In this document: piece after piece, positions 1 to 64,000 of the stretch | Layout: the number at the start of each line of letters is the position of its first letter | Numbering within the stretch: the first letter of the stretch is position 1 | Assembly: GCA_035299065.1 (NCBI GenBank) | Contig: DATGXI010000095.1 | Coordinates: 12,299 to 76,298 of the forward strand | DNA: 64,000 nucleotides | DNA from: Flavobacteriales bacterium | Lineage (GTDB): Bacteria > Bacteroidota > Bacteroidia > Flavobacteriales_D > UBA2798 | Direction: 5' to 3' | The notes under the pieces: model-generated | Told to the model about the DNA's origin: nothing | Databases searched by the model: none | What the model saw: the letters and a program-made list of their open reading frames with translations, nothing else | Translations under genes and position numbers: made by a program

Positions 1-2
1 GT

Positions 3-3000
3 GGCACTGATGGAATTGGAGGATTTCCCCTGGTTTACCCGGGCGGTACGTGCAGCGCGGCCATTGGTGATTTTACCATGACCGGTAATGGTGCATCGCA
101 AATTAAAAAGACATTCCTGGTATCAACTGGTGACGCAATTCTTACGCTTAATTATGCTGTTTGCCTTCAGGATGCTGGCCACACACCAAATGAACAACCT
201 TATTTCCGGATGCGTGTTTATGATGCAGCTGGCGCATCCATTAGCTGTGCCGAATACGAAGCCGTTGCTGGTGACGGACAACCCGGATGGGTTGTAACTG
301 GCGGTTGGCAATATAAAGCATGGACAACCGTATTTATTCCACTTGCACCTTATGTAGGACAAAATGTAACCGTAGAGTTTACTGTTGGAGATTGCGCTCA
401 GGGAGGACATGCGGGTTATGCGTATGTTGATGCAAGTTGCGATGCCATGTTATTTGATATGAGCGCAGCAGCCGTATGCTCAGGAACGCCTATTACCATA
501 GATGCGCCTGCAGGTGCATCAAGTTATTTATGGAGTACGGGTGCAACTACACCAAGTATTACTGTTGCTACAGGCGGAACCTATTCAGTAGTGGTTACCC
601 CCATTACCGGAAGTGCCTGTGCTATTACACTTGACACAACTGTTTTTGCAAACCCTAATCCCATTGCAGCGTTTACCGATGATGCACCTCAATGTTCAGG
701 CATACCAATAAACTTTACAGACAATTCTAATCCGAATGGGGGAACACTAGGAACATGGGCCTGGGATTTTGGCGATGGAGCAACTTCCTCTCTTCAAAAT
801 CCCTCACATACCTTTGCAGGTGCAGGAACCTATACAGTCACACTTACCGTTACCACAACTGATGGCTGCTCCCATACAACCACAAGCACAGTTACCATAA
901 ATCCGGGAGGATCACCAACCATAAATCCTGCAGGACCATTTTGCAATACAGCCGCACCCGCAACTATAACCAGTGCAACGCCTGGTGGAACGTGGAGTGC
1001 TACCTGCGGAACATGCATTGATGCAACTACCGGTGTATTTGACCCATCGCTTGCAGCCATTGGAGCCAATACCATAACCTATACGGTAACTGGTGCATGT
1101 GCAGGAACCGACACCGAAGTTTTAAATGTGCAGGAAGTCACCCTTGATAACGTAGTTAGCACTGATGTAGTTTGTTTTGGAGATAATAATGGAACAATTA
1201 CCATAACGGCAACGGGTGCAACACAATTCAGTATTAATGCTGGAGGAAGTTTCCAGGCTGGCGGAAATTTTACCGGCCTTGGTCCGAACACCTACAATAT
1301 TCTTGTTCAAAATGCATTGGGTTGCCAGGCTACAGGAACAGCCACTATACTTGAACCAACGCAGGTAACAGCTGCGGCCGGCTTCCAGGATGAAAGTTGT
1401 TTTGGTGCCTGCGATGGATTTGTAGTGGTTGCTCCAGGTGGAGGAATATCACCTTATACCATAGCATGGACAGGTCCGTTGGGTCCTTTGGGATCTTCGG
1501 CTCTAGTGACCGATGTTTGCGTAGGTGCCTATACCGTTATTGTTACCGACAACAACGGTTGTCCTGCCAACGCAGCAACAAATGTTGGAGGGCCATCTCA
1601 GGTGATTATAACAGCCATTAATACTACACCTGAACAATGTCCGGGCGATTGCCAGGGAAGCATTACCATAACCGCAAGTGGTGGAACAGGCGGGTATACG
1701 TACAGTACTGATGGAGGTACAGCATTTCAACCGGCAAATGCGTTTATAAACGTGTGTACCGGAGCATACAATGTTGTTGTGCAGGATAACACCGGTTGTA
1801 CTGCAACAGGCATCACAAACATTACCGCACCTAATCCAATTGTTGTAACTGCATCGCCCGATGTAACAGTTTGCATTGGACAAAACGCAAGCATAAGCGC
1901 CAACAGCGTTGGTGGAACAGGAGGCATTAATTTTAGCTGGGATAATGGCTTGGGCGCAGGCGCATCACACCTGGTAGATCCACCGGGAACAACCACCTAT
2001 GCAGTAACCGGAACGGATGCTAACGGCTGCACCGATACCGATAGCGTAACTGTTTTTGAAAATCCACCCCTGAATGTAATTGCTTACAGTGATACAAGCG
2101 TTTGTCCAGGTTTTAGCGCAACCCTAACCGCTTTTGCAAGTGGCGGAAACGGTGGGCCGTATACCTATACCTGGAGTAACAATGTTGATGCAAGTGTTTT
2201 GGCCGGCCAAACCATTAGTGTTACGCCCACCACACAAACCATATGGACAGTGGTTGCTGCAGACAATTGCGGCACACCTGTAGCAACTGATGACGTGACT
2301 GTAAGTTTATTTGCATTGCCGGCAGTAACCTATACCGTTGACAACACGCAAGGATGCACACCGGTTGTTGTAAACTTTAACAACACAACAAATCCAGCAT
2401 TAACCGGATCGTGTTTTTGGGATTATGGAAACGGTGCAACAAGTACAAATTGTGCCGATGGATATACCTTTACAACACCGGGCTGTTACACCATCAGTTT
2501 GACTGTTACAACAGTTGATGGATGTATAGTTGATACCAGTATTGTGAACCAAATTTGCGTATGGCCTTACCCCGTAGCTGATTTTAGTTTTGGTCCAATT
2601 CCAGCTGATGTATTTAATACCGAAATTGATTTTACCAACCTTACCATAGGCGGGTCAACATACACCTGGGACTTTGCGGGCCTGGGCGCATCAACCGCAA
2701 TTAATCCTTCGTTTACATTTCCGCCTGACAACGGTGGTGTTTACCCGGTTTGTTTAACTACCGTGAATGAATATGGTTGCATGGACACAGCCTGTCACGA
2801 TGTTGTAATTGGAGGCGAGTTTTTGCTTTACGTGCCAAATGCGTTTACCAGTGATGGTGATGGAGTGAATGATGTTTTTCATCCTGTATTGCAGGGCGAA
2901 GTTGAAAACACGTATGAACTGTTTATTTTCAACCGCTGGGGCACGCTTATATTTTATTCAAACAACAAAGCAATTGGCTGGAACGGGTTACACAATGATA

Positions 3001-3101
3001 TGATGAGCAAGGAAGATGTGTATGTGTGGAAAATACGTGTTAAAAGCTCGCTTGATGGTGAAAATAAGGTTTTTATGGGTCATGTTACCCTCTTGAAATA
3101 A
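3..3101 (+). CDS. T9SS type-B (gliding-motility-associated CTD) surface protein with PKD domains and SprB-like repeats; 5' partial
   Basis: Frame is open from base 3 (GTDGIGGFPLVYPGG...), so the track's ATG at 78 is internal. PKD motifs (WAWDFGDG...SHTFAGAGTYTVTLTV), three Cys-containing SprB-like repeats (CFGDNNGTITITA, CFGACDGFV, CPGDCQGSITITASGG) and a type-B CTD (YVPNAFTSDGDGVND...IFNRWG...WNG...GHVTLLK). Confidence 0.9.
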   Translation, partial: GTDGIGGFPLVYPGGTCSAAIGDFTMTGNGASQIKKTFLVSTGDAILTLNYAVCLQDAGHTPNEQPYFRMRVYDAAGASISCAEYEAVAGDGQPGWVVTGGWQYKAWTTVFIPLAPYVGQNVTVEFTVGDCAQGGHAGYAYVDASCDAMLFDMSAAAVCSGTPITIDAPAGASSYLWSTGATTPSITVATGGTYSVVVTPITGSACAITLDTTVFANPNPIAAFTDDAPQCSGIPINFTDNSNPNGGTLGTWAWDFGDGATSSLQNPSHTFAGAGTYTVTLTVTTTDGCSHTTTSTVTINPGGSPTINPAGPFCNTAAPATITSATPGGTWSATCGTCIDATTGVFDPSLAAIGANTITYTVTGACAGTDTEVLNVQEVTLDNVVSTDVVCFGDNNGTITITATGATQFSINAGGSFQAGGNFTGLGPNTYNILVQNALGCQATGTATILEPTQVTAAAGFQDESCFGACDGFVVVAPGGGISPYTIAWTGPLGPLGSSALVTDVCVGAYTVIVTDNNGCPANAATNVGGPSQVIITAINTTPEQCPGDCQGSITITASGGTGGYTYSTDGGTAFQPANAFINVCTGAYNVVVQDNTGCTATGITNITAPNPIVVTASPDVTVCIGQNASISANSVGGTGGINFSWDNGLGAGASHLVDPPGTTTYAVTGTDANGCTDTDSVTVFENPPLNVIAYSDTSVCPGFSATLTAFASGGNGGPYTYTWSNNVDASVLAGQTISVTPTTQTIWTVVAADNCGTPVATDDVTVSLFALPAVTYTVDNTQGCTPVVVNFNNTTNPALTGSCFWDYGNGATSTNCADGYTFTTPGCYTISLTVTTVDGCIVDTSIVNQICVWPYPVADFSFGPIPADVFNTEIDFTNLTIGGSTYTWDFAGLGASTAINPSFTFPPDNGGVYPVCLTTVNEYGCMDTACHDVVIGGEFLLYVPNAFTSDGDGVNDVFHPVLQGEVENTYELFIFNRWGTLIFYSNNKAIGWNGLHNDMMSKEDVYVWKIRVKSSLDGENKVFMGHVTLLK

Positions 3102-3218
3102 GCCTGGGTATAGTTCACTCATAGCTGGTTTAGCCTTATTTGCCCAATGTGGCAACGTAAGGTTTTATTCCATAAACGGTAGTTTTTACCGACTGTATTT
3201 TCACTACTTTTGGGGCTT

Positions 3219-4286
3219 ATGTTAAGGATTTTTGCGGTTATAGCTACGCTTCTTGTGTTTTCACGATGCTCAACCAAAGTTGAGTTGAACACCGATTGGG
3301 AGGACATTACAATTGTTTACGGTTTACTTGATCAAAATGATGAATATCATTGGGTAAAAATCAATAAAGCATTCTTGGGCGATGGAAGTTATTATGACTA
3401 TGCCCTTATTCGTGACTCTTCAGAATACGATAATCTTACTGCCTATGTGCAGGAATTAAGCAACGGGGTTATTGTTAATACCTACCCGCTTCGCGATACT
3501 GAATTGGTAAACAGGCCAACAACAGGAGTGTTTTTTGCCCCTGAACAAACCGTTTATTATTTCAAAAGCACAACCCTGAATCCTGCCAACACCTATAAAC
3601 TGGTTGCGCATATAAATGAAGGAACAGCACGTGAGAAGGAAGTGACAGCTGAAACGGGCCTTGAGCAGGACTTTAGCATTACCAATTTTACGGCCCTTGC
3701 TTTTGGTACGTATAATATAAGCGATCCTGAGCCAAATGTATACAACCAGCACCATTTAAAATTTGTACCCCCTACTACAAGTGATATGTATGAAATCATG
3801 CTGCGCATTAAGTGGGATGAGTATACCAGCACTGACACCACCCGTGTTTACCATGATTGGGTTGTTGGAAAGTCAACCAGCAATGACATTGTGGATGGAA
3901 TTGTGAATTATGATATTTCAGGTGAGGCGTTTTACAGAACCGTACGACAGGCTGTACTGGCAAACAATAATCCTGCTGTTTACAAACGTGTTTTCAGGGC
4001 AATTGACGTGTCGGTTTATGCAGCCAGCGATGACCTTGCCACCTATATTAGCGTTAATTCTGCCCAAAACGGTTTGGTACAGGAGCGTCCTGAATTTACC
4101 AATGTGGCAAACGGCCTTGGAATATTTGCCAGCCGTGTGCATGAAACCCTTCAAAATAAAACACTGGGTCTGGGGCCAATGCGGCTTTTAGTACATGGAA
4201 GTCATACCTATGACCTGCTTTTTTGCACTGACACAACTTCTACTATTTATACCCTGGCAAGCCCTCCTACAGTGGTTTGCCCTTAG
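3219..4286 (+). CDS. Lipoprotein, DUF4249-like
   Basis: ATG at 3219 gives the signal peptide MLRIFAVIATLLVFSR-C. IVYGLLDQND...VKINKAFLG start and SNV/TNV.NGLGIFAS end resemble DUF4249 proteins. Confidence 0.65.
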   Translation: MLRIFAVIATLLVFSRCSTKVELNTDWEDITIVYGLLDQNDEYHWVKINKAFLGDGSYYDYALIRDSSEYDNLTAYVQELSNGVIVNTYPLRDTELVNRPTTGVFFAPEQTVYYFKSTTLNPANTYKLVAHINEGTAREKEVTAETGLEQDFSITNFTALAFGTYNISDPEPNVYNQHHLKFVPPTTSDMYEIMLRIKWDEYTSTDTTRVYHDWVVGKSTSNDIVDGIVNYDISGEAFYRTVRQAVLANNNPAVYKRVFRAIDVSVYAASDDLATYISVNSAQNGLVQERPEFTNVANGLGIFASRVHETLQNKTLGLGPMRLLVHGSHTYDLLFCTDTTSTIYTLASPPTVVCP

Positions 4287-4340
4287 TTTTGTCATAAACA
4301 CTTAACTTTTCTGCCATTTTTACTGGCTTTTTGCCATTTA

Positions 4341-4362
4341 TGCCAATTGGCACATGTATTGA
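4341..4362 (+). promoter_or_regulatory. sigma54-like -24/-12 element and TGCCAATTGGCA palindrome upstream of dnaK
   Basis: TGGCAC-N5-TTGA at 4348-4362 overlaps a perfect 12-bp palindrome at 4341-4352. Confidence 0.45.
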
Positions 4363-4388
4363 CTTGTTGTCTTTAAAATTATAAGACA

Positions 4389-6305
4389 ATGGGAAAAATA
4401 ATTGGAATAGACTTAGGAACAACCAACTCTTGTGTTGCTGTAATGGAGGGTAACGAGCCGGTTGTGATCGCAAATAGTGAAGGAAAAAGAACAACTCCCT
4501 CAATAGTGGGTTTTATTGACGGTGGCGAACGTAAAATTGGTGATCCTGCAAAACGCCAGGCCATTACCAATCCTACCAATACCGTGTATTCAATAAAACG
4601 TTTCATGGGTAACACGTTTGACGAAGTAACAAAAGAAGTTTCACGCGTACCATACAAAGTGGTAAAAGGCGATAACAATACTCCACGCGTACAAATTTCA
4701 GACAGGAAATACACCCCACAGGAAATTTCAGCCATGGTACTTCAAAAAATGAAGAAAACCGCTGAGGATTTTCTTGGGCATGAAGTTCATGAAGCTGTAA
4801 TTACTGTACCTGCGTATTTCAATGACTCGCAGCGCCAGGCAACCAAAGAAGCCGGTGAAATTGCGGGCTTGAAAGTAAGGCGTATTTTGAACGAACCAAC
4901 AGCAGCTGCACTTGCTTATGGACTTGATAAGAAAAACAAGGACATGAAAATTGTAGTGTTTGACTGTGGTGGTGGAACACATGACGTAAGTGTACTTGAA
5001 TTGGGCGATGGTGTATTTGAAGTAAAATCAACCGATGGTGACACACACCTTGGGGGTGATGACTTTGACCAGGTAATTATTGACTGGTTGGCTGACGAAT
5101 TCAAGAACGAAGAAGGAATTGACCTGCGTAAGGATCCAATTGCTTTACAACGTTTGAAAGACGCAGCCGAAAAAGCAAAAATTGAATTGTCAAGCGGAAG
5201 CACAACAGAAATTAACCTGCCTTATATTACCATGTCAAACAACGTTCCCAAGTTTTTGGTGAAACAATTGACACGAGCAAAATTTGAGCAGTTGGCTGAC
5301 AGCTTAATTCAACGCACCATTGAACCATGCCGCAAAGCATTGGACAATGCAAGCTTGAAAGTAAGCGATATTGATGAAGTTATTTTGGTGGGCGGGTCAA
5401 CCCGTATTCCAGCCATTCAGGAAGCTGTAAAAAAATTCTTTGGAAAAGAACCATCAAAAGGCGTGAATCCTGACGAGGTTGTTGCCGTAGGAGCAGCTAT
5501 ACAGGGTGCGGTACTTACCGGTGAAGTAAAAGATGTGTTATTGCTGGATGTAACTCCACTTTCATTGGGAATTGAAACCATGGGCGGTGTTATGACTAAA
5601 CTGATTGAATCGAATACGACTATTCCAACCAAAAAGTCGGAAACATTTTCAACAGCAAGCGACAATCAACCATCGGTAACCATTCACGTACTGCAGGGTG
5701 AACGACCAATGTCAAAAGACAACCGTTCACTTGGGCAATTCAACCTTGACAACATTCCGCCAGCACCACGTGGTGTACCTAAAATTGAAGTAACATTTGA
5801 CATTGATGCCAATGGTATTTTAAGTGTAAGTGCAAAAGACGTAGCAACCGGAAAAGAGCAAAAAATACGCATTGAGGCAAGCTCAGGTTTAGCCAAAGAA
5901 GAAATTGAGCGCATGAAAAACGAAGCAGCAGCAAATGCTGACAACGACAAGCGTGTAAAAGAAGAAGTTGAAAAATTAAACCAGGCTGACACCTTAATTT
6001 TCCAAACTGAAAAGAACTTAAAAGAGTTTGGCGATAAAATACCAGCTGATAAACGAACACCAATTGATGCAGCCCTGAATGAACTGAAAGCAGCACATGC
6101 GTCAAAAAATATTGCTGCCATTGATGCAGGAATAAATAAACTGAACGAAGTGTTTACCGCGGCATCGCAGGAAATGTACAATGCAGGCCAGCAAGGTGCA
6201 GGAGCTGATGGAGCTAACCCTAATACCAACACAAACAACACGGGTACACAAGATGAAGAAGTAACCGATGTTGATTTTGAAGAGGTGAAAGACAAGAAGG
6301 AGTAA
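4389..6305 (+). CDS. dnaK: Chaperone DnaK (Hsp70)
   Basis: [33 protein letters not shown] and [12 protein letters not shown] signatures; 638 aa. Confidence 0.99.
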
Positions 6306-6485
6306 GTAGCGGCAGTCCTGAAGAAGCAAAGCTTATAAGGATGCTGACAGCGCTATATTGAATCCCGCTCGTCAGCATAGGCAGCAATCGTCAAAACGTT
6401 TCAATCAGGCCATTTTGAATACGCTGGAAAACCACTACTACAAACTAATAAAGTAAATTTAAGGCTTACTAATTATAAAAAAGAG

Positions 6486-6519
6486 AATCCTCAACCAGGA
6501 AATTGGTTGGGGATTTTTT
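6486..6519. terminator. Bidirectional intrinsic terminator between dnaK and the S8 peptidase gene
   Basis: 12-bp stem AATCCTCAACCA/TGGTTGGGGATT with a 6-nt loop, T-run after and A-run before, between convergent genes. Confidence 0.8.
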
Positions 6520-9500
6520 ATTTAACCTTAACGAGCTTAACTGTTTTGCTTTTTTCTCCTTTGCTTATTTCCAAATAATAAATTCCATTCGGGTTGGTGC
6601 TTAAATCAAACATTGTTTTTGTTGATGATGCCTGAAGGTTTTGCATTTGAATTTGACGGCCCAATACATCACGAATAATCAGCAACGTGTTTTCACCTGT
6701 GTTTTCAATGGCAACCGTAAACTCGCCCGTGTTTGGATTTGGAAACACATTGTAATTGCCAATAGATGAAATTTCTTCAACCGAATTTGCTTCCATGACT
6801 TTTACAGCATCAATAGCCAGGTCAGAGGAAGATGAAAAACCTGTGTAACCCCTAAAGCGTATTTTTACTCCCGAACCTGCAAATGCACTTAATGAAGCAA
6901 CTGTTGTTCCCCACTGGTCACCCTGGTCACCCGTTATTACTTTTACATCTTCAACCCACCCGCCATTGTACACATCAACATGCAATGAAGCAATGCTGGC
7001 TCCATACATGTGGTAAGCAAATTCAAGTACCGGATTTAGCGCTGCAGAAAGGTCAATGCAGGGCGATGTCATGTGAGCCACTTTTAATGCGCAGGACGAT
7101 GCCTCAATGTACACGTATTTACCTGTAGTATCGCCCGGTAAAAAATCCTGTGAAGGGCCTGTGTTGTTTGTTGGTGTTGAACCCGCATTTGGGCGCCAGT
7201 CGGTATCATCTTCATCGGTATTCAACATATTTTTCCATCCATTTGCCAGTGGGCATGAAACCGTACTGCAACCTGTTGTTGTTCCACACACCGTGAACGT
7301 TTCAAAATCTTCGCTATACGGGAAAGTAACCGGGTAATAGGAACTTGAGTCAATAAAAATTTGGGTTGTATCGTTATAAATATTTAAATCGCCACCGTAG
7401 TTAACCCATGTTTGAATGATGTAATTTCCCGGGGTTGAAAGGTTGGCCAGTGTTGTAAAATTGTACGTGACTGTATCGCCCGGATAAATCGTGTCGGCAT
7501 ATATTTCATTTACCACAGCACCTGAATTTACCTGGTAGTGAACCGGAACATTTAACAAATCAGTTGTTCCTCCATTCACAATTTCAATACTTACTGTTTC
7601 CATTCCGTATCCGTTACAATTAACCGGCAACGGGCTAACCACTGCGTTTAAACCTGCATCAAGCAATAAATCACATGCCACCAGTACCGGAAATTTTTCA
7701 ATGGCAATGTTGCGTTTTCCAACTGCGTTCAATGGACCACGTGCACGTACCGCAAACCAGGTTGTGTTTATATACGGCATGGCAATTTCAATGGACGTTG
7801 TTGTGGTGTTTGCAATTGAGTCCATATACACATTGCCCAGCATAAATACATCATACGAAGTTGCACCAACAACAGGATTCCAGGTTAATTGCAACGTATC
7901 AGGACATGAATATGCCACGGTTAAACTTGTGGGAATATTGATAATTGAAAAAACCGCATCACTTTGATCGGAAATTGCGCCTCGGGTAACACGTACCAGG
8001 CATTTACCTGAAATTACTGCGGGAACACTCCAGTTAAAGGCGCGGCTTGTTGCCGCTACGGTTGCAATGCTCGTCCATGTTAAACCGCTGTCAATTGAAT
8101 ACTCCAATAAAAATGTGCCAGCGTTTCCATACGCATCCCATCGAATGATTTCAGGTTCGGCCGGGGCAAAATTTTCACCACCCATGGGGCTGGTAAGTGT
8201 AATTTCATCGGTCAAAAATTCATAGGCAATAAAATAATCCTGCGGCCCCTGTGGAATGCTGGTGCCATTGATTTCGATGGTATGCATTCCCGGCAAAGGA
8301 TTTACCAAAACAATTTGTTCATGGTTATTCAACACATCAACTCCATTGGTTGCCGGTGCGTTAAGGTTAGCAACACTGGGCGTAGGATCCAACACATAAG
8401 GAAAGAAGTTTGCCATTGAAGGATCAATTACACGCATATCAATGTCATTTACCAGCACAGTTGCTGCTGCAGGGGTAGCCTCATAATCGTTCCAGTAAAC
8501 CATGATGCGTGCTTCAAGTGTGCCCATGGGAATATTTAATGTATGCGTATTTGTTGTGCCTGTAGTTATACTGCTATTTATATACTGATTTGTTTCGATT
8601 AATTTGGCCGCACGAAGTGCATTGATGCGACCATAACCAAATTTATAATCGGGGCCGGTATTTCCCAAATCATCACATGTATTCATTAAAATACATTTTA
8701 AAAGACCTGATGGCGGATTTGATCCGTTAATTAAATTATATGCCTGGTACAATTGTGCCAGTGTGCCTGCAACACCCGGACACGCCATTGACGTTCCTGT
8801 TTTTGATGCGTAGTCATTGGCGTCAATGGTAGAATATACGCTGGTGCCTTTTGCACAAACCTCAGGTTTCAGGCGCCCATCTTCAACCGGACCACGGCTG
8901 CTTGAGCTGTTCAGGTTATCCATAAAATCAAGGTTGCCCACAGCAATTGAATTTTTGGATGCTTTATGTCCACCTGTAATATTTCCCCAACCTGCTCCTG
9001 CACCATAATCACAATCCTGTGCACCTTCATTACCGGCCGAAAAAACGTGCATGAGCAATGGCATGGTACGTATTTGTTCATCCAGTTCTTCAGATAAACT
9101 GGTGTAGCCCTCATTGCAACCGTCACTATACGAAGTTGATGTTATAACAATGCCGGGACTTATGTAATGGTTGTAAATACTGTCAAAACCCTGGTACTGG
9201 CTTGCTTTGTATACGTAAAGGTTAGCGCCCCAGGCCATGCCGCGCCCGTCAGGATCTTTGTTACCTGCTCCAAAAATGGTTCCTGCGCAATGGTCGCCAT
9301 GGTCTCCTAAATTATAATCAAGGTATTGTTGTGGCAAACGTCCGGTATAATCAATGTGCGGACCAATAACCCCATCATCCTGCAAGGCAACGTTAATGCC
9401 GGCCCCATTGTAATGCCTGCCTGAAATAAAATCATTGGCAATGGCATTTGAGCGGTGCAATGTACGGCCGCTTTTGTTTTCAGGTTGCGGGGGTGCCGCT

Positions 9501-10096
9501 TTAAATTCAACGTATGAAATGAAAGGAATTTTGGCAATAACCTTTATGTCAAAATTTTTTGTGTAGGCGGTTTGAACCGTTATGCGTTTAGCGTGTTTAT
9601 TGTGATACGTGATCCTGTAAATTGAATTTTTAAAAAAGCTGTTTACCACTTCTGCACTACACGATGAATAATACGTAAATGTGTACGCAATACTGTCATT
9701 TACAAAAGCATGTTCGGGAACCATGTTGTCCGCTATTTGTTTACTGATTTTATACAGGGGATTAATTTTACCAACGAAACGAACATTGAACGAAGTTAAC
9801 GCAGAAAGATTAGCCATTGATGAAATACAGGCTGTATACGCTTTGTTGGGAATATAATCAAGCAGTTCAATTCCATGTTGTTTTAATGCAGCGCGTTGCT
9901 CAATTGTTGGGAGTGTATTGAATTGTATAAGGCGAAAATAAACACCACCAAAAAATTCGTCAGGTGATGTTAATGGGATTTCAAGTTGACCATTGGGCTC
10001 AAATTTTTCACCCGAAGCAAATGAAATTTCAAACGACTGTGATTTTGCGTACGTGGAGAAAACCAGTAAGAAAAAAAGAAGACCTGTTTTAAGCAT
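6518..10096 (-). CDS. S8 (subtilisin-like) serine peptidase with Fn3/CARDB-like and MAM domains and a T9SS type-A CTD
   Basis: Catalytic D (VALQDDG), H (DHGDHCAGTI) and S (GTSMACPGVAG). MAM-like segment (DWRP..GSTPT.NTGPS.D...GKYVYIEAS...LEFAYHMYG). CTD VFPNP...G.YYLEI...TVKLVKVK. Likely start ATG 10096 (MLKTGLLFFLLVFSTYAKS signal peptide), not 10168. Confidence 0.92.
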   Translation of the reverse strand: MLKTGLLFFLLVFSTYAKSQSFEISFASGEKFEPNGQLEIPLTSPDEFFGGVYFRLIQFNTLPTIEQRAALKQHGIELLDYIPNKAYTACISSMANLSALTSFNVRFVGKINPLYKISKQIADNMVPEHAFVNDSIAYTFTYYSSCSAEVVNSFFKNSIYRITYHNKHAKRITVQTAYTKNFDIKVIAKIPFISYVEFKAAPPQPENKSGRTLHRSNAIANDFISGRHYNGAGINVALQDDGVIGPHIDYTGRLPQQYLDYNLGDHGDHCAGTIFGAGNKDPDGRGMAWGANLYVYKASQYQGFDSIYNHYISPGIVITSTSYSDGCNEGYTSLSEELDEQIRTMPLLMHVFSAGNEGAQDCDYGAGAGWGNITGGHKASKNSIAVGNLDFMDNLNSSSSRGPVEDGRLKPEVCAKGTSVYSTIDANDYASKTGTSMACPGVAGTLAQLYQAYNLINGSNPPSGLLKCILMNTCDDLGNTGPDYKFGYGRINALRAAKLIETNQYINSSITTGTTNTHTLNIPMGTLEARIMVYWNDYEATPAAATVLVNDIDMRVIDPSMANFFPYVLDPTPSVANLNAPATNGVDVLNNHEQIVLVNPLPGMHTIEINGTSIPQGPQDYFIAYEFLTDEITLTSPMGGENFAPAEPEIIRWDAYGNAGTFLLEYSIDSGLTWTSIATVAATSRAFNWSVPAVISGKCLVRVTRGAISDQSDAVFSIINIPTSLTVAYSCPDTLQLTWNPVVGATSYDVFMLGNVYMDSIANTTTTSIEIAMPYINTTWFAVRARGPLNAVGKRNIAIEKFPVLVACDLLLDAGLNAVVSPLPVNCNGYGMETVSIEIVNGGTTDLLNVPVHYQVNSGAVVNEIYADTIYPGDTVTYNFTTLANLSTPGNYIIQTWVNYGGDLNIYNDTTQIFIDSSSYYPVTFPYSEDFETFTVCGTTTGCSTVSCPLANGWKNMLNTDEDDTDWRPNAGSTPTNNTGPSQDFLPGDTTGKYVYIEASSCALKVAHMTSPCIDLSAALNPVLEFAYHMYGASIASLHVDVYNGGWVEDVKVITGDQGDQWGTTVASLSAFAGSGVKIRFRGYTGFSSSSDLAIDAVKVMEANSVEEISSIGNYNVFPNPNTGEFTVAIENTGENTLLIIRDVLGRQIQMQNLQASSTKTMFDLSTNPNGIYYLEISKGEKSKTVKLVKVK

Positions 10097-10273
10097 AATG
10101 CGTGATTGGAAATAATGCCTTAAGTTAAGGATTTGCAGAACAGGTTGCATCCAACCCTGGTAAAACACTGATTTATACCCGTATTCATGTTCAATAACAA
10201 GTATTTAACACAGTTAAAAGCGCATTTAACATCCTTTGGAATAGTTTTTGAAATCGGGTATGGCAGTATTATA

Positions 10274-10281
10274 TACTTTTG
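10274..10281 (+). promoter_or_regulatory. Bacteroidota -7 promoter element (TAnnTTTG) for lolA
   Basis: TACTTTTG ends 4 nt before the ATG at 10286. Confidence 0.6.
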
Positions 10282-10285
10282 ACAT

Positions 10286-10915
10286 ATGAAATTATTCTTA
10301 ACCATTGCCGCTCTTGCCTTTACAGGCGTGACTATGGCGCAGGACCAGGATCCAAAGGCCAAAACAATTCTTGATGAATTAAGCAAGAAAACAAAGGCCT
10401 ATTCAACCATACAGGTTGAGTTTACTATGAAAACCACCAATAAAACCAGTGGTACAAATGAAACTGTAAAAGGTACAGCTACCATGAAGGGTTCAAAATA
10501 CATTATTGACCTTGGCAAGCAAAAAGTGTTGTGTGATGGTGTAAAAGTGTGGACCCTTTTGATGAAAGAAAAAGAGTGTACCGAAGAAACGGTTGAAGAC
10601 AACAGCGATGCCACTACCAACCCAACCAAATTACTGACCATTTGGGAAAAAGGATTTAAGTACCGTTTTGTTAAGGAAGAAGGAGGAATGCAGGAAATTC
10701 ACTTATTCCCTACCGATACCAAAAAATCAAAATACCATACAGTGATTTTAAAAATTGACAAAGCAAAAGAACAAGTGAAAACCGTTACCGTAAAAGGTAA
10801 AAACGGTGATGTGATTGAACTGGACGTAACAAAGTTTACACCCAATGTGCAGGTTGAAGATGCTAAGTTTAAGTTTAGCAAGAAAGATTACCCGGATTTT
10901 ACAGTGATAGATTAA
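10286..10915 (+). CDS. lolA: Outer-membrane lipoprotein carrier protein LolA
   Basis: Signal peptide; AKTILDELSKKTKAY, LCDGVKVWTLL and NPTKLLTIWEKGF patterns typical of Bacteroidota LolA; 209 aa. Confidence 0.85.
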   Translation: MKLFLTIAALAFTGVTMAQDQDPKAKTILDELSKKTKAYSTIQVEFTMKTTNKTSGTNETVKGTATMKGSKYIIDLGKQKVLCDGVKVWTLLMKEKECTEETVEDNSDATTNPTKLLTIWEKGFKYRFVKEEGGMQEIHLFPTDTKKSKYHTVILKIDKAKEQVKTVTVKGKNGDVIELDVTKFTPNVQVEDAKFKFSKKDYPDFTVID

Positions 10916-10949
10916 TAGACGCTAGACTCAAGACGCTGGAAATACAAGG

Positions 10950-10979
10950 AAACCGGAATTTAATTGTTCCGGTTTTTTT
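10950..10979 (+). terminator. Intrinsic terminator after lolA
   Basis: AAACCGGAA/TTCCGGTTT stem followed by a T-run. Confidence 0.8.
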
Positions 10980-11009
10980 ATGTGGTTACTTTTTTGAAGC
11001 ATGAAAATA

Positions 11010-11224
11010 CTGCAAGCGATAGAGCCGATACCCCGGAACAAAAAGTGAAAGAAAAGCCGGATACTGCGCTACGCCTGGATCATAAGTAAAAAAATAGTTT
11101 ATAGCTGCTCAATCAGGAACGAGGCTTTTCTTTCACTTTTTGTGAGGAGTAAAGGCGAAAGCGCGGCCCGCGAGGAATTTCGAGTGCTGAATTTCCAGTT
11201 TCGAACTTTGCCGAGGGGGTGCAG
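11010..11224 (+). ncRNA. Structured intergenic element, copy 1 (Flavo-1-like core)
   Basis: Core AGCGATAGAGCCGATACCCCG...GAGGAGTAAAGGCGAAAGCGCGGCCC; perfect 21-bp inverted repeat at 11038-11058/11123-11143; closing CTGCA/TGCAG. Homologous to 26975-27157. Confidence 0.6.
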
Positions 11225-11244
11225 CATAATTGAACTCTTGAAAA

Positions 11245-11272
11245 AATCTGTGTAATATGTGCAATCCGTGGC
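11245..11272 (+). repeat. Three degenerate 9-nt tandem repeats (AATCYGTGN)
   Basis: AATCTGTGT AATATGTGC AATCCGTGG; a similar array is at 42907-42934. Confidence 0.6.
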
Positions 11273-11396
11273 TGGTAAAAGAATAATAACCTGTACATGA
11301 CAAAACCATGACAATTTTAAGCCGCTGATTATCATTAAGTACAAGAAATTCAATCTTTTAACACAAAAATGGTGATGTTACTTTGAGCAATTGCCC

Positions 11397-11404
11397 TATA
11401 TTTG
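11397..11404 (+). promoter_or_regulatory. -7 promoter element for tatA-gatA
   Basis: TATATTTG, 19 nt upstream of the ATG at 11424. Confidence 0.65.
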
Positions 11405-11423
11405 CAGCCATAAACATTGAAAA

Positions 11424-11606
11424 ATGCACCAGTTATTGTTTTTAGGAAAGTTAGGTACTACCGAGATCATTTTGATTCTTGCGATTGTGTTGTTGTTATT
11501 TGGAGGCAAAAAAATTCCTGAATTAATGCGCGGTTTGGGCCGTGGCGTGAAGGAATTTAAGGACGCTTCAAAAGGTGAAGGCGACAATACCCCAAAGAAA
11601 TCCTAA
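11424..11606 (+). CDS. tatA: Twin-arginine translocase subunit TatA/TatE
   Basis: [37 protein letters not shown] signature. Confidence 0.97.
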
Positions 11607-11634
11607 TTTTTTTTTTCAAAGTCACAGTTGACGA

Positions 11635-13059
11635 ATGGAAGTTCGCCACTACAGCAAAATCCGTGAAGATTTATTTTCGGGAAAGCACTCATGTGTTGAT
11701 TTGGTTCAACATTACTTGAAAGCTATTGCCGAAAAAAAAGAACTGAACGCGTACCTTGAAGTATTTACTGAAAGTGCGTTGGAACTTGCGCGCAAAACCG
11801 ATGAAAAAATAAAAAACAAAACTGCCGGTAAACTTGCCGGTTGTGTTATTGCCCTAAAAGATAATATTGCTTACAAGGGACATAAAGTATCGGTATCATC
11901 CCATATTCTTGAAGGATTTGAAAGTATTTACACTGCAACGGCTGTTGAGCGTTTGCTTGCTGAAGATGCTATAATAATTGGACGTACCAATTGCGATGAG
12001 TTTGCGATGGGAAGCTCCAACGAAACCTCCTACTACGGCAATGTATTGAACCCACACAACACGAAATGTGTACCAGGTGGATCAAGCGGTGGAAGTTGTG
12101 CTGCAGTTGCTGCCGGATTGTGTACTGCTGCATTGGGAACCGACACAGGCGGATCAATACGCCAGCCCGCATCATTTACAGGTACGGTTGGCATGAAACC
12201 CACTTACGGAAGAATTTCACGTTATGGTTTGTTGGCCTACGCCTCATCATTTGATCAAATTGGCCCTGTTACAAACAATGTACATGATTGCGCCCTGTTA
12301 ATTGAGGTGATGGCTGGCAAAGACCCAATGGACAGCACCAGCTCAAGCACAAAAACCGAAGCCTACAGTGCATTGCCTGCATCGGATACAAAATATAAAA
12401 TTGCCTATTTAAGGGAGTGTATTGAAAACCCCGGTCTTGACCCTGAAATAAAAAATAATTTTTACGCAACAGTTGAAAAATTAAAAGCCCAGGGCCATAG
12501 TGTTGAAGCAGTAAATTTTCCGTACCTGGACCATTTGGTGCCTACGTATTATGTGTTAACAACAGCCGAAGCCTCAAGCAACCTGGCGCGTTATGATGGT
12601 GTGCATTACGGATACCGCAGCAAAAATGCAACTGACGTGGAAAGCACTTACGTTAAATCGCGTACCGAAGGTTTTGGGAAAGAAGTGAGGCGCAGAATTA
12701 TGCTTGGCACATTTGTGTTGAGTGCCGGATATTATGACGCTTATTATACAAAAGGATTAAAAGTGCGCAGGCTGATTAAAAATCATACCGATGATATATT
12801 TACCGGCCACGATTTTATACTTACACCCACTACACCAGGAACAGCATTTGAATTTGGGGCCAACAGTGCTGACCCTGTAAAAATGTACCTTGAAGATATT
12901 TTCACAGTGCAGGCGCCTATTTGTGGAATTCCTGCAATTAGCATTCCTGCGGGTGTACATTCAAATGGCTTACCCTATGGTATTCAATTGATGTCACCAA
13001 AATTTACAGAGAGTAAATTGTTAGCATTTTCAAAAACCCTTGAAGGGATGCTTGCGTAA
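11635..13059 (+). CDS. gatA: Asp-tRNA(Asn)/Glu-tRNA(Gln) amidotransferase subunit A
   Basis: Amidase signature GGSSGGS...LGTDTGGSIRQPAS; SSNLARYDGVHYG and EVRRRIMLGT motifs. Confidence 0.97.
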   Translation: MEVRHYSKIREDLFSGKHSCVDLVQHYLKAIAEKKELNAYLEVFTESALELARKTDEKIKNKTAGKLAGCVIALKDNIAYKGHKVSVSSHILEGFESIYTATAVERLLAEDAIIIGRTNCDEFAMGSSNETSYYGNVLNPHNTKCVPGGSSGGSCAAVAAGLCTAALGTDTGGSIRQPASFTGTVGMKPTYGRISRYGLLAYASSFDQIGPVTNNVHDCALLIEVMAGKDPMDSTSSSTKTEAYSALPASDTKYKIAYLRECIENPGLDPEIKNNFYATVEKLKAQGHSVEAVNFPYLDHLVPTYYVLTTAEASSNLARYDGVHYGYRSKNATDVESTYVKSRTEGFGKEVRRRIMLGTFVLSAGYYDAYYTKGLKVRRLIKNHTDDIFTGHDFILTPTTPGTAFEFGANSADPVKMYLEDIFTVQAPICGIPAISIPAGVHSNGLPYGIQLMSPKFTESKLLAFSKTLEGMLA

Positions 13060-13162
13060 AATAGTTAAAATTGCCGTCCCGGCCATTGCACATTACTGTA
13101 TTTTTTGTATTTTGATTGCCGCACCACGCAGGTGGTTAACCGAGTTGATTTTAGGAGAGAAC

Positions 13163-14653
13163 ATGAGAGTACTAGCATTCATATTATTAATTGGTATTGG
13201 AACAAATGCAATTGCAAGTGACGATACCCTACGTGTTAAAAAAATACGCAAAGATGATCCCGTACTTGTTGCCATGGACAGTTTGGAGGCCTTAAACTAT
13301 TTAGCCAACGACAAATTTACCGTTGTACGCAACAAAGCAAAATACACCATGCCAAGTGATTCGGTTCCGAGACCTGATGCAGCAACCATAGCTGCGCGGT
13401 TGAAAAAACTGGATGCCCGTTCACCCATGAACCTTACATATAATGAAGACGTGCAGGCTTACATTGACTTGTATTTGATAAAGGCAAGGGGTGTTACTTC
13501 AAAACTAATTGGCCTTACCGAAATTTATTTCCCTTTGTTTGAGCAGATGCTTGACAAGTATGACATTCCTTTGGAATTAAAATATTTACCAATTATTGAG
13601 TCGGCATTAAACCCAAGTGTTAAATCATGGGCAGGTGCTGTGGGCTTGTGGCAATTCATGTACCCTACGGGAAAAATGTATGGCCTTGAAGTAAACTCAT
13701 ATATTGATGAGCGTTGCGATCCCATTAAAGAAACAGAAGCTGCCTGTAAATTTTTAAAGTATTTGTACAATTGGTATAAAGACTGGAACCTGGCTTTAGC
13801 TGCTTACAATGCAGGACCCGGCACCATCAACAATGCCATTCGCAAATCAGGTGGTAAAACCGATTATTGGGAAATTTTTCCTTACATACCCAAGGAAACA
13901 CGTGGTTATGTACCGGCATTTATTGCTGCCAATTATTTCATGAACTATTATGTAGAACATAACCTTGTTCCTTATGACACCAAAAAGCAATACTTTACTT
14001 TTGATACGGTGCATATTGACAAACGCCTGGATTTAAAACACGTGAGCGCGGTATTGCAAATTAACCTGGAAGATTTACAGTACATGAATCCCCTGTTCAA
14101 AACCACCATTGTACCGGGTGATGACAAGAAGACCCACATTTTTCTTCCGAAAAACAAAGTAGGTGATTTTATTTTGTATGCTGACAGCATTTACAATTAT
14201 AATGGTAAACCGCAACTGGCAAACGGAAATGCGGAACCGGTTAAACAGTATACAAAAGTTAAGTACAATGAAACGCTAAAGGCCATTTCATTGCGAACAG
14301 GTACCACCGTTGCCGATTTAAAGAAGTGGAACAATATTAAAGGGCAGTATGTAAAAAACGGCAGGTGGCTTGTTTATTATTCAGGTACGAAACCCGAGGA
14401 GAATACAGCTGGTTCAACCGAAAACACAACTACCACAACAAACAATGCCACTACAACCAATCAAACAACAACAACTGCAAATAACAAATCGCTGGCATCG
14501 GTAAGTTATTATACCGTTAAAAGTGGCGATACCTTGTACAAAATTGCTGAACGAAAAGGAGCTTCGGCAACAGGAATCAAGAAATTAAATCCGAATGTGA
14601 ACTGGAACAGGTTGCAGGTTGGGCAAAAAATCAAGATACCTGCAAAAGGTTAG
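13163..14653 (+). CDS. Lytic murein transglycosylase (MltD-like, SLT plus two LysM domains)
   Basis: IESALNP...GLWQFM...ALAAYNAG SLT motifs; LysM YTVKSGDTLYKIA; Thr/Asn-rich linker. Likely start ATG 13163 (signal peptide, AGGAGA upstream), not 13040. Confidence 0.92.
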   Translation: MRVLAFILLIGIGTNAIASDDTLRVKKIRKDDPVLVAMDSLEALNYLANDKFTVVRNKAKYTMPSDSVPRPDAATIAARLKKLDARSPMNLTYNEDVQAYIDLYLIKARGVTSKLIGLTEIYFPLFEQMLDKYDIPLELKYLPIIESALNPSVKSWAGAVGLWQFMYPTGKMYGLEVNSYIDERCDPIKETEAACKFLKYLYNWYKDWNLALAAYNAGPGTINNAIRKSGGKTDYWEIFPYIPKETRGYVPAFIAANYFMNYYVEHNLVPYDTKKQYFTFDTVHIDKRLDLKHVSAVLQINLEDLQYMNPLFKTTIVPGDDKKTHIFLPKNKVGDFILYADSIYNYNGKPQLANGNAEPVKQYTKVKYNETLKAISLRTGTTVADLKKWNNIKGQYVKNGRWLVYYSGTKPEENTAGSTENTTTTTNNATTTNQTTTTANNKSLASVSYYTVKSGDTLYKIAERKGASATGIKKLNPNVNWNRLQVGQKIKIPAKG

Positions 14654-14743
14654 TTTAGTTTTGATTTTTGGTTAAATGATTTCAAAACAAACTGCCAGGT
14701 TTATATTTTATTAAGTTGCCCTAAACAGTTAAGCTTACTTATC

Positions 14744-15979
14744 ATGCGCAATTATTTTTTATCTTTTATCATTTTATTTTTCTGTCAACGTTCATTTGCA
14801 CAAATAAATGCCATTGACACCAAAAAAATTCCGGGTATTAAAACAGTGCAGGCCGATGTGGATTTTGTTTTGACAAATGTGCCGTATTACCAGAGTTGGG
14901 CCGGAAGTGAATGGAAGCATGAAGTAAGCAAAGAAGCTATTAGTTTACACTTAAAAGAATCGTACACAAAAATAAAAGCCCTGCCCAAACACAACATTGA
15001 AACCGAATTGTTACTTGGACAAATTTGCCATTATTTTCACAACCTGGATTATGAAAACCATGTTGAAGATGGAATAACACATTTTAAAAAGGCCATTGCT
15101 ATGTCAAAAAAAGATTACCGTGGTTACTGGCTGTTAGGTGATTTATTGGCATCGGCTACTATGACGCGTGATGGGATGAACAACATGTTGACAGCGGAAA
15201 AATTATTACCTGCAAAACCGCATGCTGAATTTTGGAATTCGTACGCGTATTATGCTTACCTGGCCATGATGCCCCGACACTCGGCAAAAGGCTTTTCAGA
15301 ATACAGGAAAATTACCGGGAAGGCTGCATCAAGCGAAGAATTTATGTTGCCGCTTATAAATTCACAATTGCCATTACCAAGTGCTGACAGTACATATGAC
15401 GCAAGACGCACCTGGAGTTTTAGTTTGGACACCCTGGCTACATTTACCAATACCATGATGGGATTCAGTATAAAAGTGGATACTGCTTTTCAAATAAATC
15501 CAATGCCTGCGAAAGAAGGACGATGTGCTCTTACACTTGGGGAACCGCGAAAGAACAATGGAAAACCCGGCTACTCCATATTTTTCCTGGCCACAGCAGT
15601 GGATAAAGGTCCGATTGAAGAGTATTTAAAAAAATACATGCAGGGAAATGATGCTGCGAAGGATGTGCAATTTAAAACACTAAAAAGCAAGCATATTGCC
15701 AAAGAAGTAACCAATAAAGACTATTATCCCGACCAGGGTGGAGCGCATTTGTATTTTATTGCATTTGATCGCGATGAGCCAATGGAACCGGGAATGATAT
15801 TTGAAAAACCATACGAAATGCCAAGGGGTGAAGGCATACGGTTTGTAAACCCGGTTACCGGTTTTAAGCGTTACCCGGGAAAAATCAGGTACATCATCAT
15901 GCTTGATGCCTGTGAAACCATTCACAACGAATCGCTGGAAGGGTTGAATGAATTTATACGGAATTTGAAAGTGGAGTAA
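14744..15979 (+). CDS. Exported hypothetical protein with TPR-like helices
   Basis: 411-aa ORF with a signal peptide; HFKKAIAMSKKDYRGYWLLGDLL is TPR-like. Confidence 0.6.
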   Translation: MRNYFLSFIILFFCQRSFAQINAIDTKKIPGIKTVQADVDFVLTNVPYYQSWAGSEWKHEVSKEAISLHLKESYTKIKALPKHNIETELLLGQICHYFHNLDYENHVEDGITHFKKAIAMSKKDYRGYWLLGDLLASATMTRDGMNNMLTAEKLLPAKPHAEFWNSYAYYAYLAMMPRHSAKGFSEYRKITGKAASSEEFMLPLINSQLPLPSADSTYDARRTWSFSLDTLATFTNTMMGFSIKVDTAFQINPMPAKEGRCALTLGEPRKNNGKPGYSIFFLATAVDKGPIEEYLKKYMQGNDAAKDVQFKTLKSKHIAKEVTNKDYYPDQGGAHLYFIAFDRDEPMEPGMIFEKPYEMPRGEGIRFVNPVTGFKRYPGKIRYIIMLDACETIHNESLEGLNEFIRNLKVE

Positions 15980-16021
15980 CCTGCGTTTGACCGGTCAATT
16001 CGAATTTGTTTATCAAACGTT

Positions 16022-17905
16022 TTAACGGTTAAAATCTTCGGTTAAGCCGTACAACTTCTTGTTTGGCTCGTGAAACGACAGCGTGCTTCTTTGGATTTGC
16101 ACTTTACCTGATTTTGCATTCCACAGATAAAACTTAATTCTAAGGTTTTCGATGTCATGCTTTTTTAGTTCATGCGACATATCGAAGCTTGTATAGGTGT
16201 AGTTAAATTCATTGGCTGATGGATTCGTAAAAAGTTCGCCACCATACCAAAATGTTCGTTGGTCATTTTCGTGAAACTCGAGCACAAGTACCAGTGGATT
16301 GTGATCGGTTGATTTGATTTCGGCCTCGAATTTCAGCTGGTAACTTCCGTATAAATTTAATTTCATAAACAAAGTATCGGCCAGGTTGCAGAATTGGTTA
16401 GCAGAATCCATTATGATCCTTTCGTTTTTGTGTAACCACACATTTGGTGCGTCAGGTATTTCCTGGTAACACATATTTTTTGTTGTTTTTGAAAATAAAA
16501 AAAAATTATTTAGAAACCCCTCCTTTTTTCGTTCATAGTAGCGGTATTGAGAACGAAGCAAGCCGTATGTATTAAAGTCACAGTTGCCTGAAATAATTTT
16601 GTCAGGGTTGTATGCCTGAACCTCATTCCACACCATTTCATACGGTTTTTCAATGTTGTATATGCTGAAAATTTTAAAATTCTTATTTCCTTTTAAATAC
16701 CTTTCAATGAATTCAGGGCGGTCACTTGTAACCACCAGTATTTTTTTATCCGGGTTATCTCTTTTTATGGGTTCACAAAACTCAGCAAACGCCTTATACG
16801 GATAATCCATCATCATGTCGTGGTTGAGGCGTGTAAAAAACAAGCTATATAAACCAAACAGCAGGAATAAGGGTGTAAACCAGTTGAGCGGTTTTTTTGG
16901 AAGGGCATGAAAAATTGAAAAAACACTTAACAACAAAAATGGCAGTCCAAATTGCAAAATAGAAAACTGCATAATGGGTGTTTTATACTTTGAATAAAGA
17001 ATGGCTGTGGCGTAAACAATAACAAATGAACACGTCAGTACAATGTGTAGCGATACCCGCGTTAATTCGCGTTTGCGGAACAATTGTATAAACGCAAGTA
17101 CAAGCGCTGCAAGAAAAAAACCAAGAAAAAGCCGGTCGTAATGAAACAGGTAAAGAATGAATTTAAACGCATAACCTTTTTCGGGCGCACCCAACCAGCC
17201 GCCCAAACCGCCATGCGTTAACTGGTTTTGCATAATGAAGTAAAGTGGAATAAACAACACAACAATGATGGCATTTGTGCTGAAATACGAAACGATTTGA
17301 TGGCGCTTTAGTAAAATAATGCCACAAATACCCAATACGCCAACCGTTAAACCAGCAAAATAATGCGTGGCACCTGCACAACATGCAAACAGGACGTATA
17401 AAATTTTTGTTTTTATTTTTTTGTCATCGTCAACAACCAGTTTCAAAAAACAATGCAGGAATAAAAGTGTGAATAAAAGTGCGGGTGCGTAAGGCCTTGC
17501 CACGTTACTGTGGTAAATATACAATTGTGTAACAGCCAGCACACCTGCTGTTAATACGCCTGCATATTCATTTATATATTTTTTGCCGGTTTTGTAAATA
17601 ACCCACACACTGGCCAGGCCACATAAAGCAAATGGCATTTTTACAACCCACTCAGCCTGTCCAAAAATTTTTGTGTAATAGAACAGAAAAATTTGTACAA
17701 GTGGTGGATGATAATCAATTAAAACGCCTTTAGAAATTAATTCACCAATACTGTTAAAATCCAAACGAACAAGTGCGCTTAATTCATCGTGGGTGTATGA
17801 AGTAAAAAAAACATAGGGAATTCGCACCAAAAAAGCCACAACCAGCACCAAATGAATTGGTTTGAACCGGTTAATAATCCCATTTTTATTTTTTTGTATT
17901 TCCAC
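16022..17905 (-). CDS. GT39/ArnT-like (GT-C) membrane glycosyltransferase
   Basis: GTG start; multiple TM helices; DE motif (SYTHDE), YHPPL and ARPYA motifs. Confidence 0.8.
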   Translation of the reverse strand: MEIQKNKNGIINRFKPIHLVLVVAFLVRIPYVFFTSYTHDELSALVRLDFNSIGELISKGVLIDYHPPLVQIFLFYYTKIFGQAEWVVKMPFALCGLASVWVIYKTGKKYINEYAGVLTAGVLAVTQLYIYHSNVARPYAPALLFTLLFLHCFLKLVVDDDKKIKTKILYVLFACCAGATHYFAGLTVGVLGICGIILLKRHQIVSYFSTNAIIVVLFIPLYFIMQNQLTHGGLGGWLGAPEKGYAFKFILYLFHYDRLFLGFFLAALVLAFIQLFRKRELTRVSLHIVLTCSFVIVYATAILYSKYKTPIMQFSILQFGLPFLLLSVFSIFHALPKKPLNWFTPLFLLFGLYSLFFTRLNHDMMMDYPYKAFAEFCEPIKRDNPDKKILVVTSDRPEFIERYLKGNKNFKIFSIYNIEKPYEMVWNEVQAYNPDKIISGNCDFNTYGLLRSQYRYYERKKEGFLNNFFLFSKTTKNMCYQEIPDAPNVWLHKNERIIMDSANQFCNLADTLFMKLNLYGSYQLKFEAEIKSTDHNPLVLVLEFHENDQRTFWYGGELFTNPSANEFNYTYTSFDMSHELKKHDIENLRIKFYLWNAKSGKVQIQRSTLSFHEPNKKLYGLTEDFNR

Positions 17906-17940
17906 GCTAATTATGGGCTAAAATAACTAAACAAAACCAT

Positions 17941-17948
17941 TACATTTG
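17941..17948 (+). promoter_or_regulatory. -7 promoter element for the aldehyde dehydrogenase gene
   Basis: TACATTTG, 18 nt upstream of ATG 17967. Confidence 0.6.
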
Positions 17949-17966
17949 CCTCCCAATTTTAAAATT

Positions 17967-19499
17967 ATGGATATTGCTAAAGTCTTACGCGAACTTGGCT
18001 TAGAGAACGAGAACTCAGGCTCTTCAACCGGTACCTACTGGTTTCATACACGTGGCCCGTTAATTGAATCACATTCGCCAGCTGATGGAAAACTGATTGG
18101 GAAAGTATATTCGGCCACAGAAACCGAATACGAGGCCTGTATTTTAAAAGCAAAGGAAGCCTTTGAGGTTTGGCGCAATAAACCCGCTCCACAGCGTGGC
18201 GAAATTGTAAGGCAAATTGGCGAAGAGTTACGCATTCATAAAAATAATCTTGGTGCACTTGTTAGTTACGAAATGGGAAAATCACTGCAGGAAGGTTTGG
18301 GCGAAGTGCAGGAGATGATTGACATTTGCGATTTTGCTGTTGGATTAAGCAGGCAGTTACATGGGTTAACCATGCACAGTGAGCGCCCTAACCACCGCAT
18401 GTATGAGCAGTACCACCCACTTGGAATTGTAGGCATTATTTCGGCCTTTAATTTCCCGGTTGCGGTTTGGGCCTGGAACAGTATGCTGGCCTGGGTTTGT
18501 GGCGATGTTTGTATTTGGAAACCGAGTGAAAAAACACCTTTGTGCGCCATAGCATGTCAACACATTATTTCAAAAGTATTCAAGCACAATAACGTTCCTG
18601 AGGGCGTTTCATGCCTTGCCATTGGCGATGGTAAATTGGGTGAATTAATGTCAAACGATGTGCGTGTTCCCTTGATATCAGCTACCGGTTCAACCCGTAT
18701 GGGCAAAGCGGTTGGTGCTGCAGTTGGTGCACGTTTAGGAAAATCGTTGCTTGAGTTAGGCGGAAACAATGCCATTATCATAACTGAAAATGCCGATCTA
18801 AAAATTGCCGTTACAGCGGTTGTGTTTGGTGCAGTAGGAACAGCCGGTCAACGTTGTACCACAACACGCAGGTTGATTATTCACGAAAGCATTTACAATT
18901 CAGTAAAAGAAAAACTGGTGAATGCATATGCACAATTAAAAATTGGAAATCCATTGGACCAAAAAAACCATGTTGGTCCGTTAATTGATAAATTGGCCGT
19001 TGGCCAGTACCTTGAAGCCTTGAAGCAGGTTGATGTGGAAGGCGGGAAAGAAGTGGTGCCGGGCGGAGTGCTAAGCGGGGCTGGCTATGAGTCGGGATGC
19101 TATGTAAAACCGGCCATTTATGAAGCTGAAAACAACTTTAAAATTGTACAGCATGAAACCTTTGCCCCCATTTTGTACCTGATGAAATACAGGACCCTGG
19201 AGGAGGCCATTGCCCTTCAAAACGGGGTTCCTCAAGGACTTTCGAGCGCCATTATGACAACGCATATGCGTGAGGCTGAGAAGTTTTTGTCACAAAGCGG
19301 TAGCGATTGCGGCATTGCCAATGTGAATATAGGTACCTCTGGGGCCGAGATTGGCGGGGCCTTTGGCGGTGAAAAAGAGACCGGAGGAGGCAGGGAAAGC
19401 GGAAGCGATGCATGGAAAATTTACATGCGCAGGCAAACCAATACCATTAATTACGGAAATGAATTACCTTTGGCGCAAGGGATTAAATTCGACATTTAA
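17967..19499 (+). CDS. Aldehyde dehydrogenase, ALDH7 family (piperideine-6-carboxylate/aminoadipate semialdehyde dehydrogenase-like)
   Basis: [38 protein letters not shown] and [26 protein letters not shown] motifs. Likely start ATG 17967. Confidence 0.93.
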
Positions 19500-19541
19500 A
19501 AAAGAGTTCCCGAACAGGATTTAAAATTTAAAATTTAAGAA

Positions 19542-19868
19542 ATGACCCAGAATGAAGCACAACGCCTTTGCGACAAGATTGCAAAGAATTTTGCAAAAGA
19601 CAATGCGGCAAAGGATCAAACTATTGCTGATTTAAAAACCTTGCGCAATTATTTTATTGATATTAAGGATCCAATGCTTACAAAAATTACGCGTTTGGCG
19701 TATGAATACATTGAGCAACATGGTACATTTGAAGTAGAAATTGAAGACTTTGAACCGGATGAAGAGCAAAGTACATTTGAATACTTCATGGAATTGGTTA
19801 TGAATTACGATAACAATTATAACCGTGAAGAATTGCAGGAAATTAAAATGCGTTTGATTGAACAATAA
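19542..19868 (+). CDS. Hypothetical acidic helical protein
   Basis: 108-aa ORF with normal codon usage and an A-rich upstream region; terminator follows. Confidence 0.7.
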   Translation: MTQNEAQRLCDKIAKNFAKDNAAKDQTIADLKTLRNYFIDIKDPMLTKITRLAYEYIEQHGTFEVEIEDFEPDEEQSTFEYFMELVMNYDNNYNREELQEIKMRLIEQ

Positions 19869-19931
19869 ACTGAGCCGTTTTTGTAATTCAGAAAAGAATT
19901 ACACTGATTGATTAATCATATTATATTATTG

Positions 19932-19961
19932 AGCCACACCTTACACGTGTGGCTTTTTTTT
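19932..19961 (+). terminator. Intrinsic terminator
   Basis: AGCCACAC/GTGTGGCT stem followed by a T-run. Confidence 0.8.
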
Positions 19962-20006
19962 GGACATAAGTAGGGTATTTCAGAATGCACGCGTTTTCTA
20001 TACAAG

Positions 20007-20582
20007 TTGCATTTGAAAGACCCCGAATTAATACAGGCCCTCAGGAACAAAAACCAGGGAGCTTTCAGGCTTTTGGTTGATACCTGGAAAAACAAGGTAT
20101 TCAATACCTGTATTGGCGTTTTACAACATGCCGAAGATGCCGAAGAAATTACCCAGGACGTTTTTATTGAGGTGTACCATTCAGTCAACAAATTTGATGG
20201 GCGATCAACCCTGGCAACCTGGATATACCGCATTGCTATCAATAAATCACTTGACAAATTACGACATAACAAAAGCAAAAAACGTTCAGGACTTGTGCAA
20301 CGTTTTTTTAATGGCTCTAAAATGAATGATGCTCCCGACTTTGTTCACCCCGGAGTTGAAATGGAGCAAAAAGAACTTTCTGTTATTCTTTTTAAAGCCA
20401 TTGATAACCTTTCGGAAAACCAAAAAACAGCTTATGTACTGCATTATGTTGAAGGCTTACCTCAACGGGAAATTGCAGAAATCATGAAAACCACTATTGG
20501 GTCAGTTGAGTCGCTGTTAATGAGGGCAAAAGGCAACCTTCGCAAACTCCTGGGCAATTATTACGCAAAAAATTTCAAGTAG
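20007..20582 (+). CDS. ECF RNA polymerase sigma-70 factor
   Basis: Region 2 (DAEEITQDVF...TWIYRIAINKSLD) and region 4 (LHYVEGLPQREIAEIM...SVESLLMRAK). TTG start. Confidence 0.93.
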   Translation: MHLKDPELIQALRNKNQGAFRLLVDTWKNKVFNTCIGVLQHAEDAEEITQDVFIEVYHSVNKFDGRSTLATWIYRIAINKSLDKLRHNKSKKRSGLVQRFFNGSKMNDAPDFVHPGVEMEQKELSVILFKAIDNLSENQKTAYVLHYVEGLPQREIAEIMKTTIGSVESLLMRAKGNLRKLLGNYYAKNFK

Positions 20583-20584
20583 CC

Positions 20585-20610
20585 CGCAGGAATATCAAAT
20601 TAACAGCGTC
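20585..20610 (+). promoter_or_regulatory. Putative ECF-type promoter (CGCAGG-N16-CGTC)
   Basis: ECF -35/-10 geometry in the 40-bp gap after the sigma gene, 12 nt before ATG 20623. Confidence 0.4.
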
Positions 20611-20622
20611 AAAACTACCGGC

Positions 20623-20910
20623 ATGCAAAAAACAAACAACAGCAGGATTGAAGAAACACTAACCAGTTTAAACGGCATTAAACGTGCTGAAGCAAATGCT
20701 TACACCTTTGATAAGGTTATGCTCAGGCTGGAAGAACAACCAGTACCGGCTTTTGCGCTAAAATGGAATTGGATTATAGGAATGCTTACGCTTATTATAA
20801 TGAATGCCAGTGTGGCTGTTTATTCAACACAAACAAGCACATCAACCAGCGAACATTATTATGAAGATTTGGTTAGTGAAATAGGAGATAATATTGAATA
20901 TAGTTATTAA
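20623..20910 (+). CDS. Small single-TM protein, probable anti-sigma factor
   Basis: Directly downstream of the ECF sigma gene; short N-terminal cytoplasmic helix plus one TM segment (WNWIIGMLTLIIMNASVAVY). Confidence 0.6.
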   Translation: MQKTNNSRIEETLTSLNGIKRAEANAYTFDKVMLRLEEQPVPAFALKWNWIIGMLTLIIMNASVAVYSTQTSTSTSEHYYEDLVSEIGDNIEYSY

Positions 20911-20960
20911 TGAAGGTTTATTTAAGCCATGATCTGTAATAAATAAAAATTTAAAAAAAT

Positions 20961-21434
20961 ATGAATAAAAATTTAGCCGTATGGAAATGGGCAACCATTG
21001 TTATGCTTTTGTGCAATATGGGTTTAATGGCATTTGTTTTATTGAGGCCCTGCCCGCCTCCACCCCCACATGGTGGACCGCACGGAGTTGACAAATTTAT
21101 AATTAATGAACTGGAACTGGACGAGCAACAAATTGCAAAATTTGACTTACTCAAAAAAGAACACCGCAGTAAAATGGAGAAATTACGCAAGTCCGGCCGT
21201 AAATTGCGCAACGTTTATTTTGAACAATTAAAAAACACCAAAGAAAATGATTCGCTGGTGCGCGCCAGGGCTACTGCCATTGGCATAAATCAACAGGAAA
21301 TTGAATTAGCAACCTATATTCACTTTAAGTCGCTGCGCAATATGCTTACTGAAACACAAAAAGAAATTTTTGATTCAATCATTCAGGAAGTATTACGCAG
21401 GATGGGGCCGCCACCTAAACATGCTGAAAAATAA
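20961..21434 (+). CDS. Spy/CpxP-like periplasmic protein (heavy-metal-sensor type)
   Basis: N-terminal TM, Pro-rich linker, ELELDEQQ and MLTETQKE (LTxxQ-like) helical repeats. Confidence 0.75.
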   Translation: MNKNLAVWKWATIVMLLCNMGLMAFVLLRPCPPPPPHGGPHGVDKFIINELELDEQQIAKFDLLKKEHRSKMEKLRKSGRKLRNVYFEQLKNTKENDSLVRARATAIGINQQEIELATYIHFKSLRNMLTETQKEIFDSIIQEVLRRMGPPPKHAEK

Positions 21435-21455
21435 ACGTAACCAACATAAAATAAA

Positions 21456-22829
21456 ATGAAAAAAAACAAATTGATACATGCGCCTGTGTTTTTGCTTGCG
21501 CTGTTTGCTCTTAATGCAAGTGCACAAACCAATCCTGCCATTACATCATGGTACATTAATACATCAGGATTAACAGGCCGTCATTACATAAGCGGTAGCG
21601 CAACACCTATAATTGACGCCACTTACCCCGCCAACGTACAATCGGTTGCGTACAACACAACGCATGCATATATAAGCTGTAGTGGTATACCGGCATACAT
21701 TATTGGGCCTTACCTGGATGGAAATCCCAACCAGGGGGAAGACAATGATAATATTTACCGTATACCTTTAAGCCCTGTTCAAAATACAGGAACACCTACG
21801 GCAACAACCTCAGGAACCATTGGTGTGTTTTTAAATGGAGTTTCATTGTTTGATTACCGTGACGGTGTTTCATGGAAAAGTTCAACCAGTGCCGAAGCTG
21901 GGGGTCCTATTCCAGGTGGACCGGGTGACGGTGTATGGAACCGAGATGCAATAGTTGCCGAGAAATCGGGTTTTGATTGTGCCAAAGGTCATCCGGCAGG
22001 AACCAATTACCACCACCATCAAAATCCCAGTGCATTTAACCTTGACCTGAGCGTTATATCCAATATTTGCGATACGTATTTAGCAGATGGGTTATATGTT
22101 ATTGATTCAACTGTTCATTCACCTCTTTTGGGTTTTGCTTATGATGGTTTTCCGATTTATGGTGCATATGGATACAAAAATCTGGATGGAACCGGAGGAA
22201 TAGTTCGTATTAAATCAAGTTATGCATTGCGCAGCATGAGTGCACGCACCCATTATGCTGATGGAACAGATGTGACGGACGGACCACCCATCAATGCAAC
22301 GTACCCCCTTGGACGTTACCGTGAAGATTACGAGTACATTCCAACATCGGCCTCAACGCCTGACTATTTGGATGAACACAATGGCCGTGTGTGTGTGACA
22401 CCCGAATATCCGGCAGGTATTTATTGCTATTTTACTACGGTTGATGATAACTGGAATTCGGCATACCCGTATGCGGTGGGTCCTACATTTTACGGCACAA
22501 AAGTGGTGCAGCTGGTAACTTCATTACCTGGGGGCTTAACCACCTATACACCAAGTTCGGTTAGTGAGCAGGTTGTACTAGGTTTTGAAATGACTATTTT
22601 TCCAAACCCGGCCAACGCACAGGTGATTGTGCAATGTAAAAATGAGTTGCAGCATAACAGGCGTGTGGATTTGATAAGTGTTGAAGGAAAGGTTATTCAA
22701 ACGCAAACCATATTCCAGGGAAGCACTTTGTGTTTTTTTGATACACATACAATTAATGCCGGTACATATATGGTTAAAATTACCAGTGGCAATGCCACAG
22801 AGACCGGACGCCTGGTAATTGTCCAATAG
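21456..22829 (+). CDS. YHYH-domain protein with T9SS type-A CTD
   Basis: Signal peptide; IGVFLNGV, GHP.GTNYHHH, HSPLLGFAYDGFPIYG and LDEHNGR...PEYP motifs; CTD IFPNPA...GTYMVKI. Confidence 0.85.
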   Translation: MKKNKLIHAPVFLLALFALNASAQTNPAITSWYINTSGLTGRHYISGSATPIIDATYPANVQSVAYNTTHAYISCSGIPAYIIGPYLDGNPNQGEDNDNIYRIPLSPVQNTGTPTATTSGTIGVFLNGVSLFDYRDGVSWKSSTSAEAGGPIPGGPGDGVWNRDAIVAEKSGFDCAKGHPAGTNYHHHQNPSAFNLDLSVISNICDTYLADGLYVIDSTVHSPLLGFAYDGFPIYGAYGYKNLDGTGGIVRIKSSYALRSMSARTHYADGTDVTDGPPINATYPLGRYREDYEYIPTSASTPDYLDEHNGRVCVTPEYPAGIYCYFTTVDDNWNSAYPYAVGPTFYGTKVVQLVTSLPGGLTTYTPSSVSEQVVLGFEMTIFPNPANAQVIVQCKNELQHNRRVDLISVEGKVIQTQTIFQGSTLCFFDTHTINAGTYMVKITSGNATETGRLVIVQ

Positions 22830-22854
22830 TTATAGTTCCCAGTTTATTTTAAGT

Positions 22855-22906
22855 TGCCGGTAATGACCGGCATACCATAACCCGGCAAACAAAGCCGGGT
22901 TTTTTT
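22855..22906 (+). terminator. Tandem hairpins ending in an intrinsic terminator
   Basis: TGCCGGT/ACCGGCA hairpin (22855-22872), then AACCCGGC/GCCGGGTT stem plus T-run. Confidence 0.8.
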
Positions 22907-22991
22907 GTTTAAATTGGTTATGCCAAAAAAAAGCCCGTAAAACTCACTGTTTAACTTTAGTAATTGTTATTTTCGTACAAGCACATCCCAT

Positions 22992-23429
22992 TTGACAACA
23001 ACGTTTAAAAAAGAGATTGAGATACCTGAGGCTTACATACGTGAAAGGTATGACGGCATTATACAGGTAACCTTTAAAGAGGGAATTACCATGGATTTGG
23101 ATGTGCAGGTACGCCTTCACGAAAAGTATGCTGAAATTTGTGAAGGCAAACGGTTGCCTTTTCTGTATGAGGCCATGGATCATGTTACCATTACCAAAGA
23201 GGCGAAAGAATACGTTGTAAAAATTGAAGACATTTCACCCGTAAAGGCAACTGCCGTATTAGTCAATAATCTTGCCTATAAACTTATTGCTGAATTTTAT
23301 TACCGTGTAAATAAGCCAAAAAAGCCGTTCAGGATTTTTAGCAAGGAAGACAAAGCCGTTGAATGGCTCAGGCAGTTTTTGAACGATTCTCCCTTTGAGA
23401 GCACCAAAACAACCAGGAACGGTAAGTAG
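22992..23429 (+). CDS. STAS/SEC14-like small protein (DUF7793-like), paralogue 1
   Basis: TTG start; ITKEAK...AVLVNNLAYKLIAEFYYRVNKPKKPFRIFSKEDKAVEWL; clear paralogue of the next gene. Confidence 0.7.
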   Translation: MTTTFKKEIEIPEAYIRERYDGIIQVTFKEGITMDLDVQVRLHEKYAEICEGKRLPFLYEAMDHVTITKEAKEYVVKIEDISPVKATAVLVNNLAYKLIAEFYYRVNKPKKPFRIFSKEDKAVEWLRQFLNDSPFESTKTTRNGK

Positions 23430-23484
23430 TAAATTAATTTGGCCTTTTTATGGCACTTTTTTTTCTAGCTTAGCGGCATATTCA

Positions 23485-23886
23485 ATGGAAACGGAAAACC
23501 TTTACATACGCACAGTTGAACTGCCCGAGGCAACAATAAAATTACGTTCTGACAGCATAGTTTACGTACTTTTCAAGGAAGGAACTACACTGGATATTCC
23601 ACTTCAAATGCGTTTGCTTGATGCGTACAATGATATTTGCGATGGACGCAAGCTACCGTTTTTGTTTGATGCCATGGAACACGTTAGCATTACAAAAGAA
23701 GCAAAAGTAAATGCCATTGAAATTGAAGCCGTGGCACCCGTTACCGCCTCGGCCATTGTGGCGCGCAACCTTGCATACAGGCTTATTGCCGAATTTTACC
23801 TCAAAATAAATAAACCAAAAACGCCATTTAAAATATTCAAAAACGAAGAAGACGCTGTTTCCTGGCTGCGCCTGTTTTTATATTAA
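23485..23886 (+). CDS. STAS/SEC14-like small protein (DUF7793-like), paralogue 2
   Basis: Likely start ATG 23485; ITKEAK...NLAYRLIAEFYLKINKPKTPFKIFKNEEDAVSWL. Confidence 0.7.
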   Translation: METENLYIRTVELPEATIKLRSDSIVYVLFKEGTTLDIPLQMRLLDAYNDICDGRKLPFLFDAMEHVSITKEAKVNAIEIEAVAPVTASAIVARNLAYRLIAEFYLKINKPKTPFKIFKNEEDAVSWLRLFLY

Positions 23887-23891
23887 ATTGT

Positions 23892-24290
23892 ATGAAGACA
23901 AAAAAAATAAAACAAACCGTAAAATTCAATGCAACACCCGCCCAATGTTACGAATTGATTATGGATGCAAAAAAACATGGGCAGTTTACTGGCGGTAAAA
24001 CAACCATGAATAAAAAGCCTAAAGGAAAATTTCAGGTATTTGATGGTTATGTACATGGCTATAACATTGAACTGGTGGACGGAAAAAAAATTGTGCAGGC
24101 CTGGCATTTTGCTGAAGAGGGATGGCCCGAAGACCATTTTTCCATATGCACTTTTGAATTTAATAAGGACGGCAAAGGAACAAAACTCAACTTTACCCAG
24201 GAAGGTGTTCCCGAACATAAAGTAGAGGATTTAAAAAAAGGCTGGAAAACGTATTACTGGAAACCAATCAAGAATTTACTGGACGCGTAA
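23892..24290 (+). CDS. SRPBCC/AHSA1-like domain protein
   Basis: GKFQVFDGYVHGYNIELVDGKKIVQAW...TKLNFTQEGVP...KKGWKTYYW pattern. Confidence 0.85.
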   Translation: MKTKKIKQTVKFNATPAQCYELIMDAKKHGQFTGGKTTMNKKPKGKFQVFDGYVHGYNIELVDGKKIVQAWHFAEEGWPEDHFSICTFEFNKDGKGTKLNFTQEGVPEHKVEDLKKGWKTYYWKPIKNLLDA

Positions 24291-24390
24291 AAGAGTTCAA
24301 ACCACTGTTATTTACCCATAACTGCTCAACATCCAACGCTGTTTGGTGTTAAATATTTACTAATATATTGGTTATCATAATTAAATTGCC

Positions 24391-24398
24391 TAAATTTG
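24391..24398 (+). promoter_or_regulatory. -7 promoter element for ygiD
   Basis: TAAATTTG, 25 nt upstream of ATG 24424. Confidence 0.6.
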
Positions 24399-24423
24399 TA
24401 TATACAACAATTAGTCCTCAAGA

Positions 24424-25299
24424 ATGGACAGGAAAGCATTTATACAAAAATCACTACTGACATTAACCGGCCTTATGGTAACCGATATTTCAAAAGCATT
24501 TAATGCATTAAGTTCGCTTCCTGCGAGTGAGCGCATGCCTGTTTTATTTGTAGGGCATGGAAATCCCATGAACGCAATTCTTGACAACGCTTACAGTAAA
24601 AGGTGGCGTGAACTAGGAACAAAACTAATTGCACCAAAAGCAATTTTATGCGTAAGTGCACATTGGATGACGCGTGGTAAAACAAAAGTAACCGCCATGC
24701 CCACACCAAAAACAATTCATGATTTTGGTGGTTTTCCGCAGGAATTATTTGATGCACAATACCCGGCACCGGGTTCACCTGAGTTTGCAAAACTCACCAT
24801 ACAAACAGTAAAAAAAGCGCATGTTGAAGAGGACCATGAATGGGGACTGGACCACGGCACGTGGAGTATATTAATGCAAATGTTCCCAAAGGCAAATATA
24901 CCTGTTTACCAGCTGAGCCTGGATCTCTCACGCGATACGCAATACCATTTTGAACTGGCACAGGAATTAAAATCATTGCGCGAAAAAGGTGTAATGATTA
25001 TTGGAAGCGGCAACATGGTACATAACCTTGGCGTAATAAGCTGGGAAAATAATAAGGTATTTGACTGGGCCAGTGAATTTGATTCGAAAATGAAAACCTT
25101 TATTGATGAACGAAACTTTAAAGGCGTTGTAAATTATGCTGAGCTTGGAGCGATTTCAAAAAAAGCCCATCCTACCAACGAACATTTTTTACCGTTACTC
25201 TACTCGTTGGGCGTTGCAGATGCAAAAGATGAATTGAGCTATTTTAACGAGGGCATTGATTTGGGATCCATTTCAATGCGCAGTGTATTGTTTGCTTAG
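24424..25299 (+). CDS. ygiD: 4,5-DOPA dioxygenase extradiol (LigB family)
   Basis: LFVGHGNPM, SAHW, IHDFGGFP, GLDHGTW, GSGNMVHNL and HPTNEHFLPL motifs. Confidence 0.92.
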   Translation: MDRKAFIQKSLLTLTGLMVTDISKAFNALSSLPASERMPVLFVGHGNPMNAILDNAYSKRWRELGTKLIAPKAILCVSAHWMTRGKTKVTAMPTPKTIHDFGGFPQELFDAQYPAPGSPEFAKLTIQTVKKAHVEEDHEWGLDHGTWSILMQMFPKANIPVYQLSLDLSRDTQYHFELAQELKSLREKGVMIIGSGNMVHNLGVISWENNKVFDWASEFDSKMKTFIDERNFKGVVNYAELGAISKKAHPTNEHFLPLLYSLGVADAKDELSYFNEGIDLGSISMRSVLFA

Positions 25300-25313
25300 T
25301 AACCCTGCCTGAC

Positions 25314-25709
25314 TTATAAAGCAGCATTCAAAATTGTTTTTCCTTTTAGTGCTTTAAAGCGAAAATTCATATCCATTTTAAGCGTGCTTACAAAACAGTC
25401 AAGCAACTCCTTTTCAATTGGCTTTAATTCACACTGAATTTTGCTTTTTACGCGTTTTACCTTTTTGATCATACCATCATTGCCTATGGCAAGGTTAGCA
25501 AAGAATTCAAATTTATTGCATTTGGCTGAGTCAATCAGGTTTTCCATCATGGGCATACAGGTGCCGTTTCCGTTACCGCTCCATTCCTCTATAAACATAT
25601 TCCACTCTTGCTTTTGCTCAGTGGTGAACTGCGATGGGTTAATTTTTTTTTGCCCCTGTGACAAAAAGGTTGCGCAGCAAAAAGAAAAAAAGAAGATGAA
25701 CCTGGTCAT
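25314..25709 (-). CDS. Small exported Cys-containing hypothetical protein
   Basis: Signal peptide; its start overlaps the stop of the upstream lipoprotein gene (TAATG). Confidence 0.6.
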   Translation of the reverse strand: MTRFIFFFSFCCATFLSQGQKKINPSQFTTEQKQEWNMFIEEWSGNGNGTCMPMMENLIDSAKCNKFEFFANLAIGNDGMIKKVKRVKSKIQCELKPIEKELLDCFVSTLKMDMNFRFKALKGKTILNAAL

Positions 25710-26893
25710 TATTTTTTTCTGGCATAAATCATTACGCCTTCACCGTAATTTCCAATGTACGATATGCGGAATGGTAAACGACCATACTTTTTACTTGCTT
25801 CAAGGTCCTTTTTCAATTCCTTTTGCAGGCACCAGCTTAAGTCATCAATCACCATTGAATATTTGCCATACAGGGTCATGTCCATTTTTTCCTTGTCAAA
25901 ATATTTGTATGGCACACCCGTGTCGTCCTGCAAAATTTTATTGCTGTTAAGCACAAGACCACGCATTACCGCAAAGTTGGTATTTTGCAATACGCATGAT
26001 GCGCTTTTCATATAGGAAACACGTTTGCCAAAACCGTCAACAAAAGCACTAAACTCCTTGTGGTTGTTCAAATACTCGTCACTTGCGTTTAATTTAAAGT
26101 AATAAGCTGCTTTTTTTACGGTACGGTCAGGTGATAAAAATTCAATTTTAACTGCAGTAATTGCTGTATCGGAAACTTTTACACTGTCACTCATACGTAC
26201 GGCTGTTCCATCAGTATCAATGTAGACATTATATACATCACAAATGGTGTGATTTGTGCGTGCCATCATGTACAGCATCATGTGCACCATGCCGTTCAGG
26301 TTAGCTTTACCAAAATCGCCACTCATGTGGGACGTCACAAAATATCCTGCTTTGTTCAGGTATTTCATGGATTGGCGAATGCCGTCAAAATAACGTTTAA
26401 GGGCATCGTCCTTTAACTCACGAAAATCACACATTTTGCCTTTTGGTTCCAGGCCAAGCATTACGTAATTGGTTGCGTTTGGAAAAAATGCGTTGCCAAA
26501 TAAAAAATCGGGGCCCGATAGCGGGTAAAAACACAGGCTGTTGTCACTTGTATCGGTAATTTTTTCGGTCTTGATCCATTTTGAAATGGGCGCAAGCATA
26601 CTGTCAGTTGTACGTTTCCAGCTGGTGTCGGCAAACTGCATGTGCGTTGCATAAAAATCTTTTGCCTGTATGTCTTTACAATATTTTAATGTTGGCTGGC
26701 CTGCAATGAGTTTTGAAAAGTCGGTCCAAAGGGTATCAAACGCCAGCTCTGGCTTTTTGATTTCAGCTTTAGCTGTTGTATCACCTGCCGGTTTTTCCTT
26801 TGTTCCCGTATCTTTTTTTTCATCACCTCCACAGGAAGTGATAAACAATGCTGACGCAAGTGCCAGCCCAATAAATTTGTTAAGCATATTCAA
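25709..26893 (-). CDS. Hypothetical lipoprotein
   Basis: Lipobox LFITS-C; 394 aa; FYPLSGPDFL and YMKSASC motifs; function not recognised. Confidence 0.75.
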   Translation of the reverse strand: MNMLNKFIGLALASALFITSCGGDEKKDTGTKEKPAGDTTAKAEIKKPELAFDTLWTDFSKLIAGQPTLKYCKDIQAKDFYATHMQFADTSWKRTTDSMLAPISKWIKTEKITDTSDNSLCFYPLSGPDFLFGNAFFPNATNYVMLGLEPKGKMCDFRELKDDALKRYFDGIRQSMKYLNKAGYFVTSHMSGDFGKANLNGMVHMMLYMMARTNHTICDVYNVYIDTDGTAVRMSDSVKVSDTAITAVKIEFLSPDRTVKKAAYYFKLNASDEYLNNHKEFSAFVDGFGKRVSYMKSASCVLQNTNFAVMRGLVLNSNKILQDDTGVPYKYFDKEKMDMTLYGKYSMVIDDLSWCLQKELKKDLEASKKYGRLPFRISYIGNYGEGVMIYARKK

Positions 26894-26974
26894 AACTATG
26901 GAATAATATTAAAAGCTAACCTACCGTATGATAGAATAGAATAAACGAATAATTGTTAGCTACGGGTTATGCCC

Positions 26975-27157
26975 GCGTGAGGGATGGAAGTGGAAAGCCC
27001 GCACCCTGAAGTGAGAGCGTCAATGAATTAGCTTAAATAGCAGTGATAAATTTAGGCGCTTTACTTCAGGGGAGGACTTGGAACGTACAGCCCGACCCCA
27101 CGAGGGTAAGTGATTTCAAGTTTAAGATTTCAAATTTAAGATTGAGTGGGGGCACGC
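26975..27157 (+). ncRNA. Structured intergenic element, copy 2 (Flavo-1-like core)
   Basis: Core AGGGATGGAAGTGGAAAGCCCG...GAGGACTTGGAACGTACAGCCCGACCC; long hairpin at 27004-27021/27055-27071; closing GCGTG/CACGC. Confidence 0.65.
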
Positions 27158-27175
27158 ACTAAACTGAACTAAGGG

Positions 27176-28162
27176 TTATACCAACTCGGTAAATTTTTCG
27201 GGAATTGAAATAAGTGTTTCGCGAATCTCATCAATGTTATTAGAGGTAACCAATTTCATACGCGTGTCCTTAAAATGCGGTACGCCTTTAAAATAATTGG
27301 TGTAATGCCTGCGCATTTCCAAAATTCCAAGTGTTGTACCTTTCCATTTTACTGAAAACTCCAGGTGTTGGCTTGCGGCCTCAACCCTGTTGGCAATGGT
27401 GGGCGGTGGTAAATGCTGACCGGTTTTTGCAAAATGTTTTATTTCATTAAAAATCCACGGGTAACCAATGCTTGCGCGGCCAATCATAATACCGTCAACT
27501 CCGTATTGCTTTTTGTATTCAATTGCTTTTTCAGGACTATCAATATCGCCATTGCCAAAAATGGGAATTTTTATACGTGGGTTATTCTTTATTTCGGCAA
27601 TCATTGTCCAGTCGGCACTGCCTTTATACATTTGTGCACGTGTGCGACCGTGAATGGTAAGGGCTGCAATGCCCACGTCCTGCAGGCGTTCGGCTACTTC
27701 GGTTACGTTTTTTGTTGTGTCATCCCAGCCAAGGCGGGTTTTTACGGTCACCGGCCGGGTTGCAATTTTTACAATTTCACCCGTCATCATGGCCATTTTT
27801 GGAATGTCCTGAAGCAAGGCTGCGCCTGCGCCTTTACAGGCAACATTTTTTACCGGGCATCCAAAATTTATGTCAATTAAATCGGGGCCGGCCTGGTCAG
27901 CAATCAACCCTGCCTCACGCATGCTATCAATGTTACTGCCATACAGCTGAATACCTATAGGGCGTTCATACTCAAAAATGTCGAGTTTTTTTTTGCTTTT
28001 AACCGCGTGCCTGATAAGCCCTTCTGAGGAAATAAATTCGGTATACATGAGGTCAGCCCCGTGCTTTTTACATACGGCCCTGAACGGTGGATCGCTAACG
28101 TCCTCCATAGGAGCCAGTAAAAGAGGGAATTCCCCGAGTTCTATATTTCCTATCTTTACCAT
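27176..28162 (-). CDS. dusB: tRNA-dihydrouridine synthase B
   Basis: LLLAPMEDVSD, IDINFGCP, VTVKTRLGWD, IHGRT and NGDI motifs. Start ATG 28162, not 28402, which would overlap the divergent gene. Confidence 0.95.
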   Translation of the reverse strand: MVKIGNIELGEFPLLLAPMEDVSDPPFRAVCKKHGADLMYTEFISSEGLIRHAVKSKKKLDIFEYERPIGIQLYGSNIDSMREAGLIADQAGPDLIDINFGCPVKNVACKGAGAALLQDIPKMAMMTGEIVKIATRPVTVKTRLGWDDTTKNVTEVAERLQDVGIAALTIHGRTRAQMYKGSADWTMIAEIKNNPRIKIPIFGNGDIDSPEKAIEYKKQYGVDGIMIGRASIGYPWIFNEIKHFAKTGQHLPPPTIANRVEAASQHLEFSVKWKGTTLGILEMRRHYTNYFKGVPHFKDTRMKLVTSNNIDEIRETLISIPEKFTELV

Positions 28163-28184
28163 TGTTCTGATACCTACCGGAACG

Positions 28185-28192
28185 CAAAAATA
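28185..28192 (-). promoter_or_regulatory. -7 promoter element for dusB
   Basis: TATTTTTG on the minus strand, 22 nt upstream of the start. Confidence 0.6.
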
Positions 28193-28199
28193 GCACATA

Positions 28200-29156
28200 A
28201 TGTCACAGGAAAGCAAAATTCCTTTTTTACGCAATTTTAACCCGGGCATGAACCTGATGACGGTGTTTAGCCTGGTTTTTTTAGGTGTTATTGTTGGCGA
28301 TCTGGTATTTTGGATGCTGGCAAAAGCATTTTGGGGTGTAAACACATTTGCTGAAAACAATGTGTTGTCAAATGAACTAACACCTTCAACTTTTGCATAC
28401 ATTCAAACCAATTACATTGTGCATGCTATTTGTGTGTTTTTGACACCTGCAACGGTATTCAGGCGGTTGATGGAATTTCCGCAACAGGATTATTTTTTAA
28501 TTCGCAGGGTTGTAACATTGAGAATGGCTGGAATTATTTTATTGGTTTTTTTAGCGTGTTTTCCTGCAGCAAATTTTCTTGTTTATTTTAACCAGCAATT
28601 GGACTTTTCATTTATTTCACCCGAAATTGGTGAGCAAATTAAGGCGATGGAAAATTCAAATGATGAATTTAAAATTCAATTGCTTGGCCAGCCCGGGTAT
28701 TCATCACTTTTCATTAACCTTGCCACCACGGCCGTGCTTGCGGCTATAGGCGAGGAACTGCTGTTCAGAGGTATTTTTCAACGCTTATTCATTAAACTAT
28801 TCAGGAACGTTCATGTTGCTGTAATTGTAGGCGCTGCCCTTTTTAGTTTTGTACATTTTAGTTATTACGGGTTTATTCCACGTTTTTTCATGGGCATGGC
28901 GTTAGGCTACATATACCTGGCAACTGCCAATATATGGTACTGCATATTTTTCCATTTCCTGAACAATGCTTTGGGCGTAACAATGGGTTGGTTAATGGGA
29001 CATGGATACGATGTAAGCTTTTTTGATTCGTTTGGTGGCGGAACAGATACTAAATGGATAGGTTTTGGGTTGCTGGTAATTGTGGTTGCGTGCCTAATTT
29101 TGATGATAAACAAGTTGATCAACAAAGAACTCATACACGAAATCAAGGAATATTAA
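28200..29156 (+). CDS. CPBP (CAAX protease-like) intramembrane metalloprotease
   Basis: IGEELLFRG, FSFVH and HFLNN motifs; multiple TM helices. Confidence 0.92.
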   Translation: MSQESKIPFLRNFNPGMNLMTVFSLVFLGVIVGDLVFWMLAKAFWGVNTFAENNVLSNELTPSTFAYIQTNYIVHAICVFLTPATVFRRLMEFPQQDYFLIRRVVTLRMAGIILLVFLACFPAANFLVYFNQQLDFSFISPEIGEQIKAMENSNDEFKIQLLGQPGYSSLFINLATTAVLAAIGEELLFRGIFQRLFIKLFRNVHVAVIVGAALFSFVHFSYYGFIPRFFMGMALGYIYLATANIWYCIFFHFLNNALGVTMGWLMGHGYDVSFFDSFGGGTDTKWIGFGLLVIVVACLILMINKLINKELIHEIKEY

Positions 29157-29300
29157 CCCGAAGGAACAAACAGTAACCTGGTAAGTACAAAACCAGTAGT
29201 TCACCGGCCCGGGGCTTGGTTTAAGCGATTGAACAAATAAATAGTAATTGCCCCACTTTTCATACGTAAAATCACTATTTTTAGGCATTCAAAAAAATCC

Positions 29301-31925
29301 ATGAAAAAACTGCTATTCGTATTTGCTGCGTGTTTATTCGTATCAATTCCCGTTTTAAAATCTCAAACTGTTGACAAGCTACGCTTAACCTTTAATGAAA
29401 AAGAAATTGTTTCAAAACAGGTTGGCACAACTGTTTCGGGCGATGGGAAGCTTATTGCTTTTGCCTATGCCAACCAGGTTATAAAAATAGTAAACATGCG
29501 CAATGGAAAGACATTGCTGAAGTTTAACGGCAATTACAGCAGCCTTTTTGAGATCAGGTTCAATTACAACAGCACAAAACTTATTGCAATTAGTGACAAA
29601 TACCTGGTAACCGTTTACGATGTTGAAACAGGTAAACAAATTCACGATTTAAAAGTATCGCACGAAATTACAAAAATAGCTATTGGAAAAATAAACGACT
29701 ATATTGCTATTGGGCAGTTTAGCTCAGCTTTACTTGTTTACGATCTTCAAAATAAAAAAAATATTCTTGATATATCAGTTGGCCTGCACCACATAAGCGC
29801 CATTGATTTTCATCCGAAGAAAAATGAGATTGCCATTGGCAGAACCAACTTCAGCCGCACGTTTTATTTACCAGACAGGAAAAATGTAAAGATTTATAAC
29901 CTTGAGACCGGTGAAAACACAAAAACGTTTGGCCTGGCAAAATATTCAAGTATGCAATACAGCCCTGATGGCAGCAAATTATACATGTGTGGGATCAGGC
30001 GAAATACCGTACTAACCGTAGCAAAAGCCGGAATGTGTATTGTGCCGGTTGTTGGGTGGATAGGCGCTTATTTTGTACCGGCATTTAATAACGTTGTACA
30101 GTATTATGATTTTGGTGATGATAAAATAAAATCACTCAGTTCAAAATCAAAGTTCAATTCCAATCTTGGATTTACCTCTATGTGCATACAGGACAATTAT
30201 TTTTTATGCAGCCAGGACGGTACGTCATTTGACGTGATTGATATAAGTACCAAAAAGAAAATTTTTACCACGCAAAATGACAAGTACGGGCGTATAAAAA
30301 TCAATTTCTCAAAACTTGGGGTTGGCGTTTCGCGCATATACCCTTTGGCCGACAAGAAACACTTTATCATTAATTCATTTGATAATAACATTGTACGTTT
30401 GTACAACATTGAGCAAAACAGCATAATAGGTTATATTTTTTCAGACGCAAATGATGATTTTGTAACTGTTGGCCGTGACGGAAGGATGGATGGATCAGAA
30501 GAAGCTATTGGAAAATTAGCCTGGCAGGAAAAAATAGTTGGGAAAAAACCCATACCACTTGAATCAACCTTTGACAAATTTTTTACCCCTAACCTGCTTG
30601 CTGCGTTGTTAAAAGGAGAAAAGCTGGAAGCCATTAAACTGGATATTTCAAACCTGAAACCGAGTCCAACGGTTGCGTTTATTACCCCTGCGGTTGATAC
30701 CATTAGTTTTAGAGGGACACCCAAAATTTCACTTGAAACCAACCAGGCTGCTTTAAACCTGGAGTTTAACTCCATTGACATGGGTGGTGGAATTGTTGAA
30801 ATAAAAGTGTTTCAGAATGGCAAACTTGTTTTTAGCGAGAATGAAAACATTCACGAGGTAAATAAAGCACTCAAATCAACCGTAAAACTTGATTTGGTTC
30901 CTGGCGATAACCTGATAAAAATTGTAGCGGTTAACGATGAAAAGACGGAAAGTTCAAAAAGCACGGTTGTAAAATACACAGGCAAGAGTGAGGAACCCAC
31001 CCGATTGTTTGTACTTGCCATTGGCGTAAATAAATACGTAAAATCATCGTATGATTTAAAATACGCGGTTCCTGATGCAACAGGCTTTGTTGAATCACTT
31101 AAAATTGCCTCAAAGGATCTTTTTTCGGAAACAAAAGTATCGCTCATAACCGATGGGCAGGCCACCAAAAAAAATATACTGGCCGAGGTAGATAAAATAA
31201 AAGGCCAGGTAAAACAGGGCGATGTATTTATATTCTATTATGCCGGCCATGGCACAATGACCATTGCCAAAGAGGGCGAACAATCGGTTTTTCACCTTGT
31301 GCCTAATGATGTGACCAATTTTTACAGCAATGAGATGGTAAAAGACAAAGGTATTTCGGCCGATGAGCTCAGGACCATTTCAAAAAACATTGTAGCACAA
31401 AAACAATTGTTCATTTTTGATGCCTGTCAAAGCGGTGGAGCCGTTGAAGCCATTGCCTCAACACGCGGTGCCCTGAATGAAAAAGAAATGGCCAACCTTG
31501 CACGCAGCACCGGAACCTACTTTTTAACGGCAAGCGCATCAGACCAGTTGGCCGGAGAATTTGCTTCACTGGGGCATGGCGTGTTCACCTATGCCATTTT
31601 ACAGGGCTTTACAGGTAAAGCTGATGGCTCGAATGGTGATGCTAAAATTTCGGTGAAAGAATTATCGTTGTATGTAGAAAATGCTGTTCCTGATCTTTCA
31701 GAAAAATTCAAGGGACAAAAACAATTCCCGGTGAGCTATGGTTATGGCCAGGATTTTCCCGTTGTACTTGGCAATGTTTATAAAATGAAAGATGTTGGCA
31801 CAAACATAGGCAAGTACTCGGCCCTTTCACTGGAAGAACTTACACGACTCAAAAAAGAAGCAGTAGAAGCCGAGGATTATGACAGGGCCAAGGAGTTGAA
31901 AGAAGAGATTGAGCGAAGGAAATAA
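29301..31925 (+). CDS. Exported WD40 beta-propeller + Ig-like + caspase-like (peptidase C14) + UVR-motif protein
   Basis: Signal peptide; WD40-like blades; C14 dyad YYAGHG and FDACQSG; LFVLAIGVNKY and LKYAVPDA; C-terminal LKKEAVEAEDYDRAKELKEEI (UvrB/C motif). Confidence 0.88.
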   Translation: MKKLLFVFAACLFVSIPVLKSQTVDKLRLTFNEKEIVSKQVGTTVSGDGKLIAFAYANQVIKIVNMRNGKTLLKFNGNYSSLFEIRFNYNSTKLIAISDKYLVTVYDVETGKQIHDLKVSHEITKIAIGKINDYIAIGQFSSALLVYDLQNKKNILDISVGLHHISAIDFHPKKNEIAIGRTNFSRTFYLPDRKNVKIYNLETGENTKTFGLAKYSSMQYSPDGSKLYMCGIRRNTVLTVAKAGMCIVPVVGWIGAYFVPAFNNVVQYYDFGDDKIKSLSSKSKFNSNLGFTSMCIQDNYFLCSQDGTSFDVIDISTKKKIFTTQNDKYGRIKINFSKLGVGVSRIYPLADKKHFIINSFDNNIVRLYNIEQNSIIGYIFSDANDDFVTVGRDGRMDGSEEAIGKLAWQEKIVGKKPIPLESTFDKFFTPNLLAALLKGEKLEAIKLDISNLKPSPTVAFITPAVDTISFRGTPKISLETNQAALNLEFNSIDMGGGIVEIKVFQNGKLVFSENENIHEVNKALKSTVKLDLVPGDNLIKIVAVNDEKTESSKSTVVKYTGKSEEPTRLFVLAIGVNKYVKSSYDLKYAVPDATGFVESLKIASKDLFSETKVSLITDGQATKKNILAEVDKIKGQVKQGDVFIFYYAGHGTMTIAKEGEQSVFHLVPNDVTNFYSNEMVKDKGISADELRTISKNIVAQKQLFIFDACQSGGAVEAIASTRGALNEKEMANLARSTGTYFLTASASDQLAGEFASLGHGVFTYAILQGFTGKADGSNGDAKISVKELSLYVENAVPDLSEKFKGQKQFPVSYGYGQDFPVVLGNVYKMKDVGTNIGKYSALSLEELTRLKKEAVEAEDYDRAKELKEEIERRK

Positions 31926-31971
31926 ATAAGCCCGTGAGCTGAAAGGTTAATGCCTTAATTAAACGCGTGCA

Positions 31972-33696
31972 TCAACTCATTTTAATGTCTTTAATGCTTA
32001 ACTGCAATTTTATTTTTCCCTGCCATTCGTTTTCTTCAATGGAAAAAGCAATGTCAAACGGCCTGCCATCACGTACTTTTTCATAGAAGTGGCCAAGGCC
32101 AAAACCAATGGCATCAATACGCAATTGTGGATTTGATGCCTGGTACAGCCAGCATTTCAAATGCGAGTCGCCAAGTATTTTGGCATAACCTGCGTCCATT
32201 ACACCTTTGGCCACAAAAACAGGATTAAAATTTTCAGGACCAAACGGGGCCATTTGTTTTAAGATGCGGTAGAATTTAGGAAGGCCTTCCACCATTTCTT
32301 CAAACAACACATCAAAATTAATTTCGCCATCAACTTCAATAGATGGTATGAGCATGTCTTCGGTAATGGATTCGCTTACAATTTTTTCAAAACGCTGTCT
32401 GAACGGTTCAATGTTTTCAGTTTTTATGGTAAGGCCTGCAGCGTATTTATGACCACCAAATTGCTCAAGCAAATCGGCACACTGTTCAATTGCGGCATGC
32501 ACATCAAAATCTTTTACACTACGGGCCGAACCTGTTGCCTTGCCATTTGAATTGGTGAGCATAATGGTTGGGCGATAATAATGTTCGGTTACCCTTGAAG
32601 CAACAATGCCAATTACGCCTTTGTGCCATTCGGCATTGTATAAAACAGTTGTCTTGCTTTTTTCATAGCCAGGATTTTCTTTTATGAGCGCCAGTGCCTC
32701 CTGGGTAATTTTTTTGTCAAGAATTCTTCGTTCAATGTTGTTTTCATTTATAAGTGATGCAAACTCCATGGCCTTTTCTTCGTTGGCCGATATAAGCAAT
32801 TCAACCGCAAACCGCCCGCTGGTGATGCGTCCTGCTGCGTTAATGCGCGGACCTATAACAAAAAGCAAGTCGGTTATGGTTATTTCTTTTTCCTTTTTAC
32901 TTACCTGCAGAAGTGTTTTTAACCCGAGTGAAGGCGATTCATTTAATTTTTTAATGCCGTAGTAAGCCAGTATTCGGTTTTCACCCGTAAGCGGCACAAT
33001 GTCGGCCGCAATGCTTACCGCACAAAAATCAATGAATTCCATTAACCTTGATTCATCCTTTTTGTTTGCGCTTGTCCATGCCTGCATAAATTTGAAACCA
33101 ACACCACAACCTGATAATTCCTTGTAGGGATAGTTGCAATCGTTGCGTTTTGGGTCCAGTATAATACCATCAGGCAATGTTTCGCCAGGCAAATGGTGAT
33201 CGCAAACAATAAAATCAACACCTTTTTGTTTTGCGTAGTCAATTTTATCATGCGCCTTTATGCCACAGTCAAGCGCAATAATAAGTGTCATGCCATTGTC
33301 GGCAGCATAGTCAATTCCTTTAAGGGAAATGCCGTACCCCTCGGTATACCGGTCGGGAATATAAAAATCAAGCTGGTTGTAATACTGCAGCAAATACGAG
33401 TATACAAGCGCTACTGATGTAGTTCCATCCACGTCATAATCGCCAAAAACAAGAACCTTCTCATTGTTAGCAATTGCTTTGTTAAGGCGTTCAACAGCCT
33501 GGTTCATTCCAGCCATTAAAAACGGATCGTGTAAATGAGCTAATTGCGGACGAAAAAAAAGTTGTGCATCGGCCTTGTTTAAAATACCCCGGGCTACCAG
33601 TACGGCAGCCAGATTTTTGTGTATATTTAAATCCTGTGCCAAGAGGTTAACGGTGTTTTCATCAGGATTACCTGCTTTTAGCCATCTTTTTTGCAT
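31972..33696 (-). CDS. recJ: Single-stranded-DNA exonuclease RecJ
   Basis: GDYDVDG, DCGI, DHH, GPRINAAGR, GSARS and FGGHKYAAG motifs. Confidence 0.97.
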   Translation of the reverse strand: MQKRWLKAGNPDENTVNLLAQDLNIHKNLAAVLVARGILNKADAQLFFRPQLAHLHDPFLMAGMNQAVERLNKAIANNEKVLVFGDYDVDGTTSVALVYSYLLQYYNQLDFYIPDRYTEGYGISLKGIDYAADNGMTLIIALDCGIKAHDKIDYAKQKGVDFIVCDHHLPGETLPDGIILDPKRNDCNYPYKELSGCGVGFKFMQAWTSANKKDESRLMEFIDFCAVSIAADIVPLTGENRILAYYGIKKLNESPSLGLKTLLQVSKKEKEITITDLLFVIGPRINAAGRITSGRFAVELLISANEEKAMEFASLINENNIERRILDKKITQEALALIKENPGYEKSKTTVLYNAEWHKGVIGIVASRVTEHYYRPTIMLTNSNGKATGSARSVKDFDVHAAIEQCADLLEQFGGHKYAAGLTIKTENIEPFRQRFEKIVSESITEDMLIPSIEVDGEINFDVLFEEMVEGLPKFYRILKQMAPFGPENFNPVFVAKGVMDAGYAKILGDSHLKCWLYQASNPQLRIDAIGFGLGHFYEKVRDGRPFDIAFSIEENEWQGKIKLQLSIKDIKMS

Positions 33697-33705
33697 AAAT
33701 TAAAT

Positions 33706-34386
33706 ATGAAATTAAAAGTAAGAAAAATTTTTCTCATGATATTGGTCCAGTGGGTGGGGTTAATAACTTGTTTTGGCCAGGACCCCAGTGACTTTTATTT
33801 CAAAGAGGCGCAACCCCGTAAAGAAGATGAGATAACCCGTTTTCCTGGTAATATTCGTGGTTTATACAAGAGTGATAAGGATTCCACCAAACGTTTGCGC
33901 ATTACTGGTGACACCATTTCAATTGAAGTGCCGTTTATGCAGTTTGCCACATTGTCAGAAATTGGTAAAAAAAATTATGCCTTCAGGGATTCCGTATTGG
34001 TAACTCCAAAAGGAAAAGAGCTCAGGTGCCTGTTAAAAAGCGATACAGTTTATTTCATTGACTATGCTACTTCGGTTTTGTTTGCCTGCAATGAAACCCA
34101 GGTTATAAAACGGGTGGATGACGTATATGTACTAAGCAAGCGAAAAGACGATGAGAAATGGGAATGCCTGCTTATTTACCAGGAAAACGCAAAACTATGT
34201 GTGGCCTATTTTGATTTTGATAAAAAACAGAAGGAGTTGATGGACAATAAACGAATTGAAAAAATTAAGAATGGTGAGGAAAATTATTTTCTGGCCAACC
34301 TGAAGAAAAAAGATTTTATTAAATTGGTAGATAACAATTATTTTCCAACCAAACTGTATTATACCAAGCGATTTGACTGGCAGTGA
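33706..34386 (+). CDS. Exported hypothetical protein
   Basis: ATG 33706 gives a signal peptide (MKLKVRKIFLMILVQWVGLITCFG-Q); its stop overlaps the next GTG. Confidence 0.65.
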   Translation: MKLKVRKIFLMILVQWVGLITCFGQDPSDFYFKEAQPRKEDEITRFPGNIRGLYKSDKDSTKRLRITGDTISIEVPFMQFATLSEIGKKNYAFRDSVLVTPKGKELRCLLKSDTVYFIDYATSVLFACNETQVIKRVDDVYVLSKRKDDEKWECLLIYQENAKLCVAYFDFDKKQKELMDNKRIEKIKNGEENYFLANLKKKDFIKLVDNNYFPTKLYYTKRFDWQ

Positions 34387-37300
34387 TACGCATTCGGTTT
34401 ACACGATATAATTTATTTTTCACAGCCCTTGTATTGATGGTTGTACCTGAAATTTTTTTCAGGGCTGGACTCCTCAAAACTTCTGATAAGGAAATTGAAG
34501 CCGAAATAACCCGTTACATGGATGCGAAACTGGCCGTTGCGCGGGTATCGCTAACCACTATACTTGATGCGCCTGAAAAGCCGGCAAGCGTCAGTAACGT
34601 AAATCCATTTTATCTTTTATACGAAAAGTCACGCCTCAAATGGTGGAGCGGCAATCATACACCTTATGTGCGCCTTAGCGAATTGAACCAACACCCCGGC
34701 ACACTTGAATTCAAAGACCTTGGGAATGGCTATTACGTTACCTTGTCAAAGATAAAAGACAACTATACAGCCGTAGCGCTGGTACGGCTTTTCAGGAAAT
34801 ACAAATTCTCCAATTCATACCTTGAACATAAATTCTCCAATTCGCTTAATATTCCCGAAGGAATTAGCATAAAGGCCCTTGGCGAAAAAAAAGAAAAAGG
34901 AGACAGGATATTTTCATATCATGGAAAAAAATTGTTTTACATCACAGCGCAGGAGTCGGCCGAAACTGTTGAAATAAGCGGAATTATTTTTGCTATACAA
35001 ATCCTGGGCATTTTTCTTTTGTTCCTTTCGTGTGTGAATTTCGGTTTTTTACTGGCACACCGCTCGCCTTATATTGCCACTGGACTTATATTACTCCTGT
35101 TATTTACACTTAAGTTCCTGCTTTCGGTGTTTAGCCCATTGAGTTTAATTAAACAGTCAGACAGTTTTAATCCCGAGATTTTCGCGAGCAATGCCATGGA
35201 CCCTTCCTTAGGCGACCTGCTCCTGTCATTTCTTGCTGTATTTTGTTGCGGACTTTTCTTTTACCGGGTGTATTTCCTGTTTTTGCAAGGTAATAAAAGG
35301 CGATTTTTCTTTTATGTGACGGTTTCGTGCCTGCTTATGATAGGTTGTGAGTATTATTTACTGGCAGGTTTAAAAAACCTTGTCTTGAATTCCAAAATTG
35401 ATTTCTTTTTCAAAAACATCAACTCACTTAACACCTATACCATAATTGGGGTGTGTGCATTGGGCTTTGGATTATTTACACAATTGTTTTTATTAAGCAG
35501 GCTGCGCAATTTCTATCACCAGTACCCGCCCATGATACGCCTACAAGCCTTGCTTCACATTGCTTTTATTCTTGTCATGTACAAATACTGGGGCGGCCAG
35601 TACGTTTGGCATTTTTCTCTTTTTTCACTTCTGCTGTTGCTTTACATTGCCTGGCCTAACCGAATAGCGTTAAGCCCGTTTAATTCAACCTCAATTGTTC
35701 TGATTGTATTTTCAATTATTGCTGCCACTATATTTTATGAATCCACCAAGGGCGAGGAACATGAAGAACGACAGGTTTTGGCGGGGCATTTGGCCGACAC
35801 CAGCGATCCTGACCTTGTAATTGAGTTTAATTCATTTGTAGATAAAATAAGTGCTGACCGGTTTTTTTACGCTTCAACGCAATTGGGATTGCAAAATACC
35901 TTTGAAAATGTAAACAGTTATCTTGACAAAAAATATTTTGACAAGGTTCTTAAAGACTGGGACGTAAATTACAAACTATTTTTAGACGATTCAACCTCTG
36001 TTTACCCCGAGCATTACCGCGCCAGGGATTATGCACGCCATGCGCGAACCATGGCCTTAAGTGGCAAAAACACCGAGTCAAAACATCTTTATTTTATTTT
36101 CAATAAACACGATAAACTGGATTACCTTGCTTTTATTCCGCTCACGCAAATTAGCAATGAAGCAAAGCTTATTGTGGAATTCAGGTCAAAAAATGTTCCT
36201 GACAGAACCGGGTTCCAGGAGTTAATGACCAACAACAACCAGTTTTATTCCAAGCTGCTATCGGAATATTCCTACATACGGTTTGTGAACAATAACGTGG
36301 TTGACCAGCGGGGCGATTTTTTGTACAAAATAGCTGCAAGCGAGTATGATCAGTATAAGAAAAAAGTTCAGTTTTATTCAGACAGGGAGTACGAGCATTT
36401 GCTTTACAGGCCAACAGCCGATTCGTTTGTGATCATTTCACGCCCGCTTACAGGATGGTTGACACACGTTACGTCTTTCTCTTATATTTTGATCCTGTTT
36501 GCATTTGAATTCGCCTTAATCTCATTGTTTCTGTATAACAAAAAAATCAAGAACAGCTTTTTTAACCTGAGTGCTAAAATTCAGCTTGCGTTTATTGCAC
36601 TTACCATTTTGGCCATGACGCTTTTTGGATTAACCACCCAATACGCCATCAGCAGTGAATATTCAGTTAAGAATTTTAATTTACTGGCCGAGAAGCTCCA
36701 GTCAGTCAAAACTGAGATTGACCAACGCCTGGCAACCGCATCGAGCATAACACCGGCCGATAAAAAACACCTGGAAGTGCAACTTGAAAGGTTATCGCGC
36801 GTGTTTTTTACCGACATTAATTTTTACAATGAAAAAGGAATGCTGGTTGAAAGTTCGGCCAATAAGTTATACCGCTACAAAATTCTGACGCCCCTCATGA
36901 ACAACAAAGCCTACAATGAGTTAATTGTAAAAGGCAATCCCCGCTTTGTGCAGGAAGAGTCCATTGGCAACCTTGATTACTTAGCGGGTTACTTACCGTA
37001 TTACAACGATTCAAAAAAACTATTGGGTTACATACATATTCCTTTATTTGAACAGCGAAACACGGCCAACAATGAATTTTCATCGCTCCTTATGGCCATC
37101 ATCAATATTTTTGTTGTATTGTTTGCCTTTACCATTTTACTCTCCGTAATTGTTACGCAAATTATTATTTCACCCTTGCGAAATATACGTGAAAACATTG
37201 CAAAAATGCAATTGAACAAAGTAAACAAACCCATTTTGTATAAAGGCAAGGACGAGTTGGCTGATTTGGTAAAAGAATACAACAACAAGGTTGCCGAATT

Positions 37301-38000
37301 AGAAAAATTTGCCTTTTACCTGGCACAAAGTGAACGGGAAAGTGCCTGGCGGGAAATGGCCAAGCAAGTGGCGCATGAAATTAAAAACCCGTTAACCCCC
37401 ATGAAGCTGAACATTCAGCACATGCAGCGTTCACTTAAAAAAGATGATCCTGACTTTGAAACCAAACTGGCAAAAATATCGCAATCACTTATTGAACAAA
37501 TTGACACCCTTACCAATATTGCAAGTGAATTTTCAAACCTTGCCAAAATGCCCGGCAGTAAATTTGAACGCATTGATTACAGGCATTTGGTTGAAGGCGT
37601 TATTGAATTGTATGCCGATGATGACTCTACCCTTGTACAACTTGAGAACAAAGCCGGAGATGTATTTGTGAATGCCGATAAGGAACAACTATTGCGTGTA
37701 CTGAATAACCTTGTAAAAAATGCACAGCAGGCCATTCCTGAAAACACAAAAGGAAAAATTACGATTCGCCTTGAAAAACAGGAAAACAAAATTTACACCT
37801 ATGTAATTGATAATGGTGCCGGAATAAGTGATGAGCAAAAAGAAAAAATATTCCAGCCAAACTTTACTACCAAGTCAACCGGTTCGGGTCTTGGGTTAAC
37901 AATGGTGAAAAACATTATTGAGCAACACGGGGGTACCATTTATTTTGAAACAAATGCAGGGTTGGGCACTACCTTTATTTTTGTATTGCCAGCTCTTTAA
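34383..38000 (+). CDS. Large multi-TM sensor histidine kinase (HAMP-HisKA-HATPase, NtrY-like)
   Basis: MAKQVAHEIKNPLTP H-box, NLVKNA N-box, DNGAGI and GSGLGL G-boxes; HAMP (KDELADLVKEYN); many TM segments. Confidence 0.93.
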   Translation: MIRIRFTRYNLFFTALVLMVVPEIFFRAGLLKTSDKEIEAEITRYMDAKLAVARVSLTTILDAPEKPASVSNVNPFYLLYEKSRLKWWSGNHTPYVRLSELNQHPGTLEFKDLGNGYYVTLSKIKDNYTAVALVRLFRKYKFSNSYLEHKFSNSLNIPEGISIKALGEKKEKGDRIFSYHGKKLFYITAQESAETVEISGIIFAIQILGIFLLFLSCVNFGFLLAHRSPYIATGLILLLLFTLKFLLSVFSPLSLIKQSDSFNPEIFASNAMDPSLGDLLLSFLAVFCCGLFFYRVYFLFLQGNKRRFFFYVTVSCLLMIGCEYYLLAGLKNLVLNSKIDFFFKNINSLNTYTIIGVCALGFGLFTQLFLLSRLRNFYHQYPPMIRLQALLHIAFILVMYKYWGGQYVWHFSLFSLLLLLYIAWPNRIALSPFNSTSIVLIVFSIIAATIFYESTKGEEHEERQVLAGHLADTSDPDLVIEFNSFVDKISADRFFYASTQLGLQNTFENVNSYLDKKYFDKVLKDWDVNYKLFLDDSTSVYPEHYRARDYARHARTMALSGKNTESKHLYFIFNKHDKLDYLAFIPLTQISNEAKLIVEFRSKNVPDRTGFQELMTNNNQFYSKLLSEYSYIRFVNNNVVDQRGDFLYKIAASEYDQYKKKVQFYSDREYEHLLYRPTADSFVIISRPLTGWLTHVTSFSYILILFAFEFALISLFLYNKKIKNSFFNLSAKIQLAFIALTILAMTLFGLTTQYAISSEYSVKNFNLLAEKLQSVKTEIDQRLATASSITPADKKHLEVQLERLSRVFFTDINFYNEKGMLVESSANKLYRYKILTPLMNNKAYNELIVKGNPRFVQEESIGNLDYLAGYLPYYNDSKKLLGYIHIPLFEQRNTANNEFSSLLMAIINIFVVLFAFTILLSVIVTQIIISPLRNIRENIAKMQLNKVNKPILYKGKDELADLVKEYNNKVAELEKFAFYLAQSERESAWREMAKQVAHEIKNPLTPMKLNIQHMQRSLKKDDPDFETKLAKISQSLIEQIDTLTNIASEFSNLAKMPGSKFERIDYRHLVEGVIELYADDDSTLVQLENKAGDVFVNADKEQLLRVLNNLVKNAQQAIPENTKGKITIRLEKQENKIYTYVIDNGAGISDEQKEKIFQPNFTTKSTGSGLGLTMVKNIIEQHGGTIYFETNAGLGTTFIFVLPAL

Positions 38001-38098
38001 GAATTAGAATGCAATTCAGATCACTGATCATGTTGATTTGACATGATTTTTATGCCTTCCAGGCATTCTATCGCAAACAAAAGTGAAGTGTTCCTGAT

Positions 38099-38797
38099 CT
38101 AATAACTAACCGGTATTTTGTACAAACTTCTGCCTTTTCCCTGGTTCAGGAACATGGTGTCGTTTTCAATGTATTTTGTTTCGTTTGTACCAAATTTAAT
38201 CCATGTTATGCTGTCCTGTTTACGCCAGCTGCCCTGGTTCATGGTGCATAATAAATACGAAAAATAAGTCCTTGCTTTTCCGCCCTGCAGCAATACATAA
38301 TGATCTTTTAACGGTTGTCCATCGTCAACACATTCCCAAACAATTTTTTCGGCATACCATTTTTGCATATTTTGTTCAACATTGCGAACGGCAACCTGCA
38401 TTTTTTCATCAACATTGAATCTTTTGTTTTTATGTGCTTCGGTTAAATAAAAATAAGCCGAAACCTGGGTAAGCACAAAATAAATATCGGCTGAAACGAA
38501 TTTTTGCTTTCGAGCATTTAAATAGCCAATCATTTTACCCGGATTGAATTCCTTTCTGGTAAGCTCGGCCCATATTTCTTCATACTCCTGCAGGGTAAAA
38601 TCCAGGCCATCCTTTTCCATCCATTTATCCAGCAATGAATCTTTGATTTGTTTACTTTCTTTGATACTCCAACCGGTATCAGCCAATGTAGCCGTATCTT
38701 TTGCCTGAACAACACCAGTGTGTGACGGTTTATTGCTGTTTCCACATGCATAAAGCAATACCACCACCAGTACCCAGTTGAAACCACGTTTACTCAT
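38099..38797 (-). CDS. Hypothetical lipoprotein
   Basis: Lipobox VLLYA-C; 232 aa. Confidence 0.7.
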   Translation of the reverse strand: MSKRGFNWVLVVVLLYACGNSNKPSHTGVVQAKDTATLADTGWSIKESKQIKDSLLDKWMEKDGLDFTLQEYEEIWAELTRKEFNPGKMIGYLNARKQKFVSADIYFVLTQVSAYFYLTEAHKNKRFNVDEKMQVAVRNVEQNMQKWYAEKIVWECVDDGQPLKDHYVLLQGGKARTYFSYLLCTMNQGSWRKQDSITWIKFGTNETKYIENDTMFLNQGKGRSLYKIPVSY

Positions 38798-38862
38798 TTA
38801 CATAACTTTAGGTAAGAAACGAAAAAAGAACCGAATTCTTGTCCGCCATGGCATAAAAATAA

Positions 38863-38870
38863 TATTTTTG
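38863..38870 (+). promoter_or_regulatory. -7 promoter element for the enoyl-CoA hydratase gene
   Basis: TATTTTTG, 19 nt upstream of ATG 38890. Confidence 0.6.
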
Positions 38871-38889
38871 ACTAACTAAATTACTGACC

Positions 38890-39669
38890 ATGTCAACATA
38901 CACCAATTTACTTGTAAGAACGGAAAATAAAATCTGTTACATCACCATTAATCGCCCTGATAAGCTAAATGCGCTTAACAAAATAACCATTGATGAATTA
39001 AATAAAGCATTTACCAATGCTAACAATGATGCGGCAGTACGTGTTATTATTTTGACTGGATCAGGTGAAAAAGCATTTGTTGCCGGGGCTGACATAAGTG
39101 AATTTGCTTCGTTTAGTGTTGAGCAAGGCAAATTGCTGGCAGCTGAAGGCCAGAAAAAATTATTTGATCATGTAGAAAATTCAAATAAACCGGTAATTGC
39201 AGCCGTAAACGGCTTTGCGCTTGGTGGTGGACTTGAACTTGCCATGAGCGCGCATATACGCGTGGCCAGCGACAATTCAAAAATGGGATTGCCCGAAGTG
39301 TCGCTGGGTGTAATTCCCGGGTATGGAGGCACCCAACGTTTGGCCCAGCTGGTTGGAAAAGGAAAAGCATTTGAAATGATATTTACAGCAGGTATGATTG
39401 ATGCCAACGAAGCCAAACAATACGGTTTAGTGAATCATGTTACCACCCCGGTTGATTTAATGGCAAAATGCGAAGAAATAGCTGCTAAAATCATTAAAAA
39501 CTCCGGAATGGCCATTGGATCAGCCATACGCAGTGTAAATGCAGGGTTTAAAAACGGCATGAATGGGTTTGAAGAAGAGATTATTGAATTTGGTAAATGC
39601 TTTGGAACCCCTGAGTTTGTTGAAGGAACAACAGCTTTTTTGGAAAAGCGCAAGCCTGCGTTTAATTAG
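38890..39669 (+). CDS. Enoyl-CoA hydratase/isomerase (crotonase family)
   Basis: ITINRPDKLNAL, AFVAGADI, NGFALGGGLELAM and GLPEVSLGVIPGYGGTQRL motifs. Confidence 0.96.
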   Translation: MSTYTNLLVRTENKICYITINRPDKLNALNKITIDELNKAFTNANNDAAVRVIILTGSGEKAFVAGADISEFASFSVEQGKLLAAEGQKKLFDHVENSNKPVIAAVNGFALGGGLELAMSAHIRVASDNSKMGLPEVSLGVIPGYGGTQRLAQLVGKGKAFEMIFTAGMIDANEAKQYGLVNHVTTPVDLMAKCEEIAAKIIKNSGMAIGSAIRSVNAGFKNGMNGFEEEIIEFGKCFGTPEFVEGTTAFLEKRKPAFN

Positions 39670-39860
39670 CATGCAAAAAAGGAACGCCTATGACACGGCT
39701 GGTCATGATGACTACTGAGCTGATCAACAAGCGGCATTGGTGTTAACTGATTTTAAATCGCTTCGTAGTTTGTTTGAAACACCCGGGTGTTATCCCCGCA
39801 CAAACCTTTGCAATAGCTCATTTAATTAAACTTAACTAAAAAATGTTTAAATATACCGAG

Positions 39861-39887
39861 GCCCGTCAGTAATGCCGGGCTTTTTTT
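39861..39887 (+). terminator. Intrinsic terminator or attenuator immediately upstream of the flippase gene
   Basis: GCCCG(T)CA-GTAA-TG(C)CGGGC followed by T7, ending 15 nt before ATG 39903. Confidence 0.7.
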
Positions 39888-39902
39888 ATCTTCTTTTACA
39901 GT

Positions 39903-41432
39903 ATGTCAACATTGAAGAAGCTGGCCGGTCAAACTGCAATCTACGGATTGAGCAGCATACTCGGTCGCTTTTTAAATTACATTCTTACCCCTGTTTTTGT
40001 TGCTGCATTCACCACGGCACAGTACGGCATCATAAGCGAAATGTATTCGTATGTTGCTTTTTTGGTTGTATTGCTTACTTACGGAATGGAAACTGGTTAT
40101 TTCCGGTTTTATACCCGAAGCGATTATAATCCAAAAACTGTTTACTACACCATCATCATTACACTTTTATTTACTACCGGTATGTACATTGGGCTGGCCT
40201 TTGCATTTGCCCAACCCATTGCTGAATGGCTGCACTACCCTCAGCACAGCGAATATGTTACCTGGTTTGCCATTATAGTTGGACTTGACGCCATTGCCCA
40301 AATTCCGCTCGCAAAATTACGCGCACACAACAAAGCTTTCAGGTTTGCTTTTATCAGCCTGTCAAATGTATTTGTAAACATCGGCTTGAACCTTTTCTTT
40401 TTATGGTATTGTAAACCCATGTATGAAAGCGGGCAGCACAACTGGATAATTGACAATTTATACAATCCTGAAATTGGTGTAGGGTATGTATTTATTTCAA
40501 ACCTTATTGCCAGCATTATCAAATTTTTACTCCTGGTACCCGAAATGGTTAAGCCTGATAAAAAACATGTGGTGGATGAAACAAAACTTATAAAAACATC
40601 AAATACCATATTCAGCAAACGCGTGCTGAAAGAACTTCTTTTTTACAGCATGCCCCTTTTGATTGCCGGCCTTGCAGGTATTGTTAACGAAACCATTGAC
40701 CGCATTATGCTAAAACGCATGATGATTGGAGAATTGGGTGAAGAGGCCACACAGGGCATGGTGGGTATATACGGTGGCGTTTACAAATTATCCATAATCA
40801 TTACGCTCTTTATACAGGCATTTCGTTACGCTGCCGAACCATTTTTTTTCAAAGAAGGCACAAAAGAAAATGCGCCTCAGACCTATGCAAAGGTCATGAA
40901 CTACTTTGTGGTTGTTTGCGCGGTGATTTATATTTTTGTGATGTTATTCCTGCATTACCTCAAACATTTTTTACCAAAAGAGGCATACTGGGAAGCGCTG
41001 GACATTGTGCCCATACTTTTATTTGCCAATATATTCCTGGGAATGTATTACAACCAATCCATTTGGTATAAGCTTACCAACCGCACAGCATCGGGTGCGA
41101 TCATTGCCGTTTTTGGTGCTGTGCTCACCATTTGTATAAATTATATTTTTATACCGTATTACACTTTTTATGCGGCAGCATGGGCCACATTTGCCTGTTA
41201 CGGCAGCATGATGTTGATTTCTTACATAGCTGGCCAAAAATATTATCCCGTTCCGTATAGCATAATCAAAATACTCTTCTACCTGGGATCGGCCTTTGGC
41301 ATTACTTACCTGGTGCTTTCCCTCGAACTGGAAGGCCCCGCGCGTGATTTTGTTCATTGTTTCACCCTGTTTGCGTTTTGTTGCATGACTTATTTTATCG
41401 AATTTCGCAAAACCAAAAAAATTTCGTCATGA
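39903..41432 (+). CDS. Oligosaccharide flippase / polysaccharide biosynthesis protein (Wzx-like)
   Basis: [25 protein letters not shown] and [12 protein letters not shown] motifs; many TM helices. Confidence 0.9.
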
Positions 41433-41860
41433 ATATAAAAATCGTGAATAAATCAAAGTTTCCGCTTCCTGCTTACCAAACTACCCAATCGGCAGGTATG
41501 GATTTACAAGCCAACCTGGAAACATCGTATGTACTTAAACCGTTAGAACGTAAATTGGTTCCGACAGGCTTATTCATTGAATTGCCCGTGGGTTTTGAAG
41601 CGCAGGTACGTCCACGCAGCGGGCTGGCTTTTAAAAAAGGCATTACTGTATTGAATAGCCCGGGTACCATTGATGCCGATTACCGCGGTGATATTGGCGT
41701 TATTTTAGTGAACCTGTCAAACGAAGATTTTGAAATTGTTCCGGGTGAACGCATTGCCCAATTGGTTATTGCCAAACACGAACGCGCTGAATGGACGCTG
41801 GTGGAATCACTTGAAACAACTGAACGGGGAGCCGGTGGATTTGGGTCTACGGGAAAGTAA
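41429..41860 (+). CDS. dut: dUTP diphosphatase
   Basis: [29 protein letters not shown] and [10 protein letters not shown] motifs; ATGA overlap with the flippase stop. Confidence 0.97.
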
Positions 41861-41889
41861 GCCAACGCGGCTCATTGTTTTTTGGCTAA

Positions 41890-42393
41890 TTACTTGTCAA
41901 ATTGAATGGAGGATGAAACCAGCTTAACCATATCCCAACCCGCATTTTTTTCACCTGTTTCACACCTATTTTGAATAAAATACTCACGGTTATTTTTTTG
42001 CAAATAAACAAGTGTCTGACACATTTTTTTATTCGCTTTTTTGTCCTCGTAAAATCCGTTACCCATCCAGGCGTCAACTCCATCAATTTTAAGGCCTTCT
42101 TGTTTTTCAGGCGCACATCCACTCATAGCGAACCATTTTCCCCAGGTTTGCTTCAGCGGTTCATCTGAATTTTCCTGATCAATATCCATGGCATGACCAA
42201 ATATTTCAACAGAAAGTTTTTCGTCTCTTATTGTGTAATTATTATTGAAACCTGAATGATCGGTTTTCCAATTGGATTTTAAACAAAGTTCGATTTCAAG
42301 TCTATTTTCATGTTCGGTTTTTTCACAGGTTTTTTCTTCAGAACACGAAAAAAAAAGAACCGAAATAGTTGCTATAATTAATAATAATTTCAC
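41890..42393 (-). CDS. Hypothetical lipoprotein (possibly PsbP/DcrB-like fold)
   Basis: Lipobox LFFS-C; IDGVDAW and SSIQF pattern. Confidence 0.6.
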   Translation of the reverse strand: MKLLLIIATISVLFFSCSEEKTCEKTEHENRLEIELCLKSNWKTDHSGFNNNYTIRDEKLSVEIFGHAMDIDQENSDEPLKQTWGKWFAMSGCAPEKQEGLKIDGVDAWMGNGFYEDKKANKKMCQTLVYLQKNNREYFIQNRCETGEKNAGWDMVKLVSSSIQFDK

Positions 42394-42413
42394 CTGCGTA
42401 TGATTTTTAGCGT

Positions 42414-42797
42414 TTAATTCTCAATCATCATCTTTTTCATTACCTGCTGCGATTCGCCCTTCAGGCGGTAAAAATACGTTCCGTTTGGTAAACCTGCTGA
42501 GTCAAAACGGTATGTGTGTGCACCTTCTGCCAATTCTCCCTGAAAAATAATTTTAACAGTCTCAAATCCCTCGTTGCATATTTCCAATGTTACTGACTGT
42601 GCTTCCACCAGTTCAAAATGGAATAACAACTCGCCACGGTTTACATTGTTTTCAAGGCTGTGCAATACCACCCGTGGAATATATACCTGCGTTTTGCGAA
42701 CCGAGCTCACGAAATATTTGTAGGATTGATAGGCAAGAAATAATCCCACGGTAATTCCAAGGGATATGAATAATACGGTATAAAAAGGCCACGTCAT
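42414..42797 (-). CDS. Small membrane-anchored protein with a T9SS-CTD/FlgD-like Ig domain
   Basis: N-terminal TM; C-terminus AGLPNGTYFYRL...VMKKMMIEN resembles type-A CTDs. Confidence 0.6.
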   Translation of the reverse strand: MTWPFYTVLFISLGITVGLFLAYQSYKYFVSSVRKTQVYIPRVVLHSLENNVNRGELLFHFELVEAQSVTLEICNEGFETVKIIFQGELAEGAHTYRFDSAGLPNGTYFYRLKGESQQVMKKMMIEN

Positions 42798-42906
42798 TTG
42801 AGGCCGCTAATGTATGGTAAAAAACAACGGTACCAAGGTGAATACCCGGGAGTATACTGAATATACAGATGAAATATATTGGTTATTAGCGATTTATCTT
42901 GCTGAA

Positions 42907-42934
42907 AATTCATGAAATTCGTGAAATCCGTGGC
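42907..42934 (+). repeat. Three degenerate 9-nt tandem repeats
   Basis: AATTCATGA AATTCGTGA AATCCGTGG(C). Confidence 0.6.
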
Positions 42935-42972
42935 CGAAAAAAAACGTAATTTTAGTGTTCAAATTTACGCGT

Positions 42973-44661
42973 ATGTCAGAAGAAGGCCGCCAGATAATAT
43001 TTTCAATGACCCATGTGAGCAAGGTTACTCCCACGGGCAAACAAATCATTAAAGACATTTACCTCTCGTTTTTCTATGGTGCCAAAATTGGTATCATAGG
43101 TATGAACGGTTCGGGTAAATCAACCTTGCTAAAAATTATTGCTGGTGAAGACAAGTCTTACCAGGGCGATGTAGTGTGGTCACCCGGGTATACTGTTGGG
43201 TGGTTGCCACAGGAGCCGGTGCTTGACGCAACAAAAACCGTTATGGAAATTGTGCGTGAGGGCGCTGCTGAAACCGTAAAACTATTGAACGAATACGAAG
43301 AGATCAACAATAAATTTGGCGAGTCAGAATATTTGGACAATCCTGATAAAATGGAAAAACTAATGGCACGTCAGGCCGAAGTTCAGGATAAACTGGATGC
43401 GTGTGATGCATGGAATTTAGATAACCGTTTGGAGCGCGCCATGGATGCACTGCGTTGCCCTGATGGCGATGCGGTAATTGAACATTTGTCGGGTGGTGAA
43501 CGCAGGCGTGTTGCATTGTGCCGCCTGTTGCTTCAGGAACCTGATGTATTGTTGCTGGATGAGCCAACGAATCACTTAGATGCTGAAAGCGTTGACTGGT
43601 TGGAGCAACATTTACAAAATTATAAAGGCACTGTTATTGGCATTACGCATGACCGTTATTTCTTAGACAATGTTGCAGGATGGATTTTGGAATTGGATGG
43701 TGGAAAAGGTATTCCGTGGAAAGGGAATTACAGTGAGTGGCTGGACCAAAAAGCCAAGAAAATGGCCATTGCTGAAAAAACGGAAAGCAAGCGCAAAAAA
43801 ATTATGGAGCGCGAGTTGGAGTGGACACGCATGGGCGTTAAAGGTCGCGGTGTAAAATCAAAAGCACGTTTGGCCAATTATGAAAAAATGCTCAGCGAAG
43901 ACAGGAACGAAAAAGAAGAAAAACTGGAAATGTATATTCCGCCAGGACCACGTTTGGGTAATGAAGTTATTGAAGCCATTGGTGTATCAAAAGCATTTGG
44001 CGATAAATTGTTGTACGATGATTTGAACTTTAAATTACCTCCTGCAGGTATAGTAGGTATTATTGGTCCCAACGGTGCCGGTAAAACAACCATATTTAAA
44101 ATGATCATGGGCGAAATTCAACCTGATGCCGGCACATTTAAAGTTGGTGAAACCGTAAAGTTGGGTTACGTTGACCAAAATCACAAAGAACTGGATCCAA
44201 ATAAAACCGTTTACGATGTTATTTCTGGCGGAAATGAGGTGATGGAGTTTGCCGGTAAAACCATGGTGAGCCGCGCATATGTTTCACGCTTTAATTTTAG
44301 CGGTAACGACCAGAGCAAAAAAGTAGGTGTATTGTCAGGTGGTGAACGTAACCGTTTGCATTTGGCCATGGCCTTGAAAAGTGAAGCAAACGTGTTGTTG
44401 CTGGATGAGCCTACCAATGATTTGGATGTGAATACCATTCGTGCCCTCGAAGAAGGTTTGGAAAACTTTGCAGGCTGTGCAGTAATTATTTCCCATGACA
44501 GGTGGTTTTTAGACCGTGTGTGTACGCACATTTTAGCGTTTGAAGGTGACAGTGTTGTTTACCCGTTTGAAGGAAGTTATAGCGAGTACGAAGAGAATAA
44601 GAAAAAACGTTTGGGCGATGTTGAGCCGAAGAGGATTCGTTATAAGAAATTAGTTAAGTAG
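42973..44661 (+). CDS. ettA: Energy-dependent translational throttle ABC-F protein EttA
   Basis: Two ABC domains (GMNGSGKST/LSGGE; GPNGAGKTT/LSGGE); KDIYLSFFYGAKIG, KSKARL and IPPGPRLG motifs. Confidence 0.96.
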   Translation: MSEEGRQIIFSMTHVSKVTPTGKQIIKDIYLSFFYGAKIGIIGMNGSGKSTLLKIIAGEDKSYQGDVVWSPGYTVGWLPQEPVLDATKTVMEIVREGAAETVKLLNEYEEINNKFGESEYLDNPDKMEKLMARQAEVQDKLDACDAWNLDNRLERAMDALRCPDGDAVIEHLSGGERRRVALCRLLLQEPDVLLLDEPTNHLDAESVDWLEQHLQNYKGTVIGITHDRYFLDNVAGWILELDGGKGIPWKGNYSEWLDQKAKKMAIAEKTESKRKKIMERELEWTRMGVKGRGVKSKARLANYEKMLSEDRNEKEEKLEMYIPPGPRLGNEVIEAIGVSKAFGDKLLYDDLNFKLPPAGIVGIIGPNGAGKTTIFKMIMGEIQPDAGTFKVGETVKLGYVDQNHKELDPNKTVYDVISGGNEVMEFAGKTMVSRAYVSRFNFSGNDQSKKVGVLSGGERNRLHLAMALKSEANVLLLDEPTNDLDVNTIRALEEGLENFAGCAVIISHDRWFLDRVCTHILAFEGDSVVYPFEGSYSEYEENKKKRLGDVEPKRIRYKKLVK

Positions 44662-44704
44662 TTTACAGTTTGGAAGTTTACAGTTCGTTAGTTTAAAGTT
44701 TAGG
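44660..44704 (+). repeat. Three degenerate 15-nt tandem repeats after ettA
   Basis: AGTTTACAGTTTGGA AGTTTACAGTTCGTT AGTTTAAAGTTTAGG. Confidence 0.65.
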
Positions 44705-44732
44705 GATTTTTTAGTTTATAAAAAATATATAG

Positions 44733-44766
44733 ACGGTTCGCAAAAAAATGTGAACCGTTTTTTTTT
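44733..44766 (+). terminator. Intrinsic terminator after ettA
   Basis: ACGGTTCGCA/TGTGAACCGT stem plus a long T-run. Confidence 0.8.
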
Positions 44767-44784
44767 ACATCACAACCGTTGTCA

Positions 44785-45651
44785 TCAATTTTCATCGCGC
44801 TTATTGCCGCCTAATTCCTTTACCTGAACAATTTGTTGTGCTATTAAAAAATCAAGCACGTGTTTATTAAATTCGTGCGGCTGCTCCAGGTTCGAAACGT
44901 GACCTGCATGGTCAATCACACGCAACGTTGACGCTGCAATATTTTTATGTATAAATTCTGATTGGGCAAGTGGCGTTACTTCATCTTCTTTACCACAAAT
45001 AACCAAGGTTGGAATACGTACTTCGCCCAGGCTGGAACATGTTTCAGCACGCTCGGCCAATGCTGCAAGGCCCTGTATAATTATGTCTTGTGTATTTTGA
45101 AACACAATGCTTCGCAATTGCTCAACCACTTCTTTTTTGTTTTGAAATGAGTCTTTGCTAAAAACCCGTTTGATAAAACCTTCATTGAATTCAGTTAATC
45201 CACCCGCTTTTATTTCCCCAATTGCTTTAAACCGTTTTTCCTTAGCTTCAGCTGTGTCGGCAATGCAATTGGTATCACATAGAATCAGCGCAGCAAACCT
45301 GTCTTTAAATTTTTTATGTGCGTTGAGTGCAATAAAGCCACCCATTGAAAGGCCACATACAATTGCCTTATCAATGCCCAGCTTATCCATGAAAAGTATT
45401 ATGTCATTGCCGGAAGTATCAATGCTCATGCCATGTTCATGGCGTGTTGATTTTCCAAATCCACTTAAGTCAACCGCAATTGCCCGGCACAATGACTTTA
45501 AATGCTCCAGTTGCAGGTCCCACATGCTTTTGTCAAAGGGGAAACCGTGCAAAAACAGTATTGGCACCTTGCCTTCACCCACATCGTTATACGAGAGGGT
45601 AACATCATTTACAGCAATGGTTAAGTTGTGTCCTTTGGGTTGTTTTTCCAT
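44785..45651 (-). CDS. Alpha/beta hydrolase (enol-lactonase-like)
   Basis: LHGFPFD oxyanion motif, GLSMGG nucleophile, GKEDEVTP Asp and AGHVSNLEQP His. Confidence 0.92.
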   Translation of the reverse strand: MEKQPKGHNLTIAVNDVTLSYNDVGEGKVPILFLHGFPFDKSMWDLQLEHLKSLCRAIAVDLSGFGKSTRHEHGMSIDTSGNDIILFMDKLGIDKAIVCGLSMGGFIALNAHKKFKDRFAALILCDTNCIADTAEAKEKRFKAIGEIKAGGLTEFNEGFIKRVFSKDSFQNKKEVVEQLRSIVFQNTQDIIIQGLAALAERAETCSSLGEVRIPTLVICGKEDEVTPLAQSEFIHKNIAASTLRVIDHAGHVSNLEQPHEFNKHVLDFLIAQQIVQVKELGGNKRDEN

Positions 45652-45856
45652 AATAGGTGTGTGTGATTTTGATTATTTTATTCTACTTTTTTACAGTTGT
45701 AAGCTTAACCATAATATAGTCAGGGCACCTTATACAAATGCTGTAAAGAGTTATACAATTCGCATTTAGTTCTTCCAACCACCAGTTGCCTGCATTTTTA
45801 TGTAGTTGATTTACAGTAGTCGAAATCAAATTTGAAAAATAATTCGCCAAAATAAT

Positions 45857-45902
45857 GCGTAGTTAAATGACTTCACATATATTTGTAGCCAAATAGCTAC
45901 GC
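45857..45902 (+). promoter_or_regulatory. Two putative ArsR operator sites flanking a -7 element
   Basis: GTAGTTAAATGACTTC and GTAGCCAAATAGCTAC (GTAGC/GCTAC dyad) flank TATATTTG at 45878-45885. Confidence 0.6.
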
Positions 45903-45903
45903 A

Positions 45904-46224
45904 ATGAACCTTAGACGAGACGTATTCCAGGCCATAGCCGATCCTTCACGAAGGGCCATATTGGTTTTAGTGGCCACACAATCCATGACAGCGGGTGCCA
46001 TAGCCGCAAATTTTGACTCGGCCCGGCCCACCATTTCAAAACACCTGCAAATACTAACCGAGTGTGAACTGCTTGGCCAGGAATTTAACGGCAGGGAAAT
46101 CTATTATCATTTAAACCCGCATAAAATGAAAGAAATAGCCGACTTTATTGAACCCTTCCGCAACCTGTGGGACGATCGATTCAATAAACTGGAATCAATT
46201 ATGCAGAAATACAAAAAAAAGTGA
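45904..46224 (+). CDS. ArsR/SmtB-family transcriptional repressor
   Basis: [15 protein letters not shown]...[12 protein letters not shown]...GREIYY. Confidence 0.93.
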
Positions 46225-46310
46225 TTATAACGGCAACTTGAACGTGACAATGGAAATCTGTAAACTAACAAACTCGCAACTAACTATCCCAACAATAAAC
46301 TAAACATACG

Positions 46311-46778
46311 ATGGAAAGAAAAACAAAAGTACACGCTGAAGAAGGGAAACAGGAAATAATTATAACCCGGGAATTTGATTTGCCTCTTGAATTGCTGTTT
46401 AAAGCATACGAAGAGGCGGAAATTGTGGAGCAATGGATGGGGACAAAAATAATTAAGCTGGAAAATAAAAAACATGGGTGCTATGAATTTGAAACAACAG
46501 CACCCCAGGGAAATTTTGTAGTGAAAATGAATGGATCAATACATGAATTTGTACCCAACCAAAAAATAACCCGAACATTTGAAATGGAAAATGCACCTAT
46601 GGGTGTACAACTTGAATTTCTTGAATTTGAAAAACTCACTGACCAAACAAGCCGGCTCACTATACATTCCGTATTTAAGTCGGTAACACAACGGGACCAA
46701 TTACTTAAAATGCCATTCGAATATGGCTTAAACATGGCGCATGACCGTTTGCAGGACATTCTATCAAAACTAAAATAA
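46311..46778 (+). CDS. SRPBCC domain protein (AHSA1-like)
   Basis: IIITREFDLPLELLFKAY...ITRTFEME; typical ArsR partner gene. Confidence 0.85.
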   Translation: MERKTKVHAEEGKQEIIITREFDLPLELLFKAYEEAEIVEQWMGTKIIKLENKKHGCYEFETTAPQGNFVVKMNGSIHEFVPNQKITRTFEMENAPMGVQLEFLEFEKLTDQTSRLTIHSVFKSVTQRDQLLKMPFEYGLNMAHDRLQDILSKLK

Positions 46779-46783
46779 TACAC

Positions 46784-47176
46784 ATGGAAAAAAGAAATAA
46801 AATCATATACTGGGTTTTTACCTTGTGGCTGTCATTGGGAATGGCCTCAAGTGCCATTGTACAACTACTAAAAATGGATGAAGAAGTAGTAAAGATCAAG
46901 CAACTTGGTTATCCTGAATATTTTTTACCGTTTTTAGGCATATGCAAATTACTTGGCGTAGCTGTTATACTCATTCCAAAATTTCCCTTAATAAAAGAAT
47001 GGGCCTATGCAGGATTCTTTTTTACCATGGCAGGCGCATTCATTTCACACCTTGCATCGGGGCACGCGTTTAGCGATATTTTTCCTTCACTGCTCTTACT
47101 TATACTTACAGGAATTTCCTGGTATTTCAGGCCATCCGACAGAAAAATTAGTAAATTTGAACTTGCTCATAAATAA
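46784..47176 (+). CDS. DoxX-like family membrane protein
   Basis: LGYPEYFLPFLGICKLLG...LIKEWAYAGFFF...HLASG. Confidence 0.88.
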   Translation: MEKRNKIIYWVFTLWLSLGMASSAIVQLLKMDEEVVKIKQLGYPEYFLPFLGICKLLGVAVILIPKFPLIKEWAYAGFFFTMAGAFISHLASGHAFSDIFPSLLLLILTGISWYFRPSDRKISKFELAHK

Positions 47177-47179
47177 ATT

Positions 47180-47776
47180 ATGAAACCAAACCCAAAAGCC
47201 GATTTCTTTTTCAATAAAGCCAAACAATGGCAGGAAGAATACGAGGAATTAAGAACCATCATTCTTTCGTGCGGATTACCTGAAGAAGTAAAATGGGGCG
47301 TGCCCTGTTATACACATGAACAAAAAAACGTTGTATTGATACATGGGTTCAAAGAATACTGTGCGCTTTTGTTCCATAAAGGTGTTTTATTAAAGGACCC
47401 GAAAAAACTTCTGATCCAGCAAACAGAAAATGTTCAGTCGGCCAGGCAAATGCGTTTTACCAGCCTTAAAGAAATTACTAAATTAAAACCTGCAATTAAA
47501 GCGTATGTGAAAGAAGCTGTTGCAATTGAAGAATCAGGCGAAAAAGTGCCCATGAAAAAAACAGCTGAATTTGCCATGCCTGTTGAATTTAAAAAAGCGC
47601 TTTCGCAGGATAAGGCATTGAAAAAAGCATTTGAGGCGTTGACCCCCGGCAGACAACGAGGGTATCTTTTGTACTTTTCCTCGGCAAAGCAGGCCAAAAC
47701 GCGCCAGGAACGCATAGAAAAATATTACGATAAAATCCTTAAAGGAAAAGGAATGGACGATGATTTAAAAAAATAG
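47180..47776 (+). CDS. YdeI/OmpD-associated protein (DUF1801 + OmdA)
   Basis: EEVKWGVPCY, LIQQTENVQSARQ and AFEALTPGRQRGY...AKQAKTR motifs. Confidence 0.9.
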   Translation: MKPNPKADFFFNKAKQWQEEYEELRTIILSCGLPEEVKWGVPCYTHEQKNVVLIHGFKEYCALLFHKGVLLKDPKKLLIQQTENVQSARQMRFTSLKEITKLKPAIKAYVKEAVAIEESGEKVPMKKTAEFAMPVEFKKALSQDKALKKAFEALTPGRQRGYLLYFSSAKQAKTRQERIEKYYDKILKGKGMDDDLKK

Positions 47777-47779
47777 TGT

Positions 47780-48346
47780 ATGGCAAAAGCAAAAAAAGAA
47801 ATTTCGGTAAAAGAAAAAGGTGCGTTGCTCGACACCTTAAAAAAACGCTTTGAAAAAAACATGAATCGCCATAAAGGCCTAGATTGGGAAAAAGTGCAGG
47901 CTAAGCTTGAAAAAAATCCGGCAAAGATTTGGTCGCTTTTTCAAATGGAAGAAACCGGTGGCGAACCCGATGTAATTGGTTTTGATAAAAAAACAAATGA
48001 ATTCGTATTTTGCGATTGTTCACCTGAAAGCCCTTCCGGGCGCAGGAGTGTATGTTATGACCACGAGGCACTGGAATCACGAAAGGAACATAAACCAAAA
48101 AACAGTGCATTGGGAATGGCGGCTGACATGGGCATTGAAATTCTATCGGAAGATGAATACAGGGATTTTCAAAAACTTGGAAAATTTGACGCAAAAACAT
48201 CCAGCTGGGTAAAAACACCTAAAAACATAAGGGAGTTGGGCGGTGCCATATTTTGTGATTTACGCTATAATACTGTATTCATGTACCACAACGGTGCCGA
48301 ATCCTACTATGCTGCAAGGGGATTCAGGGGGTTACTGCGTGTTTAA
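47780..48346 (+). CDS. DUF4256 domain protein
   Basis: RFEKNMNRH, METGGEPDV, ESPSGRRSVCYD and HNGAESYYAARGFRG motifs. Confidence 0.88.
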   Translation: MAKAKKEISVKEKGALLDTLKKRFEKNMNRHKGLDWEKVQAKLEKNPAKIWSLFQMEETGGEPDVIGFDKKTNEFVFCDCSPESPSGRRSVCYDHEALESRKEHKPKNSALGMAADMGIEILSEDEYRDFQKLGKFDAKTSSWVKTPKNIRELGGAIFCDLRYNTVFMYHNGAESYYAARGFRGLLRV

Positions 48347-48370
48347 ATTTTTGCTTAATTTAATGTGTTC

Positions 48371-48940
48371 ATGAAGATTTACCTGGTTAACCAAAAACAC
48401 AAATTCAAAAAACACCTTGACTTTTTGAAGACACAAAAGGTAATGCCTTATGAAAAGCAAAAACTCAGGCAAAAAACAACTACCATTCAAATTGATACCA
48501 CTAAATCATTTGACTCCTTAAACCTTGACTTTCTTTTCAACTACCAGATTTTTCCTGAAAACATTATGGCGTTTAAGACGCAATGGGAGGATGAAAATAG
48601 AAAAATGAAAGTTGGCGACACCATTTTGCAACAAGTTTTTATTCCTCCAACAAAAACCGTGTCTCAAAAATTGATTTTTGGTGTACGTATAAGTGAAATA
48701 ATTGACGAACCTTTTCGTAAAGGCTTTAGCTACGAAACACTGGAAGGACATGTGGAAAAAGGAGTTTCGACATTTACCCTTGAAAAATTGAGCGAGCAGA
48801 TTATTTTCAGAATAAATACCTTTTCTACAGGCGGAAATTTCTTTACCCGTTTATTGGGCCCGGTATTTTCAGTACCCTACCAGGCCTTTTGCACAAAAAG
48901 GGCTTTAACAAATGTTAAACGGCAAATAGAAATTTTATAA
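48371..48940 (+). CDS. DUF1990-like protein
   Basis: GFSYETLEGHVEKG motif resembles DUF1990. Confidence 0.7.
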   Translation: MKIYLVNQKHKFKKHLDFLKTQKVMPYEKQKLRQKTTTIQIDTTKSFDSLNLDFLFNYQIFPENIMAFKTQWEDENRKMKVGDTILQQVFIPPTKTVSQKLIFGVRISEIIDEPFRKGFSYETLEGHVEKGVSTFTLEKLSEQIIFRINTFSTGGNFFTRLLGPVFSVPYQAFCTKRALTNVKRQIEIL

Positions 48941-48974
48941 GGCGGTCATACACAAAAGGCCATTGAAAAACTAC

Positions 48975-50366
48975 TTAATTCTTCTTTCTTAAATATTTTT
49001 CAACCTGTTTTACCGAAGGAAGTAATGCCTGTTGGATGCGTTTAGCATAATGTATAGAATCCAAAATTTCTTTTTGCTTTTCTTCCACCAGATGTTTTTG
49101 CCTTTCAATTTCCTTTTTTTGCCGCGATGTGGTTTTAAACCGGTTGAACATAACGATACCGAAAATAAGCGCAAGGCCCAGCCCTCCAAACAACATGTAT
49201 TGCTGAATTCGGGTCGCACGTAAATCGGACTTTTGTCTTGCAATTTCGGCATTTTTAATCTGATCCTTTTTAGCGTTTTCAATACTGTCGGCAAGGGTCC
49301 TTTTTTCAAATGCGTGCTGGTATTGCTGTTGAATAACCTGGCGTTGATTTTGCAGGCTTGAGATGCTGTCACGATAAGCAACAAAATCTGTATAGGCGGA
49401 TAAAGCCTGCTCAAAATCTCCTTTTTTTTGGTATGACTTGTACAAAACAAAACTGGCATCCTTCAGGTAAATAATCTCATTGTGTTTCATGGCAAGTGCA
49501 ATTGTTTTACGGGCATGAACAATGGCCTCATCGTATTTTTTTTGACGCATGAGTATATTGCCAATATTCACATGGGCCGATGCAACAGCCGCTTCTTCAC
49601 CCTGCGTTTCCATGATGCGCAACACTTCATATAATAATTCGAGGGCCTTTTCAAAATTACCCTGGTCGCTATATGCACCCGCCAAAAAACTGGTCGCATA
49701 ACCAAGTTGAAGTGGATTACCCAACCGTTTACGAAGCGCATAGGATTTTGTATAATAAATTAATGCGGTATCAAATTTTTTAGTTAACCGGTAATTACTA
49801 CCAATGTTGGCGTACGAATTGGCTATGCCTGCGGAGTCAGCGGTTTCAATACGCATGGCCAATCCTTTTTTCAAAAACTCACTTGCTTTCACAAAATCCT
49901 TTTGGTCTTGTAAAATAATACCAATGTTGTTGTAGCATTTGCCAATGTTTGCTTTATCGTTAAGTTTTTCATAAAGATTAAGAGCTTTGTAATAGTATTT
50001 AATTCCTTTGCCATAATCACTTTTGTCAACATAAACCACTCCCTGGTTATTGCAGGATGACGCCAATGCCTTGCGAAAAAAAAGCAACTCTTTTTTTGCT
50101 AATTTTTGCTTTAGATTGGCACTACTAATGCGTTCTATTTTATTGTTTAGTTGCAAATCCATATCGGCATCGCTCAAGTAAATCATATCATCCCACTTAA
50201 CCAGGGCATTAATGCGAATACTGTCATGTACCTTTGATTCAGTAATTTTTTTGAGTGAATCAATTACACGGTTATTGCTTTGTTGTGAAAAGGCCGAAAA
50301 AGAAGTGAGATACAAAGCAAACAGGAGGCAAAATGCGGCACAATTTTTATATTCCTTCATGTTCAA
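48975..50366 (-). CDS. TPR-repeat membrane receptor with a short cytoplasmic tail and no output domain
   Basis: Signal peptide; several TPRs (CYNNIGII, SYANIGSNY, AHVNIGNIL); one TM (YMLFGGLGLALIFGIVMF); coiled coil ending KEILDSIHYAKRIQQALLP then stop. Confidence 0.85.
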   Translation of the reverse strand: MNMKEYKNCAAFCLLFALYLTSFSAFSQQSNNRVIDSLKKITESKVHDSIRINALVKWDDMIYLSDADMDLQLNNKIERISSANLKQKLAKKELLFFRKALASSCNNQGVVYVDKSDYGKGIKYYYKALNLYEKLNDKANIGKCYNNIGIILQDQKDFVKASEFLKKGLAMRIETADSAGIANSYANIGSNYRLTKKFDTALIYYTKSYALRKRLGNPLQLGYATSFLAGAYSDQGNFEKALELLYEVLRIMETQGEEAAVASAHVNIGNILMRQKKYDEAIVHARKTIALAMKHNEIIYLKDASFVLYKSYQKKGDFEQALSAYTDFVAYRDSISSLQNQRQVIQQQYQHAFEKRTLADSIENAKKDQIKNAEIARQKSDLRATRIQQYMLFGGLGLALIFGIVMFNRFKTTSRQKKEIERQKHLVEEKQKEILDSIHYAKRIQQALLPSVKQVEKYLRKKN

Positions 50367-50571
50367 ATATAGGAAAATTCATGCCGGACCTAACATAACC
50401 GACCCTACCTGCCCGAAACATTGGCTAAAGTAATCCCAACATAACCGGGCCCCTTTAAAACCGGTCAAGGTTACTGTGCTAATAAGGCTAGTCAATGGTT
50501 TAGCTTGTTACCCCCCGCATAATATAAGTCAATAAAAAAGTTAATTTTTAAAAAACATACATTTAATTTAA

Positions 50572-50579
50572 TACTTTTG
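50572..50579 (+). promoter_or_regulatory. -7 promoter element for the leader ORF/RND operon
   Basis: TACTTTTG overlaps the track's TTG start, so ATG 50586 is the more likely start. Confidence 0.55.
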
Positions 50580-50585
50580 GTGCTT

Positions 50586-51026
50586 ATGCAAACCAGGCGC
50601 AGTTTACCGGGCAAAATCTCCAAAAAGGTCTCAACAAGATCTTTTATACCCCTGTTCCTTGTTTTTCTTTTTGCCTTTTCCATTTTTTTTCAGCCATCTG
50701 GTTCGTATTCAACTTTAGGTGCCGTTCAAAAAAAAATGGCCAAAAATCTTATTGTTATTTCAGGCACTAACCAAGGTAAAACTGAAAAAAACACTCAACA
50801 AATCCCTTTTGAACCGGTAGAAAACGAAAACGATGATGAAAACGAGAAGGAAGATGATACTGATGATACTGATGAGGAAAATCCATTTTGTAAATCTGTT
50901 TTAACGTATACATATGATGGGCTTTCATTTGTACAAAAATCTACTTCATTTGTAGCATCTTTTCAAAACCGTTCAACCGTTTCACTTTTTATTCTTTACC
51001 ACTCCTGGAAGAGTTTTCTTTCTTAA
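50586..51026 (+). CDS. Hypothetical single-TM leader protein upstream of the RND operon
   Basis: TM (FIPLFLVFLFAFSIFF), acidic tract (ENENDDENEKEDDTDDTDEE) and hydrophobic C-terminus SLFILYHSWKSFLS. Confidence 0.6.
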   Translation: MQTRRSLPGKISKKVSTRSFIPLFLVFLFAFSIFFQPSGSYSTLGAVQKKMAKNLIVISGTNQGKTEKNTQQIPFEPVENENDDENEKEDDTDDTDEENPFCKSVLTYTYDGLSFVQKSTSFVASFQNRSTVSLFILYHSWKSFLS

Positions 51027-51156
51027 TGCCAAAATAGTCATTCCTATTTACTAAACAATTTTCGCTTTGAAAAAGGCGCGCCTGCGTATTGCGCATTTGT
51101 ACCGATTCATTTTCCAGGTTGTTGTTGTTTGGCATTAATTCATTAAAATCAATTTT

Positions 51157-52242
51157 ATGAAACGTATTTCGTGCCTAATGTGCACTATGGCCGTGCTATT
51201 TATTAACGGCTGCAAAAATAAAAATACCGAGGCATTAATAAGCTCCCGGTTTAACGTAACAAGCCCGGTTAAAAAAGATACCATCATTTTTAAGGATTAC
51301 GTATGCCAGGTACGTTCCATACAACATATTGAATTAAGGGCCCTTGAAAAAGGATACCTTCAGGCCATTTTTGTAGACGAGGGACAATTTGTAAAAAAAG
51401 GGCAACTCATGTTCCAGATTATGCCACTTGTTTACCAGGCTGAAATGGAGAAAGCCGAAGCTGAGGCGGAGTTTGCCGAGATCGAATACCAGAACACAAA
51501 AAATTTAGCCGATAGTAACATTGTTTCAAAAAATGAATTAGCGCTTTCCAAAGCACGTTTCAATAAAGCCAAAGCCGAGTTATCACTGGCAAAAGCTCAT
51601 TTAGGATTTACCGAAATTCATGCACCTTTTGACGGCATAATGGATAGGTTCAATGTAAGACTAGGGAGTCTTGTTGATGAAGGTGAACTTTTATCCACCT
51701 TATCTGACAACAGTAAGATGTGGGTTTATTTTAATGTACCTGAAGTTGAATACCTGAATTACGCCATTCATTCAAAACATGACAGCCTTTCGCAGGTTAA
51801 ATTAAAAATGGCAAACGATGAGATGTTTGAATACACTGGTATTGTCGAAACAATTGAAGCTGACTTCAACAATGAAACCGGAAACATTTCGTTCCGTGCA
51901 ACATTTCCTAACCCGGATAAACTTTTACGCCATGGCGAAACTGGCAACATTCTTATGCCCGTTGTACTTAAAAACGCTTTACTTGTTCCTGAAAAAGCCG
52001 TATTCGAGATTCTTGACAAGAAATACGTTTTTGTGGTTGACGAAAAAAACGTGATTCACTCTAAAGAAATAACCGTAGGCACCGAATTACCCCATTTATC
52101 TGTTGTCACATCAGGGCTAACCGATAAAGATAAAATCCTTATTGAAGGACTTCGAAAGGTCAGGAACAACCAAACGGTCCGAACCCGCTTCATTTCCCAG
52201 GAAAAAGTTCTGTCTGAAATGAAAAACCTTCACGCTGAATGA
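51157..52242 (+). CDS. RND efflux periplasmic adaptor (MFP)
   Basis: Lipobox FING-C; GYLQAIFVDEGQFVKKGQLMF, IHAPFDG and TGNISFRATFPNP motifs. Confidence 0.95.
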   Translation: MKRISCLMCTMAVLFINGCKNKNTEALISSRFNVTSPVKKDTIIFKDYVCQVRSIQHIELRALEKGYLQAIFVDEGQFVKKGQLMFQIMPLVYQAEMEKAEAEAEFAEIEYQNTKNLADSNIVSKNELALSKARFNKAKAELSLAKAHLGFTEIHAPFDGIMDRFNVRLGSLVDEGELLSTLSDNSKMWVYFNVPEVEYLNYAIHSKHDSLSQVKLKMANDEMFEYTGIVETIEADFNNETGNISFRATFPNPDKLLRHGETGNILMPVVLKNALLVPEKAVFEILDKKYVFVVDEKNVIHSKEITVGTELPHLSVVTSGLTDKDKILIEGLRKVRNNQTVRTRFISQEKVLSEMKNLHAE

Positions 52243-52267
52243 CCCCAATTCATTAAAAAAAAAGAAA

Positions 52268-55200
52268 ATGTTCAGTAAATTCATTCAACGACCGGTTCTT
52301 GCTATTGCAATTTCCCTGTCAATTATTTTTCTTGGCTTTCTTGCCATGAACACCCGGCCTGTATCACAGTTCCCTGATATTGCTCCGCCACGCGTAAACA
52401 TATTTATTGCCTTTCCCGGTGCCAGTGCCGATGTGCTGGTGAAATCAACGCTTATTCCAATGGAGCGCGCCATTAATGGTGTGCAGGGCATGCAGTACAT
52501 TATTTCAGATGCAACCAGTGCAGGTGAAGCAACCATTCAAATTGTATTTGAACCCGGTACCGACCCCAACGCAGCTGTTGTGAATGTTAAAACCAGGGTT
52601 GACCAAATCATGAACAATCTTCCTCCATTGGTGCAACGTGAAGGAATTATTATTACACCCATTCAACCCAGTATGTTGATGTATGTAAATCTCTACAGTA
52701 CTGATAAAAATGCCGATGAAAAGTTTTTGTATAATTATGCAAGCGTTAAAATATTACCGGAGCTGCAACGCATTAGCGGCATGGGTAGGGCCCAAATTTT
52801 AGGAAGCCGGCAATTTGCCATGCGGCTTTGGCTTAAACCTGACAGAATGCGCGCTTACAATATTTCTACCCAGGAAATAATGGATGCCGTAAGTGAGCAA
52901 AGCATTATTGGACGACCCGGGCGTTTAGGGCAGGCTTCAGGCAAAACTGCTCAATCGAAAGAATATGTTTTGATATACAAGGGACGTTTTAATAAACCTG
53001 AAGAATATGAAAATATTATTATTCGGGCAAATCCAAAAGGGGAAATACTAAGAATAAAGGATGTGGCCGAAGTTGAATTGGGAAGCGAGTTTTTTGATAT
53101 TTACTCCAATAAAGATGGTTACCCTGCCGCTTCAATTGTACTCAAACAAAATTTTGGGAGCAATGCCAGTAAAGTAATTGACCAGGTCAAACAAAAGCTG
53201 GAAGAACTAAAAAACTATTTTCCGCCTGGCATGTCATACCAGATTAATTACGATGTATCAAAATTTGTAAACGCTTCCGTTGAAAAAGTCATGCACACAC
53301 TTATAGAAGCATTTATACTTGTTGCCCTTGTAGTGTTTCTTTTTCTGGGTGATTTGCGTTCAACACTTATTCCAACACTTGCTGTTCCGGTATCACTAAT
53401 TGGTACGTTTATATGCATGCAATTATTTGGCTTAACAATTAACCTGATTACGTTATTTGCATTGGTGCTGGCCATTGGTATAGTTGTTGACGATGCCATT
53501 GTTGTTGTAGAGGCCGTACACGCAAAAATGGCCAGTGAACGTTTATCTCCTTATAATGCGGTAAAAAAAGTATTGGGAGAAATTAGCGGTGCCATTATTG
53601 CCATTACGCTTATCATGACAGCTGTTTTTGTACCCGTAGCTTTCATGAGTGGCCCGGTGGGAATTTTTTACAGACAATTTTCCATCACCATGGCCAGTGC
53701 TATTATCTTATCGGGCATTGTTGCACTTACACTTACACCCGTATTATGTGCCATGATACTTAAAAATACGCATGATTCTCCTGCAAAAAAGTCGCCCATA
53801 AACCGATTTATTAATTGGTTTAATAGAGGCTTTGAAAAAGTAACAGGTCGCTATTCAAGACTTATTCAACTTATAGCAAACCGCAGATTAATCACATTTG
53901 GCATGCTTGCCTTATTTTCAATTGGCATTTTTTCGGTCAATCAGCATTTACCGGCAGGTTTTATTCCCAACGAAGATCAGGGAATGATTTATGCCATTAT
54001 TCAAACGCCTCCAGGTGCTACCTTGGAACGAACAAACGAGGTAAGCAGGGAATTGCAAAAAATAGCATTGGAAATTGACGGAATTGAGTCCGTTTCATCG
54101 CTTGCGGGTTATGAAATTCTTACTGAAGGACGCGGATCAAATGCAGGAACTTGTTTAATTAATTTAAAAGACTGGTCTGAACGACATCAGTCCATGCATG
54201 AAATAATTGAGGAATTGGAGGAAAAATCAAAAAACATTGGAGCAACTATTGAATATTTTGAACCACCAGCCGTGCCGGGATACGGTTCTTCCGATGGTTT
54301 TTCATTGCGTATGTTGGATAAAAATGGCGAGGTAGATTACCAGGAATTTGATAAAGTGAATACTGAATTCATGGAGGCTTTGCGCAAGCGAAAAGAATTA
54401 AGCGGACTCTTCACTTTTTTTGCAGCCAATTACCCGCAATATGAGCTAATAATTGACAATGAACTGGCTATGCAAAAAGGTGTTTCTATTGGAAAAGCCA
54501 TGGAAAACCTGGATATTTTAATTGGCAGCACCTATGAACAGGGTTTTGTACGATTCAATACGTTTTTCAAAGTGTATACACAAGCATCGCCAGAATACCG
54601 CAAATTACCCACTGATGTATTGAACCTTTTCATTAAAAACGAAATGGGCGAAATGGTCCCCTACTCTTCGTTCATGAAAATGAAAAAAACACAGGGACCA
54701 AATGAAATTACCCGCTTCAACTTGTATACATCATCTTCCATCAGGGGTGTTCCGGCAAAAGGATACACAACCGGTGATGCAATTAAAGCCATACAGGAAG
54801 TGGCTGAACAAACATTGCCACAAGGTTATGACATAGCGTGGGAGGGTCTTTCATACGATGAGGCCAACCGCGGCAATGAAGCGCTTTATATTTTTATTGT
54901 GGTTCTATTATTTGTTTACCTGGTTTTAGCAGCACAATATGAAAGTTTTATTATTCCATTGGCTGTAGTATTGTCACTGCCAGCAGGAGTTTTTGGATCT
55001 TTCATGCTGTTGGATATAATGGGACTTGCAAATGACATATACGCTCAAATTGGCTTGATCATGCTTGTTGGTTTGTTGGGAAAAAATGCGGTATTGATTG
55101 TGGAATTTGCTGTTCAAAAGCACAATCAGGGAGCAAGCATTCTTGAAGCAGCGGTAGAGGGTGCAAAAGTGCGTTTCAGGCCCATACTCATGACATCGTT

Positions 55201-55498
55201 TGCGTTTATAGCCGGTCTGTTGCCACTGGTTGTTGCAACAGGACCAGGTGCTATTGGAAACCGTACAATAGGATCATCGGCATTAGGAGGTATGTTATTC
55301 GGAACATTGTTTGGAGTCATCATTGTTCCAGGCTTGTATTTTATTTTCGGAAAATTAGCTGAGGGAAGAAAACTGATAAGAGACCAGGATGAAAATCCAC
55401 TGAGTGAGGATTTTGTTGAAAGCATGACTTCTCATTTACAAGAAGAAATTGATAACAATAACAATTCAGAAATAGCGAATCATGAAAAAGAATCATAA
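52268..55498 (+). CDS. RND efflux permease (HAE1/AcrB-like)
   Basis: FIQRPVLA, LVLAIGIVVDDAIVVVE, GLLGKNAVLIVEF and RFRPILMTS motifs. Confidence 0.97.
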   Translation: MFSKFIQRPVLAIAISLSIIFLGFLAMNTRPVSQFPDIAPPRVNIFIAFPGASADVLVKSTLIPMERAINGVQGMQYIISDATSAGEATIQIVFEPGTDPNAAVVNVKTRVDQIMNNLPPLVQREGIIITPIQPSMLMYVNLYSTDKNADEKFLYNYASVKILPELQRISGMGRAQILGSRQFAMRLWLKPDRMRAYNISTQEIMDAVSEQSIIGRPGRLGQASGKTAQSKEYVLIYKGRFNKPEEYENIIIRANPKGEILRIKDVAEVELGSEFFDIYSNKDGYPAASIVLKQNFGSNASKVIDQVKQKLEELKNYFPPGMSYQINYDVSKFVNASVEKVMHTLIEAFILVALVVFLFLGDLRSTLIPTLAVPVSLIGTFICMQLFGLTINLITLFALVLAIGIVVDDAIVVVEAVHAKMASERLSPYNAVKKVLGEISGAIIAITLIMTAVFVPVAFMSGPVGIFYRQFSITMASAIILSGIVALTLTPVLCAMILKNTHDSPAKKSPINRFINWFNRGFEKVTGRYSRLIQLIANRRLITFGMLALFSIGIFSVNQHLPAGFIPNEDQGMIYAIIQTPPGATLERTNEVSRELQKIALEIDGIESVSSLAGYEILTEGRGSNAGTCLINLKDWSERHQSMHEIIEELEEKSKNIGATIEYFEPPAVPGYGSSDGFSLRMLDKNGEVDYQEFDKVNTEFMEALRKRKELSGLFTFFAANYPQYELIIDNELAMQKGVSIGKAMENLDILIGSTYEQGFVRFNTFFKVYTQASPEYRKLPTDVLNLFIKNEMGEMVPYSSFMKMKKTQGPNEITRFNLYTSSSIRGVPAKGYTTGDAIKAIQEVAEQTLPQGYDIAWEGLSYDEANRGNEALYIFIVVLLFVYLVLAAQYESFIIPLAVVLSLPAGVFGSFMLLDIMGLANDIYAQIGLIMLVGLLGKNAVLIVEFAVQKHNQGASILEAAVEGAKVRFRPILMTSFAFIAGLLPLVVATGPGAIGNRTIGSSALGGMLFGTLFGVIIVPGLYFIFGKLAEGRKLIRDQDENPLSEDFVESMTSHLQEEIDNNNNSEIANHEKES

Positions 55499-56912
55499 TT
55501 ATAAACTGGCAGTAATGCTTTTATTGCTGGTATTTGTTTGGGGTTGTCACATTCCAAAAAACGCCATGCGGGTTGAAAACAAAAAAATGCCGGGTGGCTA
55601 TTTCAGATCAACAAATGACACGGTGACATCACCCGTTAAATGGCGGGAATATTTCACAGACCCCGATTTAGTGATATTAATTGATACAGCATTGAAAAAT
55701 AACCAGGAAATAAACATTGTTTTACAGGAAATCGAAATTCAAAAAAATGAAATCTTGGCCCGGAAAGGAGAATATTTACCCTCAGTAAGTTTAAAAGCTG
55801 CAGCTGGAGCCGAAAAAACGGCACGGTATACACGCAACGGTGCAGTGGAAGACAATTTAACCATTGCCGAAGACAAAAAATTCCCTGAACCACTCCCCGA
55901 TTTTGTGGTGGGAACTTATGCCTCGTGGGAATTGGATGTATGGAAAAAAATGCGTAATTCAAAAAAAGCAGCCACAGCCCGGTATTTAGCCAGTGTTGAA
56001 GGTCGAAACTTTTCAATTACTTACATTGTTGGTGAAATTGCGAGCGCCTATTATGAATTAATGGGCCTGGACAATCATTTAGATATCGTCAAAAAAAATA
56101 TTGAATTGCAAAAAAGCATATTGGAAACAATTCAAATGGAAAAGGATAATGCTCGTTTAACACAACTTGCCGTTAACAGGTTCCAGGCTCAATTGCTTAA
56201 TACACAAAACCTGCAATACGAAATAAACCAGCAAATAGTACAGGTTGAAAACCGCATCAACTTTTTAGCAGGAAGGTTTCCACAACCTGTAAAAAGAAAT
56301 TCTGCTAATTTTTATTCTTTAAACCTTGATTCGGTTAAAACAGGTACGCCATCCCAGCTGCTTGCCAACCGGCCTGATATACGCCAGGCTGAACTGGAAT
56401 TGCAAGCGGCCAAATTAGATGTAAAGTCGGCCAGGGCAAATTTTTACCCATCTTTGAGCTTACAGGCCGGAACTGGCCTACAGTCATTCAAGCCAACGCT
56501 TTTACTTAACCCAAAATCCATATTATATAATTTAGCTGGCGATTTAGTAGCTCCTTTATTAAACAGGAATGCCATTAAAGCCCTGTATAAAAATGCCAGC
56601 GCAACACAAATTCAAGCAGTATACAAATATGAACAAACACTTTTAAATGCTTACATTGATGTCATGAACAATGTTGCTAAAATCAACAATCTGAAACTGA
56701 GTTTTGAAACCAAGTCAAAAGAAGCAGACATACTTACACAATCAATTACCATTTCTACCAATTTATTTAAATCGGCAAGAGCTGATTATGCCGAGGTTTT
56801 ACTTACACAGCGCGAAGCCCTGGAATCTAAAATTGAATTAGTAGAAATAAAAATGAAACTATTGAATGCGAAAGTAAATGTTTACAGGGCCTTAGGCGGA
56901 GGATGGCATTAA
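55482..56912 (+). CDS. Outer-membrane efflux lipoprotein (TolC/OprM family)
   Basis: Lipobox VWG-C; LIDTALKNN, WELDVW, LLANRPDIRQAE and YRALGGGW motifs. Confidence 0.95.
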   Translation: MKKNHNYKLAVMLLLLVFVWGCHIPKNAMRVENKKMPGGYFRSTNDTVTSPVKWREYFTDPDLVILIDTALKNNQEINIVLQEIEIQKNEILARKGEYLPSVSLKAAAGAEKTARYTRNGAVEDNLTIAEDKKFPEPLPDFVVGTYASWELDVWKKMRNSKKAATARYLASVEGRNFSITYIVGEIASAYYELMGLDNHLDIVKKNIELQKSILETIQMEKDNARLTQLAVNRFQAQLLNTQNLQYEINQQIVQVENRINFLAGRFPQPVKRNSANFYSLNLDSVKTGTPSQLLANRPDIRQAELELQAAKLDVKSARANFYPSLSLQAGTGLQSFKPTLLLNPKSILYNLAGDLVAPLLNRNAIKALYKNASATQIQAVYKYEQTLLNAYIDVMNNVAKINNLKLSFETKSKEADILTQSITISTNLFKSARADYAEVLLTQREALESKIELVEIKMKLLNAKVNVYRALGGGWH

Positions 56913-56922
56913 AGTCCATTGA

Positions 56923-57606
56923 TTATTTCCCGATTTTAGCTAAAAATTCCTTTTTATAGGTTTCTGAAACCGGAATTATTTTGTCTCCAATTTTAATTTC
57001 GTCTCTTGCTATACTTTCAATTTTTTTAATGGCTACCATGTATGATTTATGTACACGGCAAATGCGGTTTGAGGGGAGCATGGATTCCAATTCTCCAAAT
57101 GTTTGAAGTGTCATTATTTTTTTTGAAACCGTATGCAACCTGCGGTAATCACGCATGCCTTCAATGTAAAGAAGGTCTTCTAAAAACACCTTTTCAAGGC
57201 GATATTCGGTTTTTACGAAAATAAAATTAATGTCATTGTTATTTCCTCTTTCTTTGTTTTTTACGGCCTTTTGAACGGCTTGTTCAAAACGCGCAAACGT
57301 AAATGGCTTCAATAAATAATCGGTAACGTTCAGGTCAAATCCTTTTAACGCGTATTCATGGTAAGCCGTTGTAAGAATAACTTCAGCCTGTATGTTTGAC
57401 CTTTCCAATAATTCAATTCCCGACATTTCATCCATGTGAATGTCCAGAAAAATAATGTCAACCTTATTGTTTTGCAGAAATGTTTGCGCCTCTTTTGCAT
57501 TTTCAAAACAACCCAGTAATTCAAGGCCCGGATGCTTTTTAACATAGTCCCTGGTTTTTTCAAGGGCCAGGGGTTCGTCTTCAACTATAATGCAGGTGTG
57601 TTTCAC
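56923..57606 (-). CDS. LytTR-family response regulator
   Basis: Receiver (IVEDE, FLDIHM, DYLLKP) plus LytTR (RVHKSYMV). Confidence 0.96.
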   Translation of the reverse strand: MKHTCIIVEDEPLALEKTRDYVKKHPGLELLGCFENAKEAQTFLQNNKVDIIFLDIHMDEMSGIELLERSNIQAEVILTTAYHEYALKGFDLNVTDYLLKPFTFARFEQAVQKAVKNKERGNNNDINFIFVKTEYRLEKVFLEDLLYIEGMRDYRRLHTVSKKIMTLQTFGELESMLPSNRICRVHKSYMVAIKKIESIARDEIKIGDKIIPVSETYKKEFLAKIGK

Positions 57607-58649
57607 GCCAGCGAAATTACCAATTTTACACCATATGTGCCGCCACTTTTACTCACATCAAGGGTATGTTTGCCCGGATACAGTAGTTCAAGGCGCTTTT
57701 TGGCCAGGTCGTTACCAAGACCACCCTTTAGTTCCTGCGCAGTATGGCCATCCGAATACGTGTTACTGCACTCAAACAGTATCCACTCAGAATCTACTTT
57801 GAATTTTACCCGGATGGCCTTTTCTGCTTTTTTATTTTCAGTGTGTTTTACCGCGTTTTCAATATAAGGCATAAACAGCATGGGAGCAACCAGTGGATTG
57901 AAATCGCCTTTTGTTTCATAGTGTATATATTCAGGATTACTACTCCGAATTTTTTGAAGTTCCAGGTATTTTTCAATGTTCTCAACCTCTTTTGAAAACG
58001 GTACTTTTTCGGTTTGTGTCTCATACAACATATACCGCAAGATATCAGAAAGCTTATTTAAATAGGTTGAAGCCTGTTCAGGATCTTTACGGATCAATAC
58101 ATCAATATTGTTGATGGTGTTGAATAAAAAATGCGGATTGATTTGGGCTTTGATCAATTCAAGCTCCATTTGCAGGTTCTTATTTTTGAGTTCTTGCTTG
58201 ACCTTAATATCTTTATAAGAAGTAATAAATCCACGAATCACAATTCCCAATACGGCATGTACTCCTGTAATTACACCCATAATAAAGATTATTCCAGGAG
58301 AAACTGTTCCTACCATATAGAAGCCCGTAATTAAATAAACAACAAGAAATACCGTATAATTGGCAACAAAAACAGAAAGAACCCCTAAGGCTATAAGTTG
58401 CCAGATTTTTTTCCGTTGAAAGAATCGAGGATAAAGAAAAAGATAACTGGTATAAAATGCAATGGCCGAGTTTAGGAAGAAGCAAATAAGTAAAAACCCA
58501 ATATTACCTGCAGTGAATACCGTATTGGCGTAAGGTAAACCATTTTCATCCTTCACATCAATGGTATAGGCAAAAACCGCAAAGGCAAATAAAAACGTAT
58601 AGGCCATCCAATACGCTATGTGAATTAACACAACTACAAATTTGTTCAT
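57603..58649 (-). CDS. LytS-type sensor histidine kinase
   Basis: Several TM helices; LKAQINPHFLFNTINNI, PMLFMPYIENAVKH and GGLGNDL motifs; ATGA overlap with the regulator gene. Confidence 0.94.
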   Translation of the reverse strand: MNKFVVVLIHIAYWMAYTFLFAFAVFAYTIDVKDENGLPYANTVFTAGNIGFLLICFFLNSAIAFYTSYLFLYPRFFQRKKIWQLIALGVLSVFVANYTVFLVVYLITGFYMVGTVSPGIIFIMGVITGVHAVLGIVIRGFITSYKDIKVKQELKNKNLQMELELIKAQINPHFLFNTINNIDVLIRKDPEQASTYLNKLSDILRYMLYETQTEKVPFSKEVENIEKYLELQKIRSSNPEYIHYETKGDFNPLVAPMLFMPYIENAVKHTENKKAEKAIRVKFKVDSEWILFECSNTYSDGHTAQELKGGLGNDLAKKRLELLYPGKHTLDVSKSGGTYGVKLVISLA

Positions 58650-58740
58650 GAGTATTTATTTTATTTGTTCAAAATTACCCTATTTGGGCAGGTTAAAAAA
58701 ACAAACTTCGCCATATTGGTGCATTTGTCTGCAAAACCTG

Positions 58741-58748
58741 TATTTTTG
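58741..58748 (+). promoter_or_regulatory. -7 promoter element for the DUF1569 gene
   Basis: TATTTTTG, 26 nt upstream of ATG 58775. Confidence 0.55.
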
Positions 58749-58774
58749 CCTTTGAAATATGTTATACCCAACAC

Positions 58775-59221
58775 ATGAAATCAGTTTTTGAGCCATCAAC
58801 CCGCCAGGAATTAATCACCCGCATTAATTCATTAAGTGCGCAACATACTGCACAATGGGGAAAAATGGATGTTTTTCAAATGGCCAGGCATTGCACGCAT
58901 GCCGAAGAAATGTACCACGGCACTTTAAAAATAAAACGTGTTTTCATTGGTCGCCTTATTGGAAAAATGGTGTTAAAGAAATTTATTAAAGATGAAAAGC
59001 AGTTGAGCAAAAATTCACCAACAGCAGCTGTTTTAAATACAAAGGATACAAGTGGCGATTTAGAGATTCAAAAAAAAGAATGGATAAGGCGCGTAGAGCA
59101 ATTTGGCGAGTTTAACAATCCACATTTTGTTCACCCGTTTTTTGGCCCCATGACAAAAGAAGAAATTGGTGTTTTTGCCTACAAACACGATGACCATCAC
59201 CTTCGGCAATTTGGGGCCTGA
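58775..59221 (+). CDS. DUF1569 (DinB-like) protein
   Basis: QWGKMDVFQMARHC, HPFFGPMT and YKHDDHHLRQFG motifs. Confidence 0.9.
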   Translation: MKSVFEPSTRQELITRINSLSAQHTAQWGKMDVFQMARHCTHAEEMYHGTLKIKRVFIGRLIGKMVLKKFIKDEKQLSKNSPTAAVLNTKDTSGDLEIQKKEWIRRVEQFGEFNNPHFVHPFFGPMTKEEIGVFAYKHDDHHLRQFGA

Positions 59222-59350
59222 ACCTTAAAAAATCAGGATATTCAAAACAACCTCAGCGAATTAAAAATTTCGCGTTTCATTTTTTCCCATTCAAAAAAAA
59301 TGTATCTTGACACATAAATCAATGATACCTTAAACTCTAAAAACATACCC

Positions 59351-59788
59351 ATGACTGAAAAAACCGACTTTGTAGTTTATTATGGAAGCGTACTTATGAA
59401 CTCAAGTGCACCTATGAAACATTGCGATGCCTGCGTAATAGGAACCAAAAACTATATTTTTTTCGTGCCAAAACAAACAGTTGGCATATATGCCATTTTA
59501 ACCACCTGGAAAAACCATAAGTTTTTTGAAGGTGTTAGTGTTGAAGAAGGTGTAAAGAATTTTATTGCATCCTGCTCGTCAATTGACCAACTTGAAAAAG
59601 GGCTTATTGCGCTTTTGGAAGATGACCCTAAATATGTACATAAGTTAAGCGATTTAAAATCATTTAAGTTTCGCGGATTTTTAGGCAAACACACTGTACG
59701 CATGAGTACAGGAGGAATGAACTGGACCTCGGTATCGCCAAAAGGAAAAGGAACAAGCAAGGAAATGAGATCGTTTTACGGGCAATAA
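59351..59788 (+). CDS. Hypothetical protein
   Basis: 145-aa ORF with an A-rich upstream region; no recognised motif. Confidence 0.6.
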   Translation: MTEKTDFVVYYGSVLMNSSAPMKHCDACVIGTKNYIFFVPKQTVGIYAILTTWKNHKFFEGVSVEEGVKNFIASCSSIDQLEKGLIALLEDDPKYVHKLSDLKSFKFRGFLGKHTVRMSTGGMNWTSVSPKGKGTSKEMRSFYGQ

Positions 59789-59799
59789 AAGAAAAGTGA

Positions 59800-60132
59800 A
59801 TGAATACATATGTAGACCTTGTTGGAACAACCGAATCGCTTACTGCAGAGCCCTGTAAAGTATGCTCTGAGAAAGTAAAATGCACGTACCAGGTTGAGCA
59901 AAGTTATATAGCATTGTTGTTTCTTCCCTTGTTTCCGACAAAGCGAACCATTTACCGCGTTTGCTCAAATTGCAGTGCCCGGTTAAAGGTAAAGCCAACC
60001 GACCAGGATTATGCCTGGGTGAACGAAACCATTCCAAAACGATTTAATTTTAAATACTACTGGGGCATTGTTGCATTAGCAGGTCTTGCTTTTTTGCTTT
60101 GGAGATGGTATAACAGCGTAATGCAGTCGTAG
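59800..60132 (+). CDS. Zinc-ribbon membrane protein (zinc_ribbon_15-like)
   Basis: CKVC...FLPLFP...CSNC plus a C-terminal TM. Confidence 0.75.
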   Translation: MNTYVDLVGTTESLTAEPCKVCSEKVKCTYQVEQSYIALLFLPLFPTKRTIYRVCSNCSARLKVKPTDQDYAWVNETIPKRFNFKYYWGIVALAGLAFLLWRWYNSVMQS

Positions 60133-60186
60133 CATATTTAAACAATTATTTTATCCCTGATTTACAAAGTTCCTGTTACGGAAGGA

Positions 60187-63042
60187 TTAATCTTTTTCTT
60201 CTGTTTCAGGTTTTGGTTCACTATCCTTTTTCTTTTTTATTTCAAATTCCTTTCGGTATTTTTTGGATGCAACTGTGAACTCCACGGCATATTTTCCCTC
60301 ATTGAAATAATATTTGCCATTTTCGCCTTTAACCAGCTTTTCTTCTTCCTTCTTTTGTTTTTTATTGAACGCATTTGCCATTTCATCACTCACAACTATT
60401 TCAACGGGCAAATCCTGCAACCCTGCCTTTAATGACACTTCTTTTGCAACAAATGTTTCGTTCCCTTTTAAAATTTTAATTGTTGCTTTTTGAAAAACTG
60501 CACTGTAATACGTAATGGTTACTGCCGGGTCTTGTTGTTCACGCCTGGCAAACCATTTTTGTTTGTTGCCCCAATTTTTGGATAAGCGCATGTCTTCCAC
60601 CGGCAATAAACTAAAAGCCTCCTTTGTTCCATTTTTCATCATGGTTTGTAAGCCCTCAAGGTCAATTTTATACAATGAACGTCCATGTGTGCCAATTACA
60701 AGGTCGGACTCACGTTCCTGTATAGCCAAATCGTGAACCGGTACTACAGGGAAACCATTTTTAACCGGATAAAATGTTTCGCCACGGTTCATGCTTATGT
60801 AAACACCATCATCGGTTCCAACATACAGTAAATTTTCATGCGAGGGATCCTCGCGAATGACGTTAACCGGGTATTGGGGTAAATTGGCTGATATTTTTTT
60901 CCAGTTCATCCCAAAATCCTCTGAAACAAAAAGCATGGGACGAAAATCATCGAGGGTATGCCCGCTCAAACAAACATACACGCGTGATTCTTTGTGTGCA
61001 GAAGCAATAATCCTGCGCACCCAAAAATTTTCAGGAAGCCCAGCCGAAATGTTTGTCCAGTTACTGCCTCCGTCTTTTGATACATGTACAAGTCCATCAT
61101 CAGAGCCGGTATAAAGCAAGCCAAATTTTATGGGCGACTCGTGCACGGCCGTTAGGGTTGCATAGGCCACATCGCCTTGTTTGGGACCTTTGGTCAAATC
61201 ACCCGAGATCGGTTTAAAATCATTGCCCTTATTAAATGACCTGAATAATTTATTGGAGCCAAAATACAAAACATCTTTTTGATGAACCGACAAATGAATT
61301 GGTGCCTGCCAGTTATAGCGCATGGGCCTTTCACCCAATTCATGTTTTGGTGATATGTACGTGTTCTCACCCGTACTTTTATTGATGCGAAAATAATTTC
61401 CATACTGGTAACCTGTATACACAATGTTGTTGTCACGTGTATCAACCTGCACCTGCATACCATCACCACCCAAAATGGTTTGATAAGGATATTTTCCTTC
61501 CATTTGCCAGCCGGCATTGTTGGTATAACTGTGGCTGCCGCTCCACACACCATTATCCTGCAAGCCTCCATACACATTGTAATTTTCAGCGTTGTCAACG
61601 GCTACGGTATAAAATTGCCCAACTGGTGGATCAATGCATTTTATCCAGCTTTTTCCATCGTCATAGGTAATGTTTAAGCCTCCATCATTTCCATTTACCA
61701 AATGGCCGGGCCTGTCAGGATTGATCCAAAGCGCGTGGTGATCAACGTGAACATTTTCACCGTTGATGTTGCGTATGGTTTTTCCTCCATCATCACTGGT
61801 GGCAACGTAAAATGCAACCAGGTAAATTTTTTCATGATTTTTTGGATGCACGCGTACATTTCCAAAATAATACCCGTAGGTATATACCATGTTGTCCAAA
61901 TAACCTTCATGTGTTTTTTTCCAGGTTAAACCACCGTCATTGCTTCGGTACAGTTCAGCCCCTTTAACAGGCGTGTCAAACAAAAGTGCATTGGCATCTT
62001 CTAAAAACTCAACCAGTGCAAGTGGATTAATTTTGTCGTTCTTTACCATTTCTTTTACGCCCGCTGCTTTGTACTTTTCCGGAAATTCATTGTCACGCAA
62101 ATATTTTTCCAACTCCTCGTCCGTAAGTTTTAGAAACCCTTCTTTATCCAGTTTGCGAAGTTTATCTTTTGTCAACCCCTCTTCTTTTTCTTCGCCTGTT
62201 TTTTCACGATGGTCCTGGTTGTCTAAAAAAGCATACATGATCTTACTGTCCTGGTAGCTCATGGCAAGTCCAATGCGTCCCACTCCTTTTCCTTGCGGAA
62301 AACCACTTTGAGCCGTGGTGATTTTTGCCCAGTTTTCGCCCCCATCTTTACTTTCATAAATACCCGATGATTCACCACTCTCTTCAAAATTCCATCCTGT
62401 ACGTTCACGTTGCCACGCAGCTGCCAGCAAATGTTTTGGGTTTTGAGGGTCCATGAGCAAATCAATGACTCCTGTTTTTTCATTTACAAACAACACCTGT
62501 TTCCAGGTTTTTCCACCATCACTTGTTTTATATACACCACGTTCTTTATTGTAGGTAAATAAGTGACCAATTACACCAACAAAAATTTCATCGGGATTTG
62601 CCGGATTCAACACGATACGTCCAATGTGATGCGATTCTTCCAAGCCCAGATGGTTCCATGATTTTCCATTGTTATCGGTTACAAATATTCCTTTACCAGC
62701 GTACGATGACCGTGACGAATTGTTTTCACCAGTACCTGCATAAATTTTATTGCGTTTCCAATCAACGGCAATGTCGCCCAAACCAAATGTTATACCAGCA
62801 TTAAATATTTGCTCAAACGTTGTACCATTGTTTTTTGTTTCCCATAGTCCGCCTGTAGCAAATGCCGTGTAAAAATGCGTAGGATCGGCCGGGTCAACTT
62901 CCAAATCAACAACACGGCCTGACATAATTGTAGGGCCAATGCTGGTTGCTTTAATGCCGTTTAAGTAAGTATACCAGGTTGAATCTACCTGGGCATGGGC
63001 CGTTGTAACAAAAACGCAAAACAATGCAATCAATTTTTTCAT
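60187..63042 (-). CDS. VPS10/sortilin-like BNR-repeat beta-propeller protein (glycosyl-hydrolase-like)
   Basis: Signal peptide (likely start ATG 63042); IGPTIMSGRV, many SxDGGxxW Asp-boxes, HVDHHALWINP, GGLQDNG and IGTHGRS motifs. Confidence 0.88.
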   Translation of the reverse strand: MKKLIALFCVFVTTAHAQVDSTWYTYLNGIKATSIGPTIMSGRVVDLEVDPADPTHFYTAFATGGLWETKNNGTTFEQIFNAGITFGLGDIAVDWKRNKIYAGTGENNSSRSSYAGKGIFVTDNNGKSWNHLGLEESHHIGRIVLNPANPDEIFVGVIGHLFTYNKERGVYKTSDGGKTWKQVLFVNEKTGVIDLLMDPQNPKHLLAAAWQRERTGWNFEESGESSGIYESKDGGENWAKITTAQSGFPQGKGVGRIGLAMSYQDSKIMYAFLDNQDHREKTGEEKEEGLTKDKLRKLDKEGFLKLTDEELEKYLRDNEFPEKYKAAGVKEMVKNDKINPLALVEFLEDANALLFDTPVKGAELYRSNDGGLTWKKTHEGYLDNMVYTYGYYFGNVRVHPKNHEKIYLVAFYVATSDDGGKTIRNINGENVHVDHHALWINPDRPGHLVNGNDGGLNITYDDGKSWIKCIDPPVGQFYTVAVDNAENYNVYGGLQDNGVWSGSHSYTNNAGWQMEGKYPYQTILGGDGMQVQVDTRDNNIVYTGYQYGNYFRINKSTGENTYISPKHELGERPMRYNWQAPIHLSVHQKDVLYFGSNKLFRSFNKGNDFKPISGDLTKGPKQGDVAYATLTAVHESPIKFGLLYTGSDDGLVHVSKDGGSNWTNISAGLPENFWVRRIIASAHKESRVYVCLSGHTLDDFRPMLFVSEDFGMNWKKISANLPQYPVNVIREDPSHENLLYVGTDDGVYISMNRGETFYPVKNGFPVVPVHDLAIQERESDLVIGTHGRSLYKIDLEGLQTMMKNGTKEAFSLLPVEDMRLSKNWGNKQKWFARREQQDPAVTITYYSAVFQKATIKILKGNETFVAKEVSLKAGLQDLPVEIVVSDEMANAFNKKQKKEEEKLVKGENGKYYFNEGKYAVEFTVASKKYRKEFEIKKKKDSEPKPETEEKD

Positions 63043-63086
63043 CGTGTGTAATTTCAAGCTACCAATTTATTAATTTAAGGGAATAA

Positions 63087-63998
63087 ATGGCATTGGTTTT
63101 AAAAATAAAGAACAAGGTGCAGGAGATTTCCCTGAAACAGGTATTGTTGCTGGCCTTTTCCATTCGTATTGCGTGGTATTTATTCATTCTGTTCACTAAT
63201 CCTGAAGGATTCTGGCTTTATGATTCAAACGGATACTGGAACATTGCTTACAATTTGAAAGAATACGGGGTGTTTAGCCAGGGTTCTGACAGCTACGTGA
63301 ATGAGCCCCTTTTACCCGATTATTTTCGCACACCCTTATTTCCTTTGCTCATTTATCCCACGGTATTTTTTGATTCGAGCGGGTGTTCGGTTCCGGTCAT
63401 CAACATTTTGTTTGATTGCTTAACCTGCTTTTTGATTTACAAAACCATTCTACGCATTACTAAAAATGAAAACTATGCAAAAGGTGGAAGTTTGATTTAT
63501 GCCATTCACATTCCTGCTGTTTTGTTCAGTAATTTTGTGCTTAGCGAAACTGTTTTTGCCTGCCTTATACTTTTATTTGTTTACCTGTTTTTTAAATTGG
63601 TTGCTATTCCGGGTTGGAAAAATGCCTTGTTGTGCGGACTTGCTGGTGGGCTTTGTGTTATGTGTAAACCATTGGGATTTATTTTGATTTTTCCTGCCGC
63701 CTTGTTTTTACTGGTTAAACAATTTAACGCAAAAGGAGCAATTGCGATTTTGCTTATGACATTAACGTTTTATGCAGTGCAGTTCCCATGGATGCAACGC
63801 AATAAAAACACTTTTGGAAGATATTTTAACTCTGTACTTGGTGAACACTTATTGCTGGGTTACCATACAGCCCATGTGTATGGCAAAGTCAACCATATAA
63901 ATTATTTTGAAGCGAAGGAAATGCTGATTGATAAATGCTTTGAAGGGCTTAACTACGATCCGTATAAACACCCGTACGAATATGCAAAGAAAATTGAA
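63087..63998 (+). CDS. GT39/ArnT-like membrane glycosyltransferase; 3' partial, missing from the ORF track
   Basis: I translated it from ATG 63087 and it is open to the window end: MALVLKIKNK...YDSNGYWNIAYNL...FRTPLFP...VLSETVF...KPLG...PWMQRN. Confidence 0.85.
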   Translation, partial: MALVLKIKNKVQEISLKQVLLLAFSIRIAWYLFILFTNPEGFWLYDSNGYWNIAYNLKEYGVFSQGSDSYVNEPLLPDYFRTPLFPLLIYPTVFFDSSGCSVPVINILFDCLTCFLIYKTILRITKNENYAKGGSLIYAIHIPAVLFSNFVLSETVFACLILLFVYLFFKLVAIPGWKNALLCGLAGGLCVMCKPLGFILIFPAALFLLVKQFNAKGAIAILLMTLTFYAVQFPWMQRNKNTFGRYFNSVLGEHLLLGYHTAHVYGKVNHINYFEAKEMLIDKCFEGLNYDPYKHPYEYAKKIE

Positions 63999-64000
63999 CA

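Follow-up and report, generated by a model that had tools for sequence, protein, structure and literature searches.

Two intergenic stretches in the 64,000-nt window analysed here (the whole stretch of DNA, taken from a contig of a soil MAG), at 11010-11224 and 26975-27157, look alike in sequence and in predicted fold, and the question is what kind of element they represent. A first-pass annotation took them for two copies of a structured element of about 200 nt, similar to the Flavo-1 motif of Bacteroidota, in which structure rather than sequence is under selection. Rereading of the sequence found the two cores common to both stretches present as described (the window copies read GCGAUAGAGCCGAUACCCC...GAGUAAAGGCGAAAGCGCGG and GGGAUGGAAGUGGAAAGCCC...GGACUUGGAACGUACAGCCCGA), and the perfect 21-bp inverted repeat of the first stretch (11038-11058/11123-11143, around a 64-nt loop) was exact both by reading and as a BLAST self-match. 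However, the element is not present in two copies: a search with a covariance model built from this genome (R1, see below) identified it as a repeat with about 110 copies. Both window stretches belong to a lineage-amplified, enlarged Flavo-1 subfamily of Bacteroidota.

Architecture of the element

The complete element is a three-way junction, comprised of a closing stem (P1), a core arm (P2a-P2c) with a tip (P3), a second arm (P4), and a 3' tail. Each of the window copies, folded alone (MFE), yields this same junction, and the fold z-scores listed below were calculated against dinucleotide shuffles (n=200 per copy). Comparison with shuffled controls had been proposed as a check of the pairings, and neither copy is equalled in folding by any of its 200 shuffles. 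In the R1 scan, the window contains copies 1 and 2 only. Their coordinates and parts, along with one feature of the context, are as follows.

10938-10979, + strand: context of copy 1, terminator-like hairpin and T-run of the upstream gene (ORF 10286-10915); sequence, STnc240-like terminator alignment
11010-11229, + strand: copy 1, whole element from P1 to the CATAA tail; R1 match 1-93 of 93, 66 bits, E 8e-15; MFE three-way junction, z -4.1
11010-11014, + strand: copy 1, P1 5' strand CTGCA, with its partner TGCAG at 11220-11224; sequence, P1 covariation across the family
11016-11037, + strand: copy 1, core arm 5' half of Flavo-1 type, in the order GCG (P2a), ATAGA (loop), GCC (P2b), GA (loop), TAC-C-CC (P2c), GGA (loop); sequence, MFE fold; counterpart of the Rfam Flavo-1 consensus ccGAUuGaAGcGGAAauCC
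11038-11143, + strand: copy 1, variable tip P3 with a perfect 21-bp stem (11038-11058 / 11123-11143) and a 64-nt loop; BLAST self-match 21/21, MFE fold
11144-11166, + strand: copy 1, core arm 3' half, in the order GA, GG-A-GTA, AA, GGC, GAAAG, CGC, junction GG; fits the Flavo-1 consensus GauUguAgCGgAaAGCggGA
11167-11219, + strand: copy 1, second arm P4 (CCCGCGAGG ... GCCGAGGGGG) with GA/GA mismatches close to its base; MFE fold
11220-11229, + strand: copy 1, P1 3' strand TGCAG and tail CATAA (CCAAA variant); sequence
26975-27162, + strand: copy 2, whole element with P1 GCGTG/CACGC and tail ACTAA; R1 match 1-93, 50 bits, E 1.5e-10; MFE three-way junction, z -4.95
27002-27071, + strand: copy 2, internal loop (CA) and variable tip P3 with the stem CCCTGAAGT... 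/ ...ACTTCAGGG; sequence, MFE fold
27096-27152, + strand: copy 2, second arm P4 (CCCCAC ... GTGGGG) with AT-rich heptamer repeats (AAGATTT-like) inside its loop

Copy 1 is located past the terminator of its upstream gene. In copy 2, reading of the sequence pairs GCGTG (26975-26979) with CACGC (27153-27157) to form P1, and comparison with copies from other genomes places its P1 and core (GGGATGGAAGTGGAAAGCCC ... GAGGACTTGGAACGTACAGCCCGA) in the type common in other Bacteroidota. The 5-nt tails, CATAA at 11225-11229 in copy 1 and ACTAA at 27158-27162 in copy 2, are variants of the consensus CCAAA.

Across the family, P1 is a 5-bp closing stem (CTGCC/GGCAG, CCGCC/GGCGG, CTGCA/TGCAG, GCGTG/CACGC, and others) followed by one A. 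The core arm is long, irregular, and conserved in sequence, with purine-rich internal loops. It starts with P2a (GGG/CCC) and a 5x5 loop (AUAGA / GAWAG), continues with P2b (GCC/GGC or GGC/GCC) and a small variable loop, and is completed by P2c (UAC/GUA, UAG/CUA, or AAG/CUU), a conserved C.A mismatch with CC/GG, and a GNA/GA loop. The core arm is joined to P4 by two nucleotides, GG or GA. The 3' tail is single-stranded, has the consensus CCAAA, and directly follows the P1 3' strand; in this genome, C occupies +1 in 60 of 65 copies and A occupies +3 to +5 in 51-52 of 65.

By comparison with these parts, the arm ends are loosely defined. P3 is a free tip, with 18-115 nt separating the two cores in other copies of this genome, and P4 is a second free arm that ranges from absent to ∼108 nt and is frequently closed by CCC-GA-G... 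/ ...C-GA-GGG; the short form of the element has a 2-4-nt bulge instead of P4. Both tips are tolerant sites that have gathered other small repeats. In particular, the P3 stem of copy 2 recurs in ∼10 other copies with different cores and P4 arms, and the same module is found ∼20 times outside elements in this genome. A TTCCTSAGG...GAAGGAT module has 73 occurrences, 18 of them within elements, in either orientation, and several P4 loops are filled by AT-rich heptamer repeats. The family minimum is ∼71-85 nt and the median in this genome is 148 nt, while the window copies reach 183-215 nt because their tips took up other small hairpin repeats. The suggestion that the element extends beyond the Flavo-1 core therefore stands, as P1 and P4 are conserved and covary, but a size of ∼200 nt describes only the expanded copies and not the family.

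Distribution, covariation, and relation to Flavo-1

Fuzzy and HMM scans across all 193 contigs of the genome (5.07 Mb) turned up paired 5' and 3' cores by the dozen. The covariance model R1 has 93 positions and 23 pairs and was built only from copies of this genome. Its input alignment mixed 49 trimmed-loop copies with 22 native copies, variable loops went to insert states, and R1 is to be read as a search device. A search of the genome and its relatives with a covariance model, a check proposed in the first-pass annotation, yielded 110-114 copies in this 5.07-Mb MAG (0.30% of the DNA), as well as further homologues in the same genus and in other Bacteroidota. Two MAGs of the genus carry 39 and 28 copies, other genera of the order 0-4. 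Among 301 sampled Bacteroidota genomes, 18 had an R1 match and 283 had no copy; single genomes re-searched alone contained up to 55 and 22 copies. The exact 3' core, confirmed by R1 as part of a full element, is also found in Lacihabitans, Leadbetterella, and Cyclobacteriaceae. Moreover, full elements are present in Microviridae genomes and on conjugative plasmids of Bacteroides (88 plasmid records, p5482 among them). Cultured carriers include Lacihabitans lacunae CECT 7956 and, for the p5482 copy, B. thetaiotaomicron VPI-5482. The bacterial carriers named here, Flavobacteriales, Lacihabitans, Leadbetterella, Cyclobacteriaceae, and Bacteroides, agree with the taxonomic range of Flavo-1 (Bacteroidota, mainly Flavobacteriia). 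As a side observation, the element repeats break assemblies of this MAG lineage.

Covariation supports all helices of the junction. The compensatory changes noticed between the two window copies are real and hold family-wide, the three stems involved being P1, P2a, and P2c. For the closing stem (CTGCA/TGCAG versus GCGTG/CACGC), the P1 column pairs in copies of this genome are CG, UA, GC, and AU. The change from GCG/CGC to GGG/CCC concerns the middle P2a pair, which is GC or CG in a ratio of 34 : 3 by one count and 32 : 3 by another, while the third stem is P2c with TAC/GTA, TAG/CTA, and AAG/CTT (GC 20 : CG 16). In 34 copies from other genomes, 88.5% of cells are paired and 21 of the 23 modelled pairs have changes on both sides, and in 37 copies of this genus the respective values are 87.5% and 18 of 23; the counts come from real sequences, but structure is favoured by the fitting of the alignments to the model. 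In neither set does any of 500 shuffles attain the observed values, and after sliding of the register pairing falls to 25-44% in the copies from other genomes and to 36-43% in those of the genus. Both the slide control and the MFE folds, which are independent, speak against an artefact of model fitting. P1 is 98.8% paired in the 34 copies from other genomes, with double changes in all five pairs, and the first two pairs of P4 reach 78-92% pairing and likewise show double changes across the family. Copies from other genomes also conserve these outer parts and the tail (GCGUG-A-GGGAU ... GGG-CACGC-CCAAA). Compensating differences, such as CCCC..GGG versus CCCT..AGG or GCC/GGC versus GGC/GCC, are seen even in an 85-nt subfamily whose copies are 87-95% identical. 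Selection on structure, as originally proposed, is thus upheld.

The resemblance to Flavo-1 (RF01705) was borne out via relatives. The window copies themselves have no match to Rfam, neither at the gathering threshold nor at E<=10, so that the Rfam scan proposed as a check gave nothing for them; it did match related copies, all of them below the gathering score. Twenty loci in other Bacteroidota (L035-L054) are matched by R1 at 40-64 bits, and in 16 of them the R1 match is overlapped by RF01705 over the full length of the latter, 1-76, at 26-40 bits (E 8.5e-6 to 0.055); the best RF01705 scores among related copies in other genomes are 40.3 and 39.8 bits. Of 20 further copies from this genome, RF01705 matches six at 22-35 bits, the best being 34.7, 31.2, and 30.3. 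The gathering score of 42 bits is reached by none of the scanned copies, here or elsewhere. The full-length alignments to the Rfam consensus contain the core hairpin architecture of Flavo-1 and its conserved loop nucleotides (ccGAUuGaAGcGGAAauCC ... GauUguAgCGgAaAGCggGA). The chain of homology from the window copies through R1 to loci recognised by RF01705 is therefore complete.

The same comparison delimits what the catalogued motif covers. The Rfam consensus corresponds to the P2-P3 arm only; P4, the P1 3' strand, and the tail are outside the model, and the P1 5' strand is shown as an insert in Rfam alignments. In the original alignment (Weinberg et al., 2010; PMC2864571), the 5' flank is GCGUGAGGGAU..., and the original description says only that the motif is mostly found in Flavobacteria (PMC2864571). 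Flavo-1 and the copies described here share the phylum and the core arm GGGAUnGA...CC / GG...GAnAGCCC, with identical helices and internal loops. However, the Rfam model has 76 positions for the core arm and a short tip, and lacks P1, P4, and the CCAAA tail, whereas the copies here carry long P3 and P4 inserts and number ∼110 per genome.

Genomic context and known repeat systems

All copies except one are intergenic, as judged by a long-ORF proxy, and no recurrent neighbouring gene family was found beside copies in this genome. Of 104 copies, 31 are in convergent and 13 in divergent intergenic regions, the latter being depleted; in tandem regions, 24 are sense and 36 antisense. In 71 of 108 copies, the neighbouring gene on the 3' side is convergent, and many copies are a few tens of bases away from the terminator hairpin of a neighbouring gene. 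The sequence that copies have in common begins precisely at P1 and runs to the CCAAA tail, and their flanks are unrelated. In this genome, the 5' flank has a T-run at −19 to −12 and AAAYY at −5 to −1, of which other genomes keep only YY at −2/−1, and the 3' flank is A-rich. The search for target-site duplications yielded no direct repeat at any fixed offset beyond shuffled flank pairs, and the flank test found no outer inverted repeat beyond P1.

The closest pair of copies is 95% identical; as no pair exceeds this value, there is no sign of current activity, and the family is old and not now bursting. Both window copies occupy the same loci in soil strains ∼91-93% identical and hence are not recent insertions. 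Within the genus, a copy upstream of parE is present in two genomes (G000 and G001) and absent in a third (G002), and one copy of the third genome is missing at the orthologous site of the first. We found no paralogous empty sites within the genome, and none in related soil strains that would fix the element ends, the only "skips" being other family members.

No enzyme that would mobilise the element was found among the candidates looked for, namely Y1/HUH genes, TnpB, and an autonomous copy. There is no autonomous master copy, the unpaired half-elements being contig ends (C136/C67) or a deletion derivative. The genome contains no TnpB domain, and its only Y1/HUH gene (PF01797, C46:9865-10161) is RAYT-like and is flanked by hairpins of the GACTCC...GGAGTC type, which form another family.

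Among known systems, the element is similar to the REP/BIME/REPIN repeats and their RAYT enzymes (Enterobacteria, Pseudomonas) in being a high-copy, intergenic, structured repeat with enrichment at gene 3' ends and depletion in divergent regions, in the absence of target-site duplication, in compensating changes that preserve the fold, and in the frequency of inverted pairs. However, a REP is a simple hairpin of 20-40 nt with a GTAG head, whereas the element is a three-way junction of 71-220 nt, and the hairpins beside the sole RAYT-like gene here belong to a different repeat. With the PATEs of IS200/IS605 it shares the lack of terminal inverted repeats beyond a short stem and of target-site duplication, structure dependence, strand specificity, and a short conserved single-stranded motif at the 3' edge (here CCAAA), comparable to a right-end cleavage site. 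In IS608, the right-end cleavage site is TCAA. Unlike PATEs, the element has no TnpA/TnpB partner, has two unlike arms, a tail that abuts the stem foot, and a weak left-flank preference; the observations that bear on a PATE origin are the absence of a TnpB domain, the RAYT-like nature of the sole Y1 gene, and an association with GC skew in 83/109 copies locally versus 50/85 at contig scale. The third comparison is with the sso (ssoA etc.) of rolling-circle plasmids and ssi sites, which likewise are folded, orientation-specific single-stranded DNA of ∼100-200 nt with conserved loop motifs and occur on plasmids and phages. These, however, are found once per replicon and not as chromosomal repeats, and have no sequence likeness to the element.

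Several more specific identities were rejected. A RAYT-mobilised REP is contradicted by the only PF01797 gene, which carries its own, different repeats, and a MITE of a DDE transposon by the lack of target-site duplication and of an outer inverted repeat, with P1 only 5 bp long and covarying. Integron attC sites do not fit, as the copies are dispersed and form no same-orientation arrays, and the flanking AAAYY and CCAAA are not complementary. For a tRNA-like stem plus CCA, none of the 51 tRNA/tmRNA genes predicted by ARAGORN overlaps the element, the tail CCAAA comes directly after the stem, and CCA is within the last nine bases of only 11 of 50 tRNA genes of this genome. The positions of a canonical Bacteroidota promoter (TTG / TAnnTTTG), compared by eye, misfit on either strand. 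Terminator function does not fit the flanks, as on both strands the fold has a T-run on its 5' side and A-rich sequence on its 3' side, and a guide-RNA remnant of TnpB/IscB does not fit the absence of a TnpB domain from the genome.

RNA or DNA form of the element

Our best explanation, to which we give about an even chance, is a non-autonomous REP-type repeat that depends on its fold, with single-stranded DNA as the probable form in which it is recognised. An enzyme acting in trans would recognise the folded strand, which is more likely to be DNA than RNA, through a module formed by P1, the core arm, and the tail. The tips of P3 and P4 would be free of constraint and, in this genome, would have acquired other small hairpin repeats, while copies would survive in harmless places, mostly just past terminators at gene 3' ends. 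The copy number and spread, the covariation, the unrelated flanks, and the lack of a recurrent neighbour count for a repeat; from these and the distribution we infer mobility, the enzyme acting in trans, and the DNA-level form. The last is favoured by the presence of elements on replicons passing through single-stranded DNA, that is, plasmids and Microviridae. Against it, the sense strand of the microvirus element runs opposite to the genes. Microviridae package the coding-sense strand, which would therefore carry the complement of the element. Another observation counted against our best explanation comes from a complete genome (G287), where 11 of 13 copies are on one strand all round the chromosome. 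The failure to find a mobilising enzyme among the candidates above or an empty site, the retention of both window copies in related strains, and the lack of pairs above 95% identity count against it as well. In our MAG, the element sense strand is on the G-rich strand in 83/109 cases at ±5 kb and in 62/97 after gene-orientation balancing; at contig scale, the link (50/85) is not significant.

The main rival is a structured RNA family, which we regard as possible, if rather doubtful. The copies would be either cis-acting UTR elements (a stabiliser, an insulator, or a protein-binding site) or many small-RNA genes, with a conserved core that binds a protein and with P3/P4 tips that give copy-specific functions. 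The internal loops are indeed RNA-flavoured, being purine-rich with tandem G.A, a conserved C.A, and AUAGA/GAWAG, and the sense strand folds better in 79/110 copies; both are expected of RNA and speak against a DNA form. In addition, the covariation is strong, the 3' neighbour tends to be convergent (71/108, as above), and Lacihabitans soyangensis and two MAGs labelled Leadbetterella have retained, between homologous flanks, a copy that lies 29 nt upstream of a gene. Flavo-1 itself has been filed as RNA by Rfam (sRNA) and in the original study (Weinberg et al., 2010; PMC2864571). However, the flanks in this genome revealed no promoter or terminator pattern, and both sense and antisense placements are common in tandem intergenic regions (24 versus 36). 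The copies are past terminators, and none of the RNA runs contains either window copy. The metatranscriptome contig of the upstream gene stops at 10939, in the terminator before copy 1; no soil metatranscriptome contig covers either copy, which is weak evidence given the very low depth. In the F. psychrophilum transcriptome, Flavo-1 hits are oriented either with or against transcribed regions, and many show no transcription (PMC9723704). Finally, 110 copies and a patchy presence between genera (0 to 110) would be unusual for a cellular RNA. The discrete 200-nt RNA implied by the first-pass annotation is unproven, and on present evidence it is not the likeliest form of the element.

The placement of copies relative to each other raises another alternative, recombination or boundary sites, with outward-facing inverted pairs delimiting slots for the exchange of accessory genes in a cassette system distinct from integrons. 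Of the 25 adjacent pairs within 20 kb, 15 are head-to-head (tails outward), where 25% would be expected (p=2e-4); within 6 kb, this holds for 6 of 8 pairs. An independent genome with 55 copies (G315) has five head-to-head pairs versus one tail-to-tail. One pair exactly encloses the only reverse-transcriptase gene of the genome, an HNH-like gene, and two unknown genes, and the gene content beside elements varies within the genus. Still, we hold this alternative to be quite unlikely: solitary copies are the majority, several pairs enclose ordinary or housekeeping genes, e.g., those for DNA polymerase III delta' and metallophosphoesterases, and there is no associated recombinase among neighbouring genes. 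The head-to-head excess may partly follow from tails facing gene 3' ends, and the comparisons made contain no clean swap with conserved pair ends.

We give even less weight to a signal useful to the host, a single-stranded DNA site for priming or complementary-strand initiation by a Bacteroidota replication factor, similar to sso/ssi, which chromosomes, conjugative plasmids, and microviruses would all use; it is improbable. It could account for the complete elements on the 88 Bacteroides plasmid records and in Microviridae, for the conserved, orientation-specific fold with a conserved single-stranded tail, and for the local association with the G-rich strand. However, this association is not significant at contig scale, the sense strand in the microvirus is the non-packaged one, and the absence of copies from 283/301 sampled Bacteroidota argues against an essential signal.

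A more far-reaching proposal, speculative and in our opinion unlikely, would see in Flavo-1-type elements folded sites on single-stranded DNA instead of RNAs, used by a recombination or priming machinery that is specific to Bacteroidota and common to chromosomes, conjugative plasmids, and microviruses. The junction and CCAAA would then be the module for recognition and cleavage, and outward-facing pairs would mark exchangeable segments such as the reverse-transcriptase/HNH island.

Flavo-1 has been in Rfam since 2010 as an orphan "sRNA" without a function. The catalogued motif is one arm of a larger three-way junction, which in some lineages is a repeat of ∼100 copies whose tips accept large inserts, and the same element is present on Bacteroides plasmids and in single-stranded DNA phages. 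As the Rfam model misses most of the copies here, the extended model is a better search tool. The question thus shifts from the role of a small RNA to which enzyme recognises the fold, and whether it does so as DNA or as RNA.

Small repeats in and around the element

Small repeats of several kinds adjoin or occupy Flavo-1-type copies; for two of these kinds, sites in the genome are as follows.

C46:9700-10350 (contig C46, locus L001), single RAYT-like Y1 transposase gene with flanking hairpin repeats
Window 27110-27145, AT-rich heptamer tandem repeats, present also at many other sites of the genome (e.g. C11:61312-61386)

The hairpin repeats flanking the RAYT-like gene, of the type GACTCC..GGAGTC / GACCCCAGCGGGGTC, constitute a second family, unrelated to the Flavo-1-type element, and copies of this type adjoin several Flavo-1-type copies. 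The heptamers (AAGATTT and ATTCATA types) are frequent across the source genome, with 76 and 24 triple units, respectively, outside elements, and they occupy the loop of the second arm, P4, in several copies. The module TTCCTSAGG-N(2-10)-SAAGGAT occurs 73 times genome-wide (55 occurrences outside elements) and is found, in both orientations, in the variable tip P3 or in P4 of 18 element copies; it probably represents another small hairpin repeat family.

Genes next to element copies

Window 11424-11606, 60-aa ORF downstream of copy 1
C188:8803-13066 (locus L075, 2304-6567; outside the window), reverse-transcriptase gene segment between two element copies

Soil metatranscriptome contigs cover positions 11461-11680 in the region of the 60-aa ORF, which also draws many partial matches from other organisms. 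The overhanging letters there resemble a TatA-type translocase (KGxGKGIKxF); the ORF 3' of copy 1 is probably an ordinary tatA gene.

Two inverted element copies, tails outward, exactly enclose the sole reverse-transcriptase gene of the source genome (516 aa, RVT_1), a gene for a 256-aa HNH-like protein and two further genes of unknown kind. This segment is bordered by a Crp-like gene at one end and by parE at the opposite end, and it resembles a defence-type island.

Copies on plasmid and phage replicons

L092, 1911-1995, complete Flavo-1-type element on the B. thetaiotaomicron VPI-5482 plasmid p5482
L090, 5596-5666, complete Flavo-1-type element in Microviridae sp. MG945641.1

Both elements comprise the closing stem P1, the core, and the CCAAA tail. 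In p5482, a conjugative Bacteroides plasmid, the element sits within an annotated hypothetical ORF, with an ArdC-like gene nearby. Complete elements are also present in small single-stranded DNA phage genomes, where their strand is opposite to that of the phage genes.

Orientation, a remnant copy, and contig ends

C66:72970-72988, element remnant

In the complete 5.3-Mb Bacteroidota genome G287, 11 of the 13 element copies share one strand all round the chromosome, a pattern accounted for neither by random orientation nor by a simple replichore rule. The remnant on C66 keeps the P1 5' strand and the beginning of the core (CCGCCAGGGATTGAGCC), fused straight to GGCCAAA, and is an internal deletion derivative of the element.

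Several contigs end inside or directly beside element copies: C136 (3' end) and C67 (end) in the source genome, and C412 (start) in G001, a MAG of the same genus. The overlap between C136 and C67 is 8 bases (caggttaa) within a single element copy. Since contig ends fall in or beside its copies, the repeat breaks up assemblies of this lineage.

Follow-up and report, generated by a model that had tools for sequence, protein, structure and literature searches.

The gap between dusB and a predicted lipoprotein gene of a Flavobacteriales bacterium contains a highly structured segment, which lies at positions 26975-27157 of the window, that is, of the whole stretch of 64,000 nucleotides that was analysed. 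The earlier note on this DNA called the segment copy 2 and described a second one with the same scaffold, copy 1, in the gap between lolA and tatA. The question raised by this locus is what kind of element it is. It could be a regulator of the neighbouring genes, an RNA that acts by itself, or a repeat that is dispersed in the genome and that acts, if at all, as DNA.

Structure of copy 2 and its flanking genes

Copy 2 consists of 183 bases on the + strand, is non-coding and lies in an intergenic gap. Its + strand folds as a three-way junction, in which a closing helix (P1), a long irregular arm (P2) and a second arm (P3) come together. The minimum-free-energy fold of this strand has -68.2 kcal/mol, with z = -3.8 against shuffled sequences, and the fold of the - strand is weaker. 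The parts of copy 2, its flanking genes and copy 1 are as follows.

26975-26979, + strand: 5' strand of P1, the closing helix (GCGUG); pairs with 27153-27157 in the minimum-free-energy fold
26981-27003, + strand: 5' strand of P2, the Flavo-1 5' box GGGAUGGAAGUGGAAAGCCCGCA; agrees with the RF01705 consensus ..ccGAUuGaAGcGGAAa and has the same pairing scheme
27004-27071, + strand: arm 1, a plug-in hairpin of about 66-68 nt at the tip of P2, with the stem CCCUGAAGUGAGAGCG / CGCUUUACUUCAGGG (from sequence and fold)
27004-27021 and 27055-27071, + strand: the hairpin arms of arm 1, CCCTGAAGTGAGAGCGTC and GGCGCTTTACTTCAGGG (from sequence)
27072-27095, + strand: 3' strand of P2, the Flavo-1 3' box GAGGACUUGGAACGUACAGCCC, then the junction GA; pairs with 26981-27003
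27096-27152, + strand: P3, the second arm, with an AT-rich loop inside (from the fold)
27096-27101 and 27146-27151, + strand: the P3 arm strands CCCCAC and GTGGGG
27112-27143, + strand: 14-nt tandem repeat GATTTCAAATTTAA, 2.3 copies, within P3 (Tandem Repeats Finder, period 14)
27153-27157, + strand: 3' strand of P1 (CACGC; from the fold)
27176-28402, - strand: dusB, tRNA-dihydrouridine synthase (Pfam PF01207, E 8e-81), flanking copy 2 and outside the element
25709-26893, - strand: predicted lipoprotein gene (ORF list; N-terminus MLNKFIGLALASALFITSC), outside the element, its start facing the 5' end of copy 2
11010-11224, + strand: copy 1 in the lolA-tatA gap, 'UACCCC' subtype, with a 103-nt arm 1 and a 53-nt arm 2 (nhmmer and parsing)

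The positions that the earlier note had given for both strands of the long hairpin and of the last arm all agree with the sequence, and the 14-nt repeat that it saw enclosed by the last arm is indeed found there by Tandem Repeats Finder. The 5' strand of P2 reads GGG-A-UG-GAA-GU-GGA-AAG-C-CC and the 3' strand reads GG-A-CUU-GGA-AC-GUA-CA-G-CCC; in the fold they pair as GGG/CCC, UG/CA, GU/AC, AAG/CUU and CC/GG. P1 is followed by ACUAA in place of the usual CC(A)AA. The scaffold of copy 2 is of the canonical 'GGAAAGCCC' subtype, and its plug-ins are the 'CCCUGAAGU' hairpin at the P2 tip and the 14-nt satellite in the P3 loop. Copy 1 folds like copy 2. The two copies have the same scaffold with unrelated inserts (the hairpin of copy 1 is 103 nt), just as had been proposed.

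Copy 2 stands in a gap of 282 nt, directly before the lipoprotein gene and after dusB, whose stop codon is 18 nt from the element. Since both flanking ORFs are on the - strand, copy 2 is antisense to both genes, and this point of the earlier note holds. The lipoprotein ORF 25709-26893 has no Pfam match; a lipoprotein signal, ...LFITSC, can be read from the sequence at its start. A scan for promoters and terminators around copy 2 gave nothing above the count expected from shuffled sequences.

As a side observation, the dusB ORF of 408 aa is probably too long at its 5' end and overlaps a divergent CPBP-protease ORF at 28200-29156 (+ strand). The Dus domain begins only at residue 95 and the relatives of the ORF align only from about residue 80. 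This overlap is thus likely to be an artefact of choosing the longest ORF.

A large family of structured repeats in the genome

The genome (G000) comprises 5.07 Mb in 193 contigs. Profile searches with the two scaffold boxes yielded 93 5' boxes and 63 3' boxes, and for boxes of 21-22 nt the number of matches expected by chance is 0. A covariance model, R1, was then built from an alignment of 70 copies with the arms trimmed (A2, in which copy 1 is a row). With R1, 103 copies were found in the genome at E<=0.01, and copy 2 obtained 30 bits (E 1e-4). Both of the two copies counted in the 64 kb are real, but more than 100 exist genome-wide. We regard it as nearly certain that the segment at window 26975-27157 belongs to a family of structured intergenic repeats with more than 100 members in this genome.

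When the copies were parsed, their parts appeared in the following order: 5 bp of P1, an A, the 5' strand of P2, arm 1 (0-140 nt), the 3' strand of P2, arm 2 (0-110 nt, closed by P3) and the 3' strand of P1. CC(A)AA usually comes after P1, CC being present in 40 of the 53 copies with an unambiguous closure. The length of the element ranges from 73 to 260 nt with a median of 163. Three scaffold subtypes were distinguished, namely 'AUAGCCC' (34 copies), 'UACCCC' (24) and the canonical 'GGAAAGCCC' (14). Most copies are only 60-80% alike and are not near-identical; the nearest to copy 2 are those on C123, C120 and C152, at 69-77% identity.

The pairing was then examined over the 70 copies of A2. 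In this alignment 91% of the cells were paired, compared to 72.7% in shuffles and 34-44% in slid controls, and 281 cells had changed on both sides, compared to 90 in shuffles; the observed value was reached by 0 of 500 shuffles. RNAalifold independently recovered P1, P2 and P3. P1 covaries over the 70 copies, with pairs such as CUGCC/GGCAG, CCGCC/GGCGG, CGGCC/GGCCG, GCGUG/CACGC and CCGCA/UGCGG. The pairing statistics of P1 (100%) are partly circular because its 3' strand was located by complementarity; copies without arm 2 are exempt from this, the 3' strand standing there at a fixed distance, and it still covaries in them. The P2 pairs of copy 2 covary within the family. At the base of P3, columns 74-88 are CG in 39 copies and GC in 21, and columns 73-89 are UA in 29 and CG in 22. 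All three helices are backed by compensatory changes. Two non-Watson-Crick positions are conserved, A-G at 13/67 (with four G-A swaps) and C-A at 27/53. The purine-rich internal loops, GAGGA included, are invariant, and the unpaired positions of the + strand are rich in A and G.

We also considered whether the + strand could be marked as the functional one by its stability, since its fold is the more stable one in 55 of 72 copies. This sign was rejected: the advantage of the + strand was -3.6 kcal/mol in the observed copies and -4.9 kcal/mol in composition-matched shuffles, whose asymmetry is thus equal or larger, so that the greater stability of the + strand is due to base composition alone.

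The inserts follow a simple plan. It is nearly certain that there are two fixed plug-in points, the P2 tip and the P3 loop, which are either empty or filled with a module, a hairpin or a satellite, from a small recurrent set. Compact copies have nothing at the position of arm 1, and other hairpin modules are found there elsewhere in the family. The hairpin of copy 2, which had been called completely different, is unrelated to that of copy 1 but is not unique, for at least 8-12 further copies have its stem CCCTGAAGT...ACTTCAGGG, and the orientation of this stem class does not vary among them. A loop module, GATCCTTCG..CCTCAGGAA, is essentially confined to these elements with stems that differ, and occurs in both orientations (11 vs 6) and in either arm; this distribution suggests rearrangement of the arms at the DNA level. 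In about 20 copies an arm is filled by AT-rich heptad or 14-nt arrays, and the 14-nt repeat of copy 2 is one of these heptad-type AT-rich satellites.

AT-rich heptads such as (GATTTAA)n, (AATTCAT)n, (GAGATGT)n and (CTGTAAA)n are also dispersed in intergenic DNA genome-wide. One heptad pattern had 190 matches, of which 168 were outside the Flavo-1-type elements. In the window, examples of these satellites are seen at 27112-27143 and 11182-11209.

Identity with the orphan motif Flavo-1

Flavo-1 (RF01705) was described in 2010 with its function unassigned and was graded as a probable RNA (Weinberg et al. 2010, PMC2864571). It is among the most abundant Rfam 'sRNA' families (PMC9029176). In the transcriptome of F. 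psychrophilum, many Flavo-1 matches are untranscribed, and matches are found in sense as well as in antisense to transcripts (PMC9723704).

In the window, no Rfam family, riboswitches included, was matched at gathering scores. The gathering threshold of RF01705 is 42 bits; in a permissive scan copy 2 obtained 12.7 bits, which is below this threshold, in a wrong or shifted register. The RF01705 model misses copy 2 because of its long insert of about 66-68 nt. When the irregular helix of copy 2 was read by hand, it fitted the RF01705 consensus and its pairing scheme. On the whole genome, RF01705 gave 16 matches, one above the gathering score (48.2 bits) and 10 further full-length ones at 27-35 bits; other members of the 'GGAAAGCCC' subtype of copy 2 obtained 27-35 bits with this model. 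All ten full-length sub-threshold matches and the above-threshold match have 20-50 extra bases at the hairpin tip. An annotation by RF01705 only overlooks nearly all copies in this genome, just 1 of about 103 being above the threshold. Among genomes of the class, RF01705 matches 128 of 401, and the nearest relatives are Flavobacteriales/Bacteroidia MAGs.

The element and Flavo-1 share an irregular hairpin with stems of 2-3 bp split by conserved purine-rich internal loops, the consensus 5' G-AU-D-GAAG-Y-GGAAA... and 3' ...UUG-N-A-N-CG-N-A-N-AGC, the phylum, the multi-copy habit and the lack of a gene association. They differ in that the Rfam model covers a 76-nt core only, whereas here a 5-bp helix, which covaries, closes the core, and a second arm adjoins it. 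In addition, exchangeable inserts of 0-140 nt stand here at the hairpin tip and the second arm, and three scaffold subtypes occur side by side in more than 100 copies per genome. The literature that we searched describes neither the closing helix and the second arm nor the two positions for plug-ins; the side-by-side occurrence of subtypes, a count of more than 100 copies and what happens at shared sites were likewise not found in it. In our view, the conserved scaffold can be identified almost with certainty as the orphan Rfam motif Flavo-1, extended by P1 and P3 to a three-way junction. The family is a member or an extended variant of a known orphan family, and copy 2 itself is an ordinary member.

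In a complete genome of another family (G251, contig C1), RF01705 matches were seen in head-to-tail arrays with a spacing of 230-330 bp, for example at 3069838-3070654, 2565316-2566401, 4097860-4098441 and 2371917-2373583. This array organisation differs from the singletons of the present genome.

Genomic context and orientation of the copies

Nearly all copies (89 of 94) were outside ORF calls. As to their contexts, 21 of the 94 were in tandem sense, 31 in tandem antisense, 27 in convergent and 12 in divergent positions. Convergent gaps make up 14% of the background, and the elements are enriched there. The neighbouring genes were varied, with no fixed one among them. The placement is independent of orientation, as had been claimed from the two copies of the window, with a preference for gene 3' ends. 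In another genome, G359, an antisense bias was found (15 tandem antisense vs 4 sense).

When the two flanking genes were excluded, the strand of the element was that of the local gene-strand majority within ±5 kb in 63 of 93 copies of G000, and in 32 of 36 where at least 80% of the coding length was one-stranded. The genes themselves agree with the local strand majority in 57-64%, and a Fisher test on tandem contexts gave p = 1.7e-5. This gene-block orientation is not a family-wide rule, because it is reversed in G359, where the agreement was 10 of 28, and 1 of 12 in one-sided blocks. Successive copies on a contig of G000 tend to alternate in orientation.

A polarity with respect to the replication strand, as in IS200/IS605 elements, was tried and rejected on the skew, on contig pairs and on complete genomes. 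The raw GC skew agreed with the element strand in 54 of 80 copies. GC skew is dominated here by a coding-strand effect of ±0.065, and with the corrected skew the agreement was 47 of 80; the corrected GC3 skew does not track gene-strand bias. Pairs of copies on one contig had the same orientation in only 18 of 46 cases, and the complete genomes G359 and G481 gave no two-block strand pattern.

Orthologous sites in related genomes

R1 gave 24 and 38 matches in two congeneric MAGs, which are fragmentary and 79% complete, and 0-6 matches per genome elsewhere in the order. From the two congeners 30 elements were taken, 16 of them with both flanks on one G000 contig. For at least 10 of about 15-16 mappable congener loci, an element is present at the same site in G000. 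The elements of such pairs are 49-71% identical, compared to 75-84% for the flanking genes. The partners often differ in P1, scaffold subtype and arms, and also in P2; both partners still fold and score with R1. Mobility is slow, and most sites are common to the genus.

Not all sites are shared. One element of the congener G001 is missing at the same site of G000, and a 96%-identical twin of it is present at another G000 locus. At that one empty G000 site the intergenic DNA is unalignable, and compact copies are about 96% alike across the species. As a check, the earlier note had suggested comparing the dusB-lipoprotein and lolA-tatA gaps in close relatives, and both sites turned out to be eroded or empty in the congeners. 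That is, only a degenerate 3' half is left of the orthologue of copy 2 in G002, and the site of copy 1 is without an element in G001 and has an eroded one in G002. At 80 more distant dusB loci, no element was found at any.

Two side observations were made in these gaps. A 49-nt block at window 26915-26963, directly 5' of copy 2 on the side of the lipoprotein gene, differs from that of the congener G002 in one base, and the remainder of the copy 2 gap is unalignable with G002; this block probably serves the lipoprotein gene as promoter or leader. In the lolA-tatA gap of G001, which has no element, the place of copy 1 is taken by a terminator-like hairpin and a heptad repeat, (CCTTATG)x3 (L164 1330-1360).

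Search for a mobiliser and for marks of mobility

A link to a RAYT/TnpA(Y1) gene had been proposed. The sole Y1 transposase gene (Y1_Tnp, PF01797; IS200/IS605-type) of the genome is located at C46:9865-10161, and its flanks (G000:C46:9600-10300) contain the hairpins GACTACGGAGAGGAGTC and GCGACTCCTCCGGAGTCGTA, GACTCC..GGAGTC, a palindrome type that occurs only twice in the genome. These hairpins are unrelated to the element, and the proposed link fails. No mobilising or binding protein was found. Inverted doublets of the element number only two, and the genes that they bracket, one for a metallophosphoesterase-like protein and one for a 148-aa protein, are unrelated.

The terminal pairing consists of the 5-bp P1 only, and no further terminal inverted repeats were defined. 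No direct repeat is seen in the flanks, which have AAAYY 5' of the element and CC(A)AA 3' of it. From the flank profile and the one empty site, with its unalignable DNA, no target-site duplication was definable.

Carriage by phages was considered and rejected. No match was obtained when 50,697 phage records were searched by blastn with copy 2 and one compact copy. In IMG/VR an IUPAC pattern was matched at 12 sites; all of these are in high-GC coding DNA and due to chance, and neither R1 nor Rfam recognised any of them.

Nature of the element

The earlier note preferred a dispersed REP-like or non-autonomous element, or an ncRNA, over a riboswitch, and our results support this preference: the genome has 103 copies in both orientations, 80 dusB loci are without an element, and the congener sites are eroded. 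A point in favour of a cis-regulatory leader or riboswitch for the lipoprotein gene or for dusB is the position of copy 2 between the two genes, directly upstream of the former and downstream of the latter, in a gap of 282 nt. However, copy 2 is antisense to both genes, the copies stand beside unrelated genes in all four orientation classes, the window has no Rfam riboswitch, and the element is degenerate in G002 though the adjacent 49-nt block is conserved. The element is not a cis-regulator, since none of the 80 more distant dusB loci carries one. The copy number and the antisense orientation refute this explanation, to which we give practically no probability.

On balance, we think it somewhat more likely than not that the element is a slowly turning-over, non-autonomous folded-DNA repeat of the REP/ERIC/BOX kind that is read by a putative protein. 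We infer its action at the DNA level, its partner protein and the way in which new copies arise. The single-stranded fold, rather than the primary sequence, would be what is preserved. This fold would most likely form in DNA, either transiently single-stranded or as an extruded cruciform, and would be recognised by the putative protein. New copies would be rare, would persist at a site beyond the age of the genus, would exchange or lose arms and would finally erode. Such an element would not regulate dusB or the lipoprotein gene. Several results count against this reading: no mobilising or binding protein was found and the sole Y1 gene is unrelated, neither a target duplication nor terminal inverted repeats other than P1 could be defined, and a replication-linked exposure of one strand is unsupported. 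The purine-rich loops, the CC(A) tail and the compensatory changes at orthologous sites, moreover, are equally typical of a functional RNA. An element at the RNA level is possible, at a clearly lower probability. It could be a stand-alone sRNA gene of a very large family, or a read-through module that serves as a 3' exonuclease barrier, a processing site or a protein sponge. The strong covariation in three helices, the invariant purine-rich internal loops with A/G-rich unpaired + strand positions, the CC(A)AA tail after P1 in most copies and the fold kept at orthologous loci despite 49-71% identity are in its favour, as is the rating of Flavo-1 as a probable RNA (Weinberg et al. 2010, PMC2864571). 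On the other hand, no Bacteroidota promoter (TAnnTTTG, -7 box) stands at a fixed upstream distance, where only a T-rich tract and AAAYY are seen, and no U-tract comes after the element. There are more than 100 copies, some with arms full of AT-rich satellites. No sense bias to upstream genes is found here and G359 has an antisense bias, F. psychrophilum matches are sense or antisense with many untranscribed (PMC9723704), and in the congeners the sites of both window copies are eroded or lack the element. A purely selfish, MITE-like repeat, in which the fold would serve transposition only and the folds at shared sites would result from replacement or gene conversion by active copies, seems unlikely to us. 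It would account for presence and absence among the congeners, for the 96%-identical compact copy at a non-orthologous locus though the genes of these species are only about 80% identical, for the eroded orthologues of both window sites, for the different subtypes at shared sites in different species, and for a copy number that varies strongly between genera. Nevertheless, no associated transposase, terminal inverted repeats or target duplication was found, most copies within the genome are not near-identical, and at least 10 of about 15 sites are kept across the genus with intact folds.

The folded-DNA repeat can be given a more specific form, which we consider doubtful. We speculate that Flavo-1-type elements may be locus-resident three-way-junction DNA modules with two sockets, selected at each intergenic site across the genus, in which the fold is kept while sequence, subtype and arms are replaced, and which may be read by a putative Bacteroidota protein, for example in supercoiling, at transcription boundaries or in recombination. 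If this is true, the gene-block orientation (32 of 36 in G000) would be the first positional rule for a 16-year-old orphan motif. The dynamics among the congeners, where sites persist, folds are kept by compensatory change, arms are swapped and some copies erode, argue against both a riboswitch and a recent burst of MITEs. The practical message is modest: the element by dusB is an ordinary member of an orphan family and no regulator of its neighbours.

Comparison with known systems

The element resembles REP, BIME and REPIN sequences in being high-copy, intergenic and hairpin-forming, in its enrichment at gene 3' ends and in convergent gaps, in its long life within a lineage, and in the proposal that the active form is a single-stranded DNA fold (Nunvar et al. 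2010, PMC2817692; Bertels and Rainey 2011, PMC3116915). In contrast to the REP palindrome of 20-40 bp, it is a three-way junction of 73-260 nt without a GTAG/CGTC tag, and its copies are singletons, whereas REPINs are inverted doublets. It also differs from the REPIN-RAYT system, as the repeat does not flank the one Y1 gene of the genome.

ERIC/IRU of enterobacteria and BOX of pneumococci are, like the present element, modular structured intergenic repeats of about 100-200 nt that occur in either orientation, with extra blocks inserted at fixed internal points. They are not known to have a dedicated transposase, and neither is the element here. They are imperfect palindromes or linear A-B-C modules and not three-way junctions, they are unrelated to the element in sequence, and they have been reported to be largely transcribed with the neighbouring genes.

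Finally, integron attC sites should be compared. The copies described here are singletons between ordinary chromosomal genes (dusB, lolA, tatA); unlike attC sites, they are not at cassette boundaries and have neither an adjacent integrase nor an R/L box organisation. The likeness to attC is in the design, that is, a folded single-stranded site with a conserved frame and a variable centre that is kept paired by compensatory changes.
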